A stretch of 64,000 nt of DNA, from contig OZ024743.1 of NCBI GenBank assembly GCA_964016885.1, forward strand, positions 19,778,001 to 19,842,000, in the 5' to 3' direction. The position numbers and the translations under genes were made by a program. Under the pieces are notes generated by a model that worked only from the letters and a program-made list of their open reading frames with translations, made no database searches and had not been told where the DNA came from. The DNA is from Eledone cirrhosa (Eukaryota). This document shows, in pieces, positions 1 through 64,000 of the stretch; the first letter of the stretch is position 1; each line of letters starts with the position of its first letter.

Positions 1-406
1 TTGAACAAAGTATTATATAATTTATCATACGATATACAAGGTGGATTCGCAGAATCATTAAAGCGTCGGATAAAATGCTATGCGGCATTTATTCTTGCTC
101 TTAATATTTTGAGTTCAAATACTACCGAAGTCAACTTTACCATTCATCCTTCAGTGGTCCATAAAATGAAGTGCCAGTCAAATCAGTTGATGTACCAGTC
201 CAGTATTGTCGATTCTTCCTTCATATCTTCTCTATCATTCTCACGCTCATTCGCTGGAAGAAATTGACTGTGTTCAGACCTGGAGAGGGGTGATCTCTGC
301 TAGTTTCAAAATGCCCAAGCCATTCTCTATATCACATATTTATTTACAATTGTTATGTTCATCAAAACTAATTGTTTGTCCGTCGGTCTCTGTCTATGGA
401 TAAGTT

Positions 407-888
407 CCAGAAATGCCTGGACTGGCAGTGCTACAGAGGAGTCTTGCTAGTTCGAGATAAACGCTACAGGCATGGAAGTGTCGTCAGCCGGGCCTGTCCG
501 ATATGTCGCAGTGCAACGAAATAAATCCGACACACACTCACCGAGTATCCGAGTATTACCGACCTGTGGTTTTATGTCGAACACCTACTTCCACGTGAGG
601 GACGGGACCGGCTATGAAATGCGTCCATTGTGAAGATCACCGCCGTCTTCCTTTAGAGGGGACGAGCAGGCAGTTTTTATCCGCCTGGTGGACACGGCAA
701 AAGAGGTTGTGTGGTGGACGCACCTGAAAGGTTTGAAGACAAGCACTTTCCTCTTTGGCGAATATTTGATTAACTTTTTCAGGTTTCCCCTGAAGGGAAA
801 AATCAGAGTGAAAAGGGAAATATTGTCTTCCTACCAGTTTGTTGAAAGGTGCTTGATCCGAGTCAATGGGCTTGTCCTGAGTATGTAG
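407..888 (+). pseudogene. 3' remnant of a Tx1/L1-clade LINE ORF2 (zf-RVT and C-terminus), frameshifted
   Basis: Manual translation gives WQCYRGVLLVRDKRYRHG..RACPICRS..HTLTEYP (zf-RVT-like), followed by ORF 688-888 AKEVVWWTHLKGLK...FVER, typical of Tx1/L1 C-termini. Confidence 0.6.
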
Positions 889-1189
889 CTGTAAATTGGA
901 AGAGAACATCTGAGTGAGGGTACTTGGCCCCACTAATCAATGAGAACTAAGATCTCCATCTATTCACCAACTTTCGGCATGTATTTTGCTTTCAAGCACA
1001 CCCTATAGATACTGAACTAAAGTAACTCGTGAAACATCGTCAATATAGTTAACGAGCGTAATTACTAAATAAATATACTCTAGTAAATGTATTGAGCACG
1101 CTATAGCTCGTTTCCGAAACTAAAAGGATGTGTGTATAAATATATACATATATAAAAATTTACATATACATAAAGTCACAGATATATAT

Positions 1190-1979
1190 GCGCAACCGGT
1201 CACGTTGTGGCTCAATGAAGAATTAATAAATTGTTTCTACTTTAGGCACAAGGCAATTAATTACCCAGTGCATTACTGGTACTTTATTTTATCGACCCCG
1301 TAAGGATGAAAGGCAAAGTCAACCTCGGCGGGATTTGAACTCAGATCGTAAAGGGACGTAACTGTGCTGGAAAGCATGGTGTCTGACTCTCTACCGATAC
1401 TGCCAATCTACCGCCCTAATAAATAAATTAAATAATCAGAGCAATATATCATAAATCATGTCCTTAGAATTATTAGATAAAATATGTACCATTTCCTCTC
1501 CCAATTAGCATAATTAAGAATATAAAAAATCAATTAGACCAGGCTATAAGAATAAAGGCTCCTATGAAGAAATATTTGATAAATAATCGAAAGCAGCCTC
1601 TTAACGGTGACCCCAATAGAATATTTACCCAACATTTCAACAGCATGTAGAAACTGACTAAATATACTGTCAACCATACACAATTAGGTGTAAATTTAAA
1701 CTTAGAAGAAACCTGTACATACCGTAAAAGTTTAAATTTACACCTAATTGTGTATGGTTGACGGTATATTTAGTCAGTTTCTACATGCTGTTGAAATGTT
1801 GGGTAAATATTCTATTGGGGCCACCGTGAAGAAGCCGCTTTCGATTATTTATCAAATATTACTTAATAGGAGCCTTTATTCTTATAGCCTGGTCTAATTG
1901 ATTTTTTATATGGTTAATTATGCTAATTGGGAGAGGAAATGGTATATATTTTATCTAATAATTCTAAGGACATGATTTA

Positions 1980-1987
<8 letters not shown>
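1190..1987. mobile_element. Fold-back element, family D: inverted arms 1444-1703 / 1728-1987; the long left arm is interrupted by a SINE
   Basis: Arms of about 260 bp are near reverse complements around a 24-nt loop and the element is flanked by (TA)n. A single-arm homologue lies at about 52260-52607. Confidence 0.85.
1225..1420 (-). mobile_element. tRNA-type SINE (Meta/MESC-like central domain)
   Basis: Reverse complement of GGCGGTAGATTGGCAGTATCGGTAGAG...GTTCAAATCCCGCCGAGGTTGACTTTGCCTTTCATCCTTACGGGGTCGATAAAATAAAGTACCAG, with A/B-box-like motifs. It splits the family D tail. Confidence 0.85.
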
Positions 1988-2013
<26 letters not shown>

Positions 2014-2137
2014 AAAAGAATTTTATTGATAAATTCCAACCCAAGCTAAATGAACAATAATAATTCTTAGGGGTATAACTCCTACTATGACTACGACCAT
2101 GTCGACTGCCACCACTAACAGCAACAACAACAATAAT

Positions 2138-2325
2138 AATAATTGTTTCTATTTTTAGGCACAAGGCCAGCAATTACCCAGTACATTACTGGTACTTTAT
2201 TTATCGACCCCGTAAGGATGAAAGGCAAAGTTAACCTCGGCGAGAACTCAGATCATAAATGGACGTAACTGTATGCTTCAAATCATGGTGTCCGACTCTC
2301 TGCCGATACTGCCAATCCACCGTGC
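2138..2325 (-). mobile_element. SINE copy, same family
   Basis: Closely similar to 1225-1420. Confidence 0.85.
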
Positions 2326-2869
2326 AACAACAATAATAATAATAAGAGTGATGTTGATGATTACTGAAAACTTTTTATAAAAATCATAGAAAATGCTATT
2401 TTCATCATTTCTAAAAATAGCAAAACAATTGATGCTTCAAATAGAAGTCGTTAGACATGCTCAAATGCTTCAAATAGAAGTCGTTAGACATGCTCAACCA
2501 ACTGTGACCCCTAAACCAACCAGCTTTAGTAATCCAGTGAAACTACACACCGATTGGTCGAAATACAGTTTGCAAAATTTAGCATCCTGTAGCCGTTTGT
2601 CACTGTATATAAGCACAAAATTTACCCATCGCATTACAGTTGAAAATTGCAAACTTGACTGTCACCAGAATATGAACCTGAAGATTGCGAAAGCATGAAA
2701 GTATTTGATCAATTAACACTTAACATTTAATATTCTACCATACTATTTCATTCTAATACCATTATAATTTTAAAGGATTGTAAATAAAACGAGTATTTCA
2801 GACAAAGTTGGAATTCCTTTTATTAATATAACTTCTACACACAATCATACACACTCATGTATATTTATT

Positions 2870-2927
<58 letters not shown>

Positions 2928-2959
2928 TACCCACACACGTATATATATATATATATATA

Positions 2960-3035
2960 TATTCAATGATATTAAATAAATGGAAGGTATATTTATAAAA
3001 CCATATTTATTCTATTATATATATTTCAAGGGTAC
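2960..3035 (-). mobile_element. Truncated arm of fold-back family A
   Basis: tattatatatatttcaagggtac matches tattatatatatttcaaaggtac at 35831-35853. It starts directly after (TA)n at the same tattcaa position. Confidence 0.55.
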
Positions 3036-4001
3036 CAAATTGTCTATTAGACGTCTATAGGCATTTCTTCGCATTAAAGACAAGATACCCGGCCTAGGGC
3101 GAAATAATAACTAAAGTAAGTTATTGGGATACAAATTGTCGGTGGAGAAAGAGAAGGACATGTAAACAGACACGATGGGTGAGGCAACGTAAAGAGAGGA
3201 AAAAAGGAAAAAATCAAGTCAATAATTCATTTCGAACATAAGAACGGGTGAGTTTTGACGCGGGTGTGAGCGAGAAGAAAGACCGCGTACAGTGTTGGAC
3301 GATGGAGGAAGTGAGAGAGAGGGTGAGTGGCAGAGAGTGAGTGTGTGAAAGTGCGGGGAAGAGGCTAGCCGAGAGAAGGTGACTAGCAGAGGAGGTGAGT
3401 AAAAGTAAGAGAGAGAAGGAGCGAGAGAACGGGGAGAGAGAGAGGATAGCAGCAAGGGAAGAGAAAAAAGACAGGTCACAGCAGATGGGGAAGAATATAT
3501 GAATCAAAATGGCGTGCTGTGTTGTTGCAATTAAGTATAATGAATAGTGGTGATAACAGTGTCGGGAGGTTTACATTTAAATGAGACTTTTCTATTCCAG
3601 ATCTTGATAAGTGTTCAATGTTTCTTTCTGCTATTTCATTTGTCCGTGTGAACTTTTTATAACACTAAAGTCGATTTTGAATTAAATGCAAAGGCCAAGT
3701 GATATGAGACTTCCTACATCATCTGAATGAGCTCATATATGTCAGTGCTGTTTGAATAATTCTAAGTTGGCAGTTGCAAGGTGTTTTTTTTTGTTTCTAA
3801 TAGAAGAAGGAAAACTAATTGATAATCTAAAATTTAATTGGTTGGTATAGTTGTAAACGAAAAGGTTTAGAAATACATTTTAGATGTTCTCAATACATGC
3901 ACACCTGGTGTTAACATTGCTAGTATGTATGTATGTATGTGTGTATGTATGTATATATGTATGTACGTGTGTGTATATATACGAACGTATGTATGTATCT
4001 A

Positions 4002-4038
<37 letters not shown>

Positions 4039-5485
4039 TTATAATACGTAAACGCGTATGTATAGATATGTTTCTATGCAGGCTTACGTGTATACATGTA
4101 CGTATATATGTGCATATGTACATATGTATATATGTATGTAGGGAGCTAGGTAGGTATCTATGCGTTTTATATATATGTATCTATGCACACATGCACGTAT
4201 GTACTTTTTGTATGTACTCAAAGAATTTTATATAATGTTACAGAATTTGCTCGATCACCAATGTATAACTGGAATCTATTTAATTGAGTAAGAAGGCCAG
4301 GCAAATAAGAAATCAAACCCTGTGTATGTGGTATAGTTTCCTCCATAAATACATGACATACCTGTCTTAAATCTAACACATCCGACTTATGGTCCTCCCA
4401 CTTTTGAATCTCCCCACACACAAGATAAAGCGTAAATCAATTTTACAATTTCACATCCAAACCACAAGTTTTACAAATTGTCTATATCGTTAAATGAACT
4501 AATTGCTATTGATATTAAAACTGTCATCTTATTTGGCTAAGAGATTTCAAATCAAATATATAAATTTGTTCACTTAATTAAGATGTTTACTTCATAATTT
4601 CATGCTCAAATATCAAGCATCATTCAATAATTTCTATTAATATTTCTTGAATTAAATAACTTAATTAGTCATCACCTGATTCCTTCTTATGTGTTAAACC
4701 AATACTGTAAATGTGTGTGTCAGATGCACTGAGCAGTATCCATCTGTATGTAATCTTAATATTACAAGATTTTCATTAATGCGTAAATCTGTGTAGCTAG
4801 AAGTACACTGGCAGAAATATAGAGGCAGTATTAATTCTAATTCAGTGTTGAAATTTAATTTCACCTCGTCTATTTCTAACCAAACGAAACATTACGGATT
4901 CTGTAATTATTATGTTAGATATCCAAATGCTTGTGGAAATCTACCAAATGACACACTCATCACAGCATCTCAAATATGCCAATGTTAACTTCGTAAACAA
5001 ATCATTGGAAACAAGAAGAAATGGAAGAACAAATCAATATCTCATTTTTGGCTCCTGTTCACATTGATCATCTAAATAACTTCAACTAGAAAAAGATTAG
5101 TAATAAATTATGAGTACATAAGTAATCTCCTGCCCTCTCTACAATAAAACCCCTTCCAGAAGAAATTAGTATTGCCTAAGAGCATTAAATATAAGGTATC
5201 ATAGATCAAGGGAAAATAGATAACGCATGATTGTTTCATATATGACAGGGGTGATTTGATTGACACTAATCAAAGCTACAATAGTTACATTTAATTGAAT
5301 CTATCGTTGTCAATTGATTTCTTTTGTTGATCTTTTTTCGCCGCAGTTCTGCCTAGATCAAACATCCGTTTATTCAAAACGGTTCGAGTATGCATTTAGC
5401 ATGAAGTAAATTGACTTCGCTGGGTAAAAAGCTTTTCATATATCCAACTTGGAAACAACATGCAATGATTTTACAAAATGTGTCG

Positions 5486-5915
5486 CAATCTATAAAACGC
5501 CACATTCTATAAGACGTCACAATCTATAAAATGTCACAATCTATAAAACTTCACAAGATATAAAACGTCACAGGATATAAAACATCACAGGATATAAACC
5601 ATCACAGGATATAAAACGTCACAGGATATAAAACGTCACAAGATATAAAACATCACAGGATATAAAACCTCACAACCTATAAAACGTCACAAGATATAAA
5701 ACGTCACAATCTATAAAACATCACAATCTATAAAACGTCACAAGATATAAAACATCACAATATATAAAACGTCACAAGGTATAAAACGTCACAAGATATA
5801 AAACGCCACAAAATATAAAACGTCACAAGATATAAAACGCCACAAGATATAAAACGCCACAAAGTATAAAACGTCACAGGATATAAAACGTCACAAGATA
5901 TAAAATATCACAATA
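5486..5915. repeat. 17-bp minisatellite (ATATAAAACGTCACAAG), about 25 copies
   Basis: Tandem head-to-tail units with point variants and no unique spacers. Confidence 0.9.
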
Positions 5916-6940
5916 TGTAATACGACATATAAAATGTATATTTTATCTCTCTCTAATGTTCAGTGATAGGTGTATGCCAATGTAAGGTGGTGTCCAAGAT
6001 ATTATTTGAGTTTGCGTGTACTCTGTGTTTCATTTTACGTTTCTTATAACGTATATTTCAATCATTGAACACGAACATCGCTGAGTTGTTGAGAAGCTTG
6101 CTCCACATTCATCGGGATCCAGATCTGTTCCTAAAAAGAAGCACTTTAGAGAGATGTTTCCTACTGGAACTTCACAAGGAGTATTCTAAGTCCTATTGGG
6201 TAGGAGAAAATTGTTTCGAATTCCGTTGGTAGGGTTTTAGCCATAATTAAACGTCCAACTTTGTCACATATTGCGCTCAATCTGCAGTAGTATTAAATCA
6301 AGTGTACAAGTGCATGTAAAATACTCAGCCATTTAGTCGATAGGTTAATAATTAGTCAGTTCAGTTGATTGAAAAACTGGCTCATTCTGTCGAAACTGAT
6401 AGAAAAAAAAGGTTGTTTATATATATATACGAATAACTTTTCTCTTTCCTGTTGATAAACTGAAAGGTTTTCCTGTATAGATAAAAGATTTGGGAAAGCA
6501 GTACACGCGGAATACTCAGCCATTTACTCAGTAGTTCAATAAATAGGCAGTTTAGTTGATCAAAAAACTGGAACAGACGGCGTCGAAACTGGTAGAAGAA
6601 AAGAAGAATGTTTATGCATCTAGGAGTTAAGATATTTTTCTCTTTCCTGTCGAGAAACTGAAAGGTTTTCCTATGTAAATAAAAGATTTCGTGAAGAAGT
6701 AAACATCGATGAAGTATAAAAGAGAAAAAAGATTTAGCTGATATTCCCAGTAATGTAAGCATTTCTATATTTGATTCATATAAAAATTCTGAAATATTTG
6801 GGTTATTTATGAAAATGTCTGACAATAGAATATAGTTTACGAGGCAAAACAGATAATATTCTGAAGTGTTGGTTGTTTTTATTTATTTACAAAGTTTGCA
6901 AAACACATTTCATCTATATCCCATCAAGTTAATATATATA

Positions 6941-6974
<34 letters not shown>

Positions 6975-6986
6975 TTGCGTGTATTA

Positions 6987-7017
<31 letters not shown>

Positions 7018-7038
7018 TCATATATATATACATATATA

Positions 7039-7132
<94 letters not shown>

Positions 7133-7567
7133 TAGAAAACAGTTTGTTTGTGTGTGTACGTGCGTGTGTAAGTAAATGTGTGAACGTATTTATACGCGAG
7201 AATATTCATGTTATCTATTTGTGTTGGTGGAATATGTAAATGTTAGTATTTTCCTGTGAGATTATTTCTGTGTATGTGACACTGTATGAGTTATGGTATG
7301 TATGTAATACGTATGTGTATATGGTTATGTATACATTCATCGATTTTTGTAACTATTCATGTGTTTGTGTGTTCAACTATATCATGACGTGTGTGTGATT
7401 TTGTTTGTGTTTGTATTTCTTAGAATTTGAATGTATGGGTGGATGTTTTTATTTATGTATGAGTAGATGAATTATGTATTCAGACATTCACATATGAATA
7501 TAGTATATATATATATATATATCTATTATGTATATATATATATGTGTGTGTGTATACATATATATGC

Positions 7568-7600
<33 letters not shown>

Positions 7601-7652
7601 CATATACACACAAGCCTATGTGTGTATGTATGTAGGTATGAATGATTGTATG

Positions 7653-7756
<104 letters not shown>

Positions 7757-8195
7757 TGAGTTCATTATTTGTGAGCCAAGCTAATATTTAATAATTTTAA
7801 AAGTTTTAACAAAAAAAAATCTCTATTCTGAAATCTTCATCGTTTAAACGAGTAACAAACATTTACTTCAGATTTGAACATAAAATCACAATACTAAAAC
7901 ATAAAATACAGCAAATATGAATACATATACAATACATAAAATCATTTTAAAGTATATAGAAAGAATCTAATTACTCCGCTAGCTTTGGCAGCTAAGAGAA
8001 GAAATTTTGGCAATCATAATATATCAACATACATAAGGCAATTCAGTTCGGATATGTTATTTTCTTCTTTTCAATGTATTCTTTCTAGCTCAGCTTGTCT
8101 TCTTCTCTCCCTCCAGCTTTCATGCAAAAATACACACACACGTATTCGCTACGCACAAACTTACACACACACAAACGTGTATACTTGTGAGCGTA

Positions 8196-8243
<48 letters not shown>

Positions 8244-10221
8244 TGTGTGTATAGATAGATAAAGAGAGAAAGTGAGTGAGAGAAAGAGAGTGAGAGAAAG
8301 AGATAGATAATATACAACTCGTAACATATTATGTCCGATTTTCTATGATCTTGTGGGTTGGCCGGTTCTTCTTTAGTACAGCGTTTCGCTATACTTGCGT
8401 TCATTTGTCATCTCCTCTGTGAGTTGCCACCTCTTGAAGTCATTGATCACCTCTTTTCATATCTTCCTTAGTCATTATCGCCCGCATGTTCCCTCCAGTT
8501 TGATCACTTGAAACATCGTTACTAAAATATTATCCAGCATATACTTCTCATGTTCGGATGAAGGCAATCTTCTGTCTTCCTCACTTATGTAATTCGTCTT
8601 GTAGCCTGCTTTTTTCGTCGGTTATGTGTTCTGTCATTCATGCACATAAACATTATACATCCAGTCATCCACATCTCATCTCTTTGTATATTCTCCGTAT
8701 AGTTCCATGAACATTTTTCTTCTTGTTCTTACACAGGCAACTATACTTTTTGAACACTCACCATCGAGCATTTGAAAGAATGTATTTCAAACGTGCTCCT
8801 TCTATGCATCTTCTAAATTCGAAATCGTTCTCATGTGATACGATTAATCACTACTACAGGGTTCCTACATTTTTTTCCTCGCTGATGGCAATAATCTTTA
8901 CTTTTTTCTGCTAATTAAAACTTTTCTATTCATTGGGTTCATTTTAAGGCATTTTGATTCTAGATTTTGATTCGGTTTTTGGAATGTCTGTTGTATATTT
9001 TCGATGGATTAAGCTATTAGAACTAAACCTGGAGACTCATCTGGTCGGTGCGCATTCCGGTTTCATTGGAAATAATTTATCACTGATAAGTAACTTGAAG
9101 TATAATATTTCCCCGAGATACGCCGCCAATCCATCGCAAGGTTAACTTTCAGCTATTACTTGTAGTCATTTTACTTGATGGTAATTTTTATACAAAACAA
9201 AGTATTATATAATTCAGATTTAGTGTACAAATACTTATTTATCATTTCCGTCAACTGTAAACTAGAAACTACGTGTGATCTTGCTATTCACAATATGTAA
9301 TTAATAATGATATCGGAAATTAAATTGTTCATTCTTAAATCTCTTATATAAGTAAGCAGCCCATGAATCTTCAGCATGATATAGATTGGATGTTAGAAGA
9401 ATATATTTAGAGAAGAATCAATTGGTCAATCCCTAACGTAATACTGTTACCAGCTTTCTAATTTATTTTGTCAACATTTCCAATTTGAGCTTCACCGTTC
9501 CTACTTCAGAAGATACTAATAATATAATATAAATCTATTCTAGAAATTTAGCACGAATCTTACCTATTAATAAAGGTCGTAAAGATCAAGCAGAGTAATA
9601 TTTCTTTGCATGTTTAAACCATACAGCATTGTAAAATAATATTATGCAATGAAAGTGAAGGATTGTAAGAATATCTAGAACGTGGGATAAGTATCATTAC
9701 GGTGTATGTTCTGACTCTTTACATTCTGTGTTCAAATCTCGCTGAGCTTAACTTCTCTTTTATCATTCTATGGTTGTTGAAATAAAGTACCAGTCATATA
9801 CAGAGGTTGATTTATTCAAGTTTGACTGACCTTTCCTAGAATAGAGATTATGGAGTATCCGAGAGTCGGTAGTAAAAACTGTTTCCTTCAAAAATCAGTT
9901 TGGGTTTGTGCTGGGTTGTATCGATAACACATATTTTAAAAAGAATAAGTGATGTTATATTACATTTAATAGATCTCATGACAAAATATGTTGATGTTAG
10001 TTCGTCTCATTTGCATGTCAAAAATGTAGATCTTCCTATCCATACATTTTCATACATTGGTAGAAACACGTACACATAGTCATACTATACAAGTGGAAAA
10101 CAACCTGGAGGATGTTATTTCTTCTACTCTTCTCTTCTTATTTGCTCACGTATTTCTGGGAAGGTGGTGGTGGCAGAACCTCAAGCACGCCTTCCAATAT
10201 GTCCTGTCAGAGCATCCAATT

Positions 10222-10800
10222 TCAACTGACCCAGCTAGATCCCAAAGCAAGATCAGCGGAGCTCATGGATGTTATACAAACATCTTCCTCGGTATCTACC
10301 CCTGAGTCTCGTGCTGGTTGGTTTTGTTCAAAACATCTCTCCAGCGATATTTTTGTGAAACATTCTAACCACTTATCTGTAATATTGGTACTGTGGTCTT
10401 TTAATTTAGAGAGTAGCCGCTCTACTTTGGGTGACTCTCTGATCTCCAAGCTACACATTCTATCGAGTAACGTTATTCCACAGACCCTTTGGAGGAACAC
10501 CATTTCGGCTTCTTGTATTCGGGAGCGTATTTCTTCAGTCATTAAACAAGTTTTATGACTATAATTAAGGTTTGATACAAATACTGAATTGAAGATCGCA
10601 AGTTTGGTTTTCAGCCATAATCCAAGATTCCTGACCCTTAATAAGGGTTGTCATGAATAACGAATTGAAGATATTGAGTTTGACTTTTGGAGCTACTTCC
10701 CTTCTTCTGATGACCGAATGCTGACACTAGTGCATTACTGCAGCAGCTCATGCACTTCTTATCCTTAATTCTGCCTTCTATTCCTCATCTAAGTCCATCA
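10222..10800 (-). pseudogene. RTE-like LINE C-terminal remnant
   Basis: ORF 10222-10542 contains RSRIQEAEMVFLQRVCGITLLDRMCSLEIRE. Confidence 0.6.
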
Positions 10801-11508
10801 CTCATAAACATGGCATCGAACTAATGCAGCTATCACCAGAATGCAGCACCACCAGAACTTGATTAATGTAGTTTTAGATACCAATGATAAAGATATGTTA
10901 GTAAGGACTAGAATATTTTGATTATAACTTTACTCAACCATGTGTACCCTCGGACTTACCGACATGAACATAATTTATTATGTAGAAACACTTGACATTG
11001 CTGTGGTTGAAACCATATTGCCTAGGTTTCATTTTACTTCTTTGTATGATTGATAGTCAATTTAATACTACTGGTGTGCGTATAACATATTTTATTCAGT
11101 CAATTACAATTTAATTACGTTTTTCATCTTGCCTCAATGCTATCATATCCAACGGACGATGAACCGACTTTTTAGCGCAAGGAATCAACATATGTCTTGT
11201 TTAGGAAACTAATATGTTTGTTTTTTCCTTTTCGTTCGATTGTTGTTTTTTAATAAAAAAAAGTGTTCAATTTAAACCTAAAATTGAAAATACGATAAGG
11301 CATGTAAATTATTAATGTGAGAAATGTTGATGAAACACTACTATCAATAAACCGTTTCCCTCTCACCAAGAAATAATCCTATATAGCAGTCACAATAGAA
11401 AATATATGCATATGAATATCAGTTCTCATACACCGACAATTTCTGTATTAGACCACCTCTTCGGAAATGAATATCTCTTGTGTGTATATATATATATATA
11501 TATTACAT

Positions 11509-11598
<90 letters not shown>

Positions 11599-11610
11599 AT
11601 ATATATATAT

Positions 11611-11946
11611 TGTTTAATGGTTTGTAACCGTACGTTACTAGTGGTTCACTCGATGTATAGTACATCGAGTGTATAGTACATGGTGCTGAACGAGGTGCCA
11701 AAGAATCATCATTACGTTTATTGCGGTGTGATGTGCGTTTCGCGATTGATCAGCTCAAAGTCTAAGCTGTATAGATCGGACCCGACTCTGGATCAATAAC
11801 TCATCAGACTCTTTAAGGAAACCAAGTGTATGATGAGGTATTGAATGCAGAGTCAGGTCCGATCAATACAGATCAAACCTTGAGCTGATTAATGGCAAAA
11901 CGTGCCTCAAACATCTAGAATCTTAATGATAATTTGACACCTCGTT
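11611..11946. mobile_element. Fold-back element, family B (older copy): arms 11689-11946, tail 11611-11688
   Basis: Imperfect inverted arms between (TA)n runs. The tail contains the hairpin CACTCGATGTA/TACATCGAGTG. Confidence 0.75.
11726..11811 (-). ncRNA. Degenerate type I hammerhead ribozyme with a long stem II
   Basis: Minus strand reads gagt-CUGAUGA-G..AUUGAUC...GAUCAAU..C-GAAA-C-GCAC-A-UC-acac. Stems I and III carry mismatches. Confidence 0.55.
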
Positions 11947-11971
11947 TCTACTTATTATTAATTATATATAA

Positions 11972-12043
<72 letters not shown>

Positions 12044-12174
12044 GTGAGGTTTTTTTTACAAAATGAAAAATAACCGAGGTGTCCTACACGAGTGGAAGTA
12101 TAAATAAAAAGGGATGAAATCAAAAATGCAACTGAAGTCTTATTTTTTTTTTAAATATATATATTTATTTGGTT

Positions 12175-12212
12175 CCTTTACCGGTTTCGCAGTTCTTCTG
12201 CTTTTCAAAAGG
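12175..12212 (-). ncRNA. Mirror copy of the U3-A8 minimal hammerhead
   Basis: Exact reverse complement of 12282-12319. Confidence 0.8.
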
Positions 12213-12281
12213 TGAGTTGAGATGGAGGGTCTGTGGTTTTTCTCACAGTGAGAAAAACCACAGACCCTCCATCTCAACTCA

Positions 12282-12319
12282 CCTTTTGAAAAGCAGAAGA
12301 ACTGCGAAACCGGTAAAGG
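12282..12319 (+). ncRNA. Minimal type I hammerhead ribozyme, U3-A8 core variant
   Basis: CCUU-UUGAAAA-GCAG aagaa CUGC-GAAA-CCGG-UA^AAGG. Stems I and II are perfect and the stem-III loop is palindromic. Confidence 0.8.
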
Positions 12320-15242
12320 AACCAAATAAATATATATATTTTAAAAAAAAATAAGACTTCAGTTGCATTTTCGATTTCATCCCTTTTTCTTTATATATAT
12401 ATATATATATAGTTATACGTGTGTGTGTATGTGTGTGTGCGTGTGTATTTACCGATGATGTTGATCTTTTCTTCTTTTCAGGTTATAGCTACTGTCGCTC
12501 AGGGAGTAGGATTGGCTCAGTGCACAGTCTTTCCTCACTTTAAAAAATATCTTCACGCACAGGCATTGCACGATTGATTAATTATTAATAATGGTATAAC
12601 GTGCAATGGCCATACTCGATAACGAGGGGGCAGCCATCATCATGTATGCAAGTATGTAAGATATAAAATTTTACAAATATCCTGAAATATCTGAATCTAT
12701 TTTTGAAATTTCAAGACAGATATTTGCCGGCTCAATCAAGTAATAGATCCCCTATAATCAGGCCTGATCCATATTTTGGGAACACTTTTAGACAATGCAG
12801 TGAGAGTGGATCCAATAGTGGAAGGAATGGGCTCATTTTCATATTATTATGTCTCTAAATAGTTGTTCTACCTTCCCTGTAAAGGTAACAGCTCTACTCT
12901 TTCGTGATGCCCTTAAAGCCAGGAACTTTTCAGCGCCCCGTCGTAAGTGTGTGTGAGTGTGTGTGTGTGTGTCATTTTCGAATATTTCCACCATCATATA
13001 TACCATAGTTTTTTTATACTAATCCACTTTTCCAAATCCACTGATGAAGCATCAGTATACACTGATACTGATCGTTTATTTTTGTGCAAGTCAGTGCTGA
13101 GACCTTCAATGTACTCAGTCATTTGACTGCCATTTTCTTTCGCAAAATCAGGAGTGGAGCATAACACTTAAGAGATGAAACCCACGAGGCTGAATGACTT
13201 ATGCTGCGGGTATCATCAGCTGCTAACCGCAAAAAATGCTTTTACTAACTTGACCACACAGTGCAGCTAAAATATTCCTTTCAGCCAAGGGTGTAAAATG
13301 TTCTCTCTTTTCATTCTTCCCTTTTCTTTTCTTAGATTTCCTTTCTTAGATTTCCTTTCTTCTGTCTTTTTGTCACTGTGTAATTTGTAATTAATTTCGT
13401 TCTGCCATAACACATATTCACGCACAAAACTGTCATCTCTACTCACTTAAGCAGTGTGACTTTACATCTCCCCACCAAGCGCTTACTTAGATATCCATAT
13501 AATTCGCACATGTTTTGTTTATTATATAATAAAAGCAAAATACACTTTCTACATCTCACTATCAAAGGAGCCAGCAGGGCAATACTTTTAAATAACTCTA
13601 TCTGACAAACACACACACATTCACACATACATACACACACATGTGCGTGTCTGTCTATGTGCGTGTGTGCGTTTGTGCTCGTGTATTTGAGAGTGAAAGA
13701 GAACCTAGTAATTAAACTCTAACATAGGAATATATATTTCCGTCAAACAACATTACATGTCAAATGCCATTGCGTTTCCCACCGCAAACACGACTTTCTT
13801 TGTTATTATTCTAATGAAGGTGTCAAAGAAAGTTTATTATTTTCAAAATTGATATCTGCACCCACAGATGATTTACTATTGTTGAGTGCTCTTCAAATAC
13901 TGACAAATATTTCCATAGATTCTGATGGAAAGAATATAGAGATATAGATATAGACTATTGATTTATTAGCGTAACATCTGGTTTTGAGTTATGTTAGTGA
14001 TTCTTGACAAGTTTACATATATGTACAATTCTGCTATGGCATACTTGTCCAGTCATATACAAATATGGGACATTAAATTCAAATATTGATGCACTAGGTC
14101 GACTACCAATTATATCTACGTTGATATTAGTAGCTATAACGGATGTGCTTGTATTGATCATGTAATCAATTTTTGATAACCATTTAGAATTCTCTGGCAT
14201 AAATTCAAGCAGCATATATATGACAAACGTTTTCATTAAAGTATTTGAATTTTGATTTTCGCGTTGCACAAATACCATACATTATAAAGGTGGAGGATGT
14301 AATCACATAATATTCGATGAAGATTCGTGGGCTTTTCTTTTCTATGGCAGGAAGATATTGACCTGTGCCACGCCAGAATTTGGGTCAACTTCCAGCCTGC
14401 TCTACGATGCATTTCATGATTTGAAGGTTGTCATGGAGAGATCTGTGCATTACCAATGACAAGTGCTTAACTCTTAGCCAGCAACTTTGCCAAATCCTTC
14501 AGCTTTGCGTTACGGACTTGAACGTGTATATCATGTCACCTTGTGGGTTTTGATCTCAGAACACTTAGAGCGTAAATAAAGTTCACAAGAGAGTTTGTGG
14601 GATGCTGTAACGATGCTGTCAAATAGCAATATGGATCGGAAAAAATAGAAGTAGACTGATAGAAAATAGTTTATATTGCATCACTTTTAATTGCTCTATT
14701 GCACCATATTCTGTTTCTTAACGGTAATTATTTATAGGGTTATACGTTATGACTGTAATAGATAAGAATTGCTTACCTTTGAAAGAGAATGCAATCAAAA
14801 ATGTAAATAGCTCTTTCATTACAACATACTCAGAACCTGTCAGCAGTTTCTGTATCAAGGGATGGAAGTGAGGAAAATAATGCTGGAAGAAATCCAATTT
14901 AATTTTCTGGCACAATGTAGAATATAAGGGACATTTATCATATCAGTAGGAATTAAATGGAGCCATGGAAGTGGAATAGAAAATGAGAAGGTCATAACCA
15001 TTGGAGATAGCATAGGATTGCTCTTTTGCATAATGGAAATGTTCTACGAGGTAGGTTGGTTTTAATCCAAAGGTACAACTCTTCATTATTTATGAAAAAA
15101 CAAACCGGAAATTACTGGATATGATTCAGGCAGATTTATATATATATATATATATATATACATATATTCATACATAGACACACGCACACACACACATATT
15201 CAATAGAAGTCAACAATAGAACCAAACAATTCATATATATAT

Positions 15243-15366
<124 letters not shown>

Positions 15367-15812
15367 CAGTGTATGGTTCTATTGTTAATTATTAACTATA
15401 TCTATCATTAACTCTGCATATAATCTCATTCTGTAATATATTCATGTGGGAATGTTCAATATTACCAAATTCTGCCATATATTTTAAGCATACTAGAAAA
15501 TATTGCTATACTTTCCCTTTGTGACCTTATGATTATTGGATATGTAACGTTATAATATCCCCCTTGGTTGTAACGATTAATGGTTCGAGCGCAATTTGCA
15601 ATAATCAATATTTTTCTGAGGTTACATTGAGTTATGTGCACGAGAAAGTAACCTTGTTTGACCACCCTAAGGAATATTTCCCCTTTCTTAAAAGTGTTCA
15701 TTTTCGTACATATTAACCCAAAGCTATGGCATAGAGTTTTCCTCATATTGAACCAGTAAGGATCCTCTCGGCTACTACATCACAGATAAAGTAATTTATG
15801 TATGTATCTATG

Positions 15813-15860
<48 letters not shown>

Positions 15861-17097
15861 GTGAGATAGAGTGAGAAAGAGAGAGGAGAAATAAAATACA
15901 GAGTTAGGAGAGAGGTAAGGAAACAGAAAATATATATTAAACTACGAACTTTAATATTCAATGTAGAGGAATAGGAAACTGTAAATGTCTGAATAAAATA
16001 TACACTATGCAATCATAATCTTACGGTTAAAATTTAACTTATGTAGTCAACGGCAACATTTTACTATCAGATAACTTCATCACTTTTTTATGTTCATGCA
16101 TGATTTATAAACACACATAATGTATATGTATGTATGTATGTATGTATAATGTGTAATGTGTGTTCTAATCAATAGTTCGTTGCAACAACATTGATGAGGG
16201 AAGATCCAATATATTTTATAGTAGTTTCAATCTTAAAATAAGTTAGGTGTGTAAATATCACACTGCTTTTGAATTAGTCTATAGGAGAAACCAGGAAAAA
16301 GAAAGGACATCGCTCTAAAGACAATGAAGAACGTTGACTGGCCTTTGTAGTCACTAACAAGATGCAAAGCACTCTGACGCCAGCTTATGAATTAGTAGTG
16401 GACAGACAGTACCTCTTATATTAAAGCAGATACAGGATTGTTGCAGCACGAAAACAACAAACTGATAAACACCAGCAAAATAGCTGAAATGTTCACAATC
16501 CAAGCAGAAGCAGCAGCCATATCAAATACGAATTGGTTGATGGGAAATTCTTCCATGACCCCAAAAGGACTATAGCAGCTATCCAGGAATCTTTGGAAAA
16601 ATTAACAAATTGTCAACATTCTGGTGCCAAGAAGTGGATAGCAAGAACATCAGATCCATGCTGCACAAGAGACAAAGCTTACCATCCTACAATGCAAGAG
16701 CCACATGAATTTCTGAAGAATCTGCTCTTCAATGATACTCTCAGATGTATGGTACTTCATTAGATTAGAAAATACAATTCTACCTTTCCCAAACATATTT
16801 CGAAGGTGACAAGAACATACAAGACATTCGATTATGTTGAACGCATAACATTCAGGAATTGCTGTTTTTTAATGTGTGATCTTCTAACACTTCTCACAAA
16901 TTTATACTGGTTTATTTCAGGGGCGTCAACAGCACTGGACAAAATAAACAATATTGATTATCTTGATGCCTTGCACTGAACAAGTAATAAAGAAAATTAT
17001 GCTGTATTACCCACTTCAGTGAACATACACAACGATCCTCTTTTATTGGCAAAATACTTTGTAATACGTGCCAAAATATATTGCTGCTGTCATAAGA

Positions 17098-17127
17098 TAC
17101 CCGAACATTGCCGGGGACAATTGCTAG
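17098..17127 (+). mobile_element. Helitron-like 3' terminus
   Basis: GC hairpin cccg..cggg followed shortly by CTAG-T. Confidence 0.4.
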
Positions 17128-18037
17128 TGTGTATATAAAGAGGGAGTGTGCGGAAGAGAGAGAAATAAAGAAGAGGAAGAGGTATGGAGGGATAGGGAGA
17201 GGGACTACAAAGAAGTTTAATATTTAATGTAGGAATGTAAATATGTGAATATAGTGTACACCGTGTAATCAGAATCTAAAGTGTAACATTTAGACTAAGT
17301 AGTCAACAACATTTTATTATAAAATAACTACATTACTTTTTTATGTTTATGCATGATTTATGACAAAATATTAAACGGTAGAAAAGTAGATAGATCAGTT
17401 TTTTAAATATATTTATCTTCTAATCTATTTCTTTTGAATTAAGCAGATTATTACAAATAGTTTCTTGCATTATCCGTAGTGATCGGAGTATTTTGCACTA
17501 AATTTTATTGGGGCATGCACATCGGTGGTCTATGCCACACCAAATTGATTGCTATATTGCTGCTGAAGATTTTGATGCTTACGTAATTCCATTGTATCTG
17601 AGATCTCTGCCATATCTAATAATGGATGCGATTTCTTATTTTGATGTTTGAAGTAAAGAGTTAAATAGAAACAAAATAATATGCATCATCCTTGTTATTT
17701 CCAACAAAGAGGAAAATCAATTAGTATGATTAAATGACAGATAGTGCTTTAGCGTGACATATTAAAAGTTCAGAGGGGTACATTATTTGAAACGTTTGAT
17801 AGTGAAATAGTAGTTCAAACGTTTTGAAAATAAATAATAAATTTGCAAATACTTCTAAACATGAAAAAAACCACTTCGTTGAGATTAAAAAGTAAAAGCA
17901 AACAAATGCAAAATTACGTAGTAAATAGTCCGTTCTAAGAGCTGTTTGAACAGTATTGATGAGTGTAACACTGTCTAAAGTGTTACTGCACTTACGGATA
18001 AATTAGGATTTATTATTATTTAGTAATATATAGTAAA

Positions 18038-18225
18038 CCGCGGTAGATTGGCAGTATCGGTAGAGGTTCGGATGCTGTGCAACATAGAGTTACGGCCCTT
18101 TACGGCACGGGTTCAAATCCCACCGAGGTTCACTTTGCCATTCATCCTTACGGTGTCGAAAAAATAAAGTACCAGTAATGTACTGGGGTAATTGCTGGAC
18201 TTGTGCCAAAAGTAAAACAATTATT
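18038..18225 (+). mobile_element. SINE copy
   Basis: Same family, flanked by the duplicated sequence atatagtaa. Confidence 0.85.
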
Positions 18226-18249
18226 ATATAGTAATCACTATATATATAT

Positions 18250-18544
18250 GAATTTGTTTAGCAAGATTCTTTATCTGAAAACGTGTGTTGAAACCGATAT
18301 TGTTATGCTTTGGGAGGGTCATGTTACCAATAAGAAACACACGCACCAGTGTTTTCACTCAAATTTATTATAAATTAAATTTATGAATTTCAATATATGA
18401 ACAACCGTCCGGTTGTGGAACCAACCAACCAACCGGAAATTTATAAATTCTTAAATTTATAAATTTAATTTATAATAAATTGGAGTGAAAGCAACTGGTG
18501 CGTGTATTTCTTATTGGCAACATGACCCTCCCAAAGCATAACAC

Positions 18545-18548
<4 letters not shown>
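18250..18548. mobile_element. Fold-back element, family E: arms 18301-18390 / 18453-18543, left tail
   Basis: Inverted arms with an inner hairpin ccggttg/caaccgg and TA-repeat flanks. A single-arm relative lies at about 35580-35680. Confidence 0.8.
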
Positions 18549-18580
<32 letters not shown>

Positions 18581-18600
18581 CAGAGAGAGAGAGAGAGAAA

Positions 18601-18833
18601 TAATAAATGTTAAGACTAGAATCTGAAGAGGGCTCGTGAAGGATTATATATATATATAAGATCCCGTAAATGGTGAAAGCAGCGATTCTTTGCTTAAACT
18701 TTAATCTGTACTTATTATATATATATATATATATATATATTAGTAGTAGTAGTACAGAATAAAGTTTAAGCAAACAACCGCTGCTTTCACCTTATTACGA
18801 ACCCTCTTCGGATTTTGTTCTTTGTATTTATTA
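18601..18833. repeat. Imperfect inverted repeat centred on a (TA)n/(TAG)n run
   Basis: ggtgaaagcagcg..tttgcttaaacttta pairs with taaagtttaagcaaa..cgctgctttcacc, and tctgaagaggg pairs with ccctcttcgga. Confidence 0.7.
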
Positions 18834-18959
18834 TTACTATGGATTTATGATGGACTCTCCTCCTCCGAAGAGGCAATACTAGGTCTGCACGCAACCTATT
18901 TTGATGCTCCTATTTGGCGGGCCCAAGATCTGGGAGCAGGCTGAAGCCTGTTCCGCCCA

Positions 18960-19723
18960 TTATTAATTATGCAGACCACAACGCTTTATGTTGTCCTTCA
19001 GCTTGTCCTTAATCCGGCGGAGGGAACGTCCACCTCGGCGTTTTGCATTTGTTAGCTGATCAAACACCTTTGCACACGTCATTCATCCATTCTTACTAGG
19101 TAACCAGCCCATCTCAGGTTTATTTTGTCAGGCCATTTCACGTCACTGATCCCTCGTAAGCATCGCACGCACAGCTTTATAAACTTCAACCTTAACCCAT
19201 AAAGACATATATCTGTAATTACCAATGTAGAGCAGGCCTTTGCAATTAGGTGCTCTTGTCTCCTTGTCCAGTTTTGCATCATAAGATATGACTGAGCCAA
19301 GGTAGGTGAAATTATCAACTGTCTTAAGCTGTTAGCCATTCAAATACAAACTGCTGGTAAATCAGATGACTGATCTTTGGGGATGGGCTGATAAAGAAGC
19401 TCAAATCTGTTCATCCTGGATGCATCTGAAAAAGCATAAAGAATAGTTTGCATGTCTATCAATTTGTGAGCCACTAGAGCACATTCATTCACAAACAGAA
19501 TATCATGGCCTACCTGAACAAAAGCCTTTGTCTTTTTGCTTTAAAGTGTTGCTGGCGGTAAAGAAATCCTGTTGCTTGAAATTCAAAAGAAACTCCCTCA
19601 TTGGTATTTTGAAAAGAATTCGAAAAACAAAGCGAAAAGAAGAAGAGCAAAAGCATCATTTTTTTTTGTCCAATTAGTCTCATCAAAAGGTTCTGAGCCG
19701 TCACTTTCATTCCATAATGGAAG
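18960..19723 (-). pseudogene. RTE LINE remnant, 3' part (host of the Gypsy insertion)
   Basis: ORF 19079-19339 contains CLRGISDVKWPDKINLRWAGYLVRMDE. Confidence 0.6.
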
Positions 19724-19727
19724 GATA

Positions 19728-20163
19728 TAAAGAAAAATGATATATCGTCCAGGTGTGTGAACGGTATCTCATCTCTCTAAGATTATTAATTAAAACAGAA
19801 GGGCTTTAATGATAACAAGGCTAATCTTTTTATTAAATGATACATTTAATAAAACACAACATAATAATTACATTCAGAGTCACAGAACATACTCTGCAAG
19901 CTAAACGGCAATGGCTTAATTCTTACATTCAAGAAGAGATATGAAAATTTCTTGGTCAAAAACAGGCGTTTTCACAAAGTACGTCTACGTGGCAGGACAA
20001 AGGCGACTGGAATCAAAAACCAAATCTTTTGAGTTTTACATTGACGTCTCTTCTTTTAGAGAACGCCGAGATAAGGGAAGTAATTCGCTATTTTTTTTTG
20101 TGTTACCCACAGGTGGCGACACTGCGTTGCTATAGTCAACACACTGTGGCCATAGTTACTACA
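19728..20163 (-). repeat. 3' LTR (436 bp, TG...TA)
   Basis: Direct repeat of 25205-25642 with about 15 substitutions and one small indel by eye. Preceded on the minus strand by the purine-rich tract GGAGGTGA. Confidence 0.95.
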
Positions 20164-20623
20164 ATCACCTCCGACCAGATTTTTAATGAAAATCGTAAAA
20201 CAAATGATAGCATGGAGGAACCAGAAGTTGTAAACTGGTGCAATAAAAATTCCTGTAGTATATAACAATGAAGCTAAAGCCTTACAATGTACTCTTTACA
20301 AGTTGTTGAAACCGGTTTCAAAACGAACAATATAGAGGTGAAATAGGTTAATGCATGCAAGCATTACACAAAAAATATACAACAAATGCAATAATTATAC
20401 ACATGCAGCAATAAATGCAAAATGCATTAAAAATACCATTCGCAGTAAGGGTCCCAAATGCGATAAAAAAACGATAGGCATTGAAAATGCCATAGGCAGT
20501 AAGGTTACAAAATGCAATGAACAATTATAATATGCCTTTAAAATACCAAAGGCAGTCAGGGTACAAAACGCAACAACAAATTCAATATACAGTAAAAATA
20601 ACTGCAAGACAAAAGAATACAAT

Positions 20624-21781
20624 TCAGAAGTTTATAGTACTGCATAGCTTACGGGGCCAATGCACCCTTCGACCTGAATGGGTCGTATTTCTGTATGTTG
20701 GTGGTGGTGGGGGGCGAAGAAACAAGTGTATGTGGAGAAGAAAAAGAAGGGGCATTTGTGGTTCAAGTGTCACCGTGTCAGTGTCCAGATTGGCTCGTTT
20801 GAGGCGATCAACGTAAATAGTTTCCCTGCACCCCCTAATGTCCACTGTGAAATGTTTCTCTGTACGACCAAGCACACGATAGGGTCCAGAGTACGGCCGT
20901 GTGAGAGGGGGTCTCACAGCGTCGTCTCTAACGAATACATGTGTCCACAAGGCAATATCCCTTGGGACGGCAGTTTTACAGTTTGCTTCCTAGTCTCCAT
21001 CGGTGGTAAATCCTGGAAGTAAGAATGAAGCCGGGACACGTAGGAAGCGGGATCCTGCAAAGCAAGATCAACAGGAGCAAGCATTTGCCCCGGTAACGCA
21101 AGAGGAGTACCATAAATCAATTCGGCCGGGGAGAACCCAAGGTCCACCTTTATTGTCGACCGAATACCTAACAACACAATAGGTAGGTACTCGCTCCAAC
21201 GTGAAGAGTCCATGGAAGCCCTTAAAGAGGCTTTGAGTTGCCTGTGGAATCTTTCCACCATTCCGTTTGATGCTGGATGATATGCCGTGGTTCTTATGCG
21301 AGTAGCGCCAATAATTTGTGTTAATTCACGGAAGAGGTTCGATTCAAATTGACGACCGTGGTCTGTTGTTATTGTGGTTGGTACTCTAAAACGAGCGATC
21401 CATGCAGATACGAGAGTACGCGCTGTCGTTTCAGCAGTGATATCTGTCATAGGGATGGCTTCAGGCCAACGCGAAAAACGGTCAACGATCGTCAAAATAT
21501 ACGAATAACCACGACTAATGGGCCAGGGGCCGACGATGTCCACATGGATGTGACGAAATCTGGCATCAGGACAGGTGAAAGTTCCGAGGAGTTTTAACGT
21601 GCTTATGAACTTTTGACTTTTGGCAAGCGACACAGGAACGGCACCAAGCAGCAATGTCACGTCTCATATCAGGCCAGAAAAATCTGGCTGTTATGAGTTT
21701 TACCGAGGCTGTAGCTCCTGGGTGAGAAATGCCATGCAAAGCGAGAAATACAGTTCGTCGATGACCAACTGGGACGAGAGG
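20624..21781 (-). pseudogene. pol: Gypsy integrase (HHCC zinc finger, DDE core, GPY/F region), frameshifted
   Basis: LHGISHPG; HIHVDIVGP; [10 protein letters not shown]; [20 protein letters not shown]; PLTRPYSGPYRV. Confidence 0.9.
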
Positions 21782-22447
21782 TCATGGTGAGTCCAACGAG
21801 ATATCACAAAGTATCTGTCCGTTAGCGGTTGATAAAGGAAGGTATTTCATATTGCAGTTAATGAACTGCGGCGATGTGCAATCCAATGATTCAAGCGAGG
21901 GTTGGTCAATGGCCATTTGACGCAAATCTATATCGTTAGACGACGAGATCGAAGCTATCGGGAGGCGAGACAAGGCGTCTGCCGCAGTGTTCAACGCACC
22001 CGGAATATGTTGAATATCATTTGTGTATTGGGAAACAAAATCCAGATGTCTAGTTTCCCTAGGCGAATATTTGTCAGATTTTGATCTTAAAGCAAAAATC
22101 AACGGTTTGTGATCTGTGAAAATAGTGAACGCTCTCCCGTCCAGAACATGGGAGAAATGTTTCACAGATAAATAAATTGCTAAAAGCTCACGCCCGAAAG
22201 TACTATAACGATTTTCGGCAGGCTTTAGCTTTCTCGAAAAAAATTCCAGTGGTTGTTGTAAACCATCGCACTTCTGTTGCAAGACTGCGCCCACGGCGGT
22301 ATCCGACGCATCAACACAGAGCGATAGCTCGGCGTTGGGTACTGGGTGGGCGAGCAAAGACGCGCTCGCTAACGCCTTTTTCACTTTTTTAAAATCCTTA
22401 AGCTGCGTTTTATTTAAGGAAATGTCCATATTCTTACGCCGGCAATT
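21782..22447 (-). pseudogene. pol: Gypsy RNase H domain
   Basis: VDASDTAVGAVLQQ, RELLAIY, FTDHKPL, AADALSR. Bounded by in-frame premature stops. Confidence 0.92.
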
Positions 22448-23344
22448 TTAAAAAATGTCTGTCAACGAGAACAGCAAGTTGGAACAACCAGGTACGAATC
22501 GCCTATAAAAATTTACAAGGCCCAGGAATTGACGCAATTGTCGCAGTGAACTTGGCGGAGGCAAACCCGATACTGCCTTAAGCTTCTCAGGAAGAGGTCG
22601 AATACCATCGGCGTCAATCAGATGACCTAAAAATATTAGTGAAGTCGAGCCGAAAACACACTTGGAAGCATTAATACGAACATTATATCTCTGTAAACGA
22701 TGAAATAAGAGATCCAGATGCTTTGAATGCTGATGAGGGGAAGAACTAGCAATCAACACGTCATCGATATGCGTGTACACAAAATCCAGGCCCCGAGTAA
22801 CATCATCCATAAATAGTTGGAAGGTACTAGCCGCATTTCTTAGCCCGAAAGGCATAGTGAGGAACTCGAAGGATCCAAAAGGAGTGGCAATAGCAGTCTT
22901 CGGAATATCCTCCTTTTTAACCGGAATCTGATTATAAGCACGAATCAAATCGATCTTAGAAAAAATTGTGCAACCTTGTAATGAAGAAGCGAAATCCTGC
23001 AAATGCGGGATTGGATAACGGTCAGGCACAGTAATCGCGTTTAAGCGTCGGTAGTCACCCGCCGGTCTCCACTCACCAGAAGATTTAAGTACCATATGTA
23101 GAGGCGATGCCCAAGCACTTGTGGAACGCCGAATTATTCCTAATTCCAGCATGTGGTCGAATTCAGACCGTGCAGCCTTCAACTTCTCTGCAGATAATCT
23201 TCGAGGACGTGAGAAAACGGGTGGACCTGTAGTGGATATAAAGTGTTCAATCACATGATCCGGACTAGCAATTCGTAATCTTCCTTGCGTCAGCTGTGGG
23301 AATGATTTTAACAAACTGTGATACTGGTTGCCCACTTCAGCCAA
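22448..23344 (-). pseudogene. pol: Gypsy reverse transcriptase
   Basis: [37 protein letters not shown] (YxDD altered to HIDD), [12 protein letters not shown]. Confidence 0.95.
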
Positions 23345-23752
23345 GAAAAAAGCAGGGGTTACTGTGGCGATCTCCGGCTTTGTACCATTGAACGATAGCC
23401 CTGTATTAGCATCAAAATGTCATTGTCTGCGGATGTCAATCAACAAGGAAAAATGGTGGAGGAAATACGCTCCCAAGATAGCATATGGTAAGCCGGCGAT
23501 AGTAAATTTCCACCTAAAATCATGGCGAAGATTTGTAAACTTAAGAGGAAGCTAAATTTGTCCATAAGTTTGAATCGCCGTATGGTTGACTGCTTGCAAA
23601 TTGATAGTGGACTCAGGCGGAGTATTATCCAGATAACTAACTGGCCAAATACTTAGTGTCGCGCCAGTGTCGACAAGAAAAATTTCTTTGGACTGCAGGT
23701 CATACACAAAAGGAAGACGGTTTTGTCGAGTTTCCCAGAGTTGACTAGCCGC
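23345..23752 (-). pseudogene. pol: Gypsy aspartic protease
   Basis: Manual translation gives EIFLVDTGATLSIWP in the -1 frame relative to gag, with an in-frame TAG near 23553. Confidence 0.85.
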
Positions 23753-23754
23753 CC

Positions 23755-24549
23755 CTAGTGGCTCTGATTGGCGTTTTCCGAACTCCTATAGTTACAAGGC
23801 GCCCGACAGCTTTGCGCCCGTTTACCAAAGGTTGCATGATACCAACAAAGTTGAGGATTACTACTACCTCTAGTGTAGTGGCGGCGAGGAACAGCAGACG
23901 GGGGCGAACGATTCCTCAGACGTTGGGATGGCTCTCTGTTTTTGACAGTCAAAACATCCACTTTCCTGGTCAGCGCTTCGATTGCTTCCAGCAGTTTTTC
24001 CTCGGCTAAAGACGATTTGTGCAGGGGAACGGAAGAAGAAGCAACACAAGGATTATGCAGGCTGCTTTTTAAATCCAATTCTAGGATTTTATCGGCAGAT
24101 GCAGCGATCTGATCCAAAGAATCTCTCTCCAAAGTATTTACTAGAACCATCTGTGCACTCGGCGGCAAACGAGAGAAAAACAACTGTTTAATGAAGGATG
24201 TATCAATTCCTTGGGAGTCGCTCAGCTCACGTAGATGTCGCAAATAGGAGGTTCGCGTTCTGTCACCCATCTGTGCACCCTCCGATAATTCCCCAAAACG
24301 GCTCTCCACAGACTTAGTATTCCTCCGAAGAATTTCCAGTTTTAATGAGTCATAGGTTACGTCTGCAGCTAAATTCGTTACAACATCCTTTACGGAATAT
24401 GCCAAAGATACAGGCAGGCCATTAATAAGCACCTTCAATTTATGCTGTTCTTTGGTGTGGGTCAAATCGAAATAGCAATCGAGCTGAGAAAACCATAGTT
24501 TAATATCGCCCGCAAATATCGGCAAATGATGTGAATTCATGAGGCCCAA
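23755..24549 (-). CDS. gag: Gag with CHCC nucleocapsid motif
   Basis: 264-aa open ORF containing LWFSQLDCYF and CWYHATFGKRAQSCRAPC. Confidence 0.9.
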   Translation of the reverse strand: MGLMNSHHLPIFAGDIKLWFSQLDCYFDLTHTKEQHKLKVLINGLPVSLAYSVKDVVTNLAADVTYDSLKLEILRRNTKSVESRFGELSEGAQMGDRTRTSYLRHLRELSDSQGIDTSFIKQLFFSRLPPSAQMVLVNTLERDSLDQIAASADKILELDLKSSLHNPCVASSSVPLHKSSLAEEKLLEAIEALTRKVDVLTVKNREPSQRLRNRSPPSAVPRRHYTRGSSNPQLCWYHATFGKRAQSCRAPCNYRSSENANQSH

Positions 24550-25187
24550 AGATTTGATGAATTTTTAAGGCCAAATTATTTCTTCGAAGCAGCTATGCGA
24601 CCAAAAGGGGACACTGGAATCCAAAATCTTATTCACGCGAATTCAACTGAAATTCCTTTTGAAAATTCTCGCCGGCCAAAATAAAATTTGAATAATAAAA
24701 AAAATTATTTTCCATGAAAATCATTTGGTAAGAAAATCCCAAGATGGCTGATTGAAAAAGGTGTTTGTGATGAAGAAGCCGTCATGTGGCACGATTCAGC
24801 CAATCAGATGGCTAGGATTGAAGAAGACAAGCTGTACACGGGAAAACAAAATTTTTGAGTTTCCATTTTGTAATTTTAACAGAAGGTTGAAAGCAAAATT
24901 TTATATCCAGAGAAATCCTTTTTTTTTTTAATTTATTTTTTTTTTTTAAAGAGAGAAGTTGATGCAAGAGGAAAAATATTGTTCACTCAAAGACAAGATA
25001 CCAAACAACAACGGGCCTGAATTCCATATATATATGTGCAGCGTCGCACACTTTGTACATAAAATAAATATCATTATTGATAAAACGCTTGTTGAGTTGT
25101 GATAACTTTTTTTTGTTTTTATCTAACTATGCTTGCAAGGCAGGTCAGAAGGAGCTACAATTTAGCAATTAATTTTAAAAGTTGTTC

Positions 25188-25203
25188 GTAGTCGTGGTCA
25201 CCA
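25188..25203 (-). promoter_or_regulatory. Primer binding site, tRNA-Trp-like
   Basis: TGGTGACCACGAC lies 1 nt after the 5' LTR; the usual tRNA-Trp PBS is TGGTGACCCCGAC. Confidence 0.75.
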
Positions 25204-25204
25204 A

Positions 25205-25642
25205 TAAAGAAAAATGATATATCGTCCAGGTATGTGAACGACATCTCATCTCTCTAAGATTATTAATTAAAACAGAAGGGCTTTAACGATAACAAGGCTA
25301 ATCTTTTTATTAAATGATACATTTAATAAAACACAATATAATAATTACATTCACAGTCACAGAACATACCCTGCAAGCTAAACGGCAATGGCTTAATTCT
25401 TACATTCAAGAAGAGATATGAAAATCTCTTGGTCAAAAACAGGCGTTTTCACAAAATACGTCCACGTGGCAGGACAAAGGCGACTGGAATCAAAAACCAA
25501 ATCTCTTGAGTTTTACATTGGCGTCTCTTCTTTTAGAGAACGCCGAGATAAGGGAAGTAATTCGCTATTTTGTTTGTGTTACCCACAGGTGGCGACACTG
25601 CGTTGCTATAGTCAACAACACACTGTCGCCATAGTTACGACA
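25205..25642 (-). repeat. 5' LTR (438 bp)
   Basis: Direct repeat of 19728-20163 adjacent to the PBS. Confidence 0.95.
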
Positions 25643-25646
25643 GATA

Positions 25647-26290
25647 TTATGATATCAAGCATTTTCTTTGCCATACTGAATTTTGAAGGCTCGATTCACA
25701 AGACATCACTAACAAATGCATTAGTGAGGTCAACAAAAGTGTCAAAGAGTTCCTTTCCAAGTTCCATAGAAATATCCTGCAGCAGTCTCAGACTAAATAC
25801 CATTTCAACAGTACCTCGGCCCGATCTAAAAACCACACTGTCACTCAAGCAGCACAGATTTTGCCACGGAAATGTTTAAGCAGTTCAGGATAACTCGTGC
25901 AATATCTATCCTGCAACTGACAAAAGATATATTCTCCTATGGTTGTCGCATACACATCTGTTGCTTTGTTTTCGTAAAGGCGTATTATTTAGGCATATTT
26001 AAACTGGTGTGGTGCAGAACTTCTCTACATTTCAAGAATTCAAAGAATTTTGTCATCAGAATGTTACCCCTATAGTTAAATACTTCAGCTGCCAGACCAT
26101 CATCACCTGGAGTCTTGCCGTTGGGCAGCTCTCTGGTGGCAGTTTTAATTTCTGAAAGAGAATTATTGTTTGACAGGTATTGCAATTTAGGTTGCAATTC
26201 TTTCATTTCCATGATATTTAAGGGGTACACACGATTGCAAAGTATTTGCTGAACAACCTACAGAAATGATTTTTATACATTGGTCAGTTG
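25647..26290 (-). pseudogene. RTE LINE remnant, RT N-terminal part (host of the Gypsy insertion)
   Basis: EIKTATRELPNGKTPGDDGLAAEVF, with GFRSGRGTVEMVFSLRLLQ and FVDLTNAF-like motifs downstream on the minus strand. Confidence 0.7.
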
Positions 26291-26672
26291 TCTGTGCTAT
26301 GCAACGCACCTTCTCCATTCTAACATCAAGTCTTGTATTGACTTGACACATGCCAGAGGATGCTATAACCAGCGGCTTTGGGAAAAGGAGTTATCCATCT
26401 CCCACGTTGGTTAGCTTAACGAGACTAGAGAGTCTAGCCTACCTTATCAAGAGCAAGAACAAAATTTAAATTGTTGAGAAAGCTTAAAAGTTATAAATGT
26501 TTTAAAAGTTACTAGACTACCAGTGACCCATGTCACGCCCAGTAATATATATATATAGAGAGAGAGGGTTATAATATATAGAAAGAGAGAGGGCTATAAT
26601 ATATGTAGAGAGAGGGTTATAATATATAGAAAGAAAGGGGGTTATAATATAGAGAGGTATAGGGTTATAATA

Positions 26673-26808
26673 TACTAGACCACCCGTGGCCCTTTGGGTC
26701 ACATTCACTTACAAATATCTTTTTTTAAATCATGTTCATTTAAAAATAATTTTAGAATAATTAAAATATACACAGACATGCATATAATGTAAAATGACAT
26801 TTTAAGAC

Positions 26809-26844
<36 letters not shown>

Positions 26845-28275
26845 TACAGACCCACACTCCCCCCGGCCTGAACTCTCCACCCTTATTCCTTTAGCGTTCG
26901 ACCACCCCCTCCCCCCACACTTATCCCCCACTAACACCACTAACACACCCCTCCTGTTCACCGCCCACCCCACACTAACAATACTAACACCTCCACTCCA
27001 CCCCTCATCTGACCACCCTTCCCCAACTAACATACTAACATCCCTTCCCTCCCCTCTTCTCCTCCTCCCCCCTCCTTATCACACGCACACACGCACCCAC
27101 TTACACCACCCACCCCACACGCAACTAACATCACTAACACCCCCCCCCCAACCCCACGCACACGTACCCACACACCCTCGTACACCACCAACTCTACACA
27201 CCCTACCACCACTAACCCCCACTCACACCTGCATTCAACCCCTCCCCACCTCCCATATACTAATACCCACTAACACCTCTTCACCAAACTACACACACAC
27301 CAGTACACCACACTCCCTCCATAGAACCACACACACCCTTCTCTCCCCGCTCCACCCACACCCCCGTCCACACTCACTCATCCCACTAACACCACTACTA
27401 ATACACACACACACACACCCTCCTCACTCCAACTTTCACACCTACCCATCCTCGCCCCCTTACCATTCCACCGACTGCTGCTATGCCCTTCTGACCACCT
27501 CCCAGCACCAACAGACCACAGCACTCCCACTGCTGACCACTTCCTGTTGCGCGCGCACCCCACATCTCTCCTCTTCCGACCACCGCTTCATGGATTACCC
27601 ACACGCAGAATTTGACTTAACCAATCCTCCCAACATCCTTGGAACTTACCAACTTTTCAACCATCCTCTTACGTCATCACCTATATAACTCACCCACACA
27701 CACACCCCCAAAAAAAAATTTTTCTCCACACGCCACCCACACCCACAACACGCTTAAACCCCACACACACGTGCTTCCCACCACATATTTACACCCTCAG
27801 CCTCCTGATTCCTCTCCCCCCACCCCCCTATCCACACATACACACACACACACACACACGCACACCTACACACACACACCACCTTCAGCCCTCCCCGCTC
27901 GGACACCCCGTCTCCCTCTCCCCACTCCACCCGCCACCACCCCTACTCACCCCACACCCTTCCACCACCTGTTTACCCCTCCCCTTTTAATTTCAGTTTA
28001 TTTTGATCATGCCTTTATTTTTAAATTTTCTCATTCCTTGTATTTTGATCATGCTTTATTTTTATTTTTTAACTTTATTTGTTAATTTTTCATTCGCACC
28101 GTTTCCTTTCGCTATATGTCTCTCCACCACTCCCCTACACACCTTTTGAACTCTGTTCCCACACACTGTCCCCCACCTACCCCCCACTCTCCTAAGCGTG
28201 AAATTAATAAACATTTATTGTACTGCCTCTCTGTTTTGTCCCTGTTCATATTTTTCCATTATATATATATATATA
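26673..28275 (-). mobile_element. Possible non-autonomous Helitron with a CA-rich low-complexity body
   Basis: The minus strand ends in gacccaaagggccacgggtggtCTAGt (hairpin plus CTAG). The other boundary is a guess. Confidence 0.3.
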
Positions 28276-28280
28276 TATAT

Positions 28281-28710
28281 AACCAAAAGTTTAACAAGGT
28301 TCATTGAATAATCAATGAATAAAGTTTTACAATAGATTAGAAGCACTCAACAGTAGGGGTTTCTGGAGTTATTAATATTACTTCAAAATATTAATAAATA
28401 TAGACATTCATGTGATCAAATATATTTTATTATACATATTTCAGAGGTACTGAGCTATTTCATCAGTACGTTCTCATCAGATAAAATAAATTGATGTCTG
28501 ACATACCTCAACTGTGCTGATGGTTCCATTCCAGCCCTGGCAGTTCAATTCCAGTCTTGACTGCCAAGACTGGAATTGAACCATCAGCACAGTTGAGATA
28601 TGTCAGACATCAATTTATTTTATCTGATGAGGACATACTGATGAAATATGTATAATAAAATATATTTGATCACATGAATGTCTATATTTATTAATATTTT
28701 GAAGTAATAT
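28281..28710. mobile_element. Fold-back element, family A copy 1: arms 28375-28710, tail 28281-28374
   Basis: Inverted arms between (TA)n runs, homologous to 35775-36210 in the opposite orientation. Confidence 0.9.
28423..28488 (-). ncRNA. Type I minimal hammerhead ribozyme
   Basis: UAUUUUAU-CUGAUGA-gaacGUACUGA...UCAGUACcucu-GAAA-U-AUGU-A-UA^AUAAAAUA, with an 8-bp stem I. The base of stem II is imperfect. Confidence 0.7.
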
Positions 28711-29494
28711 ATATATATATATATTACTATGGTGTGTGTGTGTATATATATGTGTGTGTGTATATGAGTGTGTACGTATATATATATGTGTGTGTGTGTA
28801 TGTGCGTGTGTGTCTTCCATTTTCCTTCCCTGTCTCCTCTCTCTATCTCTTTCTCTCTATCTTTCTCTCTCTATCTCTTTCTCTCTATCTTTCTCTCTCT
28901 ATTTATGACGGTACGTCTGTGTGATTATTTGTGGCGTTTGGCTGCATGAGTTTCTGTGTCTACGTTTTAAAGTCTAGTACATACCATTGAAAATGTATTT
29001 CTTCTTCTTTTCTGCCTGCTCCTCCTCCCCACTCCTCCTCCGCCTCCTCCTTCTTCTTCTTCTTCTTCTTCTTCTTCTTCTTCTTCTTCTTCTTCTCTTT
29101 ACCCCTAATGGTTTTGATGTTCCAGGTTCAAATAGTTACGGTTTTCTCCCTTTTTGGGGTTTGGGGATAGGCAATCTTTTTGCGAACATCCCACGTCTCC
29201 CAAAACAGGTTACAGGCTCATTTCCAGTTTTTACAGCATGAGATGGAGACTGCAATATATTTTTTCAAACAAACTCATCTACGTAATGCCTGAACACATC
29301 CCTACCTAATGCCAGAACACATCTTAACGTGAAGGAAGATGCGGTATGAGTATTTTTGTTGCCTCTACCAATAATGCAGTTTGTTGGTCTTATTCGCACC
29401 AATTACCATTTTGATACTTTTCTCAGATCTATTCACTAAATATCCTTCTAGAATGCTATTCTTCTTCTTCTTTTCGTATCTTCGAAGCATGTGG

Positions 29495-29950
29495 TTATAT
29501 GACAGTTTCCCATTTCTTTACACTGTCCTTTGCATTATTATTAAATTCTGCGAGATCTTTTAAGCTGCACTGGTTGGGTAGTAGAGGGCAAACAAGGCAG
29601 GGCTGCATCGTATGGTCCACCTCTCCGCATTCGCAGATGGTTGGGCCGGTCTTGTAGCCCCATCTGGCCATAGCAGCTTTTGATCGCCCCATTCCTGTTC
29701 TCAGGTGGTTGAGTGTCTTCCACTGGACCCATGGTGCTTCTGAGCCAGGAGGGAGGGCTTCAGAAGGGGGGATTCCCATGTCAATAGGAGGGGAGTCATT
29801 CTCTAGCTTTCTAGTCCATAGCTGTAGTCTGGTTTCTTCCTGAGATGTTGTTACAGGCTGAACATGGCTGAGGAAGCTTCTCCTTGACTTCAGTCGTTGG
29901 GCCGGAGGTTCAGGTCCGTGAAGGAGGTGGCGTTCATCACTGATAGCCTT
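29495..29950 (-). pseudogene. Vingi/Ingi-clade LINE 3' end
   Basis: WKTLNHLRTGMGRSKAAMARWGY..CECGEVDHTMQPCLVCP (C-terminal zinc knuckle), followed by a (GAA)n-like tail. Confidence 0.7.
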
Positions 29951-30229
29951 TGTATGAATCCTATTGTATGACTATAATATTTGAGCATTACTTTGTACAA
30001 TAATAAATTCTTGCTTTATTATTCATTTGCAAATATTGTTGGATTTTTGTTAGGATGTGTACGTTAATTTCTAAATAGTTAATACTATTTCCCTGGTTGC
30101 CTCTTCAAATGAAATATTCATTTTGATCTATCGATTTTGTCATTAGCAACGACGCATTTTTCATCCTCTTGTTCCAGCATTCGGAAATGACCCAAACTAC
30201 GTGTGCATTGCTATCTAGTTAAAATAGAT

Positions 30230-31350
30230 GATGCCGTTTCGACAGATTTCCCTCCACCAATTACGGCCAGCAGCATATTCCTCATATTTTGATTGTTGTA
30301 TTCTAATATGCCTAATTGAAGAAGGGGCATTCCTACGTTTCGCACTCCCACCTGAAGTTGCCCATAAGTGAGAATTTCCGACAGTCTTTCAGAAATTTAT
30401 CCTAGCAACATGGGCAGCCCTTCTTAATTGAGTCTTTATCAAGAAGTTATTTATGCTTTGTATATCACATTCATGAAACAACTCTTCATTAGAGTCTCTG
30501 TCTTTCCATGTGAAACCATAAATATTTTAATGATATCTCTTGTGGACTAGCCGTTTGACATATATTTTCTATATGATGTCCACGATTCAGACCCATACTG
30601 CAATTTTGACACAACTGCATGATAAACTGAGGTTTAGGTTTTCAAACTCAGATCTCTCTCATTCCATACCTTTGCTCGCAGCTTTCCCAAAGTATCACTA
30701 ATTTTGGCGATTCTATCTAATATTTCATCAAATAAAGAAGAGCTAGAATTTATTTTACTCCATAACTATGAGAAAGATTTCACAAGATTTTGGGCCTAGG
30801 TAATATTATGCCTCTTCATTAGATAGCATCTGATTTGTTTACACTTATTGTTAGGCCACTTTGCTCACAGAGGAAAACCAGCTTACAATGTTTCTACTAC
30901 CCGCATCATCTACAAACAATAAGTCTAAAAGCATTTTCGTTCTATAAAGGGTCTCTGTCTTAAATGTTTGGTTGTTGAAGATCCCATCTGATGTTCAAAG
31001 TCCAGACAAAAGACCATTATTATAGTGTTTGAAGGCGGTGGATTGGTAGTATCGGTAGAGCGTCAGACACTCTGCTTTGGAGTATAGAGTTGTGGCCCTT
31101 TACGTTCTGAGTTCAAATCCCGCCGAGGTTTTCATCCTTACGATGTCGATAAAATAAAGCACCAGTAATGCATTGGGATAATTGTACCAAAAGGAGAAAC
31201 AATTATTATAGTGTTTGAAGGCACACTCTAGTAACAGTAGAAAGGTACGCAGCAAAGAAAACATGGGCCATTATGAACCCCTGCTTTGTCCCATGTTTAA
31301 CATGAAAAGGATCTGAAGCGGCATCCGACTTAAGAGAAGCTTGCATGTTT
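30230..31350 (-). pseudogene. Highly degraded RTE LINE with a SINE insertion
   Basis: Minus-strand motifs LLFVDDA, FGKLRAKVWNERDLSL, LQYGSESW and GRPCC. Confidence 0.5.
31033..31205 (+). mobile_element. SINE copy with a TSD of about 21 bp
   Basis: attattatagtgtttgaaggc is duplicated at 31016 and 31202. Confidence 0.85.
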
Positions 31351-31817
31351 TCAGAGATTTCCTGTCAGAAAGGAATTGAGTCGTTAACATCAAACGATCA
31401 CTCACCACCAGAAGAACGTATAACGTTGCCCTTTCTCGTCACACTCTCAAATTTCAGGCAAACGAGTTTCGCCTAATGCTGCTATGTCTACCGCAAATGT
31501 GAGACTAAAATATATTAAGAGGGGATCCTGCAACCCACCTACAATTTTTAAAATCTGGTATTGGAACAGATGTTGTTATATTTGGGGTTGGACTAGTGTC
31601 TCAAACATAAATACACATTTCTTACTATAGCATTGTACTGTGTTGTTTAATTTATTGTTTCCGTTTGCTTTTTCCATATATATTCATGAAGTTGCGTGTG
31701 TGCATGTATGTATCTAACTAAAGATGTCATGTTAATGGAGTCATGTTTTACGCACACACGCACATAGATATATCCCCCTCAACCACACCCGTATATATGT
31801 ATATATACATATATATA

Positions 31818-31856
<39 letters not shown>

Positions 31857-31905
31857 TGGGAAAGTAAGAAATCTGAGAATAGACCGTTAAAACATGTTTA
31901 TTTAA

Positions 31906-31941
<36 letters not shown>

Positions 31942-31943
<2 letters not shown>

Positions 31944-32862
31944 AAGGCGGGTAAAATTCCCGAGATCCATGGACGAGTTCTCTCCAGCGGTCTCTGTCCC
32001 TCATTATCGCTGCCATGTCCTGCATCTCCAACAGACCAGTGTGTGTCCTTAGGGCATCAACATACGTTAACCTTGGTATTCCTCTTCTAGTGTGTCCATG
32101 TAGGGGCTCCCAAAGGAGTACTGAGTGCAATGTCAACTCTGGATGTCGGTGAGCATGTCCAGCTAACCTCAGTCACATCCTGATGTTGAGGAGGATATTA
32201 GAGGGAGCTAGAGCAAAGTGCCTTCCTGCGGTCATGGTTTTCATTGACTTTAGGAAGGCCTTTGATTCTGTGGACCCTTACTGCCTGATGAAGATCTTAC
32301 AGGCTTATGGAATCCCCAAGAAGATAGTGGACCTGATATCACTGCTCTACACCAACACCAAAGCCCAAGTCATTACACCTGATGGGATGACAGAGTTCTT
32401 TGAGATACTGGCTGGAGTGCTCCAGGGAGATACATTGGCTCCCTACCTTTTTATCATCGTAGTCGACTATTGTATGCGCCTTGCACTGGAGAAACACCAG
32501 GACACTGGCTTTACTGTAGCACCGGCTCAGAGCAGGAGAGTTAGGGCGAAAAAGGTACCGGATGCTGAATTTGCCGACGACATAGTTTTGGTGACAAATA
32601 CAGTGAAGGAGGCAGAGGATTTGATGCGGGAGGTTGAGACTGTGTCGATGAGTGTGGGGCTGAGAATGAATGAGACTAAAGCAAAATATCTGGTAGAGAA
32701 TGTTGAGAAGCCAGAGGGGATCACTAATGTAGGCGGGAAGCCGCTGGAATTGGTTGAGGACTTCCTGTATTTGGGAGCAAAGATTGGGAATACGGAAGAT
32801 GATGTGGTTGAGAGGAAAGACAAAGCCTGGGCGGCGTGCCTCAGCTTGGGATCGGTTTGGAA
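31942..32862. mobile_element. RTE-like LINE insertion with a 5' inversion
   Basis: Minus strand 31942-32170 encodes the C-terminus (LAGHAHRHPE...RGIPRLTYVD...DRDRWR..SREFYPP*). Plus strand 32173-32862 encodes the RT core (FIDFRKAFDSV, GVLQGDTLAPYLF, FADD, FLYLG). Confidence 0.85.
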
Positions 32863-32914
32863 GTTGCTCCAACTACTACAGGCACTATTTCTACCTTTAT
32901 TATTATTATTAATA

Positions 32915-33520
32915 GGGCGGTGGATTGGCAGTATCGGTAGAGGGTCGGACGCCATGCTTTCCAGCATAGCTACGTCCCTTTATGATCTGAGTTCAAATCC
33001 CGCCGAGGTTGACTTTGCCTTTCATCCTCACGGGGTCGATAAAATAAAGTACCAGTAATGCACTGGGTAATTGCTGGCCTTGTGCCTAAAGTAGAAACAA
33101 TTATGTGTATGCGGTAGATGGCAGTATCGGTAGAGGGTCGCACGCCATGCTTTCCAGCATAGTTACGTCCCTTTACGATCTGAGTTCAAATCCCGCCGAG
33201 GTTGACTTTGCCTTTCATCCTCACGGGGTCGATAAAATAAAGTACCAGTAATGCACTGGGTAATTGCTGGCCTTGTGCCTAAAGTAGAAACAATTATTAT
33301 GTGTATGCAATCTATACGTATTATTGAGGGCGGTGAATTGGCAGTATCGGTAGAGGGTGGGACGCCATGATTTGACGCATAGAGTTACGGCCCTTGCCAT
33401 TCTGAGTTCAAATCCCGCCGAGGTTAACTTTGCCTTTCATCCTTACGGGGTTGATAAAATAAAGTACCAGTAATGTACTGGTTAATTGCTGGCTTGTGCC
33501 AATAGTAGAAACAATTATTA
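32915..33520 (+). mobile_element. Three consecutive SINE copies (32915-33103, 33111-33300, 33328-33520)
   Basis: Three near-identical units separated by duplicated target sequence. Confidence 0.9.
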
Positions 33521-34221
33521 TGTGTATGCAATCTATACGTATTATTGTGTCATTATGTGTGAGTAGGATATCAGTGTGGGTGGGTGTATGTCTGCGGTGG
33601 TGTATGGATAGATAACCGTTTGCGCAACTATAGGAATATCATTATGTAAATCCACAAACCAGGAAATGCTGATATACGTTTTACTCTATAATTACGCAGC
33701 ATTACTGCCTTTCTGGATATAATAAAATAGCCCACAATTCCTGTCAATATACATCAAATTTTTCCTATCACATTCTCTATCACCATTTAGCAATGAAAGT
33801 AAATGTTTTAGACATATATTGATTTTCTCCCTTTATGTTTTTGTTCTACTTCTGTCTGCGACAGATAATTATGACTACTATACCTTCATATATAAACGAA
33901 GAGATCCTAGATATAAAGCAAGATATCCAATAGCACTGGGTGACAATTATGAATGTATCTTTACTAAATTAACTAATTCTAACCAGATTATTTACAGAAT
34001 ATAACAATTCAGATGTTTTTAGAGCCATTTGTTCGCTGTGGTTGTATCCGCACCGATTGCTTGTGACTTTTGTTTTTCATGTTTATTTTATATCGATAAA
34101 CTATATTTTTTTTTTATCCACAATGTGATTTTACTTATGTTATTGTCTTCCTTTTGACAATAAGTCTCACACACAGAGCGAGAGGGAGAGAGAGAAAGAG
34201 AGAGAGACAACCAAACACACA

Positions 34222-34252
<31 letters not shown>

Positions 34253-34255
<3 letters not shown>

Positions 34256-34317
34256 AGTTCGGATCTAGCTGTCGAAACGGCCGCAGCTCATCTGTCGGGG
34301 TCCTGACTCTTTTCCTA
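34253..34317. mobile_element. Minimal fold-back family C copy
   Basis: gtcgaaacgg..agctc..tgtcggggtc..ttttcctat is shared with the 36227 and 56918 copies. Flanked by (TA)n. Confidence 0.65.
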
Positions 34318-35063
34318 TATATATATATATATACATACATATATATGTGTGTGTATGTAATGATTTCTAAGATTGCCTTTATATTATCAAATATGACTAA
34401 TACACTAATTCCATCCTTCCCATTTTATTTCGCTTGGGTTCTCTCCCCTCCTTTATCCGAAACTAATGTTTTTTTTTTCTTTCCGCTCATGCCCATGACC
34501 AGAGTAGAACGAAATTCGCTTGTTTGTTCATAATGACCACATTTCATTTGATTTAGCGTCGTGCTTCCCCATGTTCCATCTTGTTTGTTTTTTGTTTTTG
34601 TTTTTTTTTTTGCTTTCAGTTGAACGACTGATTGTTTTAACTTAAGACAGTATCCTCAATTACTAAGTGCCAGTTATCTCATCTGATGTATGTGTTTGCT
34701 ATTCTCTTTCTCTTTCTTCTGCAAATTGTCTCATGTAATCTAATGATTACATTGCATCCTGTTATTCGTCACCTGTCACTAAATATTTTGCCTCATTACT
34801 AACCCATTGTCCTATTCTTTGATTTTCGAACAGTGTATGTGATAATTCTCCCAGTTACAGTGGTACACTTTGGACATTACCATTCTTAATATTATAAAAA
34901 TGAACACATTTTATGGGTGCCAGTGTCAAGAATTGGTGGCTGGAGATCTGATATTGTTGATTTGTTCGGATTCTGTTGACTGCGTCCTTCTACAATTACA
35001 TATATACATGTGTGTATGCCGGTGTGTGTGTGTGTGTGTGTGTGTGTGTCTATGCGCGCGCGC

Positions 35064-35095
<32 letters not shown>

Positions 35096-35745
35096 GTAGA
35101 ACAATGCCAGATACGTTAGGTATATTATTACATCAAGTTTCACCATATATAAATCACAAATTAATCAGCAGCTATTATCCTCCTTAAGTAAAAACTGTAA
35201 GCTGATACAACTTCACCCTTCCGATATTTTGAATTTGAATTAAGAGGCAGTTACTGCCTTAATATCAGCGGTATAGTGAGTTAAGGTGACAGTTTTAGCT
35301 TGAGGAACCAAAGAGTTGCTAGTTGTGCAATTCAACTGCAATTCAACTACTAACATTTAAATAGCAATCTAAATGGTACCTATTCTATTGTGCTGTAACG
35401 ACATTTATATTTATTTTATTTTATTTATAAATATTTTTGTTGGTACGCACTGACATACAAGCTGAACTCGGGATGCGTCGATGTCAGGTTTATACCATCC
35501 TTTATACCTATACTGATCCTTCTTGTACATATATCACTACTCTGATTTGTCGTTTTCCCGCAGCCTTTATATATATATAATTCGTTTTTGAATTTGTTTT
35601 GCGAGATTTCTTATCTGAAAACATGTGTTCAAACAGATATTGTTATACTTTGAGAGAGTCATGCTGCCAATAAAAACATAGAGTATTAAAGTTACTATAG
35701 ACTACCCAACTAAACACCCCAACCATAGATTACCCGTACTAAACT

Positions 35746-35782
<37 letters not shown>

Positions 35783-35822
35783 CAAAATATTAACAAATGA
35801 AAAATATACTCATAATCAAAAT

Positions 35823-35894
35823 ATATACTTTATTATATATATTTCAAAGGTACTGTGTTGTTTTTTCAGTACGTCCTCATCAGACAAAATATAT
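35823..35894 (-). ncRNA. Type I minimal hammerhead ribozyme (left arm)
   Basis: AUAUAUUUUGU-CUGAUGA-ggacGUACUG..CAGUACcuuu-GAAA-U-AUAU-A-UA^AUAAAGUAUAU. Confidence 0.75.
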
Positions 35895-35995
35895 GATTTT
35901 ATATATGACCACTACGGTCTTGATTATTCAATTCCAGTATTGGCAGTACTGGAATTGAATAATCAAGACTGTAGCGGTATGCCATATATCAAATC

Positions 35996-36067
35996 ATATA
36001 TTTTGTCTGATGAGGACGTACGGAAAAAACAACACAGTACCTTTGAAATATATATAATAAAGTATAT
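35996..36067 (+). ncRNA. Type I minimal hammerhead ribozyme (right arm)
   Basis: CTGATGA at 36007-36013, GAAA at 36045-36048, palindromic AUAU loop, predicted cleavage after 36056, and an 11-bp stem I including GU pairs. Confidence 0.72.
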
Positions 36068-36226
36068 ATTTTGATTATGAGTATATTTTTCATTTGTTAA
36101 TATTTCGAATAATATTAAAGACTCAAGGAAAACTTTACTAGTTGAGTGCTTCTAATGTATTGTAAAATTGTATTCATTGAGTAATCAACGAACCATACTA
36201 ATCTTTGGTTATATATATATATGTAT

Positions 36227-36377
36227 ATAGGAAAATAGTCAGGACCGCGACGGCTAGTCGAAACGGTCGGAGCTCAGCTGTCGGTCCTTTTCCTATTACC
36301 CACTCTACTATCTTAAGTATCGAGTACTCTGGTGCGTTATCGTCCACTGGGTATCTTACCACGATTTCTTTGTTCTT

Positions 36378-36383
<6 letters not shown>
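36227..36383. mobile_element. Fold-back family C copy with a long right tail
   Basis: The tail is the reverse complement homologue of 56918-56995. Flanked by (TA)n. Confidence 0.75.
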
Positions 36384-36470
<87 letters not shown>

Positions 36471-36895
36471 AGTTTAGACCGATACCCAGTGATTTCGATC
36501 TCGTTTTTTCAATTTGTTCAACATATTGATTTGGAGCACACACATAGGATTAATTGTAATACATTTCAAGCCAGAAACCCAAGCTATGAAAACAGAGTAA
36601 TTATTGTATCGTCAGATTAACATATGAAACGTTAAAGTACTCAACATGTTATCAATTGAAACATGTAAGTACTTGAACAATACGCAGACATCTGCGTCCT
36701 TAACTTTGTCTTCGCTGAGATTCAGCGTGTTAAAATTCATGAAAATGAATGAAAAGGACACATAATATTTTAACAGGTGAGTAAACTGAAATAATTTGTA
36801 ATGAAGTGTCTTGCTCAAGGACCCAAAGTGCCACCCAGTTTACGAATTGAACTCACGACAAGGAAACCCTAAAGAGTAGCCCATGTATGCACATG

Positions 36896-36931
<36 letters not shown>

Positions 36932-37030
36932 CATCTATATATATATATTTATATATATATGTATATGTATATATGTATATATGTATATATATATATACAT
37001 GTATATATATATATTTATATATATATGTGC

Positions 37031-37062
<32 letters not shown>

Positions 37063-37588
37063 GCGCGCGTGTGCGTGTGTGCGTACAACCAAATACCACT
37101 AGAGTATTATTTGCCCAACGCTGAAAGATGCTGGTATCCTTCCACTATAAATATAAGGCATTTTGATATTGTTTATTGTACTGATGAAATCAATTTTTAA
37201 TGAGATTTTTGGTTGAAATGAGTCTAAGACTGTGAGACTGTGTTTATTTCAAGAGCAGTAGGTTCACATTTAGAATTATTATCTTTTATTCTTTTAATAG
37301 TTGCAGCCATAAAACCGTTTATTGTGGGACACAGTCAAATAAATCGATTTTTTTTTTTTTTTTTTTTTTAAACTGATTTGTACATCTCTACTTCTCGAAC
37401 GGTTAAGTGACTGGAACATAAAGAAACTGTAAAATGAAAGACAGACATGGCCACACGCAAGCACATATATGTATTTATGTATGTATTTATTGAATATATA
37501 TATTACATATATATATGAGTGTATGTGTATGTGTGCGTCTGAGTGTGTGTGCATATACATACACACATATGTATTTACATTTATAGAT

Positions 37589-37937
<349 letters not shown>

Positions 37938-38865
37938 CGAGAGAAAGAAAGAGAGAGAGATGGGGAGAGAGTTTCAGTTTAACATTTAACTCAACAAGAT
38001 ATTGCCATTCAGTGAGAGTGGACTTAAACCTGAACCTGTGTGATTAAGAAGTGAAATTCTTAAACCCACAGCTAAACCTCTGCCTATTTCTGTTCGAATT
38101 GGTGTTAGTGCTTATTTGTATTTGTTTTTCAGTGTTTTCTTTACATATTTTATCACAATATTAAATTTTACTTAATTGTAAAAGAAATCTATAGTTGGAT
38201 CGTCTGTTATTTTTAGCCATCATGTCTTTGACTTCAGTTGGAGGTGTTTGTGTAGTTCCATGCAAATTCTGATCATGCAGTTCTGTGCTGAACAGCATTC
38301 CAGCCGAGATCATACGATGGTTTAGGCGTATGTATAATTAAATTACTTATTTTCCTTTATTTAAGGTAATAAATTATGATTTATCGGAGATGCATGTGAA
38401 TATCTCGAGCAGCGCGAATGAATAATCACAGGTTGTTCCATTTTTTCCTGAGTCTATATTTATTAGATATCGCAATGTTATGCAAGAGGTCAGAAATTTC
38501 CTTGAGACATCTGTTCTAGCTACAATAGATTTCACGATCTTATCTGAAACACTATGCTTTCCGATATTCTTTTAAAGGTGTCATAGAAAATTTTCGATAA
38601 ATTTCTTATCGAAGAGAAATTCAAGAATAGTAAGATTTGAGGATCTGATATTAACTCAGATTCTTATTGTATTTTTCTTTATTGTATGACTGAAGCTGGA
38701 TTTTTGACATTTAAACTTTCTCTATATTTATAATACAGAAATATATCCATTGGTCTGTCAGATAATCGAAGTAAAGTGCCTATGTATCTTTCCCGTTTAT
38801 GTTTCTAAAGATTAGTATTATTAATATTCTTTAAAAATTCTTCCTTATCAAAATTATTATTATTA

Positions 38866-39058
38866 TTGATTGGCAGAATCAGTAGAGCGTCGGCCAAGAT
38901 GCTTACTCGCATAGAGTTACTACCCTTTACATTCTAAGTTCAAATCTCGCCAAAGTTAGCTTTGCCTTTCATCCTTACTGGTTCAATAAAATAAAGTACG
39001 ATTTAATCGACCCCCCCCCCCCCATGTTGTTAGCCTTGTGCCTAAAGTAGAAACAATT
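38866..39058 (+). mobile_element. SINE copy (diverged)
   Basis: gattggcagaatc...tttgcctttcatccttac...ttgtgcctaaagtagaaacaatt. Confidence 0.8.
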
Positions 39059-39634
39059 AGTAGTAGTAGTGTTAGTAGTTGTAGTAGTACTTTTTCCTTC
39101 GTTTGTCGACACGTATTGCGAATCGCTCTAGAAAAATTGTTGTTACCCCTTTGGACAACCTATTATGTTGAACATTTGATATTGGTTTTCGGTTAAACAA
39201 ACCAGTACCTTCGATAGCTGGTTAGTTTTTCTTTACCTGTAGCGCTTAGGAACCAAACCTGTCTTTGATTGCCAAACACGCCTCTCAATGTTTTTTTGTC
39301 TTTTTTCAATATGATGGCGGACGACACAGTATTTAAGAGAGGCCTTTTCTCAAGACAGAACCGCCGACTGTCCACCAACGTCACCACTCTCATTATTACT
39401 AATATCAGCAGCAACATCAACAACAGTAACAGTGCCAACTACAACAACAGCAGCAAAAACAACAACAGTAAAGTACCAACAAGGAAAACATGATTGAACA
39501 GCCAATGTTCAATGAACAACAGCAGCAGCTATAACTACTCTGCACGAGGAAATAACGAAACGAAATTCCTGCCTTTACAAACTTTAAAAATACCATATTC
39601 ACTCCAGCCGCAACCTGGTGCAGTCTGTGACTAA

Positions 39635-39872
39635 CCCAGGTTCTGCTGCACTTCGGTCTGAGGAGGCCTTACTCTCCAAATAGCGGTCGCTCTCCGACAG
39701 GTTCGCGATTGTCGTCGACCCTAGGGCTACCTCCCTACTCACCACCATAGGCGCTGAGCTGGCCAGACGCAGGTGTTAGCCTCGCGAGTTGGAATGGCTC
39801 TTCCAGCGCGTCTCCCTTGCCGTCGTCCAGGGAAACGCCTTCTCTATTCTCTCCTTCGGGGCTGTGGGGAGG
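39635..39872 (+). pseudogene. CRE-clade non-LTR retrotransposon C-terminus (REL endonuclease region)
   Basis: GC-rich island translating to GSAALRSEEALLSK...PRELEWLFQRVSLAVVQGNAFSILS, matching the FQRxSxAxQxGNA motif. Confidence 0.65.
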
Positions 39873-40054
39873 CCATCAATATGATTGACTGACTTGTCAT
39901 TTTATCACCTCAGTAGAGAAACCCCTAAAAGAGCATATATGGATGATTGTATTCAGTGATTGTTATACTATCTGGATAATAAATATAAAGCCTAGTTCAG
40001 GCAAGAGTTCTAGAGAACAACTAAATAGTAACACGGACAGTGTCATCACGACTA

Positions 40055-41320
40055 TGACTACCACCACCACCAACGCCACCAACACTACCACCACCACCAA
40101 CACCACCACCAACACCACCACCACTAACACCACCACCAACACACCACCATCACCAATACCACCAGCACCACCACCACCACGAACACCACCACCAACACCA
40201 CCAACACCACAAACACCACCTCTAACAACATCAAAACCACCACTAACACCAACAACAACACCACCAACACCACCAACAACAATAATAACAACAACAACAC
40301 CACCAACACCACCACCAACACCACCACCAACACCACCACCAACACAAGCACCAACACCACCCCCACCAACTCCAACACCACCAGCAACACCAACACCACC
40401 AACACCAACACTACTAGCAACACCGCCCCCCTGCCACCAACACCAACACCACAACAACACCACCACCAACAATAACAATAACAACACCACCACCAACACC
40501 ACCACCAATACCACCTTCAACACCAACACCAACACCACCACAACTACCACCTGCAACACGACCACCTGCACACCACCACCCCAATACCACCACCACCACC
40601 AACACCAACACCACCAACCTACCACCACCAAGACACCACCACCACCTCCACGCCACCACCCCAATACCACCACCACTACCAACACCAACACCACCAACAT
40701 ACCACCACCAACTCACCACCACCACAACCACGCCACCACCACCAACACCACCACCAACACCACTACCATCACCACCACCAGCACCAACACCACCAACACA
40801 CCACCACCAAGACACCACCACCACAACCACGCCACCACCACCAACACCACCACCAACACCACTACCATCACCACCACCAACACCAACACCACCAACACAC
40901 CACCACCAAGACACAACCACCACAACCACGCCACCACCAACACCACTACCATCACCACCACCAACACCACCACCAACACCAACACCACCAACACACTACC
41001 ACCAAGACACCACCACCACAACCACGCCACCACCACCAACACCACCACCAACACCACTACCATCACCACCACCAACACCACCACCAACACCCCCCACCAA
41101 CACCACAACACCAACACACCACCACCACAACCACGCCACCACCACAACCACGCCACCACCACCAACACCACCACCAACACCACTACCATCAACACCACCA
41201 ACACCACCACCAACACCCCCCACCAACACCAACACCAACACACCACCACCACAACCACGCCACCACCACCAACACTACCACAAGCACCACCACCACCACC
41301 ACCAACAACAACAACAGCAA
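40055..41320. repeat. (CCA/CAA)n low-complexity tract with higher-order repeats
   Basis: Trinucleotide-derived sequence with a repeated unit of about 93 bp (caccaccacaaccacgccaccacc...). Confidence 0.85.
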
Positions 41321-41756
41321 TTAACCAGTACATTACTGGTACTTTATTTTATCGACCCCGTAAGGATAATAATAACAACAACAATGACAACAATAGTAAC
41401 AACAACAACAATAACAACGATAACAATGATAACAACAAAAATGCATTTGCAACAACGATTTCCATGGCAACTAAACTATGCGTTATGAACAATTTAAAAA
41501 TAGAGACATATTTAACCCAAGCGGCCAAACTAATTATACTAAAACCATGGGCTGTTGTAGCCATCGTTTCTCTCTCTCTGTACTCTAAACGCAAACACAC
41601 CAATAGTCACACACACAATCACAAACACGCATTCACCCATATCAAAGACAGAATCACAAACACTGCCTCTTCACCTCGAAGTGAAGATGAGAGGGACACC
41701 CCCCCCCCCCTCAAAAAAAAAGAAAACACAAAAGAATCATCTCACCTCACACCCAC

Positions 41757-41789
<33 letters not shown>

Positions 41790-44272
41790 AGAAAACACTG
41801 AAAACAAACCCACAACGAATATATAGGCAATTACAACAACGCCAACACCACCTACACCACCAACACCACCAACGACCGCTACCAGCACCAGCATCACCAA
41901 CACAGCTATAACCGCAATTACCCACAAAAACAAAACACATGAAACAACAATAAAAGCCAACCACACACACACCAAACTTCGTGCTAATTAGAGACATTAA
42001 CAAAGAAGTGGCCAGCATTTTTAAAGAGCCACAAATATGAAGGATGGGGTGAATGTCTCTATCATATGTAACATTTCATCCATGACCATCCCTTTTGTTA
42101 TGTGTATCTGCAACTATATTATCCATTGAAGTCTGTTTCATCCACGGGATTTGATTTGAGGGATATTTCATGGTCGGATAACTATATAGAGGTTATTTGG
42201 TTGGCTTGTAGGTCCTTCTGCTCCTGTTGATTGTTTTGTTATAGTCTTGGCCAGTGCTGCGATGTTTGTGATTGTCAACAATCTTGAAAATGCTGTGGGT
42301 GTTGTATTAAGAGCAAGATAATTACTTCCTCTTATACTTTTCTTGGGAGCAGTAAAGTTTCAGGATGCTAGTTCTATCACTAATTCAATACCCAAGTACC
42401 TACCTTCTACCATAATATGCAGCTGCGTGCCTCATTCTATCTGCGTGTGAATGAGGGAGGGCGGTCATGTCCTTATTTAGCTTTCCCTGTGGTATCAGAC
42501 AATTCAGCTCAATGTGATCTTTGACTAGATTTTACTGGAAGACGTTTGTACTTATTTATCTCCTATTGAGTGAAACCACGTGACCTAGTAGTTAGAGTCA
42601 TGGGTTCGATTCATAGAGTGGGTTGTATGCTATGTTCTTGAACAAAACATTTCATTTGACATTGCCCCAATACACGCAGCTGAAAATGAATATTAGCGGT
42701 AGCTGGAGATAAACATTGTGATGGAATGACCTCCAGTCCAGAGAGAAGTCTTGTTCTCTCAGTCACTTAACACCGATTAAAGGCGGTTACCCTTAAGATC
42801 ATCGACTGCACCTATGTTAGCGTCATTTATATACAGGTCAGATATTAAAGTCTCTATTTCCGTATAATAGTCGGTTTTCACTGATTCATTTAGTGAACAC
42901 TTACTGTATGTTGAATGTCAAGCCGTACGTTGCTGCTTTGTGTTGTAAAGCATTGTTGGAACTGCATTCACATTTACTGCTCCGGGTTCTGACTGCGGAT
43001 ATGGTGATCTCACCATTATTACTCTCTCTTTAATAATTCAAAGATCTTTCCACCTTCACCTGCTCAACAATATCTTTTGATTCACTGCTGAAGTCATCTC
43101 TAACCGGAAAATACGTGAACATACGTATGAATATATGAATTTTGAACCGAATCTTAAAATATGTTACTCGGCAAATATGATTTGATGACTAAATAGTTAT
43201 CAGGTTTGAATATTTTGCAATGAATATATAAGTCCTATTTCATATTCAATTACCTTTGAGTCAATCGTATATTTGAGCTTGAAATTGTTGTGTTAAATCA
43301 ATACTAAATGAAGTCATAACACATGGTGCATTTTATTACTTAATTGCTACTAAGTCTTTGTTTTTTACTAATGCACCATATCTATCACGACAGGAAACAA
43401 AAATAAATTCATCTTTCTTTGATCTTGTGATACAAAGCTAAAACACACCAGTTCAAATTTAAATCAATTTGGTTATATTTAAGATGCATTAGAAGATCCG
43501 ATTCTAAGCATTATTGTCAATGTGTATAGCTCTAACGACTGCTAAACATCTCATTAAAATGTACACGAATAGTTCAAGTATACGTGTAAGGTAAAATCTC
43601 ATTTCGTATTCTCGAGAGAAACAAATATATCACTTTTCTTCATAACAATATGTGATGGAAATTGTTTTTCTCTTTTGCTTCGGTTCCATTAATAGTTACT
43701 GATTTCACTTAATTTTTATTTTCCGTTTAATATTTTACTTTGTTGGCAAAACAAGCGTGACATGTGATGAAGCAATTTTAACACCTCTAATAAGTTTTCG
43801 CATTTGAATTTTCACAACTGTCACAAAATTAAAGTTTCTTTTAGTATTATTGAGATAGTTCACTATTGATTCAATAAAAAAAGTTTTTGTTTTGTTTTGT
43901 TTAAAAAAAAAAGAAATAAAGTTCCGTTTATGATTATGTGGAAATGTTTAATTCAAAAAAATGTCAGTATTGTCGAAAGTATATATTACATAATAAAATA
44001 TATTTATTTATATTAAGAGCTATGTAGGTGACAACTTCATTAACGTTAATATTTCTAATAATCTTATGAGACATGTGTTGTAACACCAGTTATTAAAGTC
44101 TGAGATATTAATAGGTATGTGTTAGTATTATTGATTTCTGGATTAGCAGATTCGTTAGAGCATCCGACAAAACTTTTGCAGTATTCTTTCAGGCTCTTTA
44201 CGTTCAGAGTTCAAAAATGCCGACGTCAACTTTACACTTTATCCTTCCGGGGTCGATAAAATAATGTACCAA

Positions 44273-44465
44273 CAGGCCTGCCAACCTCTAAAAACCAAAA
44301 CAGGGAGGACCATGGAAAAGGGTGCCCCAAAACGATGAAAAATGAGGAAAATGGGGAGATTTTACAGAATGAAAGCTATACCCATTTCCAAAAGAGAAGA
44401 CATTTTCACCCACCTCAAAGTAGATGGGATATCTCCCCGTCCGACGGGGAGAGTTGGCAGGTCTA
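44273..44465. mobile_element. MITE (hAT-like TIRs) inserted into a SINE
   Basis: TIR CAGGCCTGCCAAC / GTTGGCAGGTCTA. The host SINE is split at gtaccag with tacca duplicated. Confidence 0.7.
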
Positions 44466-44949
44466 TACCAGTCAAGTACCGGAGTCAATATAATCGACTT
44501 ACCCATTACTCACAAGGTTGCTAGCCGTGTGGTGTCTAATTTACCCACAAGGCTAAGGATTCCTTACATTAGCGTATACCATGACATTTATGAAAGGAAC
44601 AGTCAGTTAAATCATATCTATTCATGTATCTGACTGTTAGTTTATCTGCTCCCGAAGTAGGAAATACTAAGGCGACACCCGCGGGACCAAAGGTAATGTA
44701 ACTAGATACATCGTATGATACACAGTTTTATGCACGTTTATAAATACATGAACATACCACATCTGCGCTATTCTAGACATTGCATACAGTTAGACTTCGA
44801 TTATCCAACGAAACGGGATGGGCGCATTTTAATTGAGTTTGTCATTATTGAGACAACTGATTTTGCCCGTAAATTCTTTCCAACGATTCTTGCCTGATAC
44901 TTTCTAACTATAGTACAGGTTTTGTGATCTCTCCATTCGGAGAAGTAGT

Positions 44950-45850
44950 GGCTCTACCTGGAGTAACTCTCTGATCTCTGAGCTACGCACTCTATCAAGT
45001 AACGTTACTCTAAAGACCTTTCCAAGGAACCCCCATTTCGGCCGCTTTTATTCGCAATCGTCATTACCCAAGATTCATGACCGTATGTAGGGGTTGGCTA
45101 GAATAACTAATTGAAGATAGTGAGTTTGGCTTTTACATGACTAATTTAACACCTCAGTCGTGATACCACTTCTAACCCAGCTGCACATGGCAATTCTGTT
45201 CATGAAAATAAGGAACAGGAGAAGTGACGGTACGCACCCTTGGTGGAATCGATTCCCACATTGAATGGTTTCGATTTAGCAGCATTTATCCAAACACAAA
45301 TACTCGGACATTCTTATAGAGTATTCAAAGCAGCAATAAGCTAACCATCGATCCCATACTCCTGCAGAACCTTCCACGGCAGGTCTTGAGGAACACATTC
45401 ATATGCCTTTTTGATGGTCTACAGAACAAGAATATACCTCTTGGCAATACGCCCACGATTTTTCGAAGAATTGCCACTATGTGAATATTTGGTCAGTTAT
45501 GCTTCGTCCGTTGTGAAAATCACACTGTTCATCAGCTAGCTTGGACTCGACAATCTCTCTAAGCCTCTTTACTTGACGCTAAGCACATAGACTTCACTCA
45601 ACAAGGAGATCCGTCTGTAATTGAAACTATCCCTCTTGTATTCCTTTTAGAAAATTAAGATTATCACTCCCGATCGTCATTGCTTGTGCCTTTCCAGAGA
45701 TCCAGGTCACTAGGAACACACGAGTCAGCCAGAGAATACTTTCTCTGTATAGGCTTTTAACATGGATTTCAACTTCCCCAGCGGCCTTACAAGAATTTGT
45801 TGTTTCAATAAAATACACAATTGTATAAAGGAGTCCCACATTGGGAATCT
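44950..45850 (-). pseudogene. Degraded RTE-like LINE
   Basis: Resembles the 10.2-10.8 kb remnant (ccatttcggc..ttattc, gtaacgtta), and the minus strand has KAAGEVEI and VDHQKAYE-like motifs. Confidence 0.45.
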
Positions 45851-48800
45851 TGATTGACTCATGGTTATGTAAAGAGTTTCAAATTCAGTTACTCTTGTTG
45901 TAATGGGTCCGTGCTTATGATATTTAGCCCTAATACTCCTTGCTTCAGAAAGCTGGTAGATTCTACAACAGAGGACGTAAAAGCAGACCTCGATTATCTT
46001 TTCGTTCACATATACATTCTTTATTAAATTAAAATATAAAATAAAATGTACAACTCATCAGCTTTTGCATATTGAAATATAAACATCGAAGAGGAGAGAG
46101 AAAAAATCTAGGGGGCAGTGGCAGTCACTACAGCACAGTGTACTTGGTATAACTGAGCTGCGTCCCATAGACAAAATGGCGAACGTATTGCCGCGGAGAA
46201 CAGCTAGTGACATCCGCTGCATCAACCACATTACTTATACGTGTGTATGTTTTCCCGTGTTGTTTATTTGGGGTTCCATATTGTTTGAAAGTATACCTAC
46301 GGATGTTCTCACGTTCAATAACTCAAGTGGCGTCAGCTTGTATTATTTCGTTTAATTTGGAGATGTGATATTTATCTTTTCATTAAGTCTGTGATGGCAT
46401 GTTTCGTGCTTTTGTATCATGTTTTGTGTCGATTTTAATCCATGAAGTATAGTTTTCTTGGACCACAGGAAGGTGTACAATCCTGATGATTCCAGATTTG
46501 GATTATATTCATATGTTTTATATTCTGTATCCTTCCCTTTTATTCGTATTTTTGTTAGTGAGGTTTTAATTCTTCGTTTTTTACTCATGATTTCTATGAT
46601 TTGTTTTATCGTCTCCTCTTTTTTACCGTGATTCTTTGCACATGATTTAAGTCGTCGGTGTTTTATATTGGTTCTGTATACTGCGTTTGACATTTGTGTT
46701 TTCCTTAAGTATTTTTTTTTCTTTTGCGTTTTGTATTTCAATTTCCAACATCATTGGCTTCGTGAATGTATCTTCTTAATTTACTATTCTGTTCGGGCTC
46801 AACAACATTTTTAAATTCTGGTTATTATGCTTCTAAACTCTGTATTTGTGTAGTTTCGATTTGCGAGAAATAGAGAAACCCATGTAGATTATTGTTCTCG
46901 TATCTATTCATGCCTTTTCAGTTGTATTTGAGAAACTTTAGAAGTAAATCCTCATTTTAGAGAACTATATATGAAAAGAAAACATTGGTAATGTCTTGAA
47001 CGTATGCATTTATGTATCTGTTAATTTCAGTAAGCGAATGTCCTGTTTGCAAATCCAAATATAACTATTTGTTCAACGAAATGAAGCTACATAATACAGC
47101 ACAATATTTCCCATGCATAAACAGTTTATCATCACTAAAAATGAATGGCTTAAATGAAAATCCCATGATATAATCGCATCTCTATATACCGCCATAGAAA
47201 TATTTGCAGGTCATGTAACAAAGATGAACAGTTTACTACCTCTCCGCTGCGTATAGGGTTATGTAATGTCAAATGATACAGAGTATTCTTAGGCATAATA
47301 ATGTAGTTAGGCAGCAGCATATACGTCTCGAATTTTAAGATCAAGTTCTTAAAAATAAAATTCCATTTTAAACATATGAAGGTCTGAAAATGTTGCCATT
47401 TAGTGTGATCATGTACTTTTAAGGGGCTTGGCGAAAAGATATAGTGCTCATCTCCTGCATTTCTAGTCAGGCGAAACCCATCCTCCCTTCAGGAAATGAG
47501 GAAAAGATATTGAGAAGGAATCGAACCTAGTACTTGTACGTTTTCCTCAATCTCGAAAGGATGAAAGGCAAAGTTAACCTCGGCAGGTTTTGATTTAAGA
47601 TGTTCTAACGACTCTAGCAATTTGCCGCCTACTTTGCAAACATTAAGAATTATTTCAAGTGATGCTGCACTGACACTCTTATATTTTCATTTATGAACTT
47701 AATCAGAGATTCTCTTTCTATTATCATTTCGATAATATACTTTGCAACGCTCTTGCTTGAAGCACAAGCATCATAACATCTTGTATCCTATCACCTCAGG
47801 ATGTTAGTCTTCACGGCTATATGAGAAGCAATTATCGGAAGCTGGCAGCACATATTAGATATTGAGGCTAAATAAGATCAAATCGGATTAAATGGCAGGC
47901 TGAGTGTTATAGCGTTAAAATATAAATTCATATCATGTGCAACATGTGGGTTTTTAATCCACGACGGAAATTATTAATATGGTAAGCGCTCGGGCATTTC
48001 TCTGATGACACCGTATTTAAGAAGATATGAATTGTAGGAACACCAGAAGCTTGAATGCCTATAAAATAAATCAGATAATGTGAAGAAAATTACTATGAAA
48101 GATGAGAGACATTGAAAGGATGCTAATGAAATACTCAAGGAATCCAATATAAGGATTATAATTTTCTGCTACTTAATGCTGGCTGCTTAATGAATAACCA
48201 GAAATACACTTAATTGATACTTTTATATCATTTTTCTTTCTCTCTCTCTCCATATTTCTCTGTTAAAATTTGTCCATACTTCTTTGACTTCCTCCCAAAA
48301 CAATCAACACGCCATTACTTTCTCATCCATTCCTTCCTCTTCCGTTTACACTATCTTTCTGATTATCTCTCTGCCTCCCAATTCCTTTCATTTCTCTATT
48401 ATCGTTCTTTTATACCCGTCAATTTCTCACTCACTTATTCAGTTTTCCTTCCCTTACTCCCACACTTCTCTTCTTTCCCTTTTCCACTCCTTTGCCAACA
48501 TTTAATTCTAGGATTGATCGAACATTACCCTTTGAAGCTAGTAGCTGCAACCATACACTTTAACGGCGAGTAAATTATATTACATGAGACAATGATAAAC
48601 TTTGTAGGACATTAAAATATTTTGGTTATTGTTTTCATGCAAGCAGGAATCGGAGCTATTTAATTGTTCTGCTTTGCTGAATACAAAACTGTTTCAGGTT
48701 CTTGTTACGCTGAAATACGATTCAATTTCCAATAATGTATATGTCAAATGTTCTGATTGTTGCGAACGTTGTGCTATAATCGATGATCCGAAAACTGATC

Positions 48801-49714
48801 ATGTTGTGGTTTTTACACGATAATCGAATAAATGAAAGATATTATTTCAAAGGGCTCTCCCACCCTTCAAATTAAATGAGTCCGATGATTTCGCATTTCG
48901 AGTAGAAACGGCGTTTTCGAATGTGGTGGGTCTGGCAGTGTGACCGAACAAAGTGAAGCGAGAGTAAGTCCATTCCAATAACAATCATAAACGACACGAA
49001 ACACTTTTGATGTCTGCAGCATTAAGTTGCTGACTTGCCATTGGCTAAACCGAAATTGTTAGTTATTTCAAGAGAACTGTTGAAATAATAGTACAAAATA
49101 CCCTGTATACGATTTAATATACGTACTTCCATAATGTATGCTTCACCATGCGTATGTCTTTTATAATCGTCAAAGATAACTGATTATTCATTCCTTAGAA
49201 CGCATCTCATAAACTTAGTAGAACATATACTAGCGGCCGCTGTCGTGCAGTGCAGTTACTACTGAGATATTTATGAAGTAAAGGGGAAAGTGTATAAACT
49301 GTGAAATATAGAAACAGTATGAAACTTTCTACATTTATTGATTTTCAATATAGCAGTAAACTGAAACAACCAAAAATTCCAAAGAAATATACTTCAGCAA
49401 CATTGATTTTTAAATTAAATAGATACATTAAAACCTTATTACAATGATGTTAATGCCAATATATATATATATATGTGGGGGGGGGGGGGGCGTGTGTGTG
49501 TGCGTCTGTGTCTGTGTGTTTCTGTGGTGTGTGCAATCGAAAAATGCTCCCTAGATAAGTCAAGATTCACATCTGTTACTGTGAATGTTAGCGCCAGCAG
49601 GCGGGTAATAGAAAGGGTAAAACAAACAGAGAGCAAAATCTCGTAAACTAGAAAAGATTCTAGTAGAAAATATACCCCTACATATATATATGTATATATG
49701 TATAAATGTATGTA

Positions 49715-49815
<101 letters not shown>

Positions 49816-49909
49816 TGTATATATATGTGTGTGTGTGTACGCGCGTGTGTGTGTGTTTGTGTGTGTGTACGTATGTATATATGTATATATATATATGTAT
49901 ATATATATG

Positions 49910-50006
<97 letters not shown>

Positions 50007-50025
50007 GCGTGTGTGTGTGTGTGTC

Positions 50026-51267
50026 TTAGGTTGTAAAAAAAGTTCATAGCATTTTTAAAGTGAAATTCATTTCCAGCATTTAAATATCTTTATTAACCAC
50101 ATATTTTCCAAGCTTGAATTAAAATCATGATCCCATCGGCACAGAATTTGACATCCTCCTGGTTCATGAACTGGTCTAGATGGTTGTTTGCAGTTTTCTA
50201 AAGAATGAAACTTCTTCCCATTAAGAAAACATTGTAGCATTCGGAATAGATGGTAATCCGAATGTGCAACGTCAGGTGAATAAGGGGGTTGCGGTAGCAC
50301 ACCCCAGTCAAGTTGTACTAATTTCTGACGGGCCGACAAATATACGTATGATCTAGCCTTGATCTGATATATGACCACAACCGTCTGGTTTTCAAAATCT
50401 GGACGTTTTTCATCGATTACTTCCTTTAATCGGTCTAATTGAGAACAATAATAGTCTGAATTTAACGTATGATTTCGTGGAAGGAGCTCATGATATGTAT
50501 ATAATACCCTGCCAATCCCATCAGCTACTGAGCATTACCTTCTTCGGATATTGACTGGTTTTTGTAAAGGTTGATGGTGGTTCATTTTGGTTTCTCTTCG
50601 TTCGTTTACGCTCTACATTGTTGTAAACAATCCATTTTTTATCATCCATGGTCATTCTTTTCAAAAGTGGATGATGTTTGTTTGGTTTGATCAGAGAATC
50701 GCAGATGGAAATGCTTTCTATTCTATATTTTCCGATAAATCATGAGGCAGCCAGACATCAAAACGATTCATGTACCCAAGTGTTTTCAAATATCCTGTAA
50801 GCCTCATATGAGATATGTGAAGTATCTCTGCGTTGTGTTACATGGAATATGTTTTATCAAATCTAGATTTGGTTATTATCAATGGCTATAGGCCTGCCTG
50901 AACGTGCATAGTCTTCGAAGTCAATTTTCGGTTCTAAACCTAGAAAGGCGCTTCGAAACAATACTATTGGCCATGGCACCATATCCATAAATAGCACATG
51001 TCATTTACGCTGTTTGTGCAGCATGTTTTCCTTTCCGAAAATAAAAGAACGTCAAATGAGAAAAATGCATCTCATTTCCCTCTATTTTCAATCTTATTGT
51101 AAAGACAGTAGAAGTAAATAATCCGCAAAGTATTCAGATTAAACAGTGTGTTGAAATCTCTTCTTTCAGAATATATGTGCCATATGCCTCCGTCACATGA
51201 TCAACTAAATCACGTGATTAAACAACACAACCAATAGAAAACGCTACGGACTTTATTACAGCCAATA
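50026..51267 (-). mobile_element. Decayed Tc1/mariner transposon, about 1.24 kb
   Basis: LPQPPYSPDVAHSDYHLFRMLQCFLNGKKF (YSPDLAPSD motif), with degenerate TIRs ttaggttgtaaaaaaagttcatagc / gctacggactttattacagccaa. Confidence 0.85.
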
Positions 51268-51291
51268 TATGTATATATATAAGTGGGTGTG

Positions 51292-51332
<41 letters not shown>

Positions 51333-52194
51333 CGTGTGTGTGTGGGTATGTGTGTGTTTGTGTGTGAGAGAGAGAGTGTGTGTGTTTGTGTGTATGTGTA
51401 GCCGCTCCGTCAATAATGCGATTATGAATATTTTTATTTTACTTGGATATTAAATTCAATAAACTACAAAACCAAACATTGGTACTGGTGCGTATTCTAC
51501 TCACATAACAAAAGTAATTTTAAATGTTTATGTGATTCGCTACACAACGCCCTCATAAAATCGGAGCTACAGCGTATCTGAGAGTTTATATAAAAATGTG
51601 TCGGATTCTATTGGCGTTACAATGCTTGGCTTGTACAATTACATCTCTACTTTCTCAAAGATACCACTTACCGTTGCTATTTCGATTCTGCTAAGAAGTT
51701 TTTCAGAAATGTATATATATATATATAATAATAATAATGATACTATTTATAGTTGTGTATATACTATAAACAACTATAAACAGGAAAGGTCAGTAATTTA
51801 TTACTACCTTATTACCAGTAAGAGAAATAGTTCAATGTAAGAAAATCAGCTGTTTTACAGAACAGGAATACAAATTTCACAATTATATGTATCTATATGA
51901 TTGTTCAGTTGAATAGGAGGTTAATTATATGTATAAACATTGCTAATGCTCCGCTGATCCCAAACGAAAGTTTGGAAGAAACGATTGTCAGCAATAAAAT
52001 GATTTGAACATAACTTTGATAATTGTGTAATTTGTATATATATATAAATATATATTCCAGCAGCAAGCCTACCCGCCGTAAGCAAACAATCACATTCTTT
52101 CTGGCTTGACCACAACCACATAGCGATTCTTAGCCATTTTTGAATCTATTTTTGGCGGGATCGGATTGAAAAACTAGAGGTCTGATTTTGAGTT

Positions 52195-52607
52195 TGTCTC
52201 AGGACATTCCTATTATTTGGATGTCTAAAAATAGGGATGAAACCATGGTAGAGATATAATTACGGTATGTACGCATTTCTTCTAAGTTTAATTTTACACT
52301 TAATTGTGTATGGTTGATGATATATTTAATCAGTTTCAACATGCTCTCGAAATGTTGGATAAATACTCGATTGGGGCCGCCGCGAAGAGGCTACGTTCGG
52401 TTATTTGTCGGAGATTTCTCCATAAGAGCCTTTCTTCTTATAGCTTGATCTAATTGATTTGTTATATTGTTAATTATGCTAATTAGAAGAAGAAATAGTA
52501 TATATTTTATTTTATCTGATGATCCTAAAGACATGATTTATGATATATTGCTCTGATTTTTTAATTTATTAATTCTTCATAGAGCTTAAAAGTGACCAGT
52601 TGCAACA
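52195..52607 (+). mobile_element. Single-arm family D copy with an upstream hammerhead-like remnant
   Basis: 52260-52607 aligns to the reverse complement of 1190-1727 without the SINE. Upstream is a stem attcctatt/aatagggat followed by GAAAC-CATG-GTA. Confidence 0.75.
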
Positions 52608-52643
52608 TATATATATCTATAACTTTATGTATATGTTAACCTT

Positions 52644-52719
<76 letters not shown>

Positions 52720-52720
<1 letters not shown>

Positions 52721-53116
52721 AATAGAAAACGAAAAACAGTGATGCATCTGAACTCAATTTATTGTGTGTTACAATTGTTTCGCCGGCGGACAGCTCGAGA
52801 CGCAATCATTGTGTGGATCTGTCTGATTCTGGACCCGCAGGTTCGACGGACACGTTTAATGATTTCGGAGCATATTCTCTCACTGGTCCGAAATCATTAG
52901 ACGTGTCCGTCGAACCTGCGGGTCCAGAATCAAACAGATCCACACAATGATCGCGTCTCGAGCTGTCCACCGGCGAAACACTTGTAACACACAATAAATT
53001 GAGTTCAGATGCATCAGTGATTTTTCGTTTTCTATTCTATCATACTCTGCTCTGTAAGAGCATAGAGTGCTCAACCGGCATACCGCCTATGGAAGCATCT
53101 TAGCTACCATAAGACA
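52720..53116. mobile_element. Fold-back element, family B (younger copy): arms 52720-52869 / 52887-53037, tail 53038-53116
   Basis: Near-perfect arms of about 150 bp, seen as mirror ORFs in the track, with microsatellite flanks. Confidence 0.92.
52766..52853 (-). ncRNA. Hammerhead-like motif with non-canonical CCGUCGA core (mirror copy at 52903-52990 +)
   Basis: GUGU-CCGUCGA-long stem II-GAAA-C-AAUU-G-UA^ACAC. Confidence 0.5.
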
Positions 53117-53312
53117 CACACACATATATACATATATATATATATCCTTTGTGCCACCTCGTGTGCCAACACCTGCACCTAATATAAATTCTCTAAGGAT
53201 TTATGCAGTTTCTTTCATATTTTTGTTGAAATCACATTTCAATTAATTTGCCAATATCTATATTTCATGAGGTATAAGACATCGTTTAAGATTGCCCACT
53301 TTATAACTACAT

Positions 53313-53445
53313 AGGCGGCGAATTGACAGAGCCGTTAGAAGATTGGTTAGAATATGTTGTGATATTCGTTCTGTATTTCTGCTCTCCGAGTTCAAATCTC
53401 ACCGAGGACGACTTTGCCTTTCATCCTTTCGAGGTTGATAAAAAC
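53313..53445 (+). mobile_element. SINE copy (diverged)
   Basis: ggcggcgaattgacagag...gactttgcctttcatcctttcgaggttgataaaa. Confidence 0.75.
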
Positions 53446-53764
53446 AGATTTTCGGTCCAATGCTGGGGTTTTGTTCCTCATTTATGTATATCTCTTTCTC
53501 CCTTCCACTCTATCACTCCCTCCCCTCATTCTCTGGGGGAAATCGGCTGTATTCAGCTCTAGATAGGAATAGGCACCACCAGATTTACATTGATCATGTT
53601 TGACTACAGTGACCTTCCGACTCCACCAGGAATTATTGATCTATACAAGCATACATTCAGAGTCATAGTTATATGTCAAAATTCCAAGATGAAATGTTAT
53701 TATAATTATTCGAAGTGATAAGCTCATAGTTACAGATAAGAGATATTTTAATATTTATATTTCC

Positions 53765-54420
53765 ACAAAGTTTTGATTTGTTTGTTCTGGGGTCATTATC
53801 GTTATGCAGCTCCATGATTCTGAACGTTTTTCTGACTTCTACATTATATGATCTCATTGCCCCAACCCTACGAAAGGAAAACAAAAATCAAATACCATTT
53901 TTTAATTGTCTCGTACAAAAGGGAGGAATGTGTACTAGAACATCGTTTATCGAAAATCAGTGAGCTACACGACTCTATTTAAACTAGGACTTTAAATAAA
54001 TTCCATGCTATTTTAAAACAAAAGTTTTAAATGCTTAAAACTGGCAAATCCGATATGCATTAACTTATTAACTTACACAAAAGAAATCAATCTCCTAAGA
54101 AATATATTCTTGAATACCAAAACTACAGCCCATTATATAAAACCTACAAGTACTTGCAAGCAAATGTACTAGATATACAAATTGTTTAGGTCTAACTTTC
54201 TGCAAATGTTTGTCAAGAAAAATCCGCGAATAGCAGCAAAATTGTAGTAAAACTAACATCACATTTTACCGATTTCTTAATAACTGTAGCCCTCCATAAC
54301 CTGGTTTAAACATGGTACCTGCATCTATATCATCTCGTATATTTTTGTAAAGTCTTATAATAGAGGACTTAATACGAGATGAAACATCCAAATCAGGAAT
54401 CGATTGACATATTTTGCATG
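53765..54420 (+). pseudogene. Degenerate Penelope-like element RT (palm/thumb) remnant
   Basis: KENKNQIPFFNCLVQK followed, across frameshifts, by IVYRKS and LYLN*D, resembling the PLE motif ExENxxLPFLD..VYRKxTxTxxYLxWxS. Confidence 0.5.
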
Positions 54421-55261
54421 AGGAAGAAAATTATATACCACTGGAAAATGAAAGAAAACCACGAAACAAACAAAACATGTGAAAAAAAAGTACATATAAG
54501 GCTTGCTGAAATCAATAAGCCTAACGCTGACTCACAGTCGATAAGTCCACATTAACTGAATGATAATATAAATAACCTAAACATGTAACAGTAAGGGTGT
54601 ATGTGTTAATAGCTTAGTTTATCAGAGCATTACTAAGCGTAGTTTAGAAATAGATGTATATATTTAGGGATTATGTAAATATCAAAGAATAGCATACCTA
54701 ATCAGGAAGTTTGAATTGATAATAGTAGAGATGTAAATATTTTTGAATGTTTCATCTCTAGAGATAATGTTAAAAGTCCGAAAATTGTGATGCTATTTGA
54801 TGGACTTTAAATTATACAGCAGAGTGCAGTCTTCAAGTTAGATATTATTAAAAAAAACCAAGCTCACTATGTTACATCGTAGCTATATATAAATATATAT
54901 TTGCGTGTGCGAGTATGTGTGGAGTGAAAGAAGAAAGGGAGAGAGACACATACGGATGAAAAGGATATTTCAGTTCGGTATAGAAGGTCGGAGCAACTAT
55001 GATGCTTAATGTTATAGAATATCGTAAAAACTGAGAGAGAATCATTGCCCTTAAGGAAATTATATTATCTTTAATCTGACTTGAATTCTAAATAAGTGAA
55101 TGTATTCATATATTCATAATTTTCAATAAGACACATAAAGTTTAATTCTATAAAAAAAATAAGCAACCTTCGTAAGTTTATATTTTAATCTACGAGAAAT
55201 TCCATAAACATACTAAACACGCTGACTTTACAGTTAACGTAGAAAGAAATATATTTAGATT

Positions 55262-55295
55262 ACTAGCGGTACTGCCCGGCGTTGTCCAGATGCCC
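55262..55295 (-). mobile_element. Helitron-like 3' terminus
   Basis: Minus strand reads ctggacaacgccggg cagtaccgCTAGt. Confidence 0.4.
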
Positions 55296-56784
55296 AACAT
55301 GTGGTCATTTTGATAATGTGTTTATTATGTTTGTTTGTATTTTGCTAAATTTGAATTAATCAAACATAATATAGTGTTAAGTTTATTTTCTGAAAAGAAA
55401 AGTTTCAACGAGGCCCGCGTCCTTATTGTTAGTTTTAGGAGGAAGAAATATCCTTCCACGCTATCAAACGATGTTCATCTGAAATATAAGACTGTATAAT
55501 GTCTAGCCTTCTCAATGTTTCAATGCTCCATGCAAAGTTCCATATTTTTGACATATAGTCACACATCTACAACACGCTCTGATTAAAATATCCATTTGAA
55601 ATGGAAGAATTCTGTATAAACGTTCAGCAAAAACATTCTATAGATTTCTTTTCAAAGGAACCAGTTTAGATGCCAAGAAGACGTAAATGTTGAAGCTTCT
55701 CCAAGACGAACGAACGTAACTGGCAACTTTTTAATTTCTCTGACCGACATTGCTATAATCAGAGTAGGTGTATAGATAAGGGTCGATAAAGGTCGGGTTA
55801 AAAGTAAGGCCACTTGCTCAATGATCTTCGCTCACTAAATATAGATTTGAAACCATCATTTCTAGGATGAGCACACTCCCGTCTTCGAACACTATAACTT
55901 ATTGAATCTTTATTCAAAGTTGACTTAACTGAATGTTCTTTACTAATCACGAAGAAACAAAACAGGTTCAATGTTCACGGGTGATGGAGGTGTAATGTTC
56001 AATGAAAACCATAATTCAGTCTTTAAAGGACTGAAAGGGGAACGCAGTACACAGAGAGGACAATTGATCTCAGTTAGAAATAGGCTGAATGTTTGCTATT
56101 TAGGAAAGACCGTGTACAGGTCACAAACACTTGTATCGTATTCGTTATATATTACCGCCTCTCTGTCATTCCTTGTCTCTATCATTTCTATCTGACTACT
56201 TTTCAGCGTTTTCTTTCATTTTGTGTCAATATTCTACGTTGAAGCAACATCTATAGAGATTCCTCACAGTGAGAACGTATAGTCCCACTTTCTGAGGTAC
56301 CTTTTTTGCACCTCATTTCTCTGATTGAGATGCAGTTATGGCGCATGCAAAGACCAAAATTGTGTACTAGGTATCTAGAACATTTTCTGGCATTCACAAA
56401 GCTTTACCACACCACACGAATAACCTGCACGATTGGCCTTCCACGTTCTCCTTCTGTAGAGAACAAGTTGCTAGGAAGAATTATGAGACACTTTCGGCGT
56501 GAATGAGAATCAACCCACTGGTTTGTTCCGGATGATTTCCGAACCTCACTTCCAGAAACTCCTGGTATATTTGTGCTACGGGGATCATTGCCGCATTAAT
56601 ATATAGTCTCCAGACACAGTGGAGCAGTCTGCTAAGCCTGTCCGAATAATGACGACACCACTGGGTCTGTAGAGTTTATATATATACATATATACAGACC
56701 TCTCTCTCTCTCCTCTCTCACACTCTCTCATCCTCTCTCATCCTCTCTCTCTCTCTCTCTCACACACACATACACACACACACA

Positions 56785-56847
<63 letters not shown>

Positions 56848-56849
<2 letters not shown>

Positions 56850-56874
56850 TCGGGAATTTTACCCGCCCTGGATG
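56848..56874 (+). mobile_element. Extreme 3' fragment of about 27 bp from the RTE family at 31942
   Basis: ctcgggaattttacccgccctggat compared with ctcgggaattttacccgccttagat (reverse complement of about 31940-31965), lying inside (TA)n. Confidence 0.7.
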
Positions 56875-56917
<43 letters not shown>

Positions 56918-56919
<2 letters not shown>

Positions 56920-57113
56920 CGAAAGAGTTGTGGTAAGGAACCAGATGGACCATAACGCACAGGAGTACTCAATACTTAGGGTAGTAGAGTGGGTAATAGG
57001 AAAAAGTATGACCCCGACGGCAGAGCTCAAGCCGTTTCGACGGCTATTTCTGAACTCAAAAATAGCCGTCGAAACGGCTTCAGCTCTGCCGTCAGGCTCA
57101 TACTTTTTCCTAT
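56918..57113. mobile_element. Fold-back family C copy: arms 56996-57113, left tail; a second tail fragment at 57130-57193
   Basis: Arms of about 54 bp (ataggaaaaagtatga...tcatactttttcctat) with (TA)n flanks. Confidence 0.85.
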
Positions 57114-58184
57114 CTATATATATCATATTGGAGGCGGTAAAAATCAGTTAGACCATTACTCTCCAGAGTACTCGATACTTGGGGGTAGTAGTGTATATAT
57201 ATATGAAAAACATTTTCATATATATATATCTTATAATATTGATACTCTGTCAATATATGGTTGAAACTACATAACAGTAAAGACAAATGTGGATGTTTCA
57301 CAGAAATATGTTATGAACCAAAGGTTCTTTGTATAAGATTATACTTGTTTGTCACTCATTTGACAGCGCCCCCTAAACACAAGAAATAGTAATGATAAAC
57401 TTAGGAAAATCAACAAAAAAGGGAACAAGACAACGAACGAAAACAAGGCTAATTGAAAAACATTTTCTTTCAGGGTAAACCTTAAAAAATATTTTTTTAA
57501 AACTGAAATATACAAACGAAAGACACAGAACTCCAGTTTCATCAGCTGTTGAGGTGGACGTCGGTAGTTTCAACCCCTACCAACGGTACTGCTGTACCAC
57601 CCGGATTCGCAGCGTCTAACACAAGACAAAGCGTTGTCCTTTGGAGTACGAGACGAGCCAGAGGTGCAATAATTCACAAACAGTTGAATTCTCAACAGTT
57701 CGTCTCCAATAATAAATAATTGTTTCTACTTGTGGCACAAGCCCAGCAAATATTACTGGTACTTCATTTACTTAACTCTAAAATGCTCCAGTTTACCTAA
57801 CTGAATACATGTACATGTTAGGAACAAACCAGTGCTATTAGTAACAAAACCACTAAAAATTTAAATGAAGTTGGTTAATTTATTTTTGAGAATATAGATT
57901 TAAGATGGGAAAGACTTCAGCGGAGCATGAAATACCGCTAGATGATGGTGGTGGTGGAGGGGATTATCACCATCATGATAATCATTATCATGGGCTTTAT
58001 GATCAAGGCAATAATAACAATTCTCTCTAACCTAGGCACAAAGCAAGCAATCGTAATGGGGAAAGTCGATTATATCACCGCAACACTAAACTGGTGTTTA
58101 TTCATTAATACCGAAAGAATGAAAGGTCCATTTGACCTCGGTGGGAGTTGACTCAACAATAATAACAATAATACTAGCAGCAGC

Positions 58185-58203
58185 AGCAGTCGTCGTCGTC
58201 GTC

Positions 58204-58300
<97 letters not shown>

Positions 58301-58302
58301 TG

Positions 58303-58352
<50 letters not shown>
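58185..58352. repeat. (TAG)n microsatellite
   Basis: Long gta/tag run. Confidence 0.95.
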
Positions 58353-58353
<1 letters not shown>

Positions 58354-58394
58354 AAGAGGTTGCAAAAATCACCAAGTACTCCGAATTGAAAATA

Positions 58395-58625
58395 GAGAGG
58401 CTAATGTGAAAGTGATACCAGTTGTGATCAAACCCATTGAAATTTCAAGACTTCTAGAAACGGTTGGTTGAGAATACCATGCAAGGTTGGTGTCATGCAA
58501 ATATCAACTGCGCACATTTTAAGGAAACTATTATCTGTCTGAGATCCTTTTTGTGACTTGACAGATGACTATATACTCCAGTGCATTTTCTATCTACACT
58601 GCAGACAAAGTAATAAAAATAAATA
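58395..58625 (+). pseudogene. R4/Dong-like non-LTR retrotransposon 3' remnant
   Basis: VKVIPVVI...TAHILRKLLSV* followed by an (AAT)-rich tail. Confidence 0.55.
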
Positions 58626-61600
58626 TAATAAATAAATAATTATGTTGGAGCACATTTAATACTTTACTTTCCACTTTATGAATCATGTAAGAGTATATTC
58701 GTTTACACAAGATGTTTTCTATTCAGTTGGTACATTATTTGCTATCCCTATAATTGAAGTGTAAACTCCTGGATTATTTAACATGCAGCTTTTTATCAGC
58801 CTATCTAGGCCAAAGAGCATAGCTGATTCCACGAAAATATTAAAAGCAGCCAGTGTGTGATGAGACGAAATACAATAAATACGGCATACAATTTGTGACA
58901 ATTCGAAGAATGTGTATATCATTGAACTTAAGCCGTACTTTAGCGAGGATAGAAAGCCTGTCATCTCATACTTACAAATTATTGTCTTCTCTCAGTAGAA
59001 AAGAACGTGTTTGAAATATTTTTAGAAACTGCAATAAAGACAGATTTTCTAATAACTGTTTAAAAAACGAGGATAATATAACAATGACAATGATTTGGTA
59101 TATATATATATATATATGATGTTGCATTTCTTTAACACAACTCCGCATGTTTGTCAAGGAGGGCTCTTTGAATTGCTTTTTTTACATGACCGGTATTCAT
59201 TTTATTCAGATGAATTAAATGTTCGAACAATCTTACCGAGATTTGAACTCTGTACATAGCGTGATAAGACTAAATAATAACTGGAACTAATTTAGTCCGA
59301 CAATCCTCTACCCCTCAATATACTATCTACATTTAAATATCTTATTTTGTTTTCATTCATAACATATTTCTTATAATATATACTGCGTAATGCATTCAGG
59401 AAAATATTAAACTGTACAAGAATATGTTTACCGAAAGATTCATACAATTCGGTACCACCATCGTACTAACTGTGAAATAATTACAAAGTGCATAAATGGA
59501 GTTATTCAAAAGCTACTTGGTTTGCAATATTAACAACAAAGTAAATGTTAGGTCTTCATGCATCTAATAGATTGCATGTTCGTGATACTTTTATGATACA
59601 TTATTAATAAGTCGGAATTTAATTTAAAATTTGGTCTAAAAATAAACAAATAAAGGCGGAAAAATATTGATTATTAATACGCCTCTCTGAATATTAAAGT
59701 TATCGAAATTGTAAATTCCATCAGAAAGCATCAATAGTTTGGCATCACTTTTGTCAAACTTCTTCATAGACAGAATATTTTGAAAACTACATGCAACCAA
59801 TTCTAGATTTCATATCTTTAAAAATTATTCGAAAGGTATTTACGAATATACAACGAAAAAATATGTAAAACATGACCATAACCTGTTGAAAACCAAACAC
59901 ATGTTGTCTGCAATACAAGAAAAAAGAATAAATCGCCATAAATAAATAAAGTAAATAGAAAAAATAGTTAAAAGATGCTTTATGTGTATAATGTTATTGT
60001 ATTTTTAGGGAAGCTGTGTTTATGGAAATATCACAGAAAGCCAAAGGCTTCTTTCTGTAACTGAATTCTGCACAACATATGGTAGAAGAAATAGCATGTC
60101 TGTAACATTTAAGATAATTATATTCGAAGCAATTATTCAAGCGACTGAGATAGGTATCACAAATAGCGGATGAAAAAAGCAGAGGTATGGTTGTGGAGTA
60201 AAGGCATACAAATCTAGTCTACGTTTTCTTTTCTGTTTTCTTCATAGAAGAATTATCGAGTTTGTATGTATAAAAGAAACAAAGGTGGGGAGTTATGCTC
60301 ATCTTTCTTTTTCGTATTTTATATTTAGTTATTTACTTTTGTATCCATTAATTTATATCATTGATAATTTTTTATCAATAACTAAACCCACAAAGCCATA
60401 TCAAATAACTCACTTCAGGAACAAAATGACAATGCAAATATCTGAAAAAGGAAAGATAAATAGAAAAGTGTACAGTTTGTAGTTGCAACTTAAAAGCTTG
60501 ATTTACAGAAAAAGTTTTCGATTCAAGATGTACGTTTTAAGATATAAAAGACATGGATGACTCTATTCTGTAAATTATCATTTTTTGTTTTGTTGTTGAT
60601 TTTTATAGCTACGTAACTGACGCCAATAATATTCTGTTGTTTTATTTTGCTTTTCATGAACTCTAGAAATAATATACAAGTCACCTAGACTGAAAAGAGG
60701 TATCGATTGAATAAAACTAATTCAACTTATTAATATATTCCACTTTGATCACTCTTCGCTTGTCTAGTATATTTCAACTTTCTGCTTCTAGCTAAAGGGA
60801 AGACTGAACAACGAAAATATAAATTAAATATTGCACCAGATACTCTGCATTATGAATTCATTGTTTAGTATTAAAGCTTCCTGTCCTGGTCATTTTGTTC
60901 GCTTTTCTGTGAGATTCAAATGAGATATTTGCATGGAATTACTTCATACGTTATTTAAATAATTATATAGGAGAGATTCTGCCTGTGTAAGTTATATATT
61001 AAAGCTGATAATATATTTTAAGGACATATCTTGATTTGGTATTATATCTGCTACGATTCAATCTATATCAGTATAAATCATATAATTTTCTTCAGCCTTG
61101 AATAATAACTGTTCTATTTGCGTTTAAAATGCATTTCATACTCCTCAAAGTGTCCAAAAACTGTTTGAACCCAATACACTACACACTGAAAATATACTAG
61201 TAAATAGTTTATTCCATTATGAATAGAAGCGTTGACGAATTTCTTCTCATCACCGGCTTTGCACCGTATCACAAATCATAAATGAGTATATCTACATAGC
61301 TATAAACTAGTACAGTGCTTGTTACAATTCATTGCTCTAAGCAACACGAACATTACACTTATACTTGTACGTTTCGCTAGTTAGCAATCCAGATTTCAAG
61401 TCTTTACATGAGAATCTCTTTGCAAAGTATTGAAGCTCCCAAGCTGATTTTCATCACACACATTGCGTGAACAGCCAACGGTCAACTGGTCTACTAAAAA
61501 AAAACATCGAATATATAATTATCTTTAAGACACAATTATGATATCGAGATGCATTTTAGTAACGTTTTACTTCCATTATCCCAAATACAATTATAAAAAT

Positions 61601-64000
61601 ACCTCCAATTTAAGAAGAATTGTATACCCAATTTAATCGACCCCGATACTTGAGAGGGCGTTAGACCCAAAAGGATGAAAGGCAAAGTCAAACTTGGTGA
61701 GATGTCAAATCAAAGCGTAACAAAATATGACTAAATACTACAGGCGATTTTATCAGATGTAAATTCCTTTAATCCTTCATCTTTAATAATCCAAATGTAA
61801 TGACTAATATTAAATACATAAATCTATATATGCTATAACATTTTTCTTCAAGAAATCAGTAATTTTCAGAAATTGATGTCATACTTTTCACACTAATCAT
61901 TGAAAATGATAGCCAGTATGAGGGCTGGAACTTTCGACTCCTTCTAACATCAAACATTCACATGTTCTTAGCATATATCACTATTTAGTTTAAAGCTTAA
62001 AATTTAATGGCACGCTTGGTCTAATTTGACTTACATCACACCCAACATTATATTAACCGGAAAGTCTCCGTTTAGATAAACTACTATACAACAAGCTAAA
62101 GTATTGACCCCATTATGTCCCATGATTAAATAAAATATCCCGGATATTTGTAGATGTTGCATAGGAATGACAGGCATCTGTACTTCCCGACCATGCAGGA
62201 GCTCCAATCCATAACAGTTAGTGCATTATCATTGCAGTTTTTACTAATGCGGGGGAAGTAATTGGAGATTAAAATGAGATGATGATAAGTCTAGCCAGGA
62301 CTGATTTATAAATTACCAAGTGTCTTCACTCACACGGCTTCCTTTAGGTAAGAGGAAACATGACACTAGTACGTTTGACTGAGACGACTGGATGGAAGAA
62401 TAACAAAGAAAGCCAGGAAAGTCATACGCCAAAGCGTTAATGGCACTGCCTTCCATTCCAACGTTTGATGAACGAACGTTGATTCATTGATGAGTTATTC
62501 GCTTTTGCAGACAGCTATAGTTTTTTTCTTGTCTGCATGTCCATCCATCTTTCATCCACATGCCAGACTGAAACGTTAGAAAGGGTTTGTCAGTTTAGTC
62601 AACAGAGCTACATTACATGTAGTACTAGTTGACATGATTACCAGTAGTAGATGATTTGATCTGACCTAACATGAAAGGCTGTAGTTTATACTGTAGTTTA
62701 TACTGTAGTTTACCACGGTATATTGAAGAACAATGGAGGCCAGGCCAGTATTTGTGTCGATTCTTTATATCTCTATATCTCTCTATCTATCTATCTATCT
62801 ATCTATCTTACTCTCTCTCTCTCTCTCTCTCCCTCCCTCCCTCTCTCTCTCTCTCTCTCTCTCGCTCACTTTCTATCTATCTCACGCTCTCTCTCACTCT
62901 CTCTCTCTCTCTCACTTTATATCTATCTCACTCTCTCTCTCTCTATCTATCTATCTCTCTCTTCGCCTCATCCCCAGTGAAGAAATCGGTTGTGTTTAGA
63001 CTTGGAAAGGAGTGGACTCCTTCAGGTTTCAAGTACTCAAGACACGATGTATGTGATTATGGCCCGCGTGCGACTCAATCAAGAGTTACAGTACAATACA
63101 TATAATTTGAGTACAAAAATGTCGTTAAACATTTAATATCAACTGCAGAATTTATAAGAGTCTTCAAAACTAATGTTTCTATCTCCTCCTGTAGATACGC
63201 ATGAACTATTGTGTCCTACTTCTTACATGTACTAAGGGCGTATTCCATGCCTCCGATCGAAACCTAGGTTTTGATTTTCTGATATAAATCATTCAATCAG
63301 GCTTCTCTGTGTGTTGAACATAAATATCACAAGAACATACACACATATACATATATTGTGAGTGTGTGTATGCATGAGAGCATTGATTACATATCGCACT
63401 TCTGGTTGACTCTACATATTCGTGACCTCGTGATTCTTAATGCTGAAGTATTAATCTGCTCAAGCAAACCTCAACGGATATCAAACCATAACATAGCACT
63501 AAAAAATAAATTGAAATGGTAATAGTCCAGTTCCTTGTGTATTTTCGTTCAAATGTTTTGGAAATTTACTAAACTATACATTTTTGGAAACGTTAGGATA
63601 CAAAAGTCAATGTTGCCATTTTTTTAGGGTTCCGAACATGGCCGTCTTAGGGCTTCAAAATGGCGACCGTTTGAAATCCTAAATTTACCAATATATCCAC
63701 TTCCAAGCCTTTTACTTTCAGTGGCTAAACTTACATTTTAAGCGGCCAGAAGTCTAGAGAAATTAACTACAATCACTTACGTTTAACACGAAGAGAGATT
63801 TTTAAAATAAAAATACCAATGTTAATGACAAAACTGCAAACACCACATGCAAATATGATATTTCTTCTCTAGATCCACTCATAATCAGGATATCGAAGCA
63901 CGAGTCAAACATAATAAAAATAAATTTGTCTTCGCGTACACTTTATTTTAATACATAAAACAAATAAAAATAAATTTGTCTTCACGTACACTTTATTTTA

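What the first reader, a model, noticed from the sequence alone, without database searches (positions are those of the whole stretch)
12175..12319. Twin minimal hammerheads with a compensatory U3-A8 core in a near-perfect 283-bp palindrome
Seen: CCUU UUGAAAA GCAG-aagaa-CUGC GAAA CCGG UA^AAGG on the plus strand (12282-12319) and identically on the minus strand (12175-12212). Established: hammerhead C3-G8 forms a tertiary pair, so UUGAAAA (U3-A8) is the compensatory form of CUGANGA. A 1-bp stem III with palindromic ACCGGU is the signature of hammerheads that cleave as dimers. Standard CUGANGA searches would miss it. Inference: near-identical arms and a 1-nt loop indicate a young insertion from a possibly still active family.
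Basis: partly seen in the sequence, partly recalled or inferred. Interest (0 to 1): 0.8.

Follow-up and report, generated by a model that had tools for sequence, protein, structure and literature searches.

The report
Penelope retrotransposon stub with mirrored hammerhead
This palindrome is two short, head-to-head copies of one end of a young Penelope-type jumping gene that has thousands of copies in this genome; each copy carries a likely self-cutting RNA motif of an already published variant kind, so the locus itself is ordinary.

Summary
The motif and the palindrome are real. The 38-nt motif has 6,009 exact copies in the 3-Gb genome. It belongs to the pseudo-LTR of a Penelope-like element with RT plus GIY-YIG endonuclease and Neptune-type motifs. 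The window holds an inverted, 5'-truncated pair in a (TA)n tract, with a 62-nt tail on one arm.

The U3-A8 core, opposite-strand hammerhead pairs 100-700 bp apart, inverted copies and tails are all published (PMC4209133, PMC8557442, PMC3846280). The twins lie on opposite strands, so they cannot form the active dimer with each other. There is no covariation inside the family (0 C3-G8 copies).

Side results from the copies: 38 of 86 sampled arms begin within -5..+8 of a predicted TATA/initiator start. Only a weak excess begins at the predicted cleavage site (75 vs 42 and 45). 14 of 15 inverted pairs carry exactly one tail. Templates were therefore likely mostly uncleaved RNA, and each arm likely a separate cDNA. 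Cleavage is untested.

The parts
12037..12395 (.). Whole insertion: head-to-head inverted pair of 5'-truncated pLTR copies of a Penelope-like element, in a (TA)n tract
   Evidence: blastn of long copy L192 against the window; family ends; flanks
12037..12247 (-). Left arm: starts about 4 nt after the predicted transcription start and runs to the long 3' end, tail included
12248..12395 (+). Right arm: starts about 5 nt after the predicted start and stops at the short 3' end (no tail)
12037..12098 (-). Optional 3' tail (62 nt), present on one arm only
   Evidence: 52 of 86 sampled arms have it; exactly one tail in 14 of 15 pairs
12282..12319 (+). Minimal type I hammerhead motif, U3-A8 core (12286-12292), stem II 12293-12305, ACCGGU 12309-12314, predicted cut after 12315
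   Evidence: cleavage not tested
12175..12212 (-). Mirror copy of the same motif, predicted cut after 12179
11963..12036 (.). (TA)n target tract, left
12396..12411 (.). (TA)n target tract, right

Best explanation
The palindrome is a head-to-head pair of 5'-truncated pseudo-LTR copies of a young, likely Neptune-type Penelope-like retrotransposon, and each arm carries that element's minimal U3-A8 hammerhead motif, which would likely cleave only as a dimer and is likely inert at this locus. Shown: family identity, motif position about 165 nt upstream of ORF1 in sense, two fixed 3' ends, (TA)n targets, and clustered 5' ends. Inferred mechanism: (1) a complete tandem copy is transcribed from a TATA/initiator promoter in its pLTR; (2) the RT-endonuclease cuts a (TA)n tract; (3) the cut ends prime reverse transcription inside the RNA at one of two short TATA-like sites about 150 and 215 nt from the 5' end; (4) RT runs through the mostly uncleaved hammerhead to the RNA 5' end; (5) two such cDNAs, one from each initiation site, join at their 3' ends and give an inverted pair with one tail. 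The window copy lacks the TATA box and its two motifs face away on opposite strands.
For: 6,009 exact copies. Long copies lead into an RT + GIY-YIG ORF (PF00078 E 4.9e-7, PF01541 E 7.7e-5, both above cut-off). Direct pLTR-ORF-pLTR units 4.6-5.0 kb apart in L033 and in 4 of 6 long copies; three of those four also have an upstream inverted motif. 5' ends: 38 of 86 arms at -5..+8 of an initiator-like site 30 nt below TATAAAA. Exact counts fall from 12,656 downstream to 2,995 upstream of that point, and to 244 in the ORF. Read-derived contigs of run X1 show the same step, fold-back joints at that point and both (TA)n ends. Pairs: one tail in 14 of 15 (0.5 expected from random pairing); subfamily marks agree in 14-15 of 15; the T/A tract agrees in only 2 of 15; one pair mixes subfamilies. 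The architecture matches PMC8557442, PMC3846280 and PMC4209133; internal initiation, cutting of both strands and uncleaved template match PMC11167929.
Against: The transcription start is predicted from motifs only. Clade assignment rests on motifs, with no tree. The T/A tract could differ between arms through slippage after insertion, so single-cDNA fold-back is not excluded (PMC3846280 proposes self-priming). The pair sample is small (15) and biased to loci found by the exact motif. The older subfamily (39 of 71 arms) has an A-G mismatch in stem I, and the motif lacks the unpaired base before stem II that is common in published minimal hammerheads. No target-site duplication can be read inside (TA)n.
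Confidence: 0.92

Rival explanations
1. The twin hammerheads are a functional dimer module at this locus, as the title of the finding implies.
For: Two identical intact motifs 70 bp apart. ACCGGU is self-complementary, and two sense copies are predicted to pair through it.
Against: The motifs are on opposite strands. A read-through RNA is predicted to form a -241.5 kcal/mol hairpin that masks the motif. Motif spacing in other pairs varies from tens of bases to over 4 kb, and many copies are single. The TATA box is not in this insertion.
Confidence: 0.03
2. The palindrome is an assembly or library fold-back artefact.
For: Near-perfect arms with a 1-nt loop resemble chimeric reads.
Against: The arms differ at 3 positions, one a CpG-type C-to-T change. 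They are asymmetric and end at the family's two fixed 3' ends. Similar pairs are common. Opposite-strand joints occur in read-derived contigs of run X1 (this run may be the assembly's own sample).
Confidence: 0.02
3. It is a MITE or foldback DNA transposon, or a non-LTR retrozyme spreading on its own.
For: Short, high-copy, palindromic and non-coding; the short form outnumbers the ORF about 50-fold.
Against: Arm lengths vary and the sequence is collinear with a retroelement end. It has no fixed terminal inverted repeats with a spacer, and no head-to-tail tandem of short units here. The short copies lack the TATA box.
Confidence: 0.03
4. Same element, but the motif is a degenerate, non-cleaving relic or serves only as an RNA pairing or protein-binding signal. 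This is compatible with the best explanation; the confidence is for this sub-question.
For: The monomer hammerhead fold is unstable (+0.7 kcal/mol). Under 1% of arms begin at the cut site. Published minimal hammerheads cleave poorly or need protein.
Against: All core positions, G10.1-C11.1 and the U3-A8 pair are intact in both subfamilies. There is a 1.7-fold local excess of 5' ends at the cut site. Other families in this genome keep the same architecture with different stems.
Confidence: 0.3

Closest known systems
Minimal hammerheads of metazoan Penelope-like elements, including the U3-A8 variant of Schistosoma Cercyon (Cervera and de la Pena 2014, PMC4209133)
   Same: Type I motif in the pLTR, short stem I, palindromic stem III, U3-A8 core, dual motifs on opposite strands, mostly truncated copies.
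   Different: Here stem II is 4 bp (7-8 bp in Schistosoma), with no unpaired base after A9. Copies are highly uniform (6,009 identical). The host is an octopus-like genome.
Neptune-clade EN+ Penelope-like elements (as described in Craig et al. 2021, PMC8557442)
   Same: RT then C-terminal GIY-YIG, CX4CxxC linker, CCHH motif, (TA)n targets, partial tandems, inverted 5'-truncated copy, tail on one end. ORF1 set off by a frameshift is noted for PLEs in their Fig. 1 legend.
   Different: The tail is 62 nt rather than 30-40. Placement is by motifs only; no tree was built.
Poseidon PAc of Anolis (Frangieh et al. 2024, PMC11167929)
   Same: Two internal RT initiation sites that define the tail, AT-rich targets, hammerhead near the pLTR-ORF junction, uncleaved RNA as the main template.
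   Different: PAc starts at RNA sites not homologous to the target, whereas both ends here fall on short TATA stretches that could pair with (TA)n. PAc has a C3-G8 core overlapping the ORF start.
Adineta vaga Penelope insertions (Arkhipova et al. 2013, PMC3846280)
   Same: Head-to-head inverted pLTRs with palindromic junction, optional tail on one, TATA plus initiator in the pLTR.
   Different: Low copy number with visible target-site duplications there; self-priming on an antisense template was proposed.
Non-LTR retrozymes (bioRxiv 10.64898/2026.07.22.740005)
   Same: Short non-coding PLE-derived units with a type I hammerhead.
   Different: Retrozymes are head-to-tail tandems; this is an inverted pair.

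Membership tests
Minimal type I hammerhead (PLE type) | Core N3-U-G-A-N-N8-A with a 3-8 pair, GAAA, and UH cleavage triplet | tested here: met
   UUGAAAA (U3-A8), GAAA, GUA; U3 71/71 and A8 71/71 arms
Minimal type I hammerhead (PLE type) | Stem I and stem II with G10.1-C11.1 | tested here: met
   4 bp + 4 bp, present in the MFE fold; the older subfamily has 3 bp, an A-G mismatch and then a U-A pair in stem I
Minimal type I hammerhead (PLE type) | Very short palindromic stem III able to pair between two copies | tested here: met
   ACCGGU; cofold gives an intermolecular helix through it (prediction only)
Minimal type I hammerhead (PLE type) | Covariation among homologous copies | tested here: inconclusive
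   None inside the family; other PLE-like families in the genome show C3-G8 with different stems and palindromes
Minimal type I hammerhead (PLE type) | Site-specific self-cleavage, as a dimer | not testable with these tools
   Only a weak indirect hint: 75 vs 42 and 45 5' ends
Rfam hammerhead families | Score at or above the gathering threshold | tested here: not met
EN+ Penelope-like element | RT followed by GIY-YIG endonuclease, linked to the repeat | tested here: met
EN+ Penelope-like element | pLTRs in partial tandem, inverted 5'-truncated copy, optional tail, hammerhead in the pLTR | tested here: met
   L033, L192, L193, L195
EN+ Penelope-like element | RT groups with PLE/telomerase RTs in a tree | not tested
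   No named reference PLE proteins were returned; 2,422 homologues of 8,000 scored share the domain layout
Neptune clade | CX2-5CxxC linker and CCHH motif in a C-terminal EN; (TA)n targeting | tested here: met
   Read from the L031 translation; definitions from PMC8557442; flanks
Neptune clade | Phylogenetic placement, versus Nematis which shares the motifs | not tested
   No tree built
Non-LTR retrozyme | At least two head-to-tail units, each with a hammerhead | tested here: not met
   Inverted pair only; no tandem array at this place
MITE / foldback DNA transposon | Fixed terminal inverted repeats of a DNA transposon with uniform length | tested here: not met
   Variable arm lengths, collinear with a retroelement end

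The most novel reading that the evidence does not exclude
Thousands of copies record how Penelope-like elements integrate: two RNAs, held together by the hammerhead's ACCGGU palindrome acting as a dimerisation signal like a retroviral kissing loop, are each reverse-transcribed from opposite strands of one cut in (TA)n, one from each internal start site, all the way to the capped 5' end. A small minority of copies starting at the cut site would be fossil proof that a U3-A8 minimal hammerhead cleaves in vivo.
Probability: 0.15. Interest if true: 0.65.

Novelty: new member of a known kind. Interest (0 to 1): 0.27.

Why it matters
The locus itself matters little: it is one of thousands of likely dead stubs. 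The family is useful because its size and youth make open questions about Penelope-like elements testable from sequence alone: how inverted ends and tails form, and whether the pLTR hammerhead cleaves in vivo. PMC8557442 calls hammerhead function in these elements unclear, and PMC11167929 found no RNA reads ending at the cut site. It also shows that Rfam and CUGANGA searches miss at least 6,000 such motifs in this genome.

Tried and rejected
A DNA similarity search of the genome returned nothing because common words are skipped; patterns were used instead. Search for a C3-G8 version of this family's motif: 0. Search for a sister family with CUGANGAG and the same CCGG stem III: 0. No RNA holder was listed, which is no evidence on expression. 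Contigs of runs X1, X4 and X5 (kind not on record) showed no joint matching the candidate intron in the pLTR; this is uninformative. Rfam E-value hits are miRNA hairpin models matching the palindrome centre, all below gathering score, and were rejected. The reading of the 5'-end cluster as an intron 5' end (GT at +5) was set aside because many ends lie at -1..+4. The idea that the window's second palindrome family is a Neptune sister was rejected: its long copies carry Hydra-type motifs, and the Neptune-like ORF near L212 was not seen in other long copies. Lunse et al. 2017 on dimer cleavage is not held; only its title and a review's summary were seen. One search was a script error, rerun. Look-ups of earlier scan notes gave one unrelated hit and two blanks.

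Full report
Observation. Both 38-nt motifs are at the stated places and are identical. The palindrome has 148-nt arms (12099-12246, 12248-12395), 3 mismatches and one central base. One mismatch is a CpG-type C-to-T change and one shifts the boundary of a T/A tract (what the sequence shows). The motif fits a minimal type I hammerhead with a U3-A8 core. The descriptor had 0 hits in 2,000 Markov simulations of the 4.9-kb element. Rfam finds nothing at gathering score and lists no hammerhead family at E up to 10.

What it belongs to. The exact 38-mer occurs 6,009 times in the 3.0-Gb genome, with 0 for the control. A 30-mer further downstream occurs 12,656 times. Following longer copies upstream leads through about 1 kb of 3' UTR into an ORF. 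In L031 a 761-aa stretch matches RVT_1 (E 4.9e-7) and GIY-YIG (E 7.7e-5), both above Pfam cut-offs. It has a CX4CxxC linker and the CCHH motif, which PMC8557442 gives for the Neptune and Nematis clades (passages). The only named eukaryote among the 120 listed homologues is an Octopus bimaculoides protein at 74% identity over 55% of the query. L033 and 4 of 6 further long copies are pLTR-ORF-pLTR units with the motif in direct repeat 4.6-5.0 kb apart; three of those four also have an inverted motif upstream. The motif is in sense, about 165 nt before the ORF1 ATG. The window insertion is thus about 12037-12395: two head-to-head pLTR stubs in a (TA)n tract, the left one with a 62-nt tail.

Age. 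Against the window's left arm, 18 arms of the same subfamily differ by a median 3.2% (lowest 1.1%) and 26 others by 5.9%. These are the 44 of 86 arms with at least 150 aligned bases, T/A tract excluded. One of 6 long copies checked has both ORFs uninterrupted. 'Young' is supported; present-day activity is not tested.

Covariation. I sampled 86 arms by the downstream anchor, so not by the motif. Of the 71 that span the core, U3 and A8 are invariant. A C3-G8 version has 0 copies, and a looser sister-family pattern also has 0. 39 of 71 arms belong to an older subfamily whose stem I has an A-G mismatch. Other hammerhead-like families in the fetched loci have C3-G8 cores, different stems and different palindromes (CTAG, GATC, TGCA).

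How it likely formed. 38 of 86 arms have their 5' end within -5..+8 of one point; 28 extend further upstream and 20 start further downstream. That point lies 30 nt below TATAAAA, at an initiator-like site, so it is likely the transcription start (inference). Exact counts drop from 12,656 to 2,995 across it. Contig depth in run X1 shows a similar step, and joints between opposite strands fall there (depth is not a copy number, and the run may be the assembly's own sample). The two 3' ends both fall on short TATA stretches of the element followed by (TA)n. Most copies run through the motif, so the template was likely uncleaved. PMC11167929 (parts 1-2 of 4 read) reports the same in vitro for a lizard PLE, with two internal initiation sites and cutting of both strands. 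Of 464 arms that lose homology around the cut site, 75 start exactly at the predicted 3' product, against 42 and 45 at the two neighbouring positions. This 1.7-fold excess is under 1% of arms; duplicates were not removed and (TA)n flanks bias the bins, so it is only a hint. Among 15 head-to-head pairs that passed a strict pattern, 14 have exactly one tail (0.5 expected). Three subfamily marks agree in 14, 15 and 14 of 15 pairs (0.81, 0.58 and 0.37 at random). The T/A tract agrees in 2 of 15, and one pair mixes subfamilies. This favours two separate cDNAs, usually from one source locus, over one folded-back cDNA, but does not prove it.

Can the twins work together? Likely not. They are on opposite strands. 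RNA across the insertion is predicted to fold into one hairpin of -241.5 kcal/mol. The monomer hammerhead fold scores +0.7 kcal/mol, while two sense copies are predicted to pair through ACCGGU. The insertion starts below the TATA box.

Comparison with print. PMC4209133 (parts 1-2 of 4 read) reports the U3-A8 variant, about 1,300 hits with a dedicated descriptor in Schistosoma, dual motifs 100-700 bp apart on opposite strands, and low activity even as dimers. PMC8557442 and PMC3846280 (passages) describe inverted 5'-truncated copies, palindromic junctions, one-sided tails, (TA)n targeting and TATA plus initiator in pLTRs. PMC2377424 (passages) places the Penelope start site in the pLTR region. 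PMC6765202 (passages) reviews dimer cleavage. The 2026 retrozyme preprint (part 1 of 5 and passages) derives retrozymes from PLEs. PMC6431247 and PMC6962438 (passages) added nothing. Lunse et al. 2017 was not available. I saw no supplements, and they may list this or a close family. Three searches (octopus + Penelope + hammerhead; start-site truncation; twin priming) listed no paper that, by title and abstract start, describes this family, the 5'-end cluster or two-template priming in PLEs. The library lacks most subscription papers and Repbase.

Verdict. A real feature and a new member of a known kind. The unusual core and the mirrored pair are both explained and published. What remains of interest is the family's record of integration, which is suggestive and testable. 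Interest 0.27.

Noticed in passing
window about 35749-36113: A second head-to-head palindrome with twin hammerhead motifs, here with canonical CUGAUGA core and an AT palindrome in stem III. A shared 21-mer has 3,292 copies. Long copies carry a PLE ORF with CxCX5C, CxxC and CxH motifs, as described for the Hydra clade.
   Followed up: partly
window about 28260-28724: A third inverted pair with CUGAUGA hammerhead-like motifs, related to the second family; the right-hand copy has a deletion in stem II.
   Followed up: partly
L192 (G000:C1:155814500-155824400); L162-L191: The family has a 401-aa ORF1 overlapping the RT-EN ORF in the -1 frame, with a U-UUU-UUA heptamer in the overlap and a weak hairpin after it. 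ORF1 stops 28 codons past the overlap anchor in 30 of 30 copies. A programmed frameshift is likely; frameshifted ORF1 is already noted for PLEs.
   Followed up: partly
window 12248-12395 and L033:8054-8218 (minus strand): Candidate intron in the pLTR: possible donors just after the predicted start and within stem III next to the cut site, and a pyrimidine tract plus AG inside the tail. Untested for lack of RNA reads.
   Followed up: partly
window 12337-12351 and family copies: A T-run/A-run of about 13 nt whose boundary differs between copies and between the two arms of most insertions (13 of 15 pairs); cause unexplained.
   Followed up: partly
window 11704-11934: Imperfect inverted repeat, 90-nt arms, 77% complementary, 51-nt spacer; looks like an old MITE.
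   Followed up: no
window about 20900-24560 (minus strand): Broken gypsy-like LTR retroelement ORFs (gag-like, RT, RNase H, integrase by eye from translations).
   Followed up: no
window 32910-33521 and at least six other places: A repeated 190-nt SINE-like unit, in tandem at 32917-33297, next to a non-LTR RT fragment at 32153-33055.
   Followed up: no
protein search hits P0012, P0038, P0040, P0061: Close homologues of this PLE protein are filed under bacterial symbionts of molluscs, probably host contamination of those assemblies.
   Followed up: no

Follow-up and report, generated by a model that had tools for sequence, protein, structure and literature searches.

Palindromic insertions in (TA)n repeats of Eledone cirrhosa as possible pairs of reverse transcripts of one RNA

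The two palindromes described here are retroposed insertions of a very abundant non-coding element into (TA)n repeats, and the arms of each were identical at birth. We consider it reasonably probable that each arm was reverse transcribed separately from the same RNA, as opposed to one arm being a folded-back copy of the other. This reading is supported because inverted arms that outreach their partners predominate over the opposite case (20 versus 6), because the outer end of the inverted arm is fixed (37 of 44) and because some inverted arms are very long. If two cDNAs are indeed made, an endonuclease-bearing Penelope-like element is slightly favored as the source of the enzyme.

The window, a 64-kb stretch of the 3.0-Gb genome of Eledone cirrhosa, contains two copies (copy 1, 28281-28709; copy 2, 35776-36210; Table 1), both of which are palindromes with a single tail of 95-96 nt and lie inside (TA)n. 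The arm pairs of copy 1 are 28456-28544/28560-28648 (89 nt, 93% complementary) and 28370-28443/28642-28715 (74 nt, 97%), and those of copy 2 are 35775-35907/35983-36115 (133 nt, 98%) and 35908-35942/35944-35978 (35 nt, 91%). The initial annotation held that the copies have a common apex, short-arm end and tail length, and direct reading of the sequence agrees. The turning point is the same in both (TTCAATTCCAGT.TTGGCAGT), the short arm terminates in ...GAA(G)TAATA adjoining (TA)n (at 28709 and 35776 in copies 1 and 2, respectively), and the long arm extends for 95 nt (copy 1) or 96 nt (copy 2) to ...TTTGGTT, also adjoining (TA)n (at 28281 and 36210). Copies 1 and 2 are 70.6% identical by BLAST (309 of 402 aligned bases with MAFFT; arm versus opposite arm, 67%). 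As had been noticed, the arms of each copy are far closer to each other than to those of the other copy. The diverged fragment at about 2960-3055 matches copy 2 arm positions 4-100 at 75% identity (E 2.6e-13), with a score of 51 bits versus a maximum of 39.7 in 100 shuffles.

Table 1. Parts of the two palindromic copies, their flanks and a related fragment (positions in the window).
Feature	Position	Strand	Evidence
(TA)n flank beside copy 1 3' end	28262..28280	.	sequence read
Copy 1 one-sided tail, 95 nt; element 3' end ...CTTTTGGTT on minus strand	28281..28375	-	
Copy 1 tail-bearing (sense) arm, monomer position 2 to ~171	28376..28543	-	96-97% identical to monomer copies L061-L064
Copy 1 head-to-head junction: partial re-copy, 16 nt, of monomer positions 6-21	28544..28559	-	comparison with monomers starting ACTGCC
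Copy 1 inverted tail-less arm, monomer position 1 to internal start site, with 19-nt deletion	28560..28709	+	L191: inverted arm m1-170
(TA)n flank beside copy 1 short arm	28710..28726	.	sequence read
(TA)n flank beside copy 2 short arm	35750..35775	.	sequence read
Copy 2 inverted tail-less arm, from TATTATTC (internal start site) to ...TTGGCAGT (monomer position 1)	35776..35947	-	L065: inverted arm m1-178
Copy 2 tail-bearing arm, without the first 8-9 nt of the monomer	35948..36114	+	L065: sense arm from m9
Copy 2 one-sided tail, 96 nt, ending ...CTTTGGTT	36115..36210	+	
(TA)n flank at copy 2 3' end	36211..36229	.	sequence read
Diverged arm fragment, positions about 4-100	2960..3055	+	starts beside (TA)n

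Searches of the same genome gave 2796 and 4208 first-look candidates, and thus the pattern in copies 1 and 2 is not due to chance. The scored samples were the best 40 of each search's candidates, and nearly all of these span the whole 428-435-nt unit. The two copies fall into two subfamilies of one family that has thousands of first-look candidates genome-wide. The majority sequences are palindromic in both subfamilies (342/343 and 148/150 positions), although the arms of the subfamilies are only 81-84% alike, and the tail is the part best conserved across them (82 of 94 positions). The underlying monomer of 264-271 nt also forms the 3' end of a 1.7-kb non-coding parent element. A B-box-like GGTTCAATTCC was recognized, by eye only, on the antisense strand of the monomer 5' end. 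In tRNA-derived (Pol III) SINEs, the A and B boxes are internal, close to the 5' end and sense-oriented.

The 3' end of the family is constant, 5' truncations are present, and the copies sit in (TA)n. Flanks of at least three TA units occur on the 5' side of 49 of 57 loci, on the 3' side of 54 and on both sides of 46. At one locus (L083) the family 3' end adjoins a flank that is not (TA)n, so the (TA)n belongs to the target rather than to the element. Target duplications are unreadable inside (TA)n. Most palindromic loci (37 of 40) have one tail, two have two tails and one (L172) has none. Among 30 copies that are 96-98% identical to one another, 10 are long and of the parent type, 4 are bare monomers and 16 have variously built inverted pieces.

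Comparison of the 84 arms of 42 complete copies identified a copy's own partner as the nearest arm 34.5 times (1.01 expected). Mean arm distance is 2.9% within a copy, and between copies it is 5.5% for left-left, 5.4% for right-right and 5.5% for left-right comparisons. Changes mirrored on both arms occupy 92 of 6204 cells versus 1.75 expected (30 of the 92 are transversions). Mirrored variants common to several copies number 16 versus 10.8, some of them in up to 9 copies, and one-arm variants common to several copies are at chance level (18 observed, 17.2 simulated). Singletons comprise 35 mirrored and 130 one-arm variants. The arms therefore cluster by locus, with no left-versus-right signal, which is the test that the initial annotation had set for its proposal that the second arm is generated anew at each insertion from a template with defined ends. 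Both parts of that proposal are borne out by the clustering, by the mirroring of shared variants and by the sharp breakpoint peak at the short-arm end (one site in 37 of 44 inverted arms). Arm-to-arm conversion, offered at the same time as an alternative, is not needed to explain the data.

The relationship between the arms was characterized in two samples selected by the tail alone (60 loci in total). In 44 of these, an inverted arm is attached in head-to-head orientation to the 5' side of the sense copy, and the 37 that share an outer end define a fixed internal start. The inner end is variable, ranging from m1 to m122 in the young lineage. It lies no more than 17 nt from the monomer first base in 34 of the 44 inverted arms, but in only 20 of the tail-bearing arms. 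The inverted arm has more than 15 nt that are absent from the sense arm at 20 of the 44 loci, and the opposite applies at 6. The overlap between arms reaches 171-178 nt. At L125, (TA)n and the canonical arm start are followed by an inverted arm of 1054 nt, which crosses the position of the usual apex and continues into the upstream region of the 1.7-kb parent, and then by only 317 nt of sense copy. Two other loci (L140 and L217) likewise have inverted arms that cross the apex into upstream sequence missing from the sense arm. Because these three arms run on upstream, the apex behaves as the 5' end of the usual template, and not as a programmed turning point. Truncation is common, since just 11 of the 60 copies sampled by the tail have the full structure of copies 1 and 2.

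We propose that both 3' ends of the cut target would prime DNA synthesis, possibly on a single RNA molecule. One synthesis would start at the RNA 3' end (...TTTGGTT), and the other 94-96 nt further upstream, at an AU-rich internal site of fixed position (...GAATAATA). Both cDNAs would extend toward the RNA 5' end and then be joined head to head. The palindrome centre would then correspond to the template 5' end, and the single tail to the interval that separates the start sites. It counts against this account that a double pass over the same 171 nt would need either strand displacement or a second RNA molecule, and that it gives no reason for the exact start of the usual template at ACTGCC.

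The same geometry of two primed ends might instead be produced by this genome's LINE via classical twin priming, which we regard as improbable. Twin priming of LINE-1 is an established mechanism. The young LINE family is often found in (TA)n, with 3' ends that are 96-100% identical over the best 40 of 1639 candidates, and the window has a head-to-head LINE copy (ORF2 C-terminus at 31942-32172 on the minus strand beside (TA)n, RT domain at 32153-33058 on the plus strand). However, the 3' terminus of the LINE is ...TAG AATAG(A)n in all 19 copies listed, whereas the palindrome family ends in ...TTTGGTT and lacks both an A-tail and likeness to the LINE 3' end. A junction between the family and a LINE end occurs once in 40 (L077). 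The inversions that arise by classical twin priming overlap little, unlike the 171-nt duplication seen here. Further, the combination of two discrete start sites and a one-sided tail is reported as peculiar to Penelope-like elements (PMC11167929).

Rather less credible is copying of the whole palindrome with its tail as a unit (a MITE or hairpin-shaped SINE), with arms kept alike by gene conversion or hairpin mismatch repair and with odd forms derived by later deletion of the centre. Most top matches to the full unit do show end-to-end coverage, and the singleton variants alone fit conversion as well as pre-insertion variation. One pair of loci (L201 and L202) has the same rearranged junction with unrelated flanks, which counts against the two-cDNA account and fits occasional whole-unit copying, or a hot spot. 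Another pair has a common asymmetric apex, with three linked variants that are one-armed in one locus (L024) and mirrored in the other (L030). However, one-arm changes of source copies are not passed on, given their sharing at chance level and the equality of left-left and left-right distances. The 30 copies that are 96-98% alike vary widely in build, with 10 of them long and non-palindromic and 4 bare monomers. Deletions of the centre should strike both arms equally, yet the asymmetry is 20 versus 6, and inverted arms enter upstream parent sequence for which there is no palindromic source.

The initial annotation had named fold-back first, in which a single cDNA runs from the tail to the RNA 5' end and then loops back by its 3' end, serving as both primer and template, until annealing of the other (TA)n target end to the AT-rich site halts synthesis. 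Mirrored variants are as compatible with this route as with twin priming, four loci (L086, L092, L079 and L210) contain small palindromes whose centres are displaced, and self-priming was favored for inverted Penelope repeats by Arkhipova et al., 2013 (PMC3846280). The L004 palindrome, at 99%, takes in both tails, the (TA)n and a further 135 nt of flank, as if self-copying had entered the target strand; this locus speaks against two primings and fits fold-back copying or DNA-level duplication. Fold-back is nevertheless very unlikely as the main route, since a snapped-back arm cannot exceed its template, yet 20 of 44 inverted arms come more than 15 nt nearer to the monomer start than the sense arm, hundreds of nt of upstream sequence are in the inverted arm only (L125, L140 and L217), the outer end is fixed and the inner end variable where the reverse is predicted, and the tail-less palindrome (L172) exists.

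The two-cDNA reading has biochemical precedent. The purified protein of a Penelope-like element cuts AT-rich DNA on both strands in vitro and extends each of them (Frangieh et al., 2024; PMC11167929), and it initiates at two internal RNA sites with the 'tail' between them (PMC11167929). Penelope-like insertions are described in two genomic studies as inverted copies with a one-sided tail, and the Naiad clade as preferring (TA)n (Craig et al., 2021, PMC8557442; PMC3846280). Penelope-like elements are abundant in this genome, where a GIY-YIG search gave 10596 first-look candidates, with 150 of 150 scored above the cut-off. We identified intact ORFs with RVT_1 and GIY-YIG, and one Penelope-like element that forms a ~5-kb palindrome at 98-99%. 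Against this reading, an autonomous partner was not identified among 20 Penelope-like loci (of the 10596 GIY-YIG candidates) by comparison of their ends with the tail and monomer using BLAST and nhmmer profiles. The only tail or monomer matches near such loci (L153 and L156) are separate family copies nearby. There is no Rfam hammerhead match at E<=10 on 35700-36300 and no Rfam family at gathering score in the whole window, and neither helix I nor helix III could be formed when the CTGATGAG...GAAA stretch was paired by hand. A same-strand upstream duplicate of the monomer, as in a tandem pseudo-LTR, is lacking in the 60 tail-sampled loci, except in the internally deleted L076 and L090.

A bolder and distinctly tentative possibility is that a two-headed reverse-transcriptase complex copies one RNA molecule twice, from fixed starts 94 nt apart, once per strand of the cut (TA)n. 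If so, the thousands of genomic copies would be a natural record of the reaction, in which the internally primed copy usually reaches the first base of the RNA and the end-primed copy is often cut short. It would also settle the choice between self-priming and two-ended priming for Penelope-type inverted repeats, and would mean that the machinery drives a partner-less non-coding element with a tail three times the known length.

For Penelope-like inverted repeats with a one-sided tail, the 2013 genomic study favored self-priming (PMC3846280), whereas extension of both strands was seen in vitro in 2024 (PMC11167929). Because the family is short, non-coding and very abundant, each copy records where both arms began and stopped. 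The inverted arm is complete in most cases and frequently exceeds the tail-bearing arm in length, which provides a genomic argument for two separately primed copies. Annotators should avoid the labels MITE and hairpin gene for these units. Assembly problems and double-stranded RNA are likely to arise at their long near-perfect hairpins in (TA)n.

Like MITEs and fold-back DNA transposons, the units are short, abundant, hairpin-forming and non-coding, with TA-rich flanks. Unlike MITEs, they have a 94-nt tail at one end and so lack terminal inverted repeats, 5' truncation is combined with a constant 3' end, and bare monomers and long parent copies occur in the same lineage. The arms have no left/right lineage signal, and a DNA transposon is not supported, given the equal between-copy arm distances (5.4-5.5%), the proximity of own partners (34.5 of 84) and the unlike termini. 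LINE-1 twin priming, reportedly described by Ostertag and Kazazian in 2001, is said to produce 5' inversions when two target 3' ends prime on one RNA. The likeness lies in one primer at the 3' end and one internal, and in products whose 3' ends are fused head to head, microhomology or filler being frequent at the join. The family differs in having the same 171 nt in both orientations, one fixed internal start rather than many, and no poly(A). LINE-1-type twin priming fits poorly because the arms overlap by up to 171-178 nt, instead of being adjoining, largely non-overlapping segments, and the LINE 3' end is not shared.

Animal retrozymes and other non-autonomous derivatives of Penelope-like elements are reportedly short, non-coding and presumed to depend on Penelope-like enzymes for their movement (bioRxiv 10.64898/2026.07.22.740005). 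They are tandem units with hammerhead ribozymes, whereas this family is dispersed, palindromic and without an Rfam ribozyme match. Unlike Penelope-like elements themselves, the family has a tail of 94-96 nt (30-40 published), lacks a reverse transcriptase or endonuclease ORF, has no sequence link to the 20 loci examined, and consists of a 264-271-nt monomer that is the 3' end of a 1.7-kb non-coding element. It also differs in lacking a tandem pseudo-LTR and a hammerhead motif, the latter being a feature of the terminal repeat in the canonical clades that Naiads lack too. In common with Penelope-like insertions, it has a head-to-head inverted copy at the 5' side that is short by a fixed one-ended stretch, AT-rich or (TA)n targets and frequent 5' truncation, and non-coding sequences can be mobilized in trans in such systems (PMC3846280; PMC8557442; PMC11167929). 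A pair of cDNAs from one RNA, begun at the two ends of the cut target, is an established hallmark of Penelope-like jumping genes, and the palindromes are likely of this sort and not a novel type of element.

The initial annotation correctly described the two palindromes of the window (copies 1 and 2), including their self-matched arms, their one-sided tails, the (TA)n on either side of both copies and an arm fragment elsewhere. This fragment is diverged and also adjoins (TA)n. The arm pairs are 93-98% complementary across 74-133 nt, and the two copies are 70.6% (BLAST) or 77% (MAFFT) identical to each other. Their surroundings, in an assembly of 3.0 Gb, are AT-rich, with many microsatellites and retroelement debris. 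By eye, we recognized two related units of ~60-70 nt in opposite orientations, each within (TA)n. They have no Rfam match at gathering score, and may be stubs of another (TA)n-targeting element.

Positions of the palindromes and other features in the window, and of related loci (L-numbers) elsewhere in the same genome
Feature	Position	Orientation	Description
Diverged arm fragment	~2960-3055		adjoins (TA)n
Copy 1	28281-28709		left to right: 95-nt tail, tail-bearing arm, 16-nt partial re-copy at centre, tail-less arm
Copy 1 element 3' end		minus strand	...CTTTTGGTT
~190-nt repeats (by eye)	31030-31200; 32900-33530		tRNA-like part
Window LINE fragment	31942-33058	head-to-head	ORF2 C-terminus on minus strand, RT domain on plus strand (RVT_1, E 2e-19)
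Two ~60-70-nt units (by eye)	34256-34317; 36230-36300	opposite orientations	within (TA)n
Copy 2	35776-36210	opposite to copy 1	tail-less arm, centre, tail-bearing arm, 96-nt tail
~1.7-kb parent element	L137:77-1783 (also L145, L146)		non-coding, AT-rich; last 264 nt are the monomer
Two-tailed family copy	L004:1367-2165		palindrome extends into flanks
Penelope-like palindrome	L188:1149-6318	head-to-head	two copies of a Penelope-like element

Searches of the same genome, one per window copy, returned 2796 and 4208 first-look candidates. Nearly all of the best 40 of each search span the full 428-435 nt, at 90-94% identity (copy 2) or 81-92% identity (copy 1), and the copies thus stand for two subfamilies. 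Ends and flanks were counted in 57 loci (60 minus three duplicate loci), which are the best-scoring candidates of thousands. The 3' end, ...TTTGGT(T/C), is constant, and at least three TA units follow it in 54 of the 57 loci and precede the unit in 49. Several copies are 5'-truncated (L013, L033, L042, L050 and L054), and in one locus (L083) the 3' end adjoins a flank other than (TA)n. Together, these features are those of a retroposon that targets (TA)n rather than of a cut-and-paste element. The 3' flanks of L083 and of an unrelated family copy (L069) both contain the same short sequence, ...AAAAACCACAGACC..., which suggests another repeat that often lies beside the family or serves as its target.

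The arms cluster by locus, as the initial annotation had anticipated, with no left/right signal. We compared the arms of 42 complete subfamily-2 units (at least 86% identity, covering position ≤15 to ≥430), omitting the 13 positions nearest the apex and the 8 outermost ones. The nearest arm was the partner in the same copy 34.5 of 84 times, versus 1.01 expected, and the mean distance was 2.9% within copies, versus 5.5% (left-left), 5.4% (right-right) and 5.5% (left-right) between copies. Mirrored changes occupy 92 of 6204 cells, versus 1.75 expected under independent change of the arms; 30 of the 92 are transversions, which rules out selection for RNA pairing via G-U intermediates as the cause. 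One-arm variants common to several copies number 18, against a mean of 17.2 in simulations of independent mutation, and mirrored variants common to several copies number 16, versus 10.8 by chance (upper 97.5% bound 16), some of them common to 6-9 copies. The majority sequence is near-perfectly palindromic in each subfamily (342/343 and 148/150 positions), even though arm identity between the subfamilies is only 81-84%. Differences that predate insertion are mirrored on both arms and those that postdate it are not. Thus, the arms were identical at birth. Within the young lineage, the nearest-arm test had too little variation to separate the arms. A single 9-nt slip between direct repeats, in two mirror versions, accounts for the most frequent apex forms. 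Copies with one of these forms in common have no further variants in common, and a shared apex type is weak evidence for or against inheritance. Arm-to-arm conversion, offered in the initial annotation as a means of keeping the arms alike, is not needed for these data, but singleton counts alone fit it as well as they fit pre-insertion variation.

Searches with full units favour complete units, so loci were also sampled by tail alone (60 loci, 30 per subfamily, from the best-scoring 40 candidates of each search; both window copies and the local duplicate pairs L199/L200 and L203/L204 are included). Arms were mapped on coordinates of the monomer, in which m1, the A of ACTGCC, is the first base of the tail-bearing (sense) arm at a complete centre. 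The inverted, tail-less arm is present in 44 loci. Its outer end lies at one site, m166-178 adjoining (TA)n, in 37 of these, and its inner end is at most 17 nt from m1, or past it, in 34. The tail-bearing arm begins at most 13 nt from m1 in only 20 of the 44, and otherwise anywhere from m20 to m162. Both arms are complete, as in the window copies, in only 11 of the 60 loci. The identity of the arms at birth and the fixed outer end support the proposal of the initial annotation that each insertion generates its own second arm, on a template whose ends are defined.

Some loci have a junction or centre in common, and either some whole units were copied or junctions recur at hot spots. L201 and L202, which lie on two chromosomes with unrelated flanks and are 94% alike, have the same rearranged unit, in which a sense arm that begins at m113-114 adjoins a complete inverted arm, and one asymmetric centre is common to L024 and L030. 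Fold-back, in which the second arm is copied from the first, was another suggestion of the initial annotation and is probably not the main route. A copied arm cannot be longer than its template, yet the inverted arm has more than 15 nt that are absent from the tail-bearing arm in 20 loci (the converse holds in 6); simple fold-back therefore cannot account for many copies. Fold-back can, and two primings cannot, produce the palindrome at L004, which has both tails and extends through (TA)n and across 135 nt of flanking sequence on each side at 99% identity. That flank is an arm of an older copy, and the locus can be explained by fold-back copying or by later duplication at the DNA level. Unequal arms in so lopsided a ratio as 20 to 6 are not what random decay of the palindrome centre would produce.

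Longer copies point to the source of the inverted arm. The long arm and tail of copy 1 match, at 96-97% identity, copies that end at the centre, and one of the latter (L064), used as a query, has its best 40 matches at 96-98% identity. Among 30 loci from this search, a sample biased towards complete sense arms, 10 have a common upstream sequence, 4 are bare monomers and 16 carry inverted pieces, the outer end of which is fixed (m170-176 in 14 of 16) and the inner end of which ranges from m1 to m122. The upstream sequence is part of a ~1.7-kb parent element that ends in the monomer. Parent copies are 5'-truncated and often bear inverted pieces, and short templates begin exactly at the first base of the monomer. 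The parent was rejected as a decayed Penelope-like element, as it has no ORF of at least 120 aa outside simple repeats, and no blastx match to 43 ORFs of 12 Penelope-like loci had an E-value below 2.5. At L125, (TA)n is followed by the canonical arm start, a 1054-nt inverted arm that passes m1 deep into the upstream part of the parent, and 317 nt of sense copy. The inverted arm of L140 extends up to the first base of the parent, with 325 nt of sense copy after it, and L217 is similar. Thus, the inverted arm is likely an independent copy of the RNA that starts internally at a fixed position, and the usual apex marks the end of the usual short template.

A search with the palindrome only yielded 37 of 40 loci with one tail, two with two tails (L004 and L015) and one with none (L172). 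The dominance of the one-tailed form implies that the target ends do not choose start sites independently; one end would use the RNA 3' terminus and the other the next site. Minimum-free-energy folds predict, for both subfamilies, a small AU hairpin with the internal start site in its 3' strand. An AACC...GGTT hairpin, also predicted, has the RNA 3' terminus in its 3' strand. Between the subfamilies, conservation is highest in the tail (82/94 positions).

A young LINE with a poly(A) end, likewise located in (TA)n, is the alternative driver. The 3' ends of this LINE family (L095-L114) are 96-100% identical in the best 40 of 1639 candidates, and copies end ...TAG AATAG(A)n, often adjoining (TA)n. 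One of the LINE copies in the window is itself head-to-head and looks like a twin-priming inversion; its ORF2 C-terminus (76 aa ending ...EFYPP, then stop) directly adjoins (TA)n. At L077, the end of a LINE ORF2 and an A-run precede the monomer. We rejected the monomer as a LINE 3' UTR, given that this junction is unique among the best 40 scored and that 19 of 19 LINE copies compared end in AATAG(A)n. A ~190-nt repeat with a tRNA-like part (...GAGTTCAAATCCCGCCGAGGT...) occurs in several copies in the window, and three appear by eye to be consecutive within the LINE fragment.

Penelope-like elements are abundant in the genome. Of 10596 first-look candidates from a GIY-YIG search, 150 were scored, and all 150 passed the cut-off. 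One locus (L188) is a ~5-kb palindrome, 98-99% identical, in which each copy of the element has an open frame of 551 aa with the GIY-YIG region at its end. The ends of our family were not found at Penelope-like element ends in 20 loci examined, and no tandem pseudo-LTR occurs in the 60 tail-sampled loci. The monomer arm contains CTGATGAG...GAAA, and in the long parent an AUC triplet precedes the apex. A hammerhead ribozyme was dropped, as Rfam gave no hammerhead match in the family and neither helix I nor helix III emerged from pairing by hand. Given these results and the long tail, Penelope-like membership is not proven.

The geometry of the family is nevertheless that of Penelope-like insertions, its closest match among known systems. 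Craig et al. (2021, PMC8557442) describe an inverted 5'-truncated copy with a 30-40-nt extension at one end, and (TA)n as a preferred target of Naiad. In the elements of Arkhipova et al. (2013, PMC3846280), who favoured self-priming, the inverted pseudo-LTR falls 37 bp short of its direct counterparts and there is a 31-bp tail. A purified element protein cuts and extends both strands at AT-rich DNA, and reverse transcription begins at two internal RNA sites, the tail being the stretch between them (Frangieh et al., 2024, PMC11167929). Our tail is three times the published length. The family is best filed as non-autonomous, with the insertion signature of Penelope-like elements, and its many copies are a large natural data set, useful for studying the origin of this signature.
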